This document shows positions 1 to 64,000 of a stretch of DNA of 64,000 nt, in pieces. Source of the stretch: Octopus vulgaris. Lineage: Eukaryota. Under the pieces are notes generated by a model. That model searched no databases. It had not been told where the DNA came from and worked only from the letters and a program-made list of their open reading frames with translations. The stretch covers positions 72,478,001 to 72,542,000 of the forward strand of contig OX597826.1 in the NCBI GenBank assembly GCA_951406725.2, given 5' to 3'. The position numbers were made by a program, and so were the translations under genes. The stretch's first letter is position 1. Every line of letters starts with the position of its first letter.

Positions 1-321
1 TCAGTCACCAGTCATAAACTTTCAATGATCATTACATACCAAAACAAAACAAACATTAAACTTAAAAACCACATGAAATAAAAAAAACAAAAAAACTACT
101 GCATTCTGTGTTGTGATGTGTCAAGTTCTTGTTTGTAGTCTCAGCTCAGTCCTGATTGAGTAATCCTATGGGGCAAAGATAGTTGATATACTAGTGGGGC
201 CCAAATAAAGTTTCTTCCTGTTTAGGAACATGTAAGAATGTTAAAGTGCTGCAACTGGAGAGAGATTTAACCTGATGAGATGGCTGGTGAGGCTGGTAGT
301 GGTATGCGTATGTTTATTATA

Positions 322-879
322 AAGGGTATTCAAAAAGTCTCTCCACAGTCAATTTTTTTCATCCCGACTCTCCAAGATGTGTTTCAAAATGTGCCAATGG
401 CATGTGAAAAAACATTCGAGCAAGGTTGTTGCCAGTGCCGCTGGACTGGCTCCTGTGCAGGTGGCATGTAAAAAACACCATTTGAGTATGGCTGTTGCCA
501 GTACCGCCTGACTGGCCCTCATGCCGGTGGTATGTAAAAGCATCCACTACACTCTCGGAGTGGTTGGCATTAGGAAGGGCATCCAGCTGTAGAAACTCTG
601 CCAGATCAGATGGAGCCTAGTGCAGCCATCTGGTTCGCCAGTCCTCAGTCAAATCATCCAACCCATGCCAGCATGGAAAGCGGATGTTAAACGATGATGA
701 TGATGATGATGTGCAGAAGAGTCAACTTATGTATTGAAAATGAAGGACGACATTTTCAACACCTGTTATAAGTTTTTTTAAATCTTGTAAAGTCTAATAT
801 ATTCTTTTGTAGTCTTATACCATCTTATGAATATTTATTTTGCAATAAAATACTGCAGAAAGACTTTTTGAACACCCTG
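322..879 (+). mobile_element. Non-autonomous Tc1/mariner deletion derivative with nested SINE
   Basis: TA-flanked TIRs AAGGGTATTCAAAAAGTCT / AGACTTTTTGAACACCCTG; residual transposase C-terminus TLQDVFQNV..RRVNLCIENEGRHFQHLL*. Confidence 0.75.
395..708 (+). mobile_element. SINE-like family A with (GAT)n tail
   Basis: Core GGAAGGGCATCCAGCTGTAGAAAC...GTTAAACGATGATG; flanking ATGTGC duplication (389-394, 709-714). Other copies ~6940-7122(+), 7660-7855(+), 8315-8540(-), 18425-18610(-), 25635-25815(+), 27285-27575(-), 37560-37835(+), 41230-41460(-), 41515-41815(-), 55640-55915(+). Confidence 0.85.
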
Positions 880-1309
880 TATTAATGTGATATATCATTG
901 TAAGTGTAGTATTGTTCCCTATTAGTGTACCCTTGACATGTAGTAAGAATGTCACCTGAGTTATTGTTAGAGATGGATGTTGTGTGTAATAATGAGCTTT
1001 TTTTTTTACTTCCATAAAAGTGTTTTTAATGCTGTTACTGTTGTTTGGCAAAATCTTTTAGATTCCTTTTTTTTCATTTTATGCTTACAAAGTTTATTTC
1101 TGTATGAAATGATTATTCTTAAAGCATGTGCTAAATTAAATATTTCTGTGTTGCAAAGTTAGTGTTCCTTCATTAATCCAGCCATGACAATCCTACCTTC
1201 TTTCAGGATTTGTTTATTCTATATCTGTAACTATTTTTTAAAGACAACTGGTTAGAATTTGAGGAAGAATATTTGGCAGATAAAGCAACGATGTGAAGTC
1301 TCCCTTACT

Positions 1310-1740
1310 AGCTCATGTTGTGATGTGTTGAGTACTATTGCTATATGCTGTTGTGTTGTGATATGGTGACTGCCTTGTTATATGGTGTTTTTATGTTGTG
1401 AAGTTGGATTGTTGTGTTGTGAAGTGGGGATATTGTGTTGCAATATGGCTTGTGTTATGATATGGTGGTGTGTTTTTACACTAAGACAGGGTAGTTTTGT
1501 GTAGTGATGGTGTATTGTGATATTGTGGTACCACGTGATATGGTATTGTAGTGTGATGTTTGATGTGACGATCCCTGTTATTGTTATGTTGCAATTCTGA
1601 AATGGTGTGCTGCTGTGATATTTGCTGAATTGTGTTGTGTTGCAATACAGTGTGACTGCGATGCATGTGTGTTGTTTATTGATTGTTCCATAGTGACAAT
1701 GTGACATGTTAGTCGTGCAGTGTCACTTCCGTGCTGTAGC
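1310..1740. repeat. Degenerate TG-rich low-complexity tract (similar tract at ~9710-10620)
   Basis: Recurrent GTGTTGTG/TGATATGGT motifs with strand skew; explains the His/Thr-rich ORFs. Confidence 0.6.
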
Positions 1741-2118
1741 AAGTCATATGACAGAAAAAAAAAATGTGTCCCAGCCTGAAGAAATACTTACTCTGTATGA
1801 TGGGAAAGTCAGTAGAGTGCGATAACTGCCAGCCTGGAGTTCAGGGTCATCTAAAAGGTATGGTTCGTATTTCAGTTCATCTTCCTCCACAACTGATGAA
1901 GATATTAAACAAAACAGTCAGTTTAATTACATATCACACATATCACATCGACATATCACACATACACACACACAGCACATTACATTTGTACTGACATACA
2001 CTCAGTAATATTACAGCAATGGCGAAATGGCATTTGTATTTGTATTATAACAGTTAGATCACATCAGTGTTGATAAACCAGCAAATGCTATTACAAGACT
2101 ATCAATCTCTCTCTGTCG

Positions 2119-2119
<1 letters not shown>

Positions 2120-2193
<74 letters not shown>
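2120..2193. repeat. Compound (CA)n(CT)n microsatellite
   Basis: Directly visible. Confidence 0.95.
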
Positions 2194-2196
<3 letters not shown>

Positions 2197-2499
2197 TTAT
2201 ACATATATCATTGATGTTAGTGTTATCACATTAGTGTGCCACATTAGTCTATGTTACATGAAGTTAGTAACATTAGTTGTACCAAAATCAGTTTTACAAA
2301 TAGTGTTACTACATCAAGCCGTCTGTGTCACATGTTACACCAGTGGCTCCACACTGCATTATAACACTATTATCACACATCATGTTACATATTATACTAT
2401 AGTAGTGATATTAATCATGGAAAAAATATGGCTCTTTCATTGTAGTCTGTTACCTACAAGAGAACAAAAATTCTTATTTTACCACAGAAAATTATGTTA

Positions 2500-2870
2500 G
2501 ATATAGAATGGACTATGATGAGTATAGAACAATCCATAGTACGGTCAATATAGACTGGATTATAGTATGGTGAAATTAAATGGAGTACAGTATGGCAGGC
2601 TTAGAATGGATTACAGCATGCCAGGTATGGAAGGGATTATAGCATATTAGGTATAGAAATAATTATATTATGGCAGGTACAGCATGGATTATAATATAGC
2701 AGATAAAGTATGGTGGATATAGAATGGATTAAAGAACAGTGAATATACAAAGGATTATAGCAGAATGAGTATAGAATAAATAATAATACAGTGGGGGTAG
2801 AATGAACTATAGTCTGGTAGGACTAGAAGGGACAACAGCAATAGTGGGTATAGCTTGGACTAAGATGTGA
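2500..2870. repeat. Degenerate minisatellite, unit ~26 bp
   Basis: Repeated GTATAGAATGGATTATAGTATGG-like units. Confidence 0.7.
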
Positions 2871-3059
2871 TGGTTTTTCTCTCTCTTTACAGTGTACAAC
2901 TGTAGCTGAATATACTACGTTATTGATAGAAGGAGAATGGTTCCCATAGGAAATGAGTATTTATGAGAAGTTGATGGAATATCTATAAAATACTCAAAAT
3001 GCTACAGACAAGATGTGAAGATGTATAATTTTTCCCATTTCCCTCTCTTTATTATAGCT

Positions 3060-3520
3060 AGACTCGCTTACATTATTAAAACCTTCCATTTGGTTTATGC
3101 TCTTCCCTGGGCATGGACACATCAAAGCTCTGATGTCTGGCACCCACGAGATTATCCATCATCTTTCCAACAACACCCATGGGCAACTTTTTGAATTTCA
3201 TGTCTAACCCTCACGGACATGCTTACAAATACATCACCCATGACTTTCGGAAACATTTTTTCATGCTCAGAATTGCTGAAGCATGGAATAAGCTACTCAC
3301 ATCAGTTGTTAGCTATCAGGACACTGCACCCCTCAAAACTTCCATGTTTCTTGCAATTCACCAACGGTACACCTGATGTACCCCCACCTGCTTTTTTTAA
3401 ACGACTCATTCATTGTTCACTTTCTGTGCATTATTCTATATACTGTTCATGTGCTTTTCGCTACATTTTTCTGATGAGTTGTAGTGCACCTGAGCATTGT
3501 ATACAGTAAGTTCATTATAA
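3060..3520 (+). mobile_element. CR1-group LINE 3' remnant
   Basis: GHAYK..HDFRKHFFMLRIAEAWNKL..SVV resembles the CR1 ORF2 C-terminal RGHxxK/FFxxRVxxxWNxLP motif. Confidence 0.7.
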
Positions 3521-3543
3521 TTATTTTTTTACTTTACATTTAA

Positions 3544-3763
3544 CCCTTTCATTACTGTATTTATTCTGAGGTGTTCTGTGTTTCTTTCAGTTACTTTATA
3601 TATAACAAAGAATTTAGTAAAATAACTTAATTATCATTAAGCTAGTGTTCGGAACATAAATTGTGACCACAGTTTGGTGGAAGATTTTAATTCAAAACTT
3701 ATGAAAACAAGACATTTGTACTCAGAGCCAGAGCCGGTTTCAGCCGGGTTGGTAACGAAAGGG
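3544..3763. mobile_element. piggyBac-like MITE
   Basis: TTAA on both sides; TIR CCCTTTC(A/G)TTAC / GTAACGAAAGGG; near-identical copy at 11319-11532. Confidence 0.85.
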
Positions 3764-4188
3764 TTAATGTTTCAATAGTACATGCTATATATACCCCCAT
3801 GTACAGCTGAATATTTCAGAATGACATCTCAAGAAATATGCACTCCTTACTCAAGAATTCCAGGTGCTTCAATTTATTTATCATTTTATCACACATATTA
3901 GCTTTCGCATCTCCTACTTCGCTTTATGCTACATCTCCTACTGTCACATTTCCATACCACCGTTTCTCTTTAGCTGCCATTCCCTACCACAATGATCTGA
4001 AAAAACTGTAGCCACCATCCACTATTATTCACAACCATCACATGTCTATATCATCCGCTACAACCACCTACTTCTACACTACTTCAACTATCTTTATTAG
4101 GAGTCTTTGAAGGGGGCCCTCTACATGGCCATTCAAGCTGCTTGAGACTGCAACCCAATCTCTCCTAAATTATACTCCACGATATCAA

Positions 4189-4302
4189 CCTTTAGCATGC
4201 TATAAATGCATCATATTACTGTATGAGTTTTCTCCCCTCTCAATGCAACACAAAGGGAAGAAAACTTGTACAGTGACATGATGTGCCTAAGTGTGCTAAA
4301 GG
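4189..4302. mobile_element. Short TTAA-type MITE
   Basis: TIR CCTTTAGCA / TGCTAAAGG with TCAA/TTAA flanks; related right end at ~61730-61747. Confidence 0.5.
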
Positions 4303-4613
4303 TTAAGAGACAAAAAAAGAGACATTGAATAATGCAATCTTAGATATCTGAAAATAAGATGGGATGGTCATGACTGTCATGTCTTTCATCATAGGTTTAC
4401 TCACTCAGGCATGACCTAAGGTTAAACAACCTCTACACAGCAAGCATCTGCCATCATGACTTACCTCCGTTGTAGTCATCATGCATCACTGTCACAATCT
4501 ACCTCTTCTGTAGCTACCATTCATTACCATCAAATGGCCATATTGCTATCAGCTATTACTACACTAACAACCATCTACTACCATCACAAATACCACAAGA
4601 CAATCTACAATCC

Positions 4614-4664
<51 letters not shown>

Positions 4665-4669
4665 TAATC

Positions 4670-6380
4670 TTTTCTACTAAAGCCACAAGGCCTGAAATTT
4701 TGGGAAAGGGGACGAGTCGACTAGATCAACCTCAGTGTTTCACTGGTACTTAATTTATCAGCCCTGAAAGGATGAAAGGCAAAGTTGACCTTGATGGAAT
4801 CTAAACTCTGAACATGAAGACAGGATGAAATACCAGTAAGCATTTCACCCAGCATGCTAACAATTCTGTCAGCTCACAACCACCTTCAATAATAATAATA
4901 ATAATAATAATAATTATAATAATAGGTATCCACTAGCTTTCAAAAGTCTTTTAAGTGCTTAGAAAACCTCCCGATACTCTTAGGGACAGGAATGATTATC
5001 AGGAGGGTTCTAAGCACTTAAAAGACTATTGAAAGCTAGTGGATACCTAATGTTACAGGTAGTAACCGGCTACCCATGTAAATTTTACCAGGAATAAGGC
5101 CAAACCTGAGTCAAATCAATAATTATAAATAATAATAATAATTCTTTGCAATTTTGTCACAAGGCCAGTCATCTTGAGGGAAGTTGATTACATTGACTCC
5201 AGTACTTGACTGGTACTTTATTGACCCCTGAAAGGATGCAAGGAAAAGTTGAGCTCAGTGGAATTTGAACCCAGATATGTGAAGAGCCAGAAAAAATTCT
5301 GCTAAGCATTTTGTCCAATGTGCTAATGATTCTACTGGCTGGTCCCTGATTTAGGTACAAGGCCAGTAATTTCAAGAGGGGGTTAGTCAGCAACATCAAT
5401 TTCAGTACTTGACTGGCCCTTAATTTTACCAACACTGGAGGGATGAAAGGTAACGTTAACTTTGATGGGATTTGAACTTGGTATGTAAAGAGCCATAACA
5501 AAAATTGCAAGGCATTTTTTCTCCCAATGCTGCCAGCTTGCCACCTTTTTAAGTAGGGGCTTCTGATTTAGGCACAAGGTTGGTATTTTTTTTTTTTTTA
5601 GGGAGAGACAGGATTAGTCAGTTACATTGATCCCAGCACTTAATTGGTACATTATATTATCAACCCCAGAGGGATGAAAGGCAAAGTTGACCATGGCAGG
5701 ATTTGAACTCAGAGTGTAATGAGTTAGAAGAAATAAATACCACTAGGCATTTTCGCTGATGCTCTAACAACCGTACCAGCTCACTGCCTCAGTAATAATA
5801 ATGATTTCAAATTTTGGCACAAGGCCAGCAATTTCAGGGGAAAAGGAATAGTTGATTATATTGACCCCAGTGTTTAACTGGTACTTATTTTATCAATCTT
5901 GGAAAAATGAATGACAAAGCTGACCTTGGCAGAATTTGAACTCAGAACATCAAGATGGATGAAATGCCACTAAGCATTTTACCTGACATGCTAATGATTC
6001 TGCCAACTCACCAGCTTTTCCTTTTCACTAAAGGCACAAGGCCTCAAATTCGAGGGAAGGGGGCTAGTCACTTATATCCAACCCCAGTGCTCAAATGTTA
6101 CTTATTTCATCGACCCCAAAAGGATGAAAGGTAAAGTTGACAGAGATCGTAAGGATCGATAAAATACCGCTAAGCATTCTGTCTGATGTGCTAATGATTC
6201 TGTCAGCTTGCAATAATAATAATAATAATAATAATAATAATCATAATAATAATGATAATAATAATTTCTAACAAGTTTGGAAAGACAAGGACTGAGTGAA
6301 TTATATCAATGACAGTACATGACTGGTAGTTGTTTTACCAACCCTGGAAGGACAAAACACATAGTCAACCTCAGTACATA
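4670..6380 (-). mobile_element. Cluster of ~7 same-orientation family B SINE copies
   Basis: Repeated CACAAGGCC..GGTACTT..GGATGAAAGGCAAAGTTGACC..GAATTTGAACTCAG..TGCTAA..TTCTGCCAGCT units, several separated by (AAT)n. Confidence 0.8.
4923..5140 (+). mobile_element. 5'-truncated R4/Dong-like non-LTR 3' end with inverted duplication
   Basis: LLGTGMIIRRVLST* (4977-5021) resembles the R4/Dong C-terminus LGTxxIxRxVL; embedded in (AAT)n; arms 4923-4976 and 4997-5049. Confidence 0.55.
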
Positions 6381-7124
6381 AAGATACATAGAATGGTGTC
6401 ACTTAATTTAAAGGCAAGAGTAGTATAAGTTGATTACATGATAATTATTTCCATTTATTTAACCTCTTAACATCTCAACTGTATATATACGAGCAGAAGG
6501 ATGACTTTTTATTCTTCAAAAATGACATCAGTTTAAACATCAGAATTCTAATTTAGCTTAATGTAATTACGGACAGTATCAATAATGTCACAAAAAATGT
6601 CAGTTTGGGAACATGTATGTTCTGTGTTGCAAAATTATTGTTTTCCCACCAATCTAGCCATGACTATCCTGTCTTCTTTTCAAGTATATTACTTTCAGGA
6701 TTGGCTTATTCTATATCTTTAACCGTTTTTGAAGACAATTTAATAGAATTGTATTAAGTATGCAAGTTTTCTTTCAACAAAACAGAAATGTGTGTATTAA
6801 TGATTCAGAAGAATGAAACCATAAGACACGGATAATTGGTTGGATTCCTGAAATTTAGGAAAACAGGATCACAGCCATGAGCTAACGAATTAATCAATTT
6901 GCTGATTACATTATCTGGAATTTTTTCATATTTTAGATTGTATAAAAAGCACCCACTACACTCGCGGAGTGGTTGGCATTAGGAAGGGCATCCAGCTGTA
7001 GAAACACTGCCAGATCAGACTGGAGCCTGGTGCAGCCCCTGGCTTCCCAGACCCCAGTCGAACCGTCCAACCCGTGCTAGCGTGGAAAACGGATGTTAAA
7101 CGATGATGATGATGATGATGATAA

Positions 7125-8220
7125 TCATACGGTTCATTGCATTTCTTGGATTTCCTTGGTTCAATACTCATGTTGATCCCTTTGAAGACTGTGCTGGCCA
7201 CTGCAGCATCCAGATTTTCTAGTATTTTTTAGTAGCTCACTGGGTTATAGTCATGCTGGAAAATCCACAACCAGCTCAAATGACTCTTGGCATATGGAAC
7301 TTATGGGAGTATAATCATTTCCAAGATTTCTAGATAGGCAGAACTGTTGATGATGTTTGGGACCAGCCCTTTTTCTAGAGATGCAGCTCTAAATCATGAC
7401 AGTCATCACTAGTCTTAACTGTCAGCAGACTCATGCACTCCAGATGACATTTGGCTATATGACATCGGACATATACTTGGCCATCAGAGCTGAACAAATG
7501 AAATTTTGGTGCATCCAACCACAAAATTTATTACAAGTCTGATGGTGTCCAGTTTTTACATTGCCGAGCAAACTAAGTACAGGTATGATGATTTTTCAGA
7601 GAAATGTACAAATTTTTATTTTTCTACAAAACATTGTGGAAGATACTGGTTTCATGCAAATGGCACCTGTGCTGGTGGCACATAAAAGTACCCATTACAC
7701 TCTCAGAATGGTTGGTGTAAGGAAGGGCATCCAGCCATAAAAACCAGGCCAAATCAGGCTAGAGTCTGGTGTAGCCTTCCAGCTTGCCAGGCCTGGTCAA
7801 ACTGTCCAACTCATGCCAGCATGGACAACGGATGATAATGATGATGATGATGACATCTTTTAAGTCCAAGCGATTTTAGCAAATTTTTATGGTATTGATA
7901 GGAATGTGACAAGCGGTATTTCCGTTGAAAGTCACACAAAATATCAATGGCTTTCATTTTCCGGTTCTTCATTGACAAACAGCAATTTTATCAGTCCATC
8001 CTCTTAGTATTTGTTTTTCACATGCTTTAATTGAAGATGGTTACAATAGCCATAGCAGCTGAAGTTACTGCGCATCCAACTTCGGAAGTTATGGCTTTAA
8101 AAGCCCATCCCAGTTCCATATTTCTCAATTGCCTCTTTAATGAGGCGTTTTGTTTGTTTTTAACCCCTCACAACAAATCTCAAGATTCTATAATCAAACA
8201 ATTATTTATAGTAGATTTAA
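7125..8220 (-). mobile_element. Decayed Tc1 transposase remnant interrupted by a SINE
   Basis: Minus-strand fragments FARQCKNWT..ILWLDAPKFHLFSSDGQVYVR, FQHDYNP and LQWPAQSS resemble Tc1 motifs WSDESKF, FQQDNDPKH and WPAQSPDL. Confidence 0.65.
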
Positions 8221-8890
8221 TAGTAATATCAATGTTTATAAAATATTAATTTCAAATTTTGGCACAAGGCCAGCAATTTTGGGGAGGGAGTAAGTCAATT
8301 ACATCAACCCCGGTGATCATCATCATCATCATCATTTAACGTCTGTCTTCCATGGGTGGGACGGTTTCACAAGAGCCGGCCAGGCCAAAGCCTGCACCAG
8401 ACTTTTGTGACTGTTTTGGCAGGGTTTTTACAGCTGGATGGCCTTTTGAACACCAACCACTCAGCAGAATGGACCTAGTGCTTTTTTTATGTGGCACAAG
8501 CACAGGCGAGGTCAAATTTGGCAAGGTTTTTACAGCTAGGTGCCCAAAAGGATGGAAAGTGAAGTTGACCTCAGTGGAATTTGAACTTGGAACATAAAGA
8601 CGGATGAAAAGCCACAAAGTTTTTTGCCTGGCGTGCTAACGGTTCTGCCAGCTCACTGCCTTATGTTTATTAAATATTAAAATTTAAATTCTTTTTTTAA
8701 AGTGTTCTTAAATTATGTGACATTCATTTTTGTGACTTCTTTAATACTATCAATAATTTCATAATGATAAATTTAAATTTCTCACATGTAAACTTAATAT
8801 TATTTGAAAGAGAAATAAAAAAAAAAAATTCTCTTTTTATTCATACATTAACTCGTGATTAATTAAACAGGTATAATTAACACTTATCCA

Positions 8891-8964
8891 TCAGAGTACT
8901 ATTGTCTTCAAACTAAGTGAATCCAACTTGTCGTTTACTCTTCCGATTCTTCCACTGCACCATG
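8891..8964 (-). CDS. Probable terminal coding exon of minus-strand gene: (A)WCSGRIGRVNDKLDSLSLKTIVL*
   Basis: Phase matches the previous exon; T-rich AAG acceptor; TGA stop; AATAAA on minus strand at 8836-8841. Confidence 0.45.
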
Positions 8965-9365
8965 CTTAGATAATAACAACAACAACAACGATAACAACAA
9001 CAATATTAAGGATTATTAAAATGGTAAGGATGCAAGAAATAGTGAAATTAGATGCATTAGTAAGTAAAAAAAAAAAAAATAGTGCATGGAAACTCTATCA
9101 CCACCGCCACCGCCACCAGAAAGAAAAGCAGGCAACAGCAGCAGCTGTGGAGCAACAACTGCTGCTGTATGACAACACATGCAACTGTACAGCTGCAGTT
9201 CTTACTGTACAGCAGTTGCTGCAACTGTATAACAACAGCCCTTGCTGCACAATAACTACGACTGTACAGCAACAGTATGGCAAGGCAATGAATAGCGACC
9301 ACCTGATTGCAAGATGTTTGGGTGAGAGGAAGATTGTGATCTGCCGGGGAGCAATCACATCTTAC

Positions 9366-9437
9366 CTGTGTCTAAAGACAACGGTGCACAGCTGACTCTT
9401 TGGGAATCATGGGAAATACTACGCAATATCTCGCGAC
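9366..9437 (-). CDS. Coding exon (G)REILRSISHDSQRVSCAPLSLDT
   Basis: Acceptor tttttctaacccatttag, donor gtaaga; 72 nt, phase 1-1, open. Confidence 0.7.
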
Positions 9438-10117
9438 CTAAATGGGTTAGAAAAACACATGGTAGAAAGAAAGAGAAAGAGCGAGAAAAAATATGGGTCA
9501 TAGTAATCATGCACCGTTTCCCTCTTTTTTTTTTTTGCAATCCCTTTTTTTTTTTTGTTTTCCTCTTTTCTTTGTTGTTGATGCTGCAGTTCAGTCAACT
9601 CTGCTCCAGAGGGTCCAGAAGATCCATTGCTTGGATGTAGTTGGTTGAATGCTTGAGTGAGATCCAAAGATATGTCAGGTTTTGGGTTTTGTAAATGAAC
9701 ACCTCCTACACTACACTGTCACTTAACAGTAGTGTGACTGTAGTGGGATGGTGTAGACATGTATGCGATATAGTGTAATTGCAATAGTGTGAGAGAGTAA
9801 ACATGTACAAATATAGTTTGTCAGTGAAGGCAGCGTCTGGTGTAGTATGATAGTATGTGGTGTAGCATAGATATGTATGATATAATGTGGTAGTGATGAC
9901 AATGTCTGGTATAGTATGATTTGATAAAGTAGACTGAGTGATATTATGTGGTGGGAAACAAAGTGGTGTAGTATGATGGGGGGACACAGAGTGTTGTAAG
10001 ATCGTGTGGTGGCGTAGACATGTGAGGAGTAGTACAGTATTGAAGACATATTGTGTGATAGTGAGGTCATGTTGTGTGGTATGGTGGTGTAGTGTTGTGA
10101 AGATACTGAGTGGCGCA

Positions 10118-10286
10118 CAGTGCCATCTTAAGGCATGCACACACTGGCAGTTGCTCCGAAGCTTCAAGAGTCCAGGGGCCCAGCTCTGATCTATGTATGC
10201 TGTGACTTGCTGTCAATCAATATATACTATAGTGCCTGGTGCATTGATTTTCCCAGGGGGCCTATAATAGTGTTAAGACAACCCTG
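10118..10286. mobile_element. hAT-type MITE
   Basis: TIR CAGTGCCATCTTAA / TTAAGACAACCCTG; 8-bp TSD GTGGCGCA/GTGGCACA. Confidence 0.7.
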
Positions 10287-10625
10287 GTGGCACAGTTTGG
10301 TAGTGAGGACACGTGTTGGATGTGGTATGGCATGGTAGTAAGGTAACGTTGTTGTGTGGGGTCTAGTATAGTTGTGAGGTCATATCGTGTGGTGTAGTTT
10401 GGCGCCGAGAACTGTGTGATGTGTAGTGTGGTAGCCGAATAATTTTGTGTTGTGAGGTAATTTGAATATGTTGTGAGATATGCAGAGAGAGCAGGATGAA
10501 TGTGTGGATGTTGTGTTGTTTGTAGTATAGTAGTGAGGACATGTTGGGTGATGTATGTCAACACAGCAAGTTTGTTTGGAGTGTAGCAAGACAGGTAGAG
10601 AGAGTTGTGTGATGGGGGTGTTATA

Positions 10626-10846
10626 TGAGGGGGGTGCTGAAAACTTCCTGGCTTTGGGTAAAAGAAAATACAGGAAGATCAGTTAATTATGGTTTTATTC
10701 AACATATCCCCTTCTCAGATTCACACACTTATTGCAGCGGTCCTTCAGGTTTTTTTCAAAGTCCTGCAAAAAAACTCGGAAGGTCGGGCCTCCAACCAGG
10801 CTTTTTGCGAGACCCTTAAAGCCAGGAACTTTTCAGTATTCCCTCA
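10626..10846. mobile_element. Mariner-derived MITE
   Basis: TA TSD; ~30-bp TIRs TGAGGGGGGTGCTGAAAACTTCCTGGCTTT / AAAGCCAGGAACTTTTCAGTATTCCCTCA. Confidence 0.85.
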
Positions 10847-10990
10847 TAATGCAAACTGAGACAGTTGCAGCTAGTTGGGTCCAACTGGCTTCATACCACT
10901 AGAGAGAGTTGTTTGTATAAACCTCTCTGAGTGATGGCATTAGAAAACTGAGTGAGCTCATGTAAAATTTCCTTTTCTTTTTCTTTACAG

Positions 10991-11178
10991 AAATAGCAAA
11001 TTTATCAGCAATGCTCAGCAAGTAAAAGTATCTATCTATAAGAAATGGAAATGTTGAGTTAGAGGAATGCATAGCTACTAAACCAGAAAAACATATATTT
11101 GATGAGCTGTTTCAAAAAGTGGACATCAGTTGGAAGAAGAGCTTCTGTGTAGCTGCCTCCCAAATCATAAAGCTGTAG
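10991..11178 (+). other. Plus-strand exon-like segment (noncoding or pseudo-exon)
   Basis: Strong acceptor ttttctttttctttacag and donor gtatgt; best frame has an internal TAA and ends in TAG. Confidence 0.45.
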
Positions 11179-11318
11179 GTATGTTCTGCAACAGTTGTAA
11201 TTAATAACTATTCACACTTCATAGTTTAGAGATGAGTTTAATAGTTTGACTAATTAGTGAAGATCTAAGAATCTACCAAAATATAAGAAATAATGTTTGT
11301 ATAATATTCACTTTTTAA

Positions 11319-11532
11319 CCCTTTCGTTACTGTATTTATTTTGAGATGCTCTGTGTTTCTTTCAATTATTTTGAATATAACAAAGAATTTAGTAAAATAA
11401 CTTTGTTATCATTAAGCTAGTGTTAGGAACATAGATTGTGACTAAGGTTTGGTGGAAGATTTTAATTCAAAACTTATGAAAACAAGACATTTGAACTCAG
11501 AGCCGGTTTCAGCCGGGTTGGTAACAAAAGGG
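11319..11532. mobile_element. piggyBac-like MITE (second copy)
   Basis: TTAA TSD, TIR CCCTTTCGTTAC / GTAACAAAAGGG. Confidence 0.85.
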
Positions 11533-11751
11533 TTAATCTTTTTTTTTAAGATCTAAAACAGAAAATTACTGTTTTGCTGTAATCATAGAATTGTAGAAAT
11601 ATCACTTTCTGTTCTGTACTATTGTGGTGATATTACTGTATGTATGGCTATAATGCAGAGATGACATTAGCTGTAGTACCACACTATAGAGTTATTACTA
11701 AGTGTACAATCATATAAATATATTACTAGCTGCACTATTTCTATTGTCATA

Positions 11752-12097
11752 TTCTTCTACTTGTTTCAGTCATTTGACTGCAGCCATGCTGGAGCACTGC
11801 CTTTAGTTGAACAAATCAACCCAAGGACTTATTCTTTGTAAGCCTAGTACTTATTCTATCAGTCTCTTTTGCCGAAATGCCAAGTTACGGGGATGTAAAC
11901 ATATCAACATTGGTTGTAGAGTGATGGTGGGGGTACTAACACAGACACACACACGATGGGCTTCTTTCAGTTTCTGCCTACCAAATCCACTCACAATGCT
12001 GAGTCTATGGTAAAAGACACTTGCCCAAGGTGGCATGCAGTGGGACTGAACCTGGAACCATATGGTTGGGAAGCAAGCTTCTTACCACGCAGCCATG
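11752..12097 (-). mobile_element. tRNA-derived SINE family C
   Basis: Minus-strand head GGCTGCGTGGTAAGAAG..GGTTCAGTCCC (A/B boxes), 3' tail GTGCTCCAGCATGG..GACTGAAACAAG; other copies ~35470-35775(+), 41978-42348(-), 55170-55450(-), 59143-59583(-), 61127-61545(+, different 3' part). Confidence 0.85.
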
Positions 12098-12525
12098 CTG
12101 TAGAGATATCAGTAGATGTACTATCATATTGGAAAGATATCACTAGATTTACTAAGTGTACTGGAAGTGTGGTCACATTTATAACTATCACTAGCTGCAC
12201 TGCTATATTGCAGAAATATTGCACCATCTTGATGAGATCTCACTGGTATGCTGTAGAGATATCACTAGACGCAGTGCCATATTGTAGAGCTATTACTCAC
12301 CAACCATACAGTTATATTGCAGAGATAATACTTAGCTCTACTGTAATATTGCAGAGATATTACTAATTGTAATGCCATATTGAAGATACATAATCAATTG
12401 TATTTGTTTTTCAATGGTTTAGTCAGAGAAAGAAGAGCAATACCCACGACCTTCTTTTGTAGGACCTTAGTAAAGGAAAATGGAGGATAAAACCATGATT
12501 AATGGATTACACCAACACTACACAC

Positions 12526-12588
12526 CTGGTCTGAATGTTTGCAATGGAGTGGATCCTGTGAAAGGCATCCGATGACCAAGTGGTTGTG
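12526..12588 (-). CDS. Coding exon (A)QPLGHRMPFTGSTPLQTFRP
   Basis: Acceptor catacaatttag, donor CAG|gtgtgt; 63 nt, phase 1-1, open. Confidence 0.55.
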
Positions 12589-12904
12589 CTAAATTGTATG
12601 ATAAATTAACTTTATCATCATAGATAAGACAGTACATTAAAAATGATAAAGGCTTTTTCAGAACAAGTTAGAATTTTTTAAAATTGCAGCTGGGTGGATA
12701 AGGTATTATATATCCAGTCCACATAATCTTGAGTAATGAGTTCAAATCTGTTGTAACCATCTTGTTGTTTATGAACAGAACACCATAATTTATCTTATCT
12801 CTGTTCATCAAAATATCAGGATTAAATACCTGATATTATGTCAATGTTAACAGTAATAGACTGGCGTCCTGTCCACGATAAGTTTGTCTTACATCTGCTT
12901 CATA

Positions 12905-13420
12905 TCATCATTGTTAGCAGTCAATTGTCAAGATATGACTGTCCATGGCTTTGCCATGACTTGATAAGCTTCCTCCACAATGACCGGGTTTTCACTTGAG
13001 TTGGCCATTTATTATGATCAATTTCTTTCCACTTCATATTCTTTTTTTGCAGAATCTTTGAATCTCAGTCTAGGTTTTCCAGGATTTCTTTCCCCTTGTA
13101 TAATTGTGAGTAAAGGAGTTGTCTGGGGAGTCTGTTGTCCATCCTCTGTAAGTGTCCCAACCAGCATAAATTTCTATCAGTGAAGATTTCCATCACAGGA
13201 GGAATACCAGTACACCAGACGACCTATTCCTTTCTGATCTTGTCACAGCTCTCTTATTACACTAAGGGCTCGTTCTTAGGGTTTTAGCAGACATATAGCT
13301 TTATTCAGCAGTTGGAATATTTTTGAGGGTTATAACAGTCAGCAGAGGGTATAACAAGTCTGCACTAGCTATAAGCAGTCACTTTTTTGGGGATATAAAT
13401 GTCCTTACCTCTGGTTGAAA
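12905..13420 (-). mobile_element. RTE-clade LINE 3' remnant
   Basis: Minus-strand WLGHLQRMDNRLPRQLLYSQL..PGKPRLRFKD. Confidence 0.75.
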
Positions 13421-14164
13421 TAGTTACACCTGCTTGTAAATTTTACCACCTCTGGTTATAGCAGTCACCATATTTTATTCTTTTCAGACATCTACACACT
13501 ATGTATATACAATAAACATGTAGACAACACAACCATACAACATAAATGTTATCTGAATATATATATATCTATATATACAATAGAAATAAAGACACTGTGT
13601 TTACACAGTACATATTTACCACTTCCACAACAGTAATGGTTTCAATTCCCCTGAACATGAAAACTATGCAATACTCATCAACTCAATACAAATATATCTC
13701 TTCATTATATTATATCTACCATGTGTCCCCTCAAAACTTGTAAACACTTTAACCAGTCCTTCTTCTCCAGACCTACCCCACCCACTGAATCACCTCCAAC
13801 AATTACTGTGATTAAGATAACCAAAATTAGAGTATTGAGCCCTTAGACAGTATCTTGGTACCTTGTGGTGGTACTTTTGCAGTTACCAAAGTAATTTATT
13901 AGTGTCTTGGTCATGCAAACTAGTTTAAATATAAAATACAGCAAGTGGAGAAAAATACAAAGTGAAAAGTTCAATTCCAAACCACAGCTCTACTAATGCA
14001 TGCAGATAAAGATTAGAAAACAGTAATGAGAAGAATAAGAATAAGAATAAGAAGAAGAAAAATAAGAAATGTATATATTTCAAAAGAGAAGAGAAAATGG
14101 TGCAGAGTGAAATGTGTAGAAATTGTAAAGTCTTTGAAGATGCAAAAAAAAAAATCTGACTAAC

Positions 14165-14285
14165 CGGAAACTGTGTCTGATGCTGCACCACCAGGTGGAA
14201 CCAAAGGTGGTGTTTCCTGAATCTGTTTCCAGGAAATTGACTGTTGAGATGTTGGCACCAGAAAACGACTGTAAGAAACATCTTG
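14165..14285 (-). CDS. Coding exon QDVSYSRFLVPTSQQSISWKQIQETPPLVPPGGAASDTVS
   Basis: Acceptor gtgttgttgcag, donor gttagt; 121 nt, phase 0-1, open. Confidence 0.7.
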
Positions 14286-16745
14286 CTGCAACAACACGTG
14301 AAAGGAAATATGATGAGATTATGAATTATTATGATTAGCTGTGCATGGGAGAGAGGGAGGATTAAAATCGTTATCTTTCTTATTTTATTTAGTGTTTCTC
14401 GTTAATTTTTCCAGGGTTAGCCTGAAATGGATGAAATAGCTAAGATAAAACTGAAAGCAATACTAAAATTTGACAATATTTTATCATCACAATAAGTAAG
14501 TAAATATAACAAAATTTTTTAAAATTCAAAAGTATTTGAAGATCAGGTCAAATGTTCTGTATTCATCATAACAAGAAGGGACCATCAGCTTATTCACACA
14601 ACCTGTTAAAGATAATAAAAAAATCACCCTCAAAATCACATCCTATTGTCTTGGAAGAGGATGGTCACACTGAATAATGTAGTCCTAAATATGCTGTCAA
14701 TGAAATAAAGACAGGCTGGTTACAGGTGAAATGTATTTGATTTGATTGTAGACCTACTCTTTCAGGATTGACCTGGGGTTAAGCATCCGTAATTTATGTT
14801 GAAAAATGCAGTTTTATTTGTGTTTTTTTTTTTTATTTCTTAGAACTGTTGAACCATGTTAGAATTACCTACAGAATTTGGTCACCCATGAAACAAGTAA
14901 AAGAATTTGATTGTCTGTCTGTAGGTCGACCGAGGTCTCAGTTACTTCCCTTACTCTCAGTCTGAAACTAGGTGAGTGTGTATGAAGATGTTTCTTATAG
15001 GTGAGTGTGTATGAACGCATTGTTAAGACGTTCATGATGCAATCTTGAGGCTGTGCAATTAGATCCCGCCACACAACACATTGGACAAATGGTTTTCTAC
15101 CATCATTTTAAGTCGATCGAATCCTTGTGTAGATAGAAGTCTTGAGGAAGCTTGTCGAATGGACTGCACTTTGTTGGGATTGCTCTAATAGAAGTTCAAT
15201 ATCATGGTTCCAGTTGAATGGTTTCGGTTGGAATTGACTTCAAATTTGAAACTCCTGAGGAGAACTTGGGCATGAATGAGGACTGTGTCTTGGTAGAGTA
15301 GTTTGTATTCTAACTGAGGATTATGTGACGTATGCAAGTGTATATGTAACATATACAAAGCTACATATTCTATAATACAAGGAGCAGATAATTACATTTG
15401 TTTAGTATGTGTGTGCGCGTGTGTGAATAAATATAAAATCCAAGAATCGAGGTGTAGGGAGAAAGTTAGCTTCAAGCATTCTGTAGTAAATATAAAAAAC
15501 AACTTTCAGGGACAATAGTGGTTTATTGAGATGGGAGGTTGTGGATTTTTTTCTTATTGAAGTACGATAAACTGAAAAAAGTTCTTTTGTATTTCAGTAG
15601 GTGACCAGGGTTGCCAGGTATGCAAATAAGAATACAAGAGTTAAGGAATGGAGTAGATAAGATCTGGGCTACATGCTCCATTTATTTAACAAATGTAATA
15701 TATATATATATATATAATATATATTTTGCACAATACTTAATCATTGTTATATGTTTTATCTTATATTTAATCTTTCTATGATATGTAATTTTTCTAACTG
15801 GTATAATTTAATTTTTCATTATTGAATTGATAAAAGGTGGGGTTTTTTCTAATTATATATATATATATATATATTTGTTCATTTCATGTCCATTTTCCTT
15901 GCTTGCATGAGTATGATGAATATATTATTGAAGCAGTGTCTTGTAGCGTGAAACCCTTCCTGTTCTTCAATTAAGAGATTTCTTATTCCACATGTCTACA
16001 AAGATGCAAAACAAGTAGACATACAAATGCACATATGTACATATGAGGCTTTTTAGTTTTGTGAGTTATATGGTGACTTTACTAGTGTTGGTACAACAAA
16101 AATAAAACACTTGGTACACTCTGTAAAATAACTGGTGTTAAGATGGGTGTCAAGGTGTAGAAAAATTGTTATAGCTGACATTGGAGCTTGATACAGTTCT
16201 GGAATTTGTTGAATTTTGTCAAATTGTGCAACTCATGTGAGCATGGAAGATAGATATTTCCATCTACCAAATTCACTGACAAAGGTTTAGTTTGTTTGGG
16301 GCTATAGTACAAGTTCTTACCGAAGGTGCAGTGCAATAAAATTGAATTTGAACAGACATAATTAGGAAACTTCTTAACTACAAAGAAATGCTTACATCTG
16401 TACACAGCTATAACAGTGTCCATTATATGCATGAGTGTGTGTGCATAAGTCTATGTGTTTATGGCATTCTCACACATCACCATGACAATTCTATCTGAAG
16501 ATTACATTAAAGGTAACAAGTGTCTTTGTGTAACTCATACACATAGACAATGGCACAATGATTAGACGCTTACATGGATTGAACAACTTAAAATCCTTTC
16601 TATAATAATATGGACAATCATTACAGGTACAAATTGATGCTGATCTCAACATGTCCAATCACCATCCCACTTATCTCCTTAGACAGCCTATCCACAGCAT
16701 TCTATTGTTTCTTTCAGCTGGTTCTAGAACAACGTTGATGCTTAC

Positions 16746-16866
16746 CTGGCCTTCAACCTTCTCAATAGCTTCAATTGCAAGGTTTGCCAGCCCATCATAG
16801 GTACAAGTTGATGTCCTTTGACCAGAATGTTGACGTAAACGAGTCTCTTCCTGATGGATCTCTAAT
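16746..16866 (-). CDS. Coding exon LEIHQEETRLRQHSGQRTSTCTYDGLANLAIEAIEKVEGQ
   Basis: Acceptor ttttgtcattgttttgcag, donor CAG|gtaagc; 121 nt, phase 2-0. Confidence 0.75.
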
Positions 16867-17088
16867 CTGCAAAACAATGACAAAAGTAATGAGAAAAAGG
16901 GGGCAGATTGATTAAATATGTATACATATCTTTATGTGAATAGATACATTGTAACTGCATTGAACTCAGTGTATGTGTGTGTATATAAGACATGAATGGA
17001 TGTTTGAGATTGTATGTGCGTGTATGTATATGTGTGTGTGTGTGTATTTGTCAGTACATAAGCAGTAACAACATCAATAACAATATAC

Positions 17089-17957
17089 TTTTTTTAATTG
17101 CATAGTCTTTGATCTGATCTTCCAAATTAATCTTATCTAACACATCTGCTTCTAAACTTAGAAGAGATAAGGCATCCCGAATATTATTCTAGCAAGTTTG
17201 AACCAATTTCTTTTGTGCCACAAATCATTTACCATTTCTATGGTGACCGAATCACATGCTTCTTTTGTTCAATAGTTAATACAGAACTGATGATACCTAC
17301 ATATAGATGATGACGATGATATGATGAATACATATTTAGTTACGATAAGAGTTCAATTTCCCAAGCGTACGTTTTATTTACCAGTAAGAAGTAGGGGTTA
17401 GGACCCAGACCTTTTTCTATTTTCCCAAGTGTAGTTTCTCCTACACTGGAAGACAAAGATGATGTTGGCATGGTTGATGTTCAGTGTTGAGATAATAGAC
17501 GTATAAAGCATGTAAACACCATCTATAGATAGGTATCCTCAATGCTGTATTAACTATTGAGCAAAATAAGCATGTGGTTAGGGCATCAAGAGAAGGAGGG
17601 GACACCACAGAAATGGTAAATGGTTTACAGCACAAAAGAAATCACTTTGAACTTGCTAAAATAATATTCAGGATGCCTTTATCTCTACTAAGTATAGATG
17701 CAGATGTGTTACATAAGATTAATTTGGAAGACCTGATTAAAGACTTTACAATTAAAAAGTGGGAGAAAACTTTTCAAATATAAAGTGGAAGGATACAAAA
17801 TAAACATCAATTTTTCATCAATGTTAATTTTGTTTCATTTTGAAAAATAAAAAAATTATGTTATGGTTTATTATTGTTTATATTTTGGATTATATATATG
17901 GGGGCACCAAAATCTTTTAAGTGCTTAGGGCCTCTATGCGTCTTAATTCAGCCTTGG
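17089..17957. mobile_element. hAT transposon 3' remnant plus an inverted copy
   Basis: LSLLSIDADVLHKINLEDLIKDFTIKK resembles the hAT C-terminal dimerisation domain; hAT-like end TTAATTCAGCCTTG; 17089-17309 is an inverted copy of 17520-17759. Confidence 0.7.
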
Positions 17958-18186
17958 ATATCATATAGGTAGACACAAAGTTTATACAGTAGACAATGCA
18001 GTTATCTAGTCAGATAAGAGGATAGGGCCTATCTAGAGACATCCAAAGGGGCAAGTTTTCAGCATAGTTAAATAGATACATGAAAATAAGCTGAAAAAAC
18101 AACAACAACAAAAAACAGTTACAACAACAATTTGTAAAAAAGGGAATCAAAGAATATTTGTAAAAATTATTTATGTAACAACTTAC

Positions 18187-18270
18187 TTGGAGCCGTGTTG
18201 TGTAGATCTGTGGTAGGGAATTACGGAAAAAATGGCTAAAGGAACTTTTGTTTGACTCACAAGTAACACT
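18187..18270 (-). CDS. Coding exon (R)VLLVSQTKVPLAIFSVIPYHRSTQHGS(K)
   Basis: Acceptor tttaattttcattgtag, donor gtaagt; 84 nt, phase 2-2. Confidence 0.75.
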
Positions 18271-18718
18271 CTACAATGAAAATTAAACATTATTACTTTT
18301 TGTCATTAGGTCAATGGACAATAACAAAGTAAATGGCTTTGCTAAAAGTAATTTAAGACTGAAATGAAGGTTACAAGTTCAATCTCTACCATCAATAAGA
18401 AACTTATATAACACACACACACTATCATCATTTAATGTCTGTTTTCTATGCTGGCATGTGTTGGATGGTTTGACAGGAATTGGTAAGACTGCCTCCCCCC
18501 CCCACACCAATGGCTCCAGTTGTCTGTTTTGGCTTGGTTTTTGTATGGCTGGATGTCCTTCCTAATGCCAGCCACTTTACAGAGTGGACTGGGTGCTTTT
18601 TATATGACCCCAGCGCTAGTAATCTCTCTCTCTCTCTCTATATATATATATAAACATATATACATACATACATACATACATAATGGATAATATACATATA
18701 TACACACACACAGACACT

Positions 18719-19054
18719 GAGACCCCCTTAGGTCATGACTGACCATGGGATTGCACCTAGAAAGTTACCCTGCCAGGTACAAGTCCGGGCAAGGTTGTTT
18801 ATGGAAGACCAGCAATCGTTCATGCATACCGGCCTCCCCTCTCCACACCATCAGTGTTATCCAAGGGAAAGGCAAAAGCCAACACAGCTTGGCACCAGTG
18901 ATGTCACAACTCATTTCTACAGCTGAGTGAACTGGAGCAACATGAAATAAAGTGTCTTGCTCAAGAACACAACACACAGCCCGGTCCCGGATTTGAACTC
19001 AGAACCTTGCGATTGTAAGCTCGACGCTCTAACCACTGAGCCATGCGCCTTCAC
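18719..19054 (-). mobile_element. tRNA-derived SINE family D
   Basis: Minus-strand head GGCGCATGGCTCAGTGGTTAGAGCG..GAGTTCAAATCC; full plus copy at 63488-63825; shorter relatives at ~28290-28540(-), 36072-36300(+), 62030-62280(-). Confidence 0.85.
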
Positions 19055-19094
19055 AACACACACACCGATATATATCATCATCATCCAACGTCTG

Positions 19095-19143
<49 letters not shown>

Positions 19144-19788
19144 GAGTAATGTTTATGAATGTGTGGTAGTGCAAAGAAAAAATAAATTGAGCAACAGCTC
19201 AGTACTGGTGTGGAGTGGAATAAGTATTTAATGCAGTTTAAGTAGGGCAGTCAGTTAATAGACAGCCCCCCCCCACCTCTCCTGTATTACCATTTGAAGA
19301 TCCTTTATAGGTGGAAATGTTCAATAATGCATCCTTACCTAACTTATTACATTGTATTAATACACATACGCATATGAACCCACACACACACACATGGTGT
19401 AGTGGACAGTGGCAGGGAAAAAAGCTTATCCAAATTTATGAACTTCAGTATGTGTGTGTGTGTATGTGTGTGTGTGAGTGAGAGAGAGAGACGTCTAGCA
19501 GTTAAGCAAGGTCATTTCGATTCCCAGACAGATGCTGCTTTGTGTTCTTGAGCAAAACAATTCATTTCATGCTGCACGGGTCCACTCAGCTGAAAATTGG
19601 TGGGCCTTGCAATGGACTGGTATTCTGTTAAGGGGTGGGTGGGAGTGTTGGTCTGGCTGCCTAGGCAACAAAATCATATCATTTGAATGCTATGACAATG
19701 CAGGGAAGTGTATTGTGATCAGTGGTGTATAACAACATCTGATCATCTTGTCGATATAGTGATATATATCATCATCATTTTCCATGTT

Positions 19789-19820
<32 letters not shown>

Positions 19821-19826
<6 letters not shown>

Positions 19827-20409
19827 ATAGAAGGAGTTTACAGGACTAGAACTGTTTCATTCAAATGAAATCATCAGGAAGCTTTGTGTCAAGAATAGTT
19901 TTGGCATTTATACATTTAGGCAGATTTAAAGGGGTGGTGGTGGGGACTTTTTGGGGTAGGCATGGCGCAAACTGTCTTTCTTAGGGGAGTGGTCAAAAGA
20001 ATCAGTGATAAAGTAGATAAAGGAATAAATAGAATAATAGAATAGAGTTTTAGGTAAATAAGAAGACTATATGCAAGCACGCGCACACATATATCTACAC
20101 ACATATATATAAAAAACAATATATATGTGTGTAGATATATGTGTGCGCGTGCTTGCATATAGTCTTCTTATTTACCTAAAACTCTATTCTATTATTCTAT
20201 TTATTCCTTTATCTACTTTATCACTGATTCTTTTGACCACTCCCCTAAGAAAGACAGTTTGCCATGCCCTACCCCAAAAAGTCCCCACCACCACCCCTTT
20301 AAATCTGCCTAAATGTATAAATGCCAAAACTATTCTTGACACAAAGCTTCCTGATGATTTCATTTGAATGAAACAGTTCTAGTCCTGTAGAAGCTCCTTC
20401 TAAAAAATA
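19821..20409. repeat. Near-perfect ~290-bp inverted repeat, probably inverted Penelope-like pseudo-LTRs
   Basis: 19821-20110 is the reverse complement of 20119-20409 apart from a few small differences; 8-nt spacer; flanked by (TA)n; contains a hammerhead motif. Confidence 0.85.
20345..20395 (+). ncRNA. Type I hammerhead ribozyme candidate
   Basis: Stem I AGCUUC/GAAGCU, CUGAUGA core, short stem II UUCA/UGAA (non-canonical U-U closing), GAAA, stem III ACAG/CUGU, cleavage triplet GUA after 20389. Confidence 0.7.
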
Positions 20410-20998
20410 AATTAATTTACTCTGCTATGTATTGAGTACCTTATTTACTGTGGTTAACCCCGACTCAACCCGGGACCTACATATATATATATAACGGGAA
20501 GGTTTACGAAAATAAACAAAAGACGAAGGCAGGTGGAGTGTACCTGGAAGATAAGGGATTCTCTTCCCCATGCGATATATGCACCTGTCCCAATTTACTC
20601 ACTTCACAACACACATACAAACACATTTTTTATGGGTCCCATTGGAGTGACACATAACCATTCCTAAAACAACATTGACAAATGCTCTATAAAAGATGGA
20701 TACAGACATGCTTGAGAAAATAGCAAACTGGGATCTCTAAACATTATTTTTGCATTCTCACAGCATTTGTTAACTCTGAATATCCTTGCTAATCTTCAAT
20801 ATCTTTGCTAACCCTAAATGTTTCTTGCATGTTTCTCATTTAACCTTCTTTGTAACTTTCAACACTTCTATGAATTTTTCTCAAAGATGCACCTAAATTC
20901 TTGTTCTAAGAAAGGAAACTCCTGATGCATTTCTTAAACCATTAATAATAATAATAATAATAATATTAATAATAATGAGATAATAAAATGTGACAAAC

Positions 20999-21119
20999 CT
21001 CTCATCTTTAATTATTCTCTTTTTATGTGGAGTAATGAAGTGTATTTCGCCAGATTCTTTCACGACCCCTTCACTGGAGCTACTGGACAGGGAGTACGAC
21101 TGTCGAGAAGCCCTTTCAG
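20999..21119 (-). CDS. Coding exon (A)ERASRQSYSLSSSSSEGVVKESGEIHFITPHKKRIIKDE(R)
   Basis: Acceptor gtttgttgtgtcag, donor GAG|gtttgt; 121 nt, phase 1-2. Confidence 0.7.
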
Positions 21120-21464
21120 CTGACACAACAAACACAACAAAATCATCATGATCATCATCGTCATTATTATCACCATCATCATCATCATAATTAACTACAA
21201 CAACAACAACAACATTACCCAATTATTCAATCATTTCAGAAATCCACAGAACCATGAAATCTCTCCTTCCAACCCAATTCAGAATACCACAAAAACTCTC
21301 TCAAGCATATCCAGCACCTGTAGATGTCCTGGTTTGCCATTGTCATTACACTGGTCTCACTAATCTACAAGATCATTTAAAGATCATGGCTACTGTCCAT
21401 GCTCCTCTTACTAGCATATGAAAATGGCATTTTAAGTAGGGTGAGATGGGAGGTGAAACCAGGT

Positions 21465-21856
21465 TGTGGCTATTACTCCCAGGGAGCCTAATTCTGCAGT
21501 GAGGTTTAACTATGGAATTACAACCGTGTTTCGTGGTCTGCTACCACACCAGCTCCTTTATAGGATCCAGTTAGCTCAAGACATCATCAGGAGGAACCAC
21601 GTCCGGTTTCGGCCCCTACTCCTCTACCGTTTTGACATGGCGGGGCCCCCCCTTTCGGAGGTGTCTTCAGCTCTGGTGTTGGGTGCACGTCTTCTTTCTT
21701 CTGTTCCCTGGCCTCTTCGATGTATCATCAGCGAGTGTCAGCCGGTGACTGATTGACTTGTCAAATTGTTCCCTTTAAATACCTGCCTGCCACCAATAAA
21801 CATTGGTGGCATGTTTATCTTCTTTATCTAGTTGTGGGGAAAGGTATACTGTCACA
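21465..21856 (-). mobile_element. LTR-like element containing hammerhead-like cores
   Basis: On minus strand TGTGAC...GCCACA termini, purine run AAGAGG just upstream (PPT-like), TATTTAAAG box, CpG-rich; three CTGA(T/A)GA and two stem-CGAAAC boxes; no TSD seen. Confidence 0.5.
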
Positions 21857-21939
21857 CCTCTTAAGGCTAGGTGGACCGTTCCTTTTGTGGAACCTACTTA
21901 TATTTAAGTAGACTGGGCTGTTGATATTACTTTGGCCGG

Positions 21940-22560
21940 GAACAGTACAGTGACCTATACCACTTAGTGGTACCTATACACAGCAAAGTCAATGAACTGT
22001 TGACAGCATCATGGTTATGATCACAGTTCAGTGGACTATACTACACTGTTGTATCTACTTAAAGCAAAGCAGATTGCTGATAGTTAAGTATCTTGTTCAC
22101 TGACACTGTAGAGTGAACTATACTGTTGTGTGGTACAAATGGGTTGACTGATCAATTTGTAACTGAATATCTTGATCATAAACATAGTACAGTTGACTTG
22201 GTCATGGATAAAATACAGTGAACTATACCACTCAGTGGTATCTACGTACAGCTAGGCAGACTGCAGATTGAACATCTAAGTGTGCTGAGTACAGTTGTCT
22301 TGGTTATGAACACAATACCATGAACTACATCACACTGCGGTACGTAACAAACTGGACTGTTGTCATTTAAATGTCATGGTCGTGGACACAGTACAGTGAA
22401 CTGCACCATATTGAGGTATCTACTTACAAGGTGGACTGGTCATTTGATGGCTCATTGTCATGTTCATGGACACAGTACAGAGAATTATATCACTCAGTGC
22501 TACCTTCATGCAGGTAAATATACTGGGCAGTGTATTGGTAATGGACACAGCAGAATGCAA
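21940..22560. repeat. Degenerate tandem repeat
   Basis: Recurrent CATGGACACAGTACAGTGAACTATACCAC..GGTATCTAC units. Confidence 0.65.
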
Positions 22561-22778
22561 ACATTTGAACCAGTAGCATATCAGTTAGTTGTGTGATACC
22601 CTAACAATTTCTTGAAGAAACATCAACGAGGCAGCAACACTGAGATGAAGCAACAAGTACTGGTTACAAGCTAAAGCTGTAGGGGAAGAGAGCAAGTGTA
22701 GGACTCAAGTTGAAGATAATTTGTGAAAAAAAAAAACCTAGTTAAATTAGATGAGGAAACAATCAACATAAGAAATAC

Positions 22779-23012
22779 CTATTTCTTTACAACCCACAAG
22801 GGGCTAAACACAGAGAGGACAAACAAGGACAGACAAATGGATTAAGTCGATTATATCGACCCCAGTGCGTAACTGGTATTTATTTATCGACCACGAAAGG
22901 ATGAAAGGCAAAGTCGACCTCGGCGGAATTTGAACTCAGAACGTATCGGCAGACGAAATACGGCTACGCATTTCGCCCAGCATGCTAACGATTCTGCCAA
23001 CTCACTGCCTTG
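22779..23012 (-). mobile_element. Young family B SINE with 14-bp TSD
   Basis: TSD AACATAAGAAATAC at 22765-22778 and 23013-23026; CpGs retained; near-identical copy at ~27830-28052. Confidence 0.9.
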
Positions 23013-23055
23013 AACATAAGAAATACAATGATTCAGGATTAAGGCAATTGGAAGT

Positions 23056-23092
<37 letters not shown>

Positions 23093-23293
23093 CATTCAAC
23101 ACATCTCAGAGTGGGAAGACAATTCTATGAACCATGGGCTGTATCCTAGTCTTTTTTTCTTTATTCTTGTCAAACATATAAGTGAAGCATTCTAAAGAAA
23201 ATTAACTCTGCTAAAATCTTCAAGGATGCTTCTCAGCAAAAACAAGTTGGAATTATAAAATTTTCTCTGTGTGTTTTATCAAAGAATTCTTAC

Positions 23294-23415
23294 CAAATCT
23301 CTCTATACTCTCTTTGATACCCTTCATACTAGGAATGGCAGCTGTGGCTTCGGTAGTAAAAGACAGAATCTTCCTCTTCAACAACTTCTCTGAATCTCCA
23401 GAATAAGAACTGGCT
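23294..23415 (-). CDS. Coding exon ASSYSGDSEKLLKRKILSFTTEATAAIPSMKGIKESIERF
   Basis: Acceptor tttctctccattttctatag, donor gtaaga; 122 nt, phase 2-1. Confidence 0.75.
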
Positions 23416-24544
23416 CTATAGAAAATGGAGAGAAAGTACAAACACAGGTTGTACAATTAGTATAAAAATATAATTACCAGTATGCAGAAAGTGACAGGTA
23501 AACTGAAATACATACGGATATCATAAACATATAGAGAACAGGAAGGTATTCTGCAAAGGATCCAATCTTAAATAAGAAATTCTGATCTCATTTTGAGATA
23601 TAAGACTTACAAGATATACCCATAATACAGTCTAAGTGTGGCTCCAAATGGACAATAGTTTTTTTTTTTTACATTTCTACAACATCTGGATTCTCCAGTT
23701 TTCCACAGTAGAAACTTTAATGCTCTGAGATGATGAATTCTGAATTTGAATTTGTTCATATCTATATCAGGGTATATAGGAATTTTATGTACAAATATGC
23801 ATGCACAGTGATTGCTACTTGAGTGTATGCCTGTAGGTGTCTAAATTTACATTCATGTACAGGTATACATGACCATGCATATGATTGATTGATTCTAGTT
23901 TCAGCTCACGAGCTGTGGCCATGCTGGGGCACCGCCATATGTATGGAATGAGAGTGTGTATTTATGAGTACTTGCATATGTTTAAAAACAGATCACTGAA
24001 AATATATCCTTCATAAATTGCATTAATTTACAAACATTTTCAATTTATTATAATCAATTATTATTGATTTAATTAGGTATCCACTTATTGTAAATTATTC
24101 ATTCAGTGATCCACTTATTTATCTATAATTACATATTGATCATACTAGTAAGCATGTGTACCTGTTTTTTAATATCAATTATAAAGCAGTTTTGTGAATG
24201 TGTGCTTTACTTAACATGAAATGACATTGATTCATTACAGTGTCTACCTCTAATTCTTCGATGCTATATTTCATGGAGAAAATATTTCACCTGTAATAAA
24301 TCAAATTCATTCTAAATGCTGGAATCACAAAGAAATATCCTGAAATAATTCAAATGCACTCACAGATTCAAAATATTCAATTTCAGACAAGCTACTTAAT
24401 TAGCAAAAGCAAAATTTCTTTACTAAAACATTAAATCTGTAAAATACTACAATTTGCTCAACAGCTATCCTTAAATCATAAAATCTTCTTTGGATATTTG
24501 GTCTCCTTGATCTTTGCTAGCACTGAGGCCAGTGGTTATTTTGC

Positions 24545-24900
24545 CTAATGCTCACTGCACTGTAGAAGCCTTTGTGTTATGAAGCTGAAGTGAAGTCTTT
24601 AGGATTGAACAATGCATTCAGTATAAAGCACTACATCAGAAGGATGGAAGGACCATTCAAGAAAAGTATACACAACTATACTGCATCATTCAGAAACTTT
24701 GAAAAGTAGAGCATAACTACACTGGAGATTGAGAGAAGGCCACAGGCTATGATATGAAATGGGAGTTATTGGAGAAATGCAAGTTACCCTTCTATGGCAG
24801 AAAAAGATGTAGATTCTATTTAGCAGAAAAGAGATGGATACTTCAGAGCTGTCTCATGACAGTGCCAAATCATATACGTTTAAATCTTGTTTACATAAGC
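24545..24900 (+). mobile_element. Penelope-like element GIY-YIG endonuclease remnant
   Basis: LCYEAEV..HYIRRMEGPFKKSIHNYTASFR..YDMKWELLEKC..RKRCRFYLAEKRWI resembles PLE motifs IVY/YIG..FKxRxxNH..IKWEIL..CxLCLxEK; stop and frameshift present. Confidence 0.7.
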
Positions 24901-25459
24901 ATTTTAGAATACTTGTTCAAACTGCCTTAGAGGAATAAAACCTTCAATGCCCCTCACTCTCTCTCTCTCCCTACACTTACAATATTCTGAGCTTTTTAAA
25001 CTAGATTTCCAAACCGACCTTTATTATAGCAAGGGGAATAACTCTTCAATTCTTGATCATGAATTACCACAGAGAATTCAGCTCTTAATGACTTCAAATT
25101 TTGACACAAGGCCAGTTAATTTTAAGAGCGAGTTAGTTGATTACATCAAACCTAAAAGGCAGCATTTACACTGAGAACATAAAAAGCCAGAAGAAATGCT
25201 GCCAGGCATTATGCCTAACATGCTAACCGTTCTGTCAGCACAACTAAGAATGAGAAAATTTTCTTGATAAACATTATTTTTTACTTCTCTGAAAGGCTTT
25301 GCACACAAGTCTTCTGCAATAGCAGCCATTTCAGACCCATAAATTATCCGTCTGATGATTATCAGGCATCACTTTTACATGAAACTTGGAGTCACAGACA
25401 TTGTTAGAATGATTGTTATTAAATTATACATGCGTGTGTGTATAGACACAAATACATAT

Positions 25460-25577
25460 CTCTGCCTTTTGTTCATCTTAATCTTGTTCCTTAAATCTTC
25501 CACCCATTCTGGTTCTTTTGATGCCATTGCCTTCTCTCCCTCCCGGATACCGATTTCTGGTCCCATTCTTTCCTCTG
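25460..25577 (-). CDS. Candidate exon EERMGPEIGIREGEKAMASKEPEWVEDLRNKIKMNKRQ with non-canonical donor
   Basis: Open, charged reading frame; phase-compatible 3' boundary is AG|ATATGT rather than GT. Confidence 0.35.
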
Positions 25578-26249
25578 CTGTTCACATTATAAAGTGGTTG
25601 TTTGTATGAACAGAGAAGGTTTAGCATTATGAGAAAGTGCATCCAGTACACTCAGTAAAGTGGTTGGCATCAGAAAGGGCATCTGATTGTAGGAACTGAG
25701 CCAAATGACATGTATGAGTATCTGGGCTTTGAGAACAATAACTCCCAATGGAAAAGTGACTCAGACTGCTATGACTCATCCCACAATGGAGAGTCAACAT
25801 GAAACAATAAGGATGACACACACAAATGTGTGTGTGTGTGTGCATGCATGGGTGTGTGTATATACATATTCTTTTCCTTGCTATATTGACCTTACAGCTT
25901 GCCAGCTGTTTCAATAAACTGCCACAATATCTTCACTGTAGGAGATTAGACGAGACCCTCAAGTGATTGTGGTAACATGCTGAAACAGTTGGTGTTTCCT
26001 TGTTCTGATGTCTCTAACCTAATTCTTACTAAATGCCAGGATAAAAATTAACATTTTACATAAATCTTCCTGTAGCAGATTTTTTTTTTTGTTATGGATT
26101 ATTGTCTTTTCAAGGAGATTTTCAGTAGACAAGGTATGGCACACACATCATGCTGAATATAAAAACACCACTCTAGAGCACGTACAACATTTGTTGAGAT
26201 CTTATGATTGAAAGAACTGTATCAGAGTCCCCCCTCTCTCTCTATATAT

Positions 26250-26625
26250 ATGCACATACAGATACACACATACATCTGTGTGTGTGTGTGTATATAAATA
26301 TATATATATACACACACACAGATACATATGCATCAATGTGTGTGTATATATACACACACACACACACACAGATACATATGCGTCTATGTGTGTGTGCATA
26401 TACACACACACACACAGATACATATGCGTCTATGTGTGTGTGCATATACACACACACACACAGATACATATGCATCAATGTGTGTGTATATATACACACA
26501 TACACACAGATACATATGCGTCTATGTGTGTGTGCATATACACACACACAGATATATATGCATCTATGTGTGTGTGCATACACACACACATGGATACACA
26601 CATGCATGTGTGTGTGTGTATATAT
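26250..26625. repeat. Minisatellite of ~40-46-bp self-complementary units
   Basis: About 7-8 units of (AC)n-AGATACATATGC(G/A)TC(T/A)AT-(GT)n-GCATAT. Confidence 0.85.
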
Positions 26626-26949
26626 AAATAATTGAGGGCATCAGAGTTATAGTGTGAAGCAGAATAATTTAATCTTTGACTTGTCATAGATAAGATGACA
26701 ACAAACAGCGATCTACACATAAACAGTGCAATCACAGGTGACAGGTGACTAAAAGGTTAATTTCCATGGAGTCCTCCTGAGGCCAACCGCAACAACAGCT
26801 GATACTGACCTCATTACCACTGAGACTATACTTAAGGTATGTGGCTTGAAGAGAAACTAAGACTTTTGAAGTTTTGTGGTCCGCAATAACCCAAGCCTTT
26901 GTAACTTCGGGAAACCAGGCGACCCACCTGATTATCTACTACTCAGATG

Positions 26950-29900
26950 AGCACAAATATGAGGCCCGTACAGAATTCATACATACTAGGAAGCAGAATA
27001 GGGAGTGATTGTTGTAAATAGTAAATTTTCTTTGATGGTGATTAGTGACATTTGAGTAAGAGCTAGATGGACCTTGGGACACATCACAAGTTAGAGAAAG
27101 AAGGTATAGCAACTGAAAGGTCTCTCAGACAGGTATAGATTCATTAGGAGAAGAGTGAGACTGAGACCTCTAACATACAAGAAAATAGGGAGTTTCTATA
27201 AGACAACTTGCTACAAGCCACAGACCAGGTCTGTAAATGAATCAAAGCATCAGCCAGATCATCGTCGTCATCGTTGTCGTGTCATCATCATCATCATTTA
27301 ATGTCTGCTTTCCATGCTAGCATGGGTTGGACGATTTGACTGAAGACTGGTGAACCAGATGGCTGCACCAGGCCCCAATCTTGATCTGGCGGAATTTCTA
27401 CAGCTGGATGCCCTTCCTAATGCCAACCACTCCGAGAGTGTAGTGGGTGCTTTTACGTGCCACTGGCACGTGGGCCAGTCAGGCAGTACTGGCAACAGCC
27501 ATGCTCAAATGGTGTTTTTTACGTGCCACCTGCACAGGAGCCAGTCCAGTGGCACTGGCAACGACCTCGCTCGAATGCGTTTATATAGTATTGTATGATA
27601 AACAGATGAAGGTATAAAGAGCGAGAAACATTCTTGGAAAGAATAGCAGAAAATGGATAGCAAGGAACAATATCAGACTATATGAAGAAAAGATTGACAC
27701 CAAGTATACTTTGCCAGGAGAGAAACAGAAAGTAAGAGCTTTGTCAATGTTTTAGGATATGAAGATTGTAAAGCAACATATCATTATGAAACAGAAAACC
27801 ATCGGTGAATAAAAGCTCCATAATTATATATTTCTTTACTACCCACAAGGGGCTAAACATAGAGGGGACAAACAAGGACAGACATAAGTATTAAGTCGAT
27901 TACATCAACCCCAGTGCGTAACTGGTACTTAATTCATCGACCCCGAAAGGATGAAAGGCAAAGTCGACCTCGGCGGAATTTGAACTCAGAACGTAACGGC
28001 AGACGAAATACAGCTACACATTTCGCCCGGCGTGCTAACAATTCTGCCAGCTTATAGTGGTGCAATCACCTTCACTGATGCTAAAATAAAAAGGAATCAT
28101 GGGAATGCTACTACAAGAGGTTACTGAATGAGGAGAATGCATGGGAAAGAGAGGGCCTATGTTAGCCAAAAAGAGGAACCAGCAATTGAAATTGATCCCT
28201 AAAAATATAGTTGAAATTAGATGTTAAAGATAGAGAAAGCCATCATGGCTAGCCTCAGAGATATTGAAAATATCTATAACATATAAGATAAAGATCCTAC
28301 TTGAGTCATATAGATTCACAGGACTGGTTTCCCAGTTTCTGTGGTGTATATATATTTTTGCACCTTGATGGGATGCTGGTCTATTGCAGGAAATACTCAT
28401 TTTTGTCAGCTGAATGGACTGGAGCAATGTGAAATGAAATGCTTTGCTCAAGAACAATGCATTGGCTTATCCAGGAATTGAAACCACAATCTTATGATCA
28501 TGAGTCCAACACCTTAACCACCAAGCCATGCACCTCCACATTGAAAATATCTAATGAAGACTTATGCTGTTCATTTGCATAGATGGTAAAGCAGTACAGG
28601 AAGGAGTGACTCCTAATCACAAATGTAACAATATCACCATCAACAGGTATAAGGGTAAAATTAAAATATTAGGAAGAAGTAAGTACAGAGATATCAAACT
28701 AATTAGGAAGAAAAATTAACTGAGATGAAGTGTAGATCCGATTTATGCCAGGGTGGTGTGTCACTGTTGCTCTTTCCCTAGTGAGACAACAAGAGCAAGT
28801 TCAAAATAAATAGCGACACATACTTAGCATTCGTAAATCTAGAGAAGACACTTCATAGAGTACCAAACTGTCTTCTAGTTGTTGCTAAGGAAACTGGCTG
28901 AAGATGAATGGCTTATGAGGGCTATTCTAACCAGGTACAGGTATACTGTGATGTATTTAGCGATGTATTCAGAGAAGAATATCGTGCAAGCAGGTGTCCA
29001 TCATGTCGTTATTCTCAGACCACTTTTGTTTATTAGAGTTCTCCAGGCCATAACAGAAGAATGTAAGACCAGTTGTCTGTGAGAACTTCTGTATGCTGAT
29101 GACCTAGTTTTCACAATTAAATCTGCCCAAGAATTGGAGAAGAAATTTCATATGCAGAGGGAAAGCCTAGAAATGAAAGCTCTTAAAGTAAAGCTAGCAG
29201 AAGAAAGGAAAAAAAAGTTTTAGTTAGCAACAAGAAACAACATATGACTCTACAGCCATCTTGGAAATGACCATGCTCAATATGACAAAAAGATGAAGCC
29301 AGTAATCTTTATATATAAAAGTGAAGTTGTGTGTCTGTCTCCTACGATTTAGATTCCTAACTACTCCCACATTTTGCGGTGCAGTTTAACCAAAAGCGGG
29401 TATCTTATAGTCGTGATTCATATCGAGCCCTTCTGGGTATTAGCGCGCGTCTACGATGAGTCTACGATTAAAAAAATTTTACCGTCATTTTTTCCCATTT
29501 TGAATGCATTTTTTTGCTATTATATAAGGGAAGTAACTCTCTAAAAATGCTTATATAGTTATTTCCCTTACAAACCCGAGCAACGCCGGGCGATACTGCT
29601 AGTTTCATATAATGAGCTAAAATTAAACAACAAAATGTAGAAGAGATGCACTGGGGTTATAGGTAGACTGACAAAGATGGATTTCCTATACAGCACATGC
29701 AAAGGAATAGCTAAGGGGAAAGAGTAACCATAAAATAAAATTTTTTTGATTAGATTTTGATCAGAGTGCTCTAAAGATGTAGTTAATTGCTTCTGTTACC
29801 TAGATGATATAATTAGAAGCTGAGACAGGTATACCAAAAACACAGTAGTCAAAATAAAAACAAGGAAAAAAAAAGTTCAGGGCAGACTGAATGATGCTTA

Positions 29901-30270
29901 GATGCAAAAAGAATAGTTAACAATAAGTGTACTCATAAATTAAATTTTTTTGAAAGCTTACAGTGTTCTGTACTAAAATAGTTAATAGCTTCTGTTATCT
30001 AGATGACATAATTACTGTTATCTAGATAACATAATTACTCTAGACACAGAAAGCATAGTAGTTAGAATAAGAGCAAAGAGAAAAAGTTAAGCCAGCTATT
30101 ACCTCTACAGGCAACAAAAGTGAAGGACAGAGTGTAAGATGATTATGTACGAACTACAATAGTGTATGGTCGTGAAACAGGGACACCGACTTCTAAGGAT
30201 GAGTGAAAGTTGGAAAGAAAGTTACTATGTGAAACTGGATGTGTAAATGACAGCATGCATGAATGATAGC
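26950..30270 (+). mobile_element. Decayed RTE LINE ORF with nested SINEs and a Helitron
   Basis: RFMPG, LAFVNLEK..HRVP, GVHH..LRPLLFIRVLQAI..ELLYADDLV (RT), then GK*PCSI..SN.I..KRCTG; 5' boundary uncertain. Confidence 0.75.
29306..29602 (+). mobile_element. Non-autonomous Helitron
   Basis: 5' TC, 3' CTAG preceded by hairpin CCCGAGCAACGCCGGG, inserted between A and T without TSD; removing it rejoins the RTE frame. Confidence 0.85.
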
Positions 30271-30284
30271 ACATAAATCATCCA

Positions 30285-30299
30285 ATAATAATAATAATG

Positions 30300-30340
<41 letters not shown>

Positions 30341-30364
30341 TAATTCTTTTTATTGGCCACAAGG

Positions 30365-30430
<66 letters not shown>
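30285..30430. repeat. (AAT)n microsatellites
   Basis: Directly visible. Confidence 0.95.
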
Positions 30431-31511
30431 GTTAAATGTAGAAAGTAAGAGAAAAGAACAAGAAAGACATAGGAAGAAGTGATGAAAGCCATTCCAAGGA
30501 GTTGTACCTTAGAAAGGAGATGACCAAAAAAAAACCCCAAAAAAAACCAACCAGGGGCAAGAAGCTGTGCTGGAAAAGACTTATTCAATCATTCAAGTAT
30601 GGAAAAATGATGATGCACACATGTATCATCATGTAGTACTGGGTTTGATTAATTGAGTGGCACCTGGGGCATGTGTCTTCCAGCGCTTTGTAGTCCAGTA
30701 CAAAGTTCAGTCCTTGTTGCAGTTGTGGTAGCTTGTGTGCCTCAATGACCCTGAGAACTTTGCCAGTGGAGCTAAAGCTCCTTGTAAAGCTGCCCAAGCT
30801 GGATAGGTCAAAGGGAAGAAGTTTGACTAATATAGACCATCCCAGAGATAAAAAGGAGTTTGCAAAGGGCCAAAACCACTACTTTTACAAAATTTAAAAG
30901 AAAAAGTCACAGAAACATCAGTGACAAATCAAAGCCAACAAGCCCTAAGAGGGGAAGGCCTTCTCTCAAGGAAACATGATGCAGTACAGCAAAATCTGAA
31001 AGGAAGCTGCAAGGAAAAAAAAAACAAGGATCCGACTAGAGAGAAGCAGAAAAAACAGACTCAGCCAAGAACAGAGGAGAAAAGCCACTGACTCCACAGA
31101 GAGTGAAAAGCTTAAGTAACAGCTTGAAGTCTTAGGTATAACATAGGGGAATAAAAAAAAATGGAAGATTACAGCAAGAATATCTATGATTAAAGGGTAA
31201 TTGTCCTTCAAATCACACCATTTAGTCTTAAAATAAAGGAAGAAATATTGTACAATGTAGTTTCTGATATACAAAGAGATGAGACAGTCATGGATGGAAA
31301 ACCTTTCATCATAGGTTTGCATAACCTGGGTTGACCTAGGGCTAAATAACAACAGTTGCTTGGATGGAGACAGTAAACTGTTGGAAAAAATATCCCATCC
31401 CTCTGGGGGTTCATAAAATAAATACCAGACATATATAGGTATATAGGTAAATCTGGTCCCACCTCCTTCCAACTCAAACTATCTACCAAATCTAAAAGTC
31501 ATAACATTATC

Positions 31512-31554
<43 letters not shown>

Positions 31555-32087
31555 AGAGTAGTGCATGCCATCAAAGTGACACTGGGGTACAAATATACAA
31601 AGCCCAATATACTCAAATTGACAATCCATCTGATAAGGGTACACCAGGCACATACATTACAACCATATGTGCATGATGTGTTGATCGTATATCAAGATAA
31701 ACAGTACATGACCTTGCAGGTTAGAATTTTCTTCAGGTTGAGTAGCCCATCCCTCTCAAAAGAATGACAAACAAAACACCCATGTTTCTAGAGATGAATT
31801 ATTCAAGCTCCAAAGAATTCCTGTCAACACATAGCTACGATGTGCCCTTACTACTCTTGGTCATGATCAGAGATGCACATATCGTCAGCCACCAAGGGAC
31901 ATGCTCATCTGGTTATGGTTAAGCAACTGACAAGCAAATCTGTGGTACTGAGCAGAATATTTGCTGTAGCCTATCTTCTACCACCAAGACAAAACATGTA
32001 TATGATAACACTTCTAATCAGCTAAGATCAGAAGCTATGAGAGCCTGGTACTGCATTAGGGTAATTATTATTATTATCGTTATTATT

Positions 32088-32440
32088 ATTATCTCTGCCT
32101 TAGTGAAGGTGGAGGTATTGTTTTCAATCATGTTTGTTTGTTTGTCTGTGGACAAGATATCTCAAGAACCGCTGGATGGATTTGGATCAAACTTTCAGGG
32201 ATGTTTGGCCTCGTGACTGAAATGAACTGATTAGATTTTGGGATCAATCTGGTACCGGACAAAGGTTCTGGATCATTTTACCAGCTTTTTTACTTAATTT
32301 TTGAGAGTGGTCAGGTTCAATATTATTATTCTTGTTTGTGAGAGCAGTTGAGTTTGTTTCAGATATTCTCATTTTAAAAATCATCTCTGGCTAATCATTG
32401 AGAGGACATTGGTGTTGCCATGGTGGAGGTGCTCTTGTTA
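32088..32440 (+). mobile_element. DINE/HINE-like (Helentron-associated) element; second copy ~54615-54935
   Basis: ATTATCTCTGCC start, TGTT microsatellite, AGAACCGCTGGATGGATT core, subterminal GGTGGAGG; 3' hairpin GCATTCTCTGAGTGC in second copy. Confidence 0.55.
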
Positions 32441-33169
32441 TTATTATTATTATTGTTGTTGTTATTATTTGGCCTAATGGTTAGGGCGTCGCACTCACGA
32501 TCACAAGCTCATTGTTTCAATTCCTAGACCAGGTGGTGCATTGCTCTGCAATCACTTTGACACCTGGCGTGTGGTACACCGCACACCTGTTCAAGCAAAA
32601 GCAATTTGATGTGGGGAGTGATGAGCAAACATGTGGCACAAACATTTAATCACTATAAACAAACCATTTGTGCAGGTCATTTGGCAAGAGCTGAATACTC
32701 ATACGGCGTCTTCGATGGGAGAGTCCACCATTTCTATTTTCGTTATTATTAAGGCTGTGAGCTGGTAGAACCGTTAAGACACTGGACAAAATGCCCAGCA
32801 CCATTTCTTCAGGTACTTTATATTCAGAGTGCAAATTCCACTGAGGTCAATTTTGCCTTTTGACCTTTGAGGGGTGGGGTCGAGAAAATAAGTATCAATC
32901 AAGTACCAAAGTCAGTCTAATCAAGGAGACTCCTCCCACCAAATTTCAGGCCTTATAGCAGGAGGCCACATCTCAATCATCCTCCCCACCTCTTTTTCTT
33001 CTTTATTCTTTACCTTTGTATGCTATGCAAATGTCCCTTCTTTTCCAATGTATTCTGTGTATACTTAATTTTTCAATTATTTTTTAATCATTTCATTATT
33101 ATAAATAAATCCCCACACTTTAAGTCTGTCCCTGTATTGTCCCCCTTCATACTTTGACCTTGTGGAAAA

Positions 33170-33837
33170 TAAATTAAATCATCATCATCATTATTATTAT
33201 TAGTAGTAGTAGTAGTGATGGTGGTGGTGATAGGAGTGCTAGAAGTAGTAGTAGTAGTAGTATCAATGCTATTTTTGTAAATTGAAACTATTTTGTCTTT
33301 ATTTCTGTCATCATCATCATCATCATCATCATCAATGTCAACAACAACATGACCAGCTTATACAGTGTCAGGCTAGAGAGTTTATCAAGGAAATTCTCAC
33401 ATCTGTACTGCAAAAGTGTGTCAAGGTAAAGAGCTAATTTACACCACTCCTCCCACCTCTCTCTCTCTCTCTCTTTTCCATATATAAATAAATATATATA
33501 TACACACATACACAAATATATACATATATTCAACATGTATACACACACATATATAAGTGGAATCAACCTCAAATATAGCCAAATAAAGATATGTGAGTGT
33601 TTACATCTATGCATATATACATATAGATACATACATGCAAATACACACATGCACATACATACACACACACACACATATATATATACATATATATATATAC
33701 ATACCAATAAATATACATGCATACTTATATAAACATACATATACATACACACATACATAAACATACACACACATATATAAACATACATATACATACACAC
33801 ACCTATATATAACCCTACATATGCATACACACACACA

Positions 33838-33873
<36 letters not shown>

Positions 33874-34720
33874 TGTATGTATCATCATCATCATCATCAT
33901 CATTTAAAGCGACGTTAAACGATGATGATGATGATGATGATACATACACACACACATATTTACATACTCACACAGAGATATGTGTGTGTATGTATGTATG
34001 TTTGTTTACACACACATGCATATATATATATTTTCTTTTCTACACACACAATCGCTAACTCCTGTTCAACTGGTAAACGTTCAAAGTTGTATAACTTGCC
34101 CCTAAAACAACCTCAATTTACAACACCACCTCCTCACCACCACCACCTACACAAACTATTACCATAACTACTACTACTACTACTGTCTTAATCACCACTA
34201 CCGCCACTACCATAACATCAATCACTACCACTACTTTTACCACAACTTGTACTATTTTACCATAGCTACAGTCGCTACCACAACTTCTCTATTACTACTA
34301 GTACTAGTATTACCGTAGGCAATCACCATCATCTTTAATACTACCACTACCATCACTGCTACTATTACTACTACTACCATCACCACCATGACTACTGCAG
34401 TTACTACACTACCTGCACTGTTACCATTACTTTTGTTATCACTCCCACCACCACCACCAACACCACTGCTACCACCATCACCACCACCACCACCACCACC
34501 ACCACCACCATTTCAGCTACTTTCACTATCCATACTAGTAACCATTATTAATGCCAGTTACTATCTCCACTTTTACAACTATTACTTATTTCTGACTAGG
34601 AGTACCTCCACCACCACCACCACCACCACAGCTACTACTCCAAACAACTACCCCCCCCTATTATTTCAAACAATCACGATGACTACCACCACCACCACCA
34701 CCACCACCGACACCACAGTT
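33170..34720. repeat. Compound simple-repeat block (CAT, TAG, TA/CA, CAC/TAC)
   Basis: Directly visible. Confidence 0.9.
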
Positions 34721-35314
34721 TATTGCACCATCCTTAATATAGCAGCCAAATCTTCCTCAGTAAATTGGAATGTTGATGGAATAAACAAGTTTTGATTGGT
34801 TGTTGTACAGCCTCTCTCTCTTCTTATCCTTCCACCTCTGGTCAGTTATGAAGAAGCAGGCTTACAGCGCACGGTTGTTATTATCGCTTAAATGCAGGTG
34901 AGGCCTTGGATCAAGTACTTCTGACAGCTTGGCTACAACTGTGTCATGCGTAGGCCTACTTAAGTTAATCAGACCAATCCACCCAGCTGTTGTTACCATA
35001 TGACCATGATGATGATGATGATGACTATCACAATCACAACAGCAACACTACCTTCATTTATTGGTAATCCTCTATACAATTGTCACCAGGTTTCTTAACC
35101 ATAACAAGGTGTTGATTACCAGTTTTTTTATAAAATTAGATCAAGGGTGAGGAGGAGGTGCTGTACAAACAACAATCATACCTGACAATAGAGTACACAC
35201 ACACCTTAGCTCTCTCTTTTTCTTTCTCTCTGCACCTCTTTTTTTATATATATATATATATAGGAAACTACAGTCAGCTGTTAGATGACATATAATGGGT
35301 CACTCAATGCAAAC

Positions 35315-35425
35315 CTCTCAGCTGTTACTTTCACGGTTGAAGTACTTCTATCTCTTCTACTCTTAGCCCACCTTTCCTTACACATACAAGGAAGCTTAAT
35401 GACTCGCTCAATATTGCAAGTAAAT
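35315..35425 (-). CDS. Candidate exon FTCNIERVIKLPCMCKERWAKSRRDRSTSTVKVTAE(R)
   Basis: Acceptor ttttcaaaacag, donor GAG|gtttgc; 111 nt, phase 2-2, in frame with 23294-23415. Confidence 0.4.
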
Positions 35426-36020
35426 CTGTTTTGAAAACTGACTACACCGTTCTGACCCAGGACACTGAGGCACAGGTTTGGCAGTGTAGAGAAAACATTT
35501 GCTTCACAAGTACACAATTCAATTTCAGGTTCTATGCCACTGCATGTAACCTTTGGGGAGAGTCTTCTACAGCCATGGGTTGACCAGGCTGGCTCAAGGT
35601 ACTGGCAACTCAGGCAGTCACCCAGGGTACCATGTGTTAAGGGGCACCAAGGAGGGCATGACAAAGACAAGGAAATGGCCATGACCATCAGCTTGTACAT
35701 GCCAAAGTTCAGCTTGCCTGGGGCCTCTGCAACCCTAGGGCTGGCCCTGTTTGTGAGTGGAATTTGGTAGATAAAAACATTATTTACTAGTTCAATATTT
35801 GTGCTTTGATGCTAGCACAAGCTGATGAAATATTTTACTGAGGCATTGTTTGGCATGCTCTTCCTGTTGCACATCCATACCTATTTTCCATGTAAGGGAC
35901 ACACACACACACACACATTGCTTTGCAGGGATGATTGGCTTAATCTATTAACTTGGCTCTTGGGTGGCTTTAGTAAAATCTGCTGTGTTGTAAATGTTCA
36001 AACCAGGTCTTCACTTAGAC

Positions 36021-36525
36021 CAGTGGTTCTCAACTGGGGTCCACATGGCCCTTGGGGTTCCATATAAGATTGTGGAGGCACATGGCTTAGTGGTTAGGGT
36101 GCTGGACTCATGATCGTAAGATAGTGGTTTTGATTTCTGGACTGGGTTGTGTTCTTGAGCAAAACACTTCATTTCATGTGGCTCCAGTCCACTCAGCTGA
36201 CAAAAATGAGTAATGCTGCGATGGACTGGCGTCCTGTCCAGATGGGCCATTTAAACACCATAGAAACCAGCCCTATGAGTCCATATGACTCAAGAAGGAA
36301 CTTACTTCTATATAAGATTCTGTTGTTAAAGTTTATGTGCAATAAATTAGTTAAACTTCTACAATACATAAAATAGTTTAATATTTTTTGTATACAATTC
36401 TTCGTAATATTCAATTATATAAATAACAATAGGAATTTTTTAAAACATTAAATGACTATGAGGGTCCACATGAGTGAAATAGGAATCTAAGGGATCCACA
36501 GGCAAAAAATGGTCGAGAACCACAT
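36021..36525. mobile_element. hAT (Charlie-like) MITE with nested SINE D
   Basis: TIR CAGTGGTTCTCAAC / GTCGAGAACCAC; degenerate 8-bp TSD ACTTAGAC/AGTTAGAA. Confidence 0.7.
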
Positions 36526-36656
36526 AGTTAGAATATAACTTCCTCCCACCAGCCATCTTTAACCTGTAAACTGGGGACTACACATAAATCAGAAAGCAAG
36601 CAGTTATGGAGTTACATGGTTGATTTTATATGGCAATCAAATCTCCCCAAACTCAC

Positions 36657-36960
36657 CACTGTCTCCTGAAAGTGATGTTGTCGTGAGCCCTAAGTTTATT
36701 TGATTCAATGAGTTCTTTTTTAAAATATTCTACATCTAATTTCCTATGCCTGCATGAATTGAATAAATCTTCTCTCCTACAATGTCTCGCCTCTTGTAAT
36801 CTTGCATCATCTTCTTCATGAGGATCAACCTTGAGATCAACTTCTACCACATTTTCCTTTCACTTTCTGTTAGTTCCTTCTATTTAAGTTGTTTGGTATT
36901 TCTTTACCCAACCCTTATCCTCCATATGCATCATGTGTCCTTAATGCCTTACACTTCTTG
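36657..36960 (-). pseudogene. Exon-like segment with stops in all frames
   Basis: Acceptor tgtttcgttttcag, donor gtgagt; 3' two-thirds open and charged (VEVDLKVDPHEEDDARLQE...), three stops upstream in that frame. Confidence 0.35.
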
Positions 36961-39245
36961 CTGAAAACGAAACAGGATTCCTTAAATAATCAGTTATTAT
37001 CATCATTATTTTTTCCTCAGTTCCTTTATACTTGTTATCATAAAGACTAACATTACACACCCAGAAATCACAATGGCTTGTTTCATCCTGGTTAACATAA
37101 TTCCAAGAATATTGTGCACATCCTGGAGGAAATGGGAGTAAAACTGCAACAAACTCCTTTTGATGAACTGAACTCCTGATAAAAAATATCTGTATGAATC
37201 ATAACTCTATTTAAGACATTTTTAAGCATTGACGTAACTCACTTCTTTGGGTGAGTGTGTCAATATTTATCTTCCTATTTAGAGATGATCTCATCATTGA
37301 TATTTCACAATGTCCTTTTAGATTTTATCTGTTAGCTTAAAGTGTTAACCAATTTACAGTGCAAAGCTGACAAGGTAACAGCTGTCACTATAGATCACGT
37401 CCAGTACAGGGTAATGTGAAAGGGTTAACATTACTAGCAATGGGCTTTATATATTGAGGGGTTATGTACCTCCAATCTCAAACCGTTTTATATAACAAGA
37501 TATCTTATTTTGGAGTTAAACCTTTTTTTCCATTTCATTTATTTTTTGTTCATCAATGGTAAAACCCCCTTGTTTTGGCATCCGTGTCGGTGACACGTAA
37601 AAGCACCAACCAATCGTGGCCATTTGCCAGCCTCCTCTGGCCCCTGTGCTGGTGGCACGTAAAAAGCACCCACTACACTCACAGAGTGGTTGGCATTAGG
37701 AAAGGCATCCAGCTGTAGAAACACTGCCAAATCAGACTGGAGCCTGGTGCAGTCTCCTGGCTTCCCAGACCCCGGTCAAACTGTCCAACCTATGCTAGTG
37801 TGGAAAACGGACATTAAACGATGATGATGATGATTTAGTTAACCATATTCTAGTTCATATGTATATTCAGACAGAGTCTATCTTAGACTGCATTACGTAA
37901 AGTATCCTTCTTTCTCTTTAAAGTCAGCAGACCAAGCTTCCTTATTGGATTGGAAGGAGTAGCAATTTTTCATAGAAGATATTACGTAGTAGCATCAGCT
38001 GCTATAAACTGGAAATAGCTGCTTGAAAGCATGAATGAACAATGTGTGCTCTATCAGGAACAGATAGTATAAAGTTTTGAGGACTTACACATCCTGTCAA
38101 TAAGCATTTGTTTTAGTTGAGATACAAAGCCTTTTTTGTACAGTGATGAAAGTATAGTCAGTTGTGAAATAAACTAAACTATTGAGTAATTTTAGGATGA
38201 GTACCAACACCAATTAAATATCTAATTTCGTTTCTTTTGACTTTTTTTTTTGATTGATAACTTGTCTCTCTCCAGAACTGCCAAACTTTGCCTTGTTGTA
38301 GTATCTTCAGTTTCCTCCATCTTTAGTTTCTATTCTGTTGATTGCACTAACTCAATCTAAGAGGTTGTAGTGCTAAATAATAAACCACATGGACAAGAGT
38401 TCAAACCTTACTACAGTTGCTCTCAAGTTGAGGATGATATATTCTTCTTTGCCCCCATCTGCCTAATTGACAATAGATTCCATTCCTACTTTAAAAGCAG
38501 GACAAGAGTCAAGCTGTTGCTGTTATTGTTTAGCCCCAGGACAGCTCTGATGGTCAAAGCTGTGGTCAAACTGATGCTCAAAGCTGTGCTCATCTGTGTT
38601 TTTCTTTCTTTCCTTTTTTTTCTTATCTTTACATGTAGTATATCTATGACAATGTTACCTGAAGTAGCATTCCCTTTCTAAGCAGGTAGGATGTGATTTG
38701 AAGGCGATATGTCTGCTATTTCTAGCAGATCAAGCAACTACATAGAGGCTTCTTCATTGCCTAAAGGGGCACCAAGCTGTAAAAATAGCAGCATCAACTA
38801 TGTAATAAATTATCCACCACCAAATATAAAACAGTTCACAAAGTAGAATAAAAGAAAAGAAACATTTAAGAGAATGTTCTTTTGGAAGACAAAAGGACTA
38901 AAATTCTAATGGTAGATAAAAATCACTGTTTTAAAACTACGAAACTAAAAACAGTGACTAAAAACTAAGTTGTTTTTTCTCTTTTTAAGCAACATTAAAA
39001 GGGTAAAATTTAAAAATAGAAAATACAAAAACCAAAAACCAAAAAAAGAAAAAGAAAAGCAACTATTCTTGAGTAATAATTTTGGATGTAATATTGGGTA
39101 TTTTGGTCTCAGCAAAATGCCAAAATCTCCAATATAACTCACAGCACATATTCCCTCAAGTCAAGTTTAGTTTAACATAGATTAAAGTAAGGTTAGCAGA
39201 GGCATTCACCCCATCTAAACTAACATGGCACGTAAGAAATAAAAT

Positions 39246-39285
<40 letters not shown>

Positions 39286-39734
39286 TAATAATAATAAAAA
39301 TAATTATTATTATAATTTTTCACAATGCACAAATCTAATTTTTTTTTGTGGGGGTGGCTGCAGTGTAGTCAACTGAATTAACCTCAGTGTATAACTGGTA
39401 CTTGGTACTTATGCTATGAACCCTCAAGGGTTGAAAGGTAAATAAAGTCATCCCCAATAGGATCTGAACTTAAAATTGAGGGGCGGGGAATGAAAGCATT
39501 TAGTCAGGTGCTGCTCAGTTTCAGCTGTTAAGACAAAGTAAGTATAATGTATTTCGATCTAGGGTTGGTTAAAAAAAAGCACAAAGAATATCACAAGTCT
39601 AGACTACTGATGGGACACCAAAAAAAAAACGTAATAATGATAATAATAGTAGTAGTGGTAATAATAACGATTACAACAACAAGTCATGCAAAAAAAAAAA
39701 AAAAAGAAAAAAGGTAATGAAATAAAATGGTAAC

Positions 39735-39767
39735 CTGCGAAGAGGAGTAGAATCCGAGAGGACTGCT
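39735..39767 (-). CDS. Candidate 33-nt exon (AVLSDSTPLR in phase 2)
   Basis: GCTAA branch-like motif, long pyrimidine tract ending ttttttcag, donor CAG|gttacc; GC-rich against its flanks. Confidence 0.5.
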
Positions 39768-40394
39768 CTGAAAAAAAGATAAATTGAGAAAAAAAGGGTT
39801 TAGCTTTTAGGGGTTACAATACTTTGGTGGGCTGCTGGGAGTGAAAGGATAAAGTTCAGGTAAAGAAGTCCAACTGAAAGTGAGAAAGAAAAGGTGTAGA
39901 ACTATTATATATCATGTTCATATAACATGAAAGAAGCAGAGTAAGAATAAGGATCTCTGTAATAGATGTGAACTTGTGTGTTGAAACATATTTCGTTAAA
40001 CCGTGGGAGGGTCATTACACCAATAATAAATACACACACACACTGGTTATATTGCACTTCTTTATTCTAATTTGTCCATTGGTTAACCATTTAACCAATT
40101 AATAAACAAAACCAAAGAAGTAAAATAGAACTAGTGCATGTGTTTGTTATTGGCAAAACAATGTTGAGTAATGTTACTGAAGACCCTTTGAAATAAAAAT
40201 AGATAAATATAAAAACAATCTTTCTTTTACCAATAGGGATATGCATCATTCAATATAAAAGGTCAACCAAACTTTTTGGCAGAATTCAACCTCATCTTTG
40301 TGAACCACTGAAGATCACAGCTTGCTAGCTTTTAATACCATTATCTCCATTTCCATTGTGAACTTGGGTCAGACAAAACCATTTTTTTCATTTT

Positions 40395-40652
40395 CATCTA
40401 GTTTCAGCTCATGAGTTGTGGCCATGCTGGGGCACTGCCATTTGGTGTTGCTACATAATTTTACTTCACGAATGCTTTTCAGCTATTGACATTTGGTGCA
40501 TGAGAGAGTTTGATGCAGCTGCCCTCATCTGCACTTCCTGCCACGAAGTTGGTTCATCTAGGACACCTGACAGGAAGAGGTTCAGATTTATTTTGAAGAC
40601 ACCTACATCCACCCCATGCAGGTCTCTCAGGTCCTTCGGGAGATTATTGATG
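40395..40652 (-). mobile_element. CR1/L2-group LINE 3' end
   Basis: NNLPKDLRDLHGVDVGVFKINLNLFLSGVLDEP..RAAASNSL; 3' tail GTGCCCCAGCATGGCCAC; tail-only copy at 23890-23938. Confidence 0.7.
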
Positions 40653-42594
40653 ACATACTTACCTTAAATAGACATTATTCAACTGAAGGTATATTATTGT
40701 ATGTTTTGTTGTATGACACATATTTTCAGAAACTGTGGTCAGTTATAGTAACCCCAGGATTTCACTGATACTTAGTGAAGCACCAGTGAAACAATGGATT
40801 CTAGGATGATGAGATGTAAATGTTGACTTTGATAGGATTTGAACTTGGGATGTAAAGAGATATAACTAAATATTCCAGTGCTCTACTAATTCTGTCATCC
40901 ACCACAATAATAAGAATAAAAACTCTCTGTTTTACTACATGCCCAGATATATTTGCAATATTAAAAAAAGAAAAAAATAACTGGGGTTAATTATACTGAT
41001 CCCAGATCAAAATAAGATTCAGTAAGATTTGCAGGGTGGGTCAGCAAAAAAGACACCCACCTCATAAATAATTTCGTATTTGGAAAGTAGACAGGAATTA
41101 GTCAGAGACAATAAAAATTATGTGAGGTTCATGCTTCCCTCAGGGGGGAAGTCTGGTGAATAAGTTGAGTGAGTCAGCATAAAATAGGAATGAAAACTGG
41201 TTTCAGGACACTGACTTTGTAAATAGAAGATCATCATCATCATCATCATTGTCGTTTAACGTCCGCTTTCCATGCTAGCATGGGTTGGACAATTTGATTG
41301 AGGACTGGTGAACCAGATGGCTGCACCAGGCTCCAATCTTGATCTAGCAGAGTTTTTACAGCTGGATGCCCTTCCTAATGCCAACCACTCTGAGAGTGTA
41401 GTGGGTGCTTTTACGTGCCACCGGCACGAGGGCCAGTTAGGCGGTACTGGCAACAGCCATGAAAAAATCATGTTTTTTAAATTTTCTTTTTAATTTAAAA
41501 TATATATATATATATCATCATCATCATCATCGTTTAGCGTCCGCTTTCCATGCTAGCATGGGTTGGACGGGTCAACTGGGGTCTGTGAAGCTGGAAGGCT
41601 TTGTCAGGCCCAGTCAGATCTGGCAGTGTTTCTACGGCTGGATGCCCTTCCTAACGCCAACCACTCCGCGAGTGTAGTGGGTGTTTTTTACGTGCCACCT
41701 GCACAGGTGCCAGACAGAGCTGGCGAACGGCCACGAACGGATGGTGCTTTTATGTGTCACCGGCACGGGGCCAGGTGATGCTGGCAACGGACACGAACAG
41801 ATGGTGCTTTTACGTATATATATATATATACAATTTGGCAGTGCAAGACCAGACTGAAATATTGCTCCGAATCTTTGTTTTCATCCAGATCAGTTCTGGA
41901 TACTAATAACCAAAATTGTATCTCCTTTAAGGCATTGCATATCCAGGACAAAACTATCCGAGGTGTTTATCTTTAATCCTTTACTTGTTCCAGTCATTAG
42001 ACTGCGGCCATGCTGGGGCACTGAAGAATTTTTAGCTGAATGAACTGACCCCGGTACTTATTTTTTTGTTAAGCTTTGTACTTAGTCTATCAGTGTCTTT
42101 AGCCAAACTGCTAAGTTATGGGTACGTAGACAACCCAACGCTGGTTGTCAAGTGGTGGTGGGCGACAAACACAAAGACACACACACACATGACTGGATTC
42201 TTTCAGTTTCCCTTTACTAAAATCCAGCCAAAAGGCTTTAGTCAGCCTGAGGCTGTAACAGAAAACACTTGCTTAAGGTGCCACACCATGGGACTGAACT
42301 TGGAACCATGTGGTTGGGAAGCAAACTTCTTACCCCACAGCCATGCCTAACAGATGATCAGATAACTTTGATGATCAGTGTTGTCAGTGTGTTATAGGTA
42401 TGAACTGTGTAATTAATACCTGTGTTGTAGATCACCTTGTGAAGGGGTTAGTGGAGTCACACAACAAAAGTGAGGCTAATTACAAAGTAATCAATGAACT
42501 TATTGGAAAATAAATGTTCCTTGATAAAAAAAATCAATGTTGTGTGTGGTGGGTGTCATAATTGGATCAAAGGTTACTTCAACATCATCAGCCC

Positions 42595-42960
42595 TATCAC
42601 CAAATATATCCTTCTAATGACTGACAAATACTTCCAGCCATCCACCTTTGCCCACTATTCTTGTGAGGGTTGTGGGGTTAGAATCCTTAGGCATCTTCTC
42701 CATACAGCCCTATTGGATGCAACTGTCATTACATTTTCTGGCTCGATTCTCAAGTGTGACCAATTGAGACTATGGGTGTTGTTCTTGGTTTATCCCTACA
42801 TTTCCTGCCAGTTGGCTTGGCTTGAAGAATCCATCTTGCAATTGTTTCCTGTGGCATTCTGATCACATGTTTGCAGTTATGAAGCTGACCCCTCTCAATG
42901 CAGAGAAGAAGCAGCACAAACTGGAGAGGCTCCCTGATTTCTGAGCTACATACCCTTTCA
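42595..42960 (-). mobile_element. RTE LINE 3' remnant
   Basis: HVIRMPQETIARWILQAKPTGRKCRDKPRT resembles the RTE GHVxRM...GxRxRGRP motif. Confidence 0.7.
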
Positions 42961-45032
42961 AGTAATGTTTCTTGAGAAATCCTTTGAAATAAAAAGAAAT
43001 AGAATATAATAATGAAAAAATAAAACCTTTCTTTTACCAATAGGGAAACGCATCATTGGACTATTTCTGAATTCCAATACAGAAGGTCAACCAAAATTTT
43101 GGCAGAATTCAACCTCATCTTTGTGAACCACTGAATACCCTCCACCTTGCTAAGTTTCAATTTCCTTATCACCATTTCTATTGTGAAATTAGTCAGACAA
43201 AACCATATTTATTTACCTCAAATAGACATTATTTTACTGTAGACATGTTATTAACTGTGTTTGTTGTATCTTGAGAGGGTCATTATGCCAATCATAAACA
43301 CATGCATTGGTTCTATTTCACTTCTTTACTTTCATTTGCTAATTAGTTAAATGGTTGACCAACTGACAAATTGAAATAAAGAAGTGAAATAGAGCCAGTG
43401 TGTGTTTATTATTGGCATAATGACCCTCCTAAAGTACAACAAAATGTGTTTCAACACACAAGTTCACATTAAAAATCTTGTAAACCAAATATGAAAATGA
43501 AATATTGTATATACTATTTCCTTAGAGTTAATCTTGGAAAATAAGTTGAATAAGAATGGGAACCATGTGGATATTGAAACCAATAGTATTATATATACAT
43601 ACATACAAATATATATAATACTGTTGGATTTTATATATATCGTTATATATTCATCCACTATATAAAAATGGCTGAGAAAGCTTGCAAAAGGACAGTATAT
43701 TCCACCTGGATTAATATTGGCTATCTTTGGCAGATATCTCTAAACATTTGATGAGAAGACAATCATGGAAGGATATTGACAATGAAAAGAAAGCCAATTA
43801 CAAAAGATATTTTTGGTCAAATTACACGTATTTGTGTACATACATATACATATGTGTGTGTATATAAATATATAGAGATTTAATATAAATATAGTCTTCA
43901 ATATTATTCTGCTACAATGCATGAGCGTAATGCTTTAAACAAATGTTTTCTTAATGATGGAACAAAATTGAAGACATCTTTTATGCACACAACATCTATA
44001 TTATCCATGAGACAACTGACCGATAAAATAAGGAGCAAATTAGGAAACAACCTATTATATGCACGACATTTATTCATAAGATGATTAATTGATAAACTAT
44101 GGAATGACAATGGCGATCTGTTATTGGCATAACATTTGTAGCATATAATATACTGGGTTAAAATCCCCTTGGATATGAAGAAATAAAAAAATCCAGAGAA
44201 AAGAAAAAAGGCAGCAAGTTGCTGGCAGGATGTGAGCTACATATCTTCTGTGGGTAACAGAAGATGTGTGGTTCAATTCCCGTGGACAGCTTTCCTCTAC
44301 TTGTCCATCCAAAGGGTTTAATTCACTGTACTATAAGCTATTATATAGCTGAATTTGCCTCAAGACGTATCATTAATAAAGACTTATTTACATATTGCTC
44401 GATGCTGCTACATTTGTGTTCTAAATGTAATAAAATATTCTGAGTGGTAAAATTAAAGCATTTAATTTAATGGAAGAAAAATGGGAGGCTGTTTTAGGGT
44501 AATTGGTATCATGTCTGTCCAATCATATAGCCAGAGTAGGGCAGCTGGCACCCTTTGAGGCTTGTACAGCAGACTCAAAGGTACTGCCCCCATAAAAGCA
44601 TCGTCTGGGGTAGATTGCACCCTCTCCATTGCCTCCACTCCCTGGCTATGCTACTGTGTCTGTCTGTGTTACAAAAGATGTGGGGTCTGAGGCTGGCAGG
44701 CAGCTTTCTCCATATTTCCCATCCAAGGAGCTTTTAACCACATGTATTATAAGCTATTATTTATAGCTACATTTATATTAACATATATTTTTGGATATAT
44801 TAATTTGAAAGATATTTTCTGTATATGTCATTACAACAGAAACAACTGTTGGCTTTGTATGGTGAATTCAACAATTAAAGATGTGTTTATATATATATTT
44901 ATAAATTAGAAAAAAAAACACCTTTTATCAATTCAACAATGAAAAACTAAATTATACCATTTAGAAAAATTACATATTATAGAAAGAATTTTTCCCTGTA
45001 AGTTTGGAATAATATTCCCTCATATTATTATT

Positions 45033-45065
<33 letters not shown>

Positions 45066-46065
45066 ATGAAATGTTACAGTAAAATATGTAAAAACCTGTT
45101 AAAACATTACCAACATAATCATGCTGTAGCAGAATAACATTGTAGATAATGTCTTTGAATTTGTTCCATAGTAAAGAATGCTTAAAGTTATTTGCTGTAT
45201 ACATTATTTTACAACACATTTTCAATAATTTTAATACCAATGAAAATGCAAAGAGAGGTGAACCAGTATTTCTTCATAGACAATTGTACAGAGTTCTTTT
45301 TAGAGTACATTCAATTCTTGATGCAAATATAAAAATAAGATAATAATTCCCAAAGTAATAATGATAAAATACATAACAAATTAGAATTTTCAGAGATGTT
45401 CTCCCTTCACATTACAGCATCACAAAAATCAAAAACGATTCAGAAAAAAACCTATTTTCAAATGAAATTATGTATTTCATGGCACCTTCATAAGGTTTCA
45501 AAAAATTTTATAGATTTCAAATAATTGTAGAATTTCCAAGAGTACTGCTAGTTTTTACAAGAAAAATACCCAACATTGTCTGAGGAATAAAGCATGCAGA
45601 GGAGGAAACATGGAGGCATAATCTATTGTAAATACATTTATGTTATTTGTAAGACTGATAGATTTTTTTTTAGAAATCACAGATCAGTTGAGCAGCTCAC
45701 TGATAAGAAAATATACACGTAGCACAGTATATTAATATTTGTTACAGTGTTACCAACATATTCAAAACTGTAGACAGAACTTTAAACAGATTATGTCTTT
45801 GATTTTGTTCCATAGATAATATTTACTTCTTGACCTAAAGATATAAATAACGGATAACATCTCAAGGACAAAGACAGGAAAAGTGTACAAACAAGAATAT
45901 AGCTTTCAAAGATGTTCTCTCCTGAGACTGCACCTTCAGTAATAAATACATAATACATAAACGCTACATCATCTCAAGAATTATATGCTTCATAAAATAA
46001 ACAATCTCAAAATAAATTATGTATTTCCTAATTCTCTTTCATAGGAGACAACAAATATAATACGC

Positions 46066-46110
<45 letters not shown>

Positions 46111-46292
46111 GATGACAAGCTTCATCAGCAAAGGCTGGATATGGGTTTCTGCATTTGAAAAGTTTTTTTGTTTAATAAGCAAAATCTTTTTATGGGTAAC
46201 AAGCAGCTGTACATGCATGGAAGAAGCTTTTTGATCATGTCTGAAGTAAAAGCAAGGCTGATACAGCATGGTACCATGAACAAAAACTTGAA

Positions 46293-46331
<39 letters not shown>

Positions 46332-48999
46332 GCCATGCAAGAGCCAAAAATGACCTTATGGAGGACAAGAAGGATACTGCGTTGATTGGAGAGGGAATCT
46401 GTGATGGATACATCAAACATCAATACTAGAAGGAAAATGTACACCAATAGGATTCCAATATCTAAAATTGAACTGCCAAAAAGGATGTGAGATCCTTCTT
46501 GTTTGGTAAAAACTAAAGATGCCCATAAGCAATTTCGAAAGTACTGAGTACCAGCTTCTCACCCTTTTGTGATGGGTTGCTTTTGATTGTTTCACTAAAG
46601 TTTTAACTTGTTTGAGTTATATTCTATTGTTTTTCCTGCACTGTTTTAGTACATAAACGTATATCTCAACATGACTTTCAAACCACTTTTATGATACAAG
46701 ATGTATTCTATTATTATAATTATTATCATTATTATCTACTGAAAGTGGATTATACATTTTTATCACTTCATGGAACTGATAAACTTGTTGCTGATATTGC
46801 TCCTTTAAAGTATTGATTTCTCCTTAAAAGTGCTCTATCTTGTTACAAGTCCAGTGCACTGGCTAATTGTTCTGGTTCCTACTGAGGTGACATTTTACTA
46901 AAGTTTCAAAAATTCTTTTTCAGAAAACATCCAGTTTAACACAGCATCCTTTTTTTCTCTTTGTGGCATACAAGATGGCCATGAAAGAGCAAAGAATAAC
47001 AAAATTGGATGGAAAATTCGTCAATTCCTCTTCAGTTAAACAACAGAGAGGAGAAGAAAAAACCATGGAAACCTGCCTGCTTCCACAGCAGTAATCTGTG
47101 ACAATAGCAGCAACATGAAAATGGCTAAGCTTCCACTACTGTCATCAGTGACACCTGCTCTAGATATGCTGGAGAGAGTGTGGGCAATGATGACAATCAA
47201 GAGTTAAGGAGGCATTTTAGCATCATCAATAGATGAAACACTAAAACACTAACAATAGCAACAACAATACTTCCACTGTAAACAATACCAGCACCAAGAA
47301 CATGCCAATGACACTTGAAAATCTCTCAAAAAGTGATCATTTGTGCATATAACAGGTTCTTGAAAAGAACACCCTAGGAAATTAAAAACCAAGTGCTGGA
47401 AGGAATATTGTGAGACTGAGGGGACACTGGAGGAGGAGAGGAGAAAGATGACTTGCATGTGTGTCTCCAAGAAACTTTGTAAAGGGCAGTATTTTATACT
47501 GGCATAAGGTAAAAGTACCTCAAAGAGGTACATGACATCATATGGACCATGAAAAAAGACACTACAATGTAGTGCAGTTCCCATGCCAAAGAGAAGAGGA
47601 GATGAAGAAAATTTCCAGTCACATGTACAATGGATGAATTTTGTCTGTTCCCAATGTACCGAGGTGGATGAACATCCAGGATTACACAACTGGAAGTGTT
47701 ACTAGAGCTGGTTCAGTTGGTGATGATGGTGGAGGAGCATGGAAGAGTGGCCCCTACCAGATCGACCTTTTAGGTGAATTGGTCAAGGGTCCTTAACCTC
47801 ATTGGCTTCAAGAGTGGCATGGAGGACAGGGAACCCACCCAATTGTGAATACTATGGTAACTTCTTGAGGGCCTTCTGCCCTGAAGTGGAGAAAAATGTG
47901 TGATCCCTCCCCTCACTTTTGCAGCCAGCACCTGTAACACAAACACAGCAACCACAACAGTGGAAATAACATCAGCACAACCATTTCAAACAACAACAAC
48001 CATCACCACAGCAACAACCTTTAGCTTCAGGCCATACCAATGTCACTTCAACCAAAAAGTCACTGAACAACACCCACCCAAAAATAGACAGAGAATACTG
48101 ACAAAATATAAAGCAAAAACCATACAGAAGTATGTATACATGCTGCTGTTCTTCTCCTTCTTTGACATTTGGTTAATAAACAAGGAGATGAGAAAGGGAG
48201 CATGGGAAAAAAATCACAGAGGAAGATGTAAAACAGCAACACTGGTACAATGATGAAGGCTTGAGATATTGACCATCCACCACTACTACCACCACCACAC
48301 TGCCAGAACAAAAACAGCAATAAAAACAAAACTCACAGTGCAACAACCACCACAGCAAAATCAACTGAAGAAATGACAATAGTGAAACCCAGAAAATGGA
48401 AAACTGGTAGAGTCAGAACATTGCATAGAATCCCTTGTAATATTTGTTCCAGCTCTCTACATTCTGAGTTCAAGTCCTGCTGAGGTCACTTTTGTATTTC
48501 ATGGTTTTGGGGGGTCAGTAAAAATAATCACCAATTTAGGGCAATAGTTGGTGGGCCTGTTTGAGTGTTACGTGAGACACCTTGTAATATCTGTTCCGGC
48601 TCTTGCATATTGACAACAACACTCATGACAGCACTGGAGCCAAGCTGCATCGGCCCAAGTTGATGGCCTTTCCTTGGATAAACATTGATGTTGTGAAGTG
48701 GGGGAGACTTGCAATGCGTGGGCATTTTCCAGTATTCCTCAAATATAAAAAAAAGGTGCCCAAGTTTGCATGTACATGCATAGATGCATGGTCAATCCTG
48801 ACCAATGAAGGTACTATATAAACCCACAATCACATCAGCAAAAGTAACAACAGTCAAACAAATAGGCAAAACAACAACCATCACTGCAAAAATATCAAAT
48901 GAAGCAATAAAACTGACAACTGCAGCAACATCCTCATCCAAACATATGAAAATCACTCTTCCTCAACTATACTGTTGTAAATAGGAACAACAAGTTTAT

Positions 49000-51400
49000 G
49001 AAAAGCACAAGAAAGCAGAGAAGGAAGACTTTAAGGGAGTTCATCTCCCAAAAATGTTGGAATAGACTTTTGCTGTAAACATCATCAGAAGTCTATATGA
49101 TACAGGAATTATCTGAGAGAGAGAGAGAGTGGACAAGACCTATTTGCATGAGCTTTTCAGAAACCATATTGCACCACTAACAGTATGCAATGAGCAGCTG
49201 GCAACATTGCAAATATAAGGCACCTAATCTTGGTCTGCACTCATGAGAAAAGACAATGCGCTGAAGGACATATCTTCCAAATGGTACCTCTGCAAGTTAT
49301 GCAGTCTCTGAGCGTGTGTGCACATTATTGATCGAGGCACTGAAAGATATCCCCTAGACTAGGGGTTAGCAGCAAATAGACTTCTTCACTTGTGGAATCC
49401 ATCTCATTCACAATTACATTTTATCTGGAACATATAGGTGTGATGGTCAGGCATACCAACAGAGCAATGTGGACATTTTCCACTTCTGCTCAAACTTTCA
49501 GGCACGGCTTCCTTTCATTTCATTTCTGAATCAGACGGCTACCCTTCTTGTGACCTCTTCTCAGTTTTTATCCACTTGGAAAGCTGTAGTAAACCAGCCC
49601 TTGAGCACCTTAGAAGAACCCATCTCCAATGTTCTTGCTAATCTAAGCACCAAACTGCACACCCATTGCCATATCCCAGTTAATGCATGTCCATGATATC
49701 ACGAGGTACTTTTCGAGGATGGTGTGAACTACACTGATTTCCAATGAATACAATACCATCGTATCCACCCCTGCTATCAGCTACTCATTGAATCTCAAAG
49801 TGCGTCTATGATCATACCAATCTCTCACTAACACTGATAGGTGAGATGTTCTTAGGAAAGTTTCTAGATACTTGAAGAAGTCTGGCCATCTGACTTCTTC
49901 AGGAACTTGGAAAGGGCATAAATAGCCACTAACTTCAACTGCTACAAACATTTAAAATCCCTTTTTTACTATTTGGGTCTAGAAAGATCATCCTTAGCTG
50001 AAGATTTCCATCGTTATGGGACAACATTGCCATCCAATTTGATCTATAAAAACAGGGTGTAAAGCTCATAGACATTTAGAAGGAATGAGAGGACTTATGG
50101 CTCAGAAACTCCGGTTTCACTTGTGGCTATAACATCAATATTTAATGACCTATGGTCACTCAGCAGGTGACCTGGTTTCCAAACAACCCATAGGTGACCC
50201 ATGTTCACACATTCCACTCGCAATGTTGCTTTAGCAGAAGATGAGAGAAGTCCACTTACCTTATGGTTTGTGTTGGGGTGCATTGAGCATTTGAGGTTCA
50301 TTAAAATATACCTCTAGCATTTTGAAGGTTGGGGTTCTTTTGAACATTGCTATATCCATTGCAAATTTTTCCTTCATAATTTCATATGCTCCTGATGGTG
50401 GGTTTTCATCAGAAGCATGTCCTTTGCAGTTTTTAAAAGGAATATTTCTATCCCATTCCCCCTGTTTCTACTTTTATTAAGTCTTCTATATAATATGAGC
50501 TCCATCAACACTTTGTTCGTACAAACAGAAATGAAGTTGAGGAGTGGTTGTTGTTTTTGATGGTGTGCTTTTGCTGTTCTTTTTTGTGTTGTTACCATCA
50601 GCAGGCAGATTTGTCATATTCACATCCTTCTTTGTGAATTAAGGTCTGCCATCCTTTCAAGTGCTGGAGAATTTTCTCTACTTAGGGAAATTTTCTGATT
50701 CAACTTTGTCAGATGGGAGGTTTTGAAAAATGCAAAAAAAAAAACAAAAAAACCGAAAGCAATGGCATTTTTATGGGAATTTCATACTAATTTGTTGTTT
50801 GAGAAAGGATATTTCTCAGCCACAGCTGTGGGAGCCACAAAGGAGATTGTGTTTTCACCTGTTTGTTTTTGTTGATTTTGCTGTTGTTGCTGTGGAGTTG
50901 TTACCGATGTTGGTAGCAGCACCATTTTGTTTTGTAGCTGCTGCTTTACAATGGCAAAAAGGTTTAAGATGCTTAGAAGTATCACAATTAAAGCACCTTG
51001 GCTCTCTGCCAGCTACAACTATTACCATCATGTTTTGTATACTTTCAACATGGAAAAGGTCTGGAAAATTTAAACTCCCCAGTTGAATTTCCAGGCATTT
51101 CTCATGGGAAGAAAACCAATTGTCTATTACTCCTCATGTTATTCTACTATCACCACTAAAATCCATTGCTCAAAGTTTGGTGGCACATTATTTGGTAGAA
51201 CAATGACTTGTACGAGCAGGAACTGGATAAAATTCCTTAAAGACATGGGTTAGTAGAATACTTCTCTACTCCTTTCTTACTTTGGAACAAATCTTCCATG
51301 GAGCAATAATGTTTCCCTTTTCTGATTACCAAATGGCACCGGCAGACTTTTCAGGCACTTTTCTGCCAGCACGGAAGAAGAGTTTTGTATCATTCTTGCT
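49000..51400 (-). mobile_element. Highly decayed L1/Tx1-like LINE (APE endonuclease and possible ORF1)
   Basis: LRVECVNMGHL...RSLNIDVIATSET resembles the APE N-terminus (NVxGL..DxxxxxET); remainder weak. Confidence 0.4.
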
Positions 51401-52408
51401 TTGTTCCTTTTCGTTTATCAATACTCAAGTGACTGTATTGCTCAGGGAATGATTAAGTTAATCGTTTGGAAGCACTATAGCCAATTTAATCGATCTACAT
51501 ACTTGGCTAGTACTTTATTTTATCAACCTTCCCACAGAATGATGAAAGCTTCAAGTGGATACTGGTAGAATATGAACTCAGAACATAAAGAGAAGAGACT
51601 GAATACTGCAAAATATTTGGTCTGATGTTCTATTGATTCTGATAGACAAATTTATTTTCTGTTGGAAAAATAACAGTAAAATTGGGAATTTGAAGAAACT
51701 GATGATGGTCTACAAAGAGAAAAAAATTTTTGATAGAAGAATTCATAAAAGAATTTGGTAAGCTCATTTTCTGCAAGGAATGAAGATTCTAAGCTTTGCT
51801 CTCCATGAATTCAACATATCAAACCCTTCCACACCTCACAAAAAGACATTAAATAATTAACCGATTTATTGCCAGTAATTATTTTAAGATTGTATGAAAT
51901 AGCTGATACTTTTAATGAAGTCTATTAAAACTTCATCCTCTGGCAGGAGAAAATCTGCCTTAGCTCAGAAGCTTCAGCTACAGTTAGTAAACGCCCGGAG
52001 AGAATTAACAGAATTTTATTTACCCAGAATCCAAATAGCTAATTTTCAGTGAGTAAGCGAATAATTGTGGCAAGAGATTTTCAAAATTAGTGAGGAAGAG
52101 GATAGTTGATAAAATTGCCAATTCAGTATGTCACTGGGGCATATTTAGAAATAAATAGAAAAAAGAAGGGCAAAGTCAACCTCAGCAGGATTTGAATTCA
52201 GAATATAAAGGGAGCAAATACAGCAAAATATTTTGTTTGTTATCTGATTAAAAATTTAATAATTAACTTTGAAAAATACACAAACAAGTTTTAAAAAAAC
52301 CCATATATACACATAAATATAAATGTATATATATATGTTCACATTGCAATTACACAATGTTGTAATGTCTAATATTACATATATCTCACATATATAATAC
52401 CTGTAATA

Positions 52409-52465
<57 letters not shown>

Positions 52466-52471
52466 TACATA

Positions 52472-53749
52472 CAGGATGCAATGGGTAAATTGTCACCATT
52501 TTATATTTTTAATTTCGTGCATGCACATTGTTTGTTTTTGATTTTGTTGACTACACAGTATAGTAGGGTCAGTTGGGCACTGTCTGTGAGAAAACCAGCA
52601 CCATGACACAAGTCACTCTGCCAGAAATTTAGAAACGGCAAGAAGCACCAATACGAACATTTCAGAATGTTTGGGTAACAATCTGAGGACAGTGCAGAGG
52701 ATTCAGTAAGGGTTGGATGAGTCTAATGGTGATTAGGAAGGTACGGCAGCTCAGAAAACTCACTCTGATCATTCTGATAAGAAAAGAACTCCTGAATTTG
52801 TTGGTGAGGTCCAGGCCACGATTGGCAGCAAACCCTCCAAGTCAATCAGGTCCATCGCCAGGGACATGGGAGTGTCTAAGTTTCTTATTAGGCAGGTAGT
52901 GCATGAAGACATTCAGTATTCTCATACAAGATGAGAAAGGGCCACTTTTTATTCCAAGCCATCAAGGACAAGAGGAAAGACCATGCTATGAAGCTTTTGA
53001 ACAAACTCAAGCACTCCCTCCAACTGAACATGCTTTGGTTTTTCTCAGACGAGAAAAAATTCTGCCAGTATTAGATGGTGGACACACAGAAAAACCGTTG
53101 GCTTGCTATGTTCCCAAAGCATGTACCATGAATGATAAAAATCAAACATCCAGTCAACATCATGGTGTTTGGAATGATCACTAGTGATAGAGATGTTGTG
53201 CTGCTATTATCTTCCCACATGGCCTCAGACTCAATACGGAGGCTTACATCAAGTGCCTGGAGGAGGTAATTTTGCCCTTGGTCAAGAGGGTGGCTGTTGG
53301 AAGACCCTATGTCTGGCAACAGGACTCTGCACTATGCCACACAAGCAAGAGGACCCAGTCATGGCTGTCAGATAATTTCTGCAACCTAATCACCCTTAAC
53401 ATCTGGCCACCTAACTCCTCAGACTGCAACCCTCTTGGTTATTATGTGTGGGGGCACAGTTGAGCAAGAGACCAACAAAACTCCTTGTAACACCAAAGAT
53501 GAACTGAAGGCAAGGATTATGGCAGCATTCACCAACTTAAACAAAGAGACCGTTCAGAAGAGTTGCAGGAGATTCTGAAGTTGTCTGGAGGCTGTGGTTG
53601 AAGTCAATGGCAATTTTGTTGAATAAATTTACTCTTTAGTATTTCAAGACATTTTTATCTAATTTTGGTAAATATATCTGTTAAAGCGAAATGTCAGTGT
53701 CATTTTCATTTTTGCGTAATTTAGATGATAATTTATTTATCACACCCTG
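52472..53749 (+). mobile_element. Full-length decayed DD37D (maT-type) Tc1/mariner transposon
   Basis: TA TSD; imperfect TIRs CAGGATGCAATGGGTAAATTGTCA / TGATAATTTATTTATCACACCCTG; WFFSDEK and WQQD-37 residues-G (third D mutated) in WPPNSSDCNPLGY; frameshifts. Confidence 0.85.
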
Positions 53750-56700
53750 TATATATGCATCTTGTCTTTTTTTTAATTTGGTAAAAAATACAAAACAAAG
53801 ATTAATTAGAGCAAATAATCAAATATAGATTGGTTAAATAGGTTTATATTAGTAAAGTTTGATTAGTTAAAATCAGTAACACATGAACACAAGGCCAGAA
53901 AGTCTTACATGAACACAAGACCAGGGAAATTTTGGTGGAAGGCAACAGTCAATTATATTGACCCCAGGTTTGACTGGTACTTATTTTATCAACCTCCAAA
54001 AGGATGAAAGGCAAAGTCGACCTTGGTAGGATTTGAATACTTGTATTAGTAATAATATTAACATAACAAACACATGATATGGATAAGTAACAGGTGTGGA
54101 AAGCTTCAATCAACAAAAGTGTTAGAACAATATTGAGGGAAGGGAGTGAGGAACAGAAAAAAACAAGGAGATTCACAGCCTTTGTGTGTACACATGCATA
54201 TATGCTGTGTGTATTTGTGAGCGTGTATGTGTGTGTACATGTATATGTGTATCAGAACATATGTATGCATGTGTGTGTGTATGTGTGTGTACATGTAATA
54301 ATGAAAATTGTTATATGGTATAAAGTATTTATTACTTGTTTGTGTCAGTATTAAAATGTACTTGTCCAGTATAATCATCGTTATAAATGCCTCATGGTTA
54401 ATTACACAGCACAGAATACATTGTCTGTAATTTCAATGTGAAGTAGTTACATTGTGAGCAAGTAACATTATTGGTAAATTCATTGTCAGTTTTTTAAATA
54501 TTCACTGAATAAACACATCACAAAACGTTATTTAAAGCTTTTATTCAGAGGCTAAATATATTGCATTTTATTAACAAGAAGAAATTCAAAAAGAAAAATC
54601 ATTAATATTGAATTTATTATCTCTGCCTTAGCAACGGTCCATGGACAAGATATCTCAAGAACCGCTGGATGGATTCAGATGAAACTGTCAGAGACGTTTG
54701 GCCTTGTGGCTGGCACGAACTGATTAGATTTTGGGACAAGGATTCTGGATTATCTTTCCTGTTTTTTAATTTAATTTTTGAGAGCAGTCAGGTTCATATT
54801 TAGTATTATTGTTTGTGAGAGCAGTCGAGTTTATTTCAGATATTTTCATTAAAAAAAATCATCTGTGGCTAATCGTTGTGAAGATGTTGGTGTTGCCTTG
54901 GTGGAGGTTTGCATTCTCTGAGTGCTCTTCTTCAATTTATGGGTCTTTCTAATTTTGGCACAAGGACAGAAGTTCTGAGGGAGGGGGAATCTGATTACAT
55001 TGACCCCAGTGTTCAACTCATACTTATTTTATCGACCCTGAAAGGACGAAAGGCAAAGTTGATCTCAGTGAAATTTGAACTCAGAGCAGGAAGGAATGTT
55101 GCTAAGCATTATTCCTGGTGTGGTTATGATTCTGCCAGCTTGCTGCCTTCACTTAATATATAATCTTTTATCTTTTTACTGGTTTCAGTCATTGGACTGT
55201 GGTCATATTGGAGCACTCACTGCTTTGATGAGAGCAAATCAACTCTAGAACTTATTGTTTGAAGCGGACAACACACATGTATGTATGTTTGTATGTATCC
55301 ACACACAACAGGCTTCCCCACAGTTTCTGTCTACCAAATTCACTCACAAAGCGTTGGACATTTGTTCCAAGGTACTGTGTAGTGGGACTGAACCCAAAAT
55401 CACATGGCTGCAAAGTAAGCTTTTTGACCAAACACCCAAATGTCTGTGCCTTAAAAAAAAATTTCTTTTTAAGTATCACACATACAACAAAAAGATAATA
55501 AAAAGACAAATTATGAGCAATGTATCTTAAATAATTCAGTACTTTTTGACTTTGATTTTCATTGACAATGCAAATCTATCTGTACTACCATTATGCATCC
55601 TTCAATAATGAAAAGAAATTTGTCTTTGAATTTCTTTTACGTTGTCCCAGTGCCACATAAAAAGCACCTGTATTGGTACCATGTATAAAGCACCCATGCA
55701 GGTACCACGTTAAAGCACTGGTGCTGGTGCCGTGTAAAAAGCACCCAGTACACTCTGTAAAGACATTGGCATTAGGAAGGGCATCCAGCTGTAGAAATCC
55801 TGCCAGAACAAAAACAAATGGAGCCTGGTGCAGCTCTCTGGTTGGTTGGCTCCTGTCAAACCGTCCAACCCAAGGCAGCATGGAAAATGGATGTTAAATG
55901 ATGGCAATGATGATATTAAGGAAATGTGATGCATTTAATTTTGCAAATTAAAAAAGAAAAAAAAATCTTCATAGTTTAGTAATGTATTTACTTTGTGGAT
56001 ACTGACCAATCATGTATTGGTTTGCAATGGACTTACTAGCTAATCTAATTCCAGACAATGTGATGTAATTATCCCACAATGAATTTACTGTGAATTATAA
56101 ATGTGACATGTTTGTAGAGGTAGGAGTGGTAACGTCTCTCACTCTTGCCATCCATGGTGAGTCTAAGTAAGGTCTACCCTTCCCATATCTCCCATGTCAA
56201 CCGTCAGCAGGAGTGAGCTACAAGAAAGAAGTAGCTATTCTCAAATGCTACTAACTGCAGACTAACTACAGAGCACATTAGAATTCAGGCCTCCACATCC
56301 TCAAGATGAAAATTAACATTCAAGTTATTGAAAGGTAAGGGTACCAGAATTGGCAGTTGTTAGTAACAAATCTATAACCTATTGGTTTGTGGTTCAAGCC
56401 CTGTCAAGGATCAATAAAACAGAAAGAGAAATAGAAGTAGCTAGTAGTAAGAGATAGAAAGGATAAGATCTTAAATTGACTGTTTATATGGTAGATCAAT
56501 TGTCATAGCTTTCAGCTCACATTCTACAAGGTTATTGTTTAATGTCAGGTTAGTCCTGTTTGAACAAACTGATGATCAGAGGCATTCTAGCCTTGGTTAT
56601 CTAGAACTATCTCTGTTAAAAACAGCGGGGTTTAATTTAAAGGAAATCTGGCTGCTATTTCTAGCAAGTCGAAGAACCATGTAGAGACGCCTTCAATGCT

Positions 56701-56986
56701 TGAACCACCTAACATGATATTATCCCTGTGCAACCAAACTAAAAATAGACTATTTAGAGATGTGGCCTGGTTCTTTCTACACTTAGCAACCTGAGGAGGA
56801 ATCTAAAATTTATTTTCAAAGGCAGGAGAACAATGGATACAAATCTTAATAGATTCTTTTAAGGACCTCAAGAGCATGATTCTGATACTGGAGATTTGTG
56901 TTCAAGATATGAGTGAATAGTCTAACTATATACACTGGATGCTAGAAAGAAGTCTAGACAAAAACATCATTATCACACTATATATA

Positions 56987-58309
56987 TTGGGTCATCTCAT
57001 AAATAATGTGGGTTTTTTATACTTCTTTTATTTTTCAAAATTAAGATAAACAAAGTTCTTTTTTAATCTAAAATATACTCTCCTTCATTTTCTACAATAC
57101 TCTTCCATCTATCAGGTAGACTTGCAAAGCCCCTCTTCCAATATTCACTTATCTGTAACAAAATATAATCCTCCATTATTGTTCTGACCTTGTCTACAGA
57201 ATTCATATATTTTCTGTCCAAATGATTTTGAAGAATGCAAAATAAATGATAATCTGATTGGGTAATGTCTGGCGAATATGGTGGGTGGGGCATCGTTTCC
57301 CATTCACTCTGCTCTAGCCTTTGGAATGTCATCCTTGCTGTGTGTGACTGAGCATTATCCTGATGGAAGAACACCTTTTGTCTTGAAACCAAAGATGGTC
57401 AGTTTTCTTCTAGTGCTGACTTAAGCCCCTCCAGCTGCTCACATTAGATCTCTTTTGTTATCATTTGGTTTGGGTTTAAATGTTCAAAGTGGACTAAACC
57501 TTTCATATCCCACCAAACAGATAACAACACCTTACATGGGTGAAGATCTTCTTTAACCTAGGATGCAGGTATTTCTCCTTTTCCTACCCACTGTCTTTGG
57601 CACTTGACATTTTTATAGAGAACCCATTTCTTGTCACCAGTCACCATTTGGTCCAAAAATGGTTCATTCATGAGACGTGACAGCAAAGAAGAGCACACAT
57701 TCACTCTCTGCATGCAATTAGACTCAGAAAGTTTGTGGGGAACCCACTGACCTAATTTGCTGACTTTTCTAATGGCATGCAGGTGTTGATGAAAGGTTGC
57801 ATGACCAAATCCAAGCTTCTCTGCTAGTTCAACAGTTATGGTGGGATTTTGTTCCACCAGGATTTGCAGGCTGTCCTTGTTGAGCTCTACAGATCTTCCA
57901 TGACATGGCTTGTCTTCAAGGCTATAATTTCCAGCTCAGAATTTCTGGAACTACTGTTATGGCCTATTTGGTCTATTTATACAATAAATTTATGATTCAT
58001 ACTGGCTTACTTTTATTGTCTGATCCCCATATACTGCATTAATATTCCTCACACTTTCCATTGCATTGTTGCCTTTATTGAACTCAAAGCAAAGTATGTC
58101 AAATATGCTCCTTTGTCACTTTTATTATAGTTTTGAAAAAATAAACGTTAAAATTGAACTGCACTCTTCAAAACTTACACTAAGAATAAGCACAAGGTAA
58201 AATTACTACCTGCTTTTATTGCAAGCTGATGGAGGTAGTTTATCCTGTCCCCCTCTGACTTTTAGTTCATGAAGTTGAAAAAAAACGCATTATTTATGGG
58301 ATGACCCAA
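56987..58309 (-). mobile_element. Full-length decayed DD34D mariner transposon
   Basis: TA TSD; TIRs TTGGGTCATCTCATAAATAATG / CATTATTTATGGGATGACCCAA; WVPHKL, VTGDKKW, HQDNA..YSPDITQSDY with 34-residue spacing. Confidence 0.92.
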
Positions 58310-59350
58310 TAGTTTAATATAATGCTAGACATAACTATTCTTAGTTTTGATGAGGCCATTATTTTGGATTAAAATCAAAATTAAGAAGTGTATGGCAGTG
58401 GAAATTAGCTGACCAGATTGTCAAGTTTCCATAGATACTCTTCTCAAGATGATACTCTTGTAGTAGAGGCTTAACATCTTATGAATATTCTGTAATGCTT
58501 TAAAAATAGCTGAAGATGAGAAGTTTAGTGAGTTTCCACAAACAATGATTGACAGCTTCAGTTTAATTACAAATTCTGACACAAAATATTTCCATGTCTG
58601 ATGTTAACTTTGAAGCTGCAAAGTCTGCTGAAGTAAATGAACTGCATGTATGCTCTGTAGAAATTCTTTGCATTGCCAGGCAACAATTCTAATTTTCAAT
58701 AGTTTACGAACACAAAGAACAATTCAACGTACAAATTTTTTTCCAAATGACAAACTATGTATACATTAATTACTTGAATATAAATATATAAAACTGGAAA
58801 AAATTGAAATGACTTTTGTGTGTATTGTATGTTGATTTAAATTTACATACAGCTTTGTAATCTCAAAGTGGCAGTGTAGATAACAGAGTACTAAATTCGG
58901 TCTATTTATACTATAAATTTATGATCCATGCATTTGATCCAAACAAATGTGTTTAATTGTTTGTAGAGAGATCAATACCAGTTATGCACTGCTTGTGTAG
59001 CAAGTACACATTGTACCTTGGAAAGAACATTGTTGTTGGTATAATTGTTGATTTTTAGCTGTGTCACAAGGCTATAAATTTGCAAAGCAGGAGTGCCATC
59101 ACTGAACCAATCCTAGTACACTGCTGGCACTTACAGTACTCTTTACTCTTTTACTTGTTTCAGTCATTTGACTGTGGCCATGCTGGAGCACTGCCTTTAG
59201 TCGAGCAAATCGACCCTAGGACTTATTCTTTGTAAGCCTAGTACTTATTCTATCGGTCTCTTTTGCCGAACTGCTAAGTTACGGGGACGTAAACACACCA
59301 GCATCAGTTGTCAAGCGATGTTGGGGGGACAAACATATACACACACACAC

Positions 59351-59413
<63 letters not shown>

Positions 59414-60583
59414 AATATATATGACAAGCTTCTTTCAGTTTCCATCTACCAAATCCACTCACAAGGCTTTGGTTGGCCCGAGGCTATAGCAGAAGACACT
59501 TGCCCAAGGTGTCATGCAGTGGGACTGAACCCGGAACCATGTGGTTGGTAAGCAAACTACTTACCACACAGTCACTCCTGCACCTACTTGATGCTGAAGA
59601 AGGAGCAAGAACTCCAGAAATATGCTTCTACACCCATCACCCATTTTTCTATCCTCAATCGCATCGTTTACATGGGCGTATTTGTATACAAAATGTCATA
59701 ACAGATCAGTGTTGGTTCTAATTTCTATCGAAAATCTGTAACATTAAAAGCCGTTGACAACTTATACTAGCAACTTAACTTCTATTATAGCAATCAATAA
59801 AATCCTGAGCCTGTCTTAGTGGCAGAATCTAGTAATTGTGGCATCTCAATGACGGCTCAGTGATAACTTAGTGATTTTAATTATATCCTAGGATTGTGGA
59901 ATTTTGTGTAATTGGTAAGAATCAACTGAATTCAGCAGCTGATCTTGTTTCCTGGCCAAAATAGATAGTCCACATAGTCAGTCAGTCTATATATATACAT
60001 ACATATATATATAGATATATAATTACTTTCCATTTCAGTCATAAAAAAGGATTTATAAATAGAAATGGCAGATTAAGTCTTGAAAGAGTTAGTCAGATAA
60101 GCTGGAAGCTTCTTTTAATTTCAACATTTCAAAAGAAAAGCTGTGTGGCATGATGGAGATTTTGGTTGGCGATGAAGACAAATCTCTAGTAATGCTTCAA
60201 AATAAGAAAAATAAAGCAAAACGAAATTAATTTGAAGATACCTTTAAATATTCAGAATTAGTTTTTAATCAACATTATAAGTAATCAACAACTATAAATA
60301 TCTCCTATTTCTACTAAATTACTTGGCACTTAACCATAACAGCGCAATGGCTATTATATATATATATATATATATATATAAACACAAACACACATGCAAA
60401 TAACTATTCTAACAGTAAACTCTGTTAATGCATTAACCTTTGCGGTTACTGGTTGCAATGTGTAGTGGATATTACTATATATAGCTATTATCCCTGTTGT
60501 CAGGATGTTAACCATGTCAAACGTCCATAGCAACTGGCGGTATTGTGTATAGGTCACTACAGCTATATATAGGTATTACTAAC

Positions 60584-60598
60584 CTTGTTATTAACAAA
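60584..60598 (-). CDS. Candidate 15-nt microexon TTTGTTAATAACAAG
   Basis: Acceptor gttttgctcatcattttcag, donor AAG|gttagt; length a multiple of 3. Confidence 0.35.
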
Positions 60599-60769
60599 CT
60601 GAAAATGATGAGCAAAACTAAACAGAATAGTTTTGAGAATCTATGAATATTTCTTAATCAGCATTCTCTACAACAGCTAAATCTCTGACTGTGTCTGTTT
60701 GCCACATCCTTTAAACAGTCTTAACTAAAATTTCTTTTAAAAAATGCCATAACTCTAGATGTAAGATTT

Positions 60770-60821
<52 letters not shown>

Positions 60822-61046
60822 GTATGTGTATGTATGTGTGTGTGTGCATATATACACTATATAATTATACATTATATATATGCATAATATATATATATAT
60901 ATTATACATTATATATATGAATAATATATATATATATATTATACATTATATATATGAATAATATTATACATTATTATATATATATAATATTATATATATG
61001 AATAATTTTATACATTATATATATATAATATTATGCATTATATATA

Positions 61047-61090
<44 letters not shown>
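60770..61090. repeat. (TA)n-rich low-complexity tract
   Basis: Directly visible; other long (TA)n runs at ~52414-52462 and 59361-59409. Confidence 0.9.
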
Positions 61091-64000
61091 GACACATACA
61101 GACTCACATCATTGTAAACACACTGGGGGGAAGCTGTGTGGTCGAGATAGCTGCTTCCCAACCATGTGGTCTCAGGTTCAGTCTCACTGCCTAGCACACT
61201 GGGTAAGTGCTTTCTATATAGCTCTGGGGTCACCAAATCCCTATGAGTAGATTTCGTAGATGGAAACTGCAAGGAGCATCTTGTGTGTGTGTGTGTGTGT
61301 GTGTGTCTGTGTATGTGTGTGTTTGTGTGCACACCCATCTCTAGACATTATGTGTTGGTTGTAATTGAGCATCATCATTATCATCATGAAAACAAGTTTG
61401 TTTCCTGTCTTTCATGGAAAACTTATCTAGCTATGGGAAAATATTACCTTGCTTGGAAACAGGTAAGGGTTGACAACAAGAAGGGTACCTGGCTGTAGAA
61501 AATCTACCTTAACAAATTCTGTCTGATCCTTGCATGCATAGGTAAGTGTCATTGACTATTTAGCCAAATGTAATGTGTATTTATTAATATTGTTTTGAAT
61601 TAACCATCATTAACTTATATAGCCTCAAGATTTCAAGGATGTGCCTGCTTATCTTTAGAATGCTTTTGTAGGGTAGGTGTGAGAAGCCAGATATGGCAAG
61701 TAGAATATTGGGGCCAGATATGGCCGGTTTGAATGCTAAAGGGTTAATTGATGATGATGGTTACACTCACACATACTCTGTTCTTATGAAGACAGATTAT
61801 GACTCCTGATCTATTTCTCATATCAGTTTTTTTTCCAACTGAGACAAAATAAAGTTAATTTTCTGGCTATATTATGAGTTAAATCATGTAATTTGCATGG
61901 GGGCTCATTGGTGTAGCAATCTAATATAGTATGAAGCCATTGTATTAGTAGGTCATGTGATGAACACAGTCTTTCATTGGCAGAAGATAACATTCATCAA
62001 GTCAGGTGACTAACACAAAAAAAAAAAAATGTTCCTTCTCGAGCCATGCCAGGCTCATAAGGGCCGGTTTCTCGGTTTCAGTGGCATAGAAATTCCCCAC
62101 CTGGACAGGATGCCGGTCCGTCGCAGGATTACTCATTTTTGCCAGCTGAGTGGACTGCAGCAATGTGAAAATGAAGTGTTTTGCTCAAAAACACAATGCA
62201 TTGCCCAGTCCAGGAATTGAAACCACAACCTTACATTCATGACAGCAACACCCTAACCACTAAGCCACGGACCTCCACGTGACTAACAGAAACTCTTGAG
62301 CATTAATTTAAGATGGAGAATAATTTTTATAACCCTTAAATGTGTTGGTATTTCTGTGGCTGAAAGATAACTGATATTGGAATTTTTGGAATTGAGAAAG
62401 GTAAAATAGGATAAAACAAATAAATTAAAAGGAAAAAAAAACAAACAAAAAAAAAATCGGGAAAAGAGCTGAGGAGGTAGAAGTTTCAAAGTTTAGGTGG
62501 TCTGTTGTTGCTTTACAGGAAGGGTAGCATCATAGCATAGCCAACATGGGAAAAAAAGGAAACAAAGGACCACAAAACCAAAAGGTGGAGGAATGTGAAG
62601 GTAGGTTAAAAATGAGGTAGGGATAAAAATTAAAAAAAATAAAAGAAAAATACCCAAAATAACTCATCATCATCAGCATCATCACAATATTATGAGAAAT
62701 TTGTTTGCAAAGGAAAAAGACAGGTTTGAGGTAGCATTTCAGAAGAACAAAGATTTTGACAGTTATATAGATTTTGGTTATTAAAAGAAAGGTGAACAAA
62801 CTACGACAGTTTAGTAATTGGGGGAGTGAGAGCGAGAGAGAAGGGGAGCAGTACCAATGTAAGAGGTTAATAATACAAGAACCTTTATAATTAGATTTTT
62901 AGTTTCTTGTATGTTGGAGATGTTTTTATAGAATTTTTTTTGTTATTATTATTATTATTTATAAATGGTTTTAAAAATATAATTATTTAGTAAAAGGTCG
63001 ACCCAAATCCAACAGCTGGATGACCAAAGACATTCCAGTTGTGACCATCCCACCTCTATTTCAGACAGTGTACTTGGAACTATATAATCAAACATGTCCC
63101 TGTGTTTTTTTTAAAGACAGTAAGATGTGATTTGAAAGGGATTTGGTTGCTATTTCCAGTAGGTTGGGGGACAATATAAAGGCTCTCCTATGAATTTGAA
63201 CTGGTTCCTTATTGGCACAACTAATTTGATAATCTATGTGTGGTACTTACTGTAGAGTATTCCCTGCCTGAATGGTCAGATCTATTTCAACAGCTAAATT
63301 AGCAGAGTGTGCTTTCAGAGAGTTCATTGGATTGTAAAGAATAAAAAGGCTTCCTCTGTCACAATGTTAAATATTTTGAGATACAGTGTAGCATCATAGA
63401 ATGAAATGTGTGATGCAGTGTGTTGTACTTTAGCAGCTGAGAAATGTACTGGAGGCGGGGAGCCAATTGCATTTTGAATGTAATATAGTGAAGGTGCATG
63501 GCTCAGTGGTTAGAATGTTGGGCTCACAATCATGAGGTTGTGAGTTCAATTCCCGAACTGGGCTGTGTGCTGTGTTCTTGAGCAAGACACTTTATTCCAT
63601 GTTGCTCCAGTTCATTCAGCCATAGAAATGAGTTGCAGAGTTCCTGGTGCTAAGCTGCATCAGCCTTTGCCTTTCCCCTGGGTAACAACGCTGGCATGGA
63701 GAGCAGGGAGGCTGGTATGCATGGGTGGTTGCTGGTCTTCCATAATGAACCTTGCCTGGACTTCCGCCTCGATGGGAAACTTTCTAAGTGCAATCCAGTG
63801 GTCATTCGTGACTGAAGGGAGTCCTTACCCTTTAAAAGTGAAACTACCAGGGCATGTATGGAGTAGCAATTTTAGCATGCTACATGAAGAATAGTACTGA
63901 GTAGTATTGCAAGTTCCACAGGGATTCATTTTGCCTTTCATCCTTTTGGGGAGGGGAGGGGTTCGATAAAATAAGTACCAGTTGAGTACTGGGGTCCATG

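What the first reader, a model, noticed from the sequence alone, without database searches (positions are those of the whole stretch)
21465..21856. LTR-like element packed with hammerhead cores: possible animal LTR-type retrozyme
Seen (minus strand): a 392-bp CpG-rich TG...CA unit preceded by a short purine tract, with CUGAUGA (21731-21725), CUGAAGA (21670-21664), CUGAUGA (21590-21584), and two GAAAC boxes each directly after a perfect stem (GGCCCC/GGGGCC; GUGGU/ACCAC). One type III fold is available: GUA (21627-21625) followed by GAGGA pairing with UCCUC just before CUGAUGA, stem GUGGU/ACCAC before GAAAC, and an imperfect stem III (AAACGGU vs ACACGGUU). In both downstream cores an extra hairpin sits between CUGANGA and stem II. 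Established: type III hammerheads in LTRs define plant retrozymes, while animal hammerheads are mostly type I in Penelope elements and non-LTR retrozymes; four-way variants with an added stem are known. Inference: an LTR element with one or more interlocked hammerheads, in sense orientation to the host intron. The folds are imperfect, so this copy may be dead.
Basis: partly seen in the sequence, partly recalled or inferred. Interest (0 to 1): 0.8.

Follow-up and report, generated by a model that had tools for sequence, protein, structure and literature searches.

The report
Animal repeat with scrambled hammerhead ribozyme
This is not an LTR but one truncated copy of a very abundant animal genomic repeat whose RNA holds the parts of a self-cutting hammerhead ribozyme in a rare shuffled order previously described only in environmental RNA; whether it cuts has not been tested.

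Summary
The boxes and stems are real, but the LTR frame is wrong. Contigs from four runs show a very abundant repeat at about 21514-21786 only, with a sharp 3' end and a tapering 5' side on the minus strand. A single-copy contig from another organism joins 21799 directly to 21489, so the TG, the CA and the purine tract are host DNA, and there is no target duplication. The proposed type III fold has only a 2-bp stem III. The best hammerhead core has the non-circular order S-G-C (Eckert 2023): GUA 21627-25, CGAAA 21611-07, CUGAUGAUG 21590-82. Stem I has 5 Watson-Crick pairs, stem III has 4, and the 3-nt linker matches HRIMA-1. With the boxes fixed, 467 of 100,000 shuffles match these stems in any order and 2 with that spacing. 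Stem II is the weak point: flawed in the SGC register, or perfect if the upstream GGCCCC supplies it, which opens the core at A9/G10.1. The copy fails the published strict SGC descriptor on two counts. Covariation, cleavage and the parent element (Penelope-like is the best guess) are untested.

The parts
21490..21798 (-). Insertion relative to the orthologous empty site; no target-site duplication beyond an AA ambiguity
   Evidence: table 8: X15 record 25 (depth 15.7) lies on 22700-21799 with record letters 134-1072 and on 21489-21230 with 1073-1324. One contig in one run. Junction letters.
21514..21786 (-). Body of the high-copy repeat; sharp 3' end at 21514, variable 5' side
   Evidence: summed depth 4.1e5-7.1e5 (X1) and 2.0e5-6.3e5 (X15) over 21530-21729 against 44.9 and 15.7 in the flank; loose ends at 21514 in 134, 44, 8 and 2 contigs of X1, X15, X13, X11.
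21490..21513 (.). 24 nt present here and in X1, absent from the empty site, not shared by the family: filler, or host DNA lost in the other organism
   Evidence: tables 3 and 8 (single-copy depth 44.9 at 21492-21502).
21788..21811 (.). 5' junction: 10 nt of the insert are an inverted copy of the adjacent host flank
   Evidence: 10-pair hairpin 21788-21811; other copies run on differently beyond 21786/21787 (table 7).
21747..21781 (-). TATA-like TATTTAAA and, about 30 nt downstream, an initiator-like TCAGTC; possible internal promoter
   Evidence: Sequence; the motif labels are recalled; family depth falls steeply upstream of about 21730. Function inferred.
21725..21731 (-). CUGAUGA box 1; no stem I partner in this copy
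   Evidence: no UH site gives 4 or more stem I pairs.
21648..21670 (-). CUGAAGA box 2 followed by a GAAA-loop hairpin; no stem I partner in this copy
21642..21647 (-). GGCCCC: pairs perfectly with GGGGCC (21616-11) and would supply G10.1; either an alternative stem II or an inhibitory strand
   Evidence: duplex -12.5 kcal/mol; pair probability 0.78-0.86 in nested folds; 386 of 50,000 shuffles.
21620..21629 (-). Block S: stem III strand CGGU, predicted cleavage after GUA (21625|21624), stem I strand GAGGA
21604..21619 (-). 3-nt linker, stem II strand GGGGCC, block G (GAAA 21610-07) and stem III strand ACCG
   Evidence: compared by eye with the HRIMA-1 alignment.
21596..21603 (-). GACGUGGU: extends stem III with 21641-34, or its GUGGU forms the stem I-II interaction helix
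   Evidence: table 7 loose ends at 21574 and 21633.
21578..21595 (-). Block C: stem I strand UCCUC, CUGAUGAUG, and the weak SGC stem II strand
21514..21547 (-). 3' module: GUGGU/ACCAC hairpin, GAAAC, 3-bp stem III hairpin, GUA 21521-19; the 3' half of a type I-like core with no stem I partner in this copy

Best explanation
The unit is a 5'-truncated, non-coding copy of a very abundant retroposed repeat, most likely derived from the pseudo-LTR of a Penelope-like element or a similar target-primed element. Shown: its boundaries, the one-sided taper, the empty orthologous site, no target duplication. Its minus-strand RNA can form a hammerhead core in the non-circular order S-G-C (type SGC): the strand before GUA pairs with the strand after the first GAAA (stem III), the strand after GUA pairs with UCCUC before the last CUGAUGA (stem I), and UGUCUU pairs loosely with GGGGC (stem II). 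Shown: the pairings and their rarity in shuffles. Inferred: that the fold is selected in the family and cleaves between 21625 and 21624, inside the element; that it processes read-through or tandem transcripts; and that the upstream GGCCCC strand holds it off in full-length RNA. This copy is probably slow or dead.
For:: of all box triples in 21490-21798 the top one is SGC, stem I 5 Watson-Crick plus 2 wobble pairs, stem III 4 Watson-Crick pairs. (boxes fixed, local shuffles): 467 of 100,000 reach both stems in any order, 67 in SGC order, 2 with 12-15 nt spacing; a relaxed SGC pattern hits once in 128 kb of window (this site), 0 times in 38.4 Mb of shuffled window and 0 of 100,000 shuffled inserts; that pattern was written after seeing the site. 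The layout follows HRIMA-1: 5-nt stem I strand, 3-nt linker, CGAAA, CUGAUGAUG, and a GUGGU strand directly before the stem I partner. table 7: loose ends of 12 (X1) and 15 (X15) contigs read GCCAC after stem II, which pairs with that GUGGU; loose ends of 27 and 8+28 contigs turn a U.G in the stem III extension into C-G. Retroposon-like profile: sharp 3' end, depth 5.9e5, 8.0e4, 8.5e3, 0 in successive X1 bins from 21680 to 21879; 5' truncation and complex junctions are described for Penelope-like elements.
Against: The copy fails the published strict SGC descriptor twice: 3 pairs beyond U16.1-A15.1 where 4 are asked, and a U.C mismatch next to G10.1-C11.1. The SGC stem II is weak (-3.3 kcal/mol as a duplex) against -12.5 for GGCCCC/GGGGCC, and its probability is 0.0 in four nested folds (these folds cannot form pseudoknots). 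The change counts list no A>C in X1, X13 or X11, so that mismatch is apparently not a G in 8% or more of those copies; 90 variant rows were not shown. X1 depth dips over 21580-21679 (4.1-4.5e5) against both sides (5.9e5, 7.1e5), and 5 of the 15 joints shown skip about 21572-21651, so the core is not uniformly kept. Loose ends come only from contigs that broke off there, a biased sample. The interaction helix is broken in this copy. Eckert et al. searched RefSeq 85 and found no SGC RNA in genomes of known organisms. Two CUGANGA boxes and the 3' module are left unexplained. No RT or endonuclease ORF links the repeat to a parent.
Confidence: 0.45

Rival explanations
1. Same S, G and C blocks and same stems I and III, but stem II is the perfect GGCCCC/GGGGCC helix. 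The core is then both non-circularly permuted and opened between A9 and G10.1, with G10.1 coming from 21647.
For: All three stems are then perfect (5, 6, 4 pairs) with G10.1-C11.1. Both CGAAAC boxes are closed by perfect G-starting stems, 20 of 50,000 shuffles. Loose ends keep at least GGCC there (table 7). A 12-nt link from stem II to stem III seems long enough (my estimate).
Against: Published alignments keep CUGAnGA within 1-2 nt of stem II. The helix excludes the stem III extension. Some copies appear to have lost two of the Cs (tables 4, 7). The only precedent I saw is in unchecked AI notes on phages, which are leads only.
Confidence: 0.2
2. An ordinary Penelope pseudo-LTR relic with two or three decayed type I or minimal hammerheads in tandem (box 2 with the first GAAAC, box 3 with the second GAAAC and GUA 21521-19), working if at all as dimers; the S-G-C pairings are by-products of internal duplication.
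For: Minimal type I hammerheads are common and variable in metazoan Penelope-like elements. The 3' module has a type I-like stem II hairpin, GAAAC, a 3-bp stem III and GUA. UUCCUC-like letters precede box 3 and end the family, and X1 has a 21600 to 21514 tandem joint at depth 521 (table 5c).
Against: Boxes 1 and 2 have no stem I partner, and box 3 pairs only with the upstream GUA sites. Type I folds need 16-nt and 36-nt inserts after A9. Rfam hammerhead models give nothing at E<=10. Duplication makes similar strands, not complementary ones.
Confidence: 0.2
3. A structured SINE-like or non-LTR 3' fragment with no working ribozyme; the helices serve RT recognition or are frozen history.
For: No loose-end pile at 21624/21625 among the 24 rows shown (388 not shown), so cleavage does not visibly set insert ends. 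In one Penelope-like element, hammerhead cleavage was not needed for insertion in vitro.
Against: Three CUGANGA boxes (0 of 20,000 shuffles) and a complete GUA, CGAAA, CUGAUGAUG set with matching stems are hard to get without a hammerhead history. No tRNA head.
Confidence: 0.12
4. One reading: a solo or 3' LTR of an animal LTR-type retrozyme with a type III hammerhead.
For: TG and CA dinucleotides, AAGAGG upstream, TATA-like and initiator-like motifs, 392 bp; plant retrozyme LTRs are 300-400 bp.
Against: The proposed ends and purine tract are single-copy and persist in the empty-site contig; depth tapers on one side only; no 4-bp duplication; no second copy in the window; 2-bp stem III.
Confidence: 0.03

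Closest known systems
Type-SGC hammerhead ribozymes (HRIMA-1 motif and SGC variants; Eckert et al. 2023, PMC10085705)
   Same: Block order S-G-C; 5-bp stem I; 3-nt linker from stem I to stem II; CGAAA; CUGAUGAUG; a candidate interaction strand directly before the stem I partner.
   Different: Reported only from metatranscriptome RNA (583 sequences, listed habitat soil), none in genomes of known organisms; here it lies in a high-copy animal genomic repeat. Different stem I letters, 14 instead of the usual 13 nt between the cut and G12, flawed stem II, a competing upstream strand, extra boxes.
Penelope-like element pseudo-LTRs with minimal type I hammerheads (Cervera and de la Pena 2014, PMC4209133; Craig et al. 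2021, PMC8557442)
   Same: Dispersed 5'-truncated copies with hammerhead boxes near the 3' end, an extra nucleotide after A9, complex 5' junction, no clear target duplication.
   Different: Those motifs are type I with a palindromic or absent stem III and act as dimers; here stem III is a 4-bp helix to an upstream GUA. No ORF was linked.
Animal non-LTR retrozymes (Cervera and de la Pena 2020, PMC7229834; bioRxiv 10.64898/2026.07.22.740005)
   Same: Non-coding hammerhead repeat of about 300 bp in an animal, proposed to derive from Penelope-like elements.
   Different: They are tandem arrays with canonical type I ribozymes and are reported as depleted from introns in vertebrates; this copy is single, intronic, 52% GC and not type I.
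Plant LTR retrozymes (Cervera et al. 2016, PMC4918200)
   Same: Size near one LTR; hammerhead boxes.
   Different: No paired LTRs, PBS, PPT, 4-bp duplication or good type III fold here.

Membership tests
LTR retrozyme / solo LTR | TG...CA ends belong to the repeat | tested here: not met
   single-copy or zero depth at both proposed ends; both kept in the empty-site contig.
LTR retrozyme / solo LTR | 4-bp target-site duplication | tested here: not met
LTR retrozyme / solo LTR | Polypurine tract or PBS next to the LTR, or a paired LTR | tested here: not met
   AAGAGG lies 58 nt outside the insertion in host DNA; no second copy in the window.
LTR retrozyme / solo LTR | Type III hammerhead with stems I-III | tested here: not met
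   stem III 2 pairs; stem II only across a 36-nt insert.
Type-SGC hammerhead | Order S-G-C with UH, CGAAA and CUGAUGAUG | tested here: met
   descriptor.
Type-SGC hammerhead | Stem I of 4-7 pairs, linkers of 0-8 and 0-15 nt | tested here: met
   5 Watson-Crick plus 2 wobble pairs; linkers 3 and 8 nt.
Type-SGC hammerhead | Stem III of 4 or more pairs beyond U16.1-A15.1 (strict descriptor) | tested here: not met
   3 pairs, then a 4-nt bulge and 8 further pairs. Some HRIMA-1 rows also show a short stem III.
Type-SGC hammerhead | Stem II of 2 or more contiguous pairs beyond G10.1-C11.1 | tested here: not met
   U.C mismatch then 3 pairs; 4 pairs (3 wobbles) if one C is bulged.
Type-SGC hammerhead | [quoted passage not shown] | tested here: inconclusive
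   Weak in this copy (-2.3); 5 pairs possible in loose ends of 12 and 15 contigs; a distal ACCAC competes (-8.9).
Type-SGC hammerhead | Covariation in stems I-III | not testable with these tools
   No genome held; no homolog among 25 fetched loci; one search returns unlinked, truncated variant lists.
Type-SGC hammerhead | Site-specific self-cleavage | not testable with these tools
   Needs an assay; contigs cannot show RNA ends.
Penelope-like element pseudo-LTR | Many dispersed copies, fixed 3' end, 5' truncation | tested here: met
   tables 2 and 7; shared with all target-primed elements, so not specific.
Penelope-like element pseudo-LTR | Minimal type I hammerhead | tested here: not met
   no type I fold with a stem I.
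Penelope-like element pseudo-LTR | Inverted 5' copy and optional 30-40 bp tail | tested here: inconclusive
   The inversion is 10 nt of host DNA; the 24 extra nt are not family-shared.
Penelope-like element pseudo-LTR | Linked RT plus GIY-YIG ORF in some copies | not testable with these tools
   No long ORF beside this copy; the family could not be walked upstream.
Non-LTR retrozyme | Tandem monomers with a canonical type I hammerhead | tested here: not met
   No tandem array here; Rfam empty; one tandem joint of the 3' module in X1.
Non-LTR retrozyme | Circular RNA | not testable with these tools
   Only contigs were on offer; none of the 15 joints shown is in X13 or X11, 14 not shown.

The most novel reading that the evidence does not exclude
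An animal retroelement family present in roughly ten thousand or more copies carries an active, pseudoknotted, non-circularly permuted hammerhead (type SGC, or an SGC-ordered core opened between A9 and G10.1), switched by competing helices. It would be the first such ribozyme in the genome of a known organism with covariation support, and the copies would give a large natural mutagenesis set and a record of how the permutation arose from tandem type I modules.
Probability: 0.5. Interest if true: 0.85.

Novelty: new variant of a known kind. Interest (0 to 1): 0.68.

Why it matters
Non-circular hammerhead permutations were described in 2023 from environmental sequences; that paper found no SGC example in genomes of known organisms and left their origin open. 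A genomic family with thousands of copies would make covariation, activity and origin directly testable, and would show that descriptor searches miss a class of animal ribozymes. Copies also sit in introns and, by guessed-RNA contigs, in transcripts, so active ones could cut host RNAs. If the pairings do not hold across the family, this is an ordinary truncated Penelope-like relic.

Tried and rejected
Own-genome search: no genome held. Rfam: nothing. Pattern scans for relatives: 8, 1 and 5 hits to an 18-mer in metagenome, viral and genome contigs and 11 hits to a 17-mer in viral contigs; none of the 25 loci aligned beyond 22 nt, so all are chance. A gapped S-G pattern found 0 loci in genome and viral contigs. 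No second copy in the window by blastn or nhmmer. No tRNA. The bacterial promoter scan is not informative here. Pfam: 0 of 6 ORFs elsewhere in the window matched. Earlier findings by place, by sequence and by two word searches: nothing. CSG, GCS and type I folds with boxes 1 and 2 were rejected for lack of stem I. An internal TGGTAGCAGA (21546-37) resembles an initiator-Met PBS (recalled) but lies inside the repeat's hairpin, not after an end. Lunse et al. 2017 was not held, so its Penelope variants were not compared. Repbase and Dfam were not available, so the family may already have a name.

Full report
Observation. The density is not chance: none of 20,000 dinucleotide shuffles of 21490-21798 holds three CUGANGA boxes, and with the boxes held fixed only 20 of 50,000 local shuffles give both perfect stems before the two GAAAC boxes. 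Rfam finds nothing in the window at gathering scores or at E up to 10 around the unit. The window is AT-rich eukaryotic DNA with microsatellites and dispersed repeats. Open frames with splice signals at about 23415 onward and 21119-20999 on the minus strand place the unit in a sense-strand intron (inferred, gene not identified). The neighbouring repeats look like octopus SINEs to me; that is recalled and no call confirms it.

True boundaries. No genome is held, so I laid contigs of 4 of the 24 listed runs on 21230-22700 at 80% likeness. 4804, 2023, 125 and 72 contigs were laid from X1, X15, X13 and X11. Summed depth over 21530-21729 is 4.1e5-7.1e5 in X1 and 2.0e5-6.3e5 in X15, against 44.9 and 15.7 in the left flank. 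The tool warns that this is no copy number; I read it only as about four orders of magnitude above single copy. The end at 21514 is sharp (134, 44, 8 and 2 contigs run on into sequence with 0.38-0.63 agreement), while the other side tapers (X1 bins from 21680: 5.9e5, 8.0e4, 8.5e3, 0). X15 record 25, at single-copy depth, lies on 22700-21799 with its letters 134-1072 and on 21489-21230 with 1073-1324: an orthologous site without 21490-21798. This is one contig in one run, and a deletion there cannot be excluded. Either way the TG (21856), the CA (21465) and AAGAGG are single-copy host DNA. X1 record 1 bridges the 3' junction and X11 record 16 the 5' junction, so the insertion is not peculiar to this assembly. 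There is no target duplication beyond an AA ambiguity, 10 nt of host flank are copied inverted at the 5' junction, and 24 non-family nt lie at the 3' side. The LTR reading fails; the profile is that of a 5'-truncated, target-primed insertion.

The hammerhead. I enumerated all combinations of C (CUGANGA), G (GAAA) and S (UH) blocks. The same GUA pairs with the first GAAAC through four Watson-Crick pairs (CGGU/ACCG), extended by 8 pairs after a 4-nt bulge. This gives the order S-G-C, the non-circular permutation shown to cleave by Eckert et al. (PMC10085705). Their HRIMA-1 alignment runs: stem III strand, UH, 5-nt stem I strand, 3-nt linker, stem II strand, CGAAA, stem III partner, interaction strand, stem I partner, CUGAUGAUG, stem II partner, a purine, interaction partner. 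The unit follows this with GAGGA, GUA, GGGGCC, GAAA, CCG, GAC, GUGGU, UCCUC, CUGAUGAUG. With boxes fixed and the rest shuffled locally, 467 of 100,000 trials reach stem I of 5 and stem III of 4 Watson-Crick pairs in any order, 67 in SGC order, and 2 with 12-15 nt between cut and G12. A relaxed SGC pattern hits only this site in the window and none in 38.4 Mb of shuffles; it was written after seeing the site, so 0.5% is the fairer figure. Loose ends give two hints from other copies: GCCAC after stem II in 12 (X1) and 15 (X15) contigs, which would pair with GUGGU, and a U.G to C-G change in the stem III extension in 27, 28 and 8 contigs (table 7). These come only from contigs that broke off there.

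Against. The copy fails the strict published SGC descriptor on stem III length and on a U.C mismatch beside G10.1-C11.1, so I do not file it as a member; it is built like one. That stem II is weak (-3.3 kcal/mol) and is outcompeted by GGCCCC/GGGGCC (-12.5; probability 0.78-0.86 in nested folds). No A>C change is listed for X1, X13 or X11, so the mismatch does not look like a private mutation from G; 90 variant rows were hidden. X1 depth is lower over the core than on either side, and 5 of 15 joints shown skip about 21572-21651, so part of the family is divergent or rearranged there (X15 keeps full depth over 21580-21629). Boxes 1 and 2 have no stem I partner, nor has the 3' module. Eckert et al. 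searched RefSeq 85 without an SGC hit in known organisms; the two descriptor failures could explain a miss, but I cannot show that this genome was searched.

How it probably works. Transcription from the host gene, or from the TATA-like and initiator-like pair at 21781-21747 (labels recalled), gives an RNA that can fold a doubly pseudoknotted core and cut at 21625|21624, inside the element. The upstream GGCCCC either blocks stem II in full-length RNA (best explanation, 0.45) or is itself stem II, which opens the core between A9 and G10.1 (0.2). The cut does not visibly set insertion ends (no loose-end pile there among 24 rows shown, 388 hidden). That agrees with a Penelope-like element whose ends are set by internal RT initiation and whose hammerhead was dispensable in vitro. 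The parent is most likely a Penelope-like element, since these are the animal elements reported to carry hammerheads near a 3' repeat with 5' truncation and complex junctions, but no ORF links them. A decayed tandem of ordinary type I motifs (0.2), a non-catalytic structured repeat (0.12) and the LTR retrozyme (0.03) remain as rivals.

Literature seen. PMC10085705: parts 1-6 of 8 of the text, supplement parts 5 and 8 of 42 and two supplement searches. PMC4209133: parts 1-2 of 4. PMC11167929: parts 1-2 of 4. bioRxiv 10.64898/2026.07.22.740005: part 1 of 5; its supplements are closed. Passages only: PMC8557442, PMC4918200, PMC7229834, PMC6765202, PMC10886601, PMC8967140, PMC6962438; their supplements, which may list cephalopod repeats or hammerheads, were not opened. 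Ten searches listed no paper on a non-circularly permuted hammerhead in an animal genome or retroelement; I saw at most 30 rows of each, and the library lacks most subscription papers, including Lunse 2017.

Verdict. Observation partly confirmed, LTR reading rejected, hammerhead reading recast as a candidate SGC-ordered ribozyme in a high-copy animal repeat. New variant of a known kind; interest 0.68; 0.85 if covariation and cleavage hold (probability about 0.5).

Noticed in passing
window 19809-20419: Long nested inverted repeat: 144 nt at 100% with 8 nt between arms, flanked by 152 nt at 91% (I3 and I5). A recent fold-back or an assembly artefact.
   Followed up: no
window 21942-22520: Degenerate repeats at 65-85% identity with offsets of about 76-90 nt and multiples; parts are mid-copy (depth 150-300) and the stretch is present in the empty-site contig, so it is not part of the insertion.
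   Followed up: partly
window 21561 and 21574 (table 7): X15 loose ends (11 contigs, agreement 0.99; 15 contigs, 0.89) point to subfamilies that share the S-G-C side but differ in the 3' module; one reads GAGGU where this copy has the second GUGGU.
   Followed up: no
window 21514 and 21787 (table 7): In all four runs the family seems to run about 5 nt past 21514 into AT-rich or microsatellite-like flanks, and 18 X1 contigs continue past 21787 with a shared sequence, the handle for finding longer copies.
   Followed up: partly
window 21119-20999 and from 23415, minus strand: Two probable small exons of an unidentified host gene, by splice signals and open frames.
   Followed up: partly
window 4715-6369, 22844-23011, 27894-28061, 52109-55140; 408-720, 6943-7129, 37582-37847, 41229-41768: Two dispersed SINE-like families with many copies in the window (D11-D16 and D18-D20), one ending in a GAT repeat.
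   Followed up: no
window 57063-57935 (-) and 53191-53463 (+): Broken ORFs with motifs I recall from mariner/Tc1 transposases; Pfam gave no match at E 0.001.
   Followed up: partly
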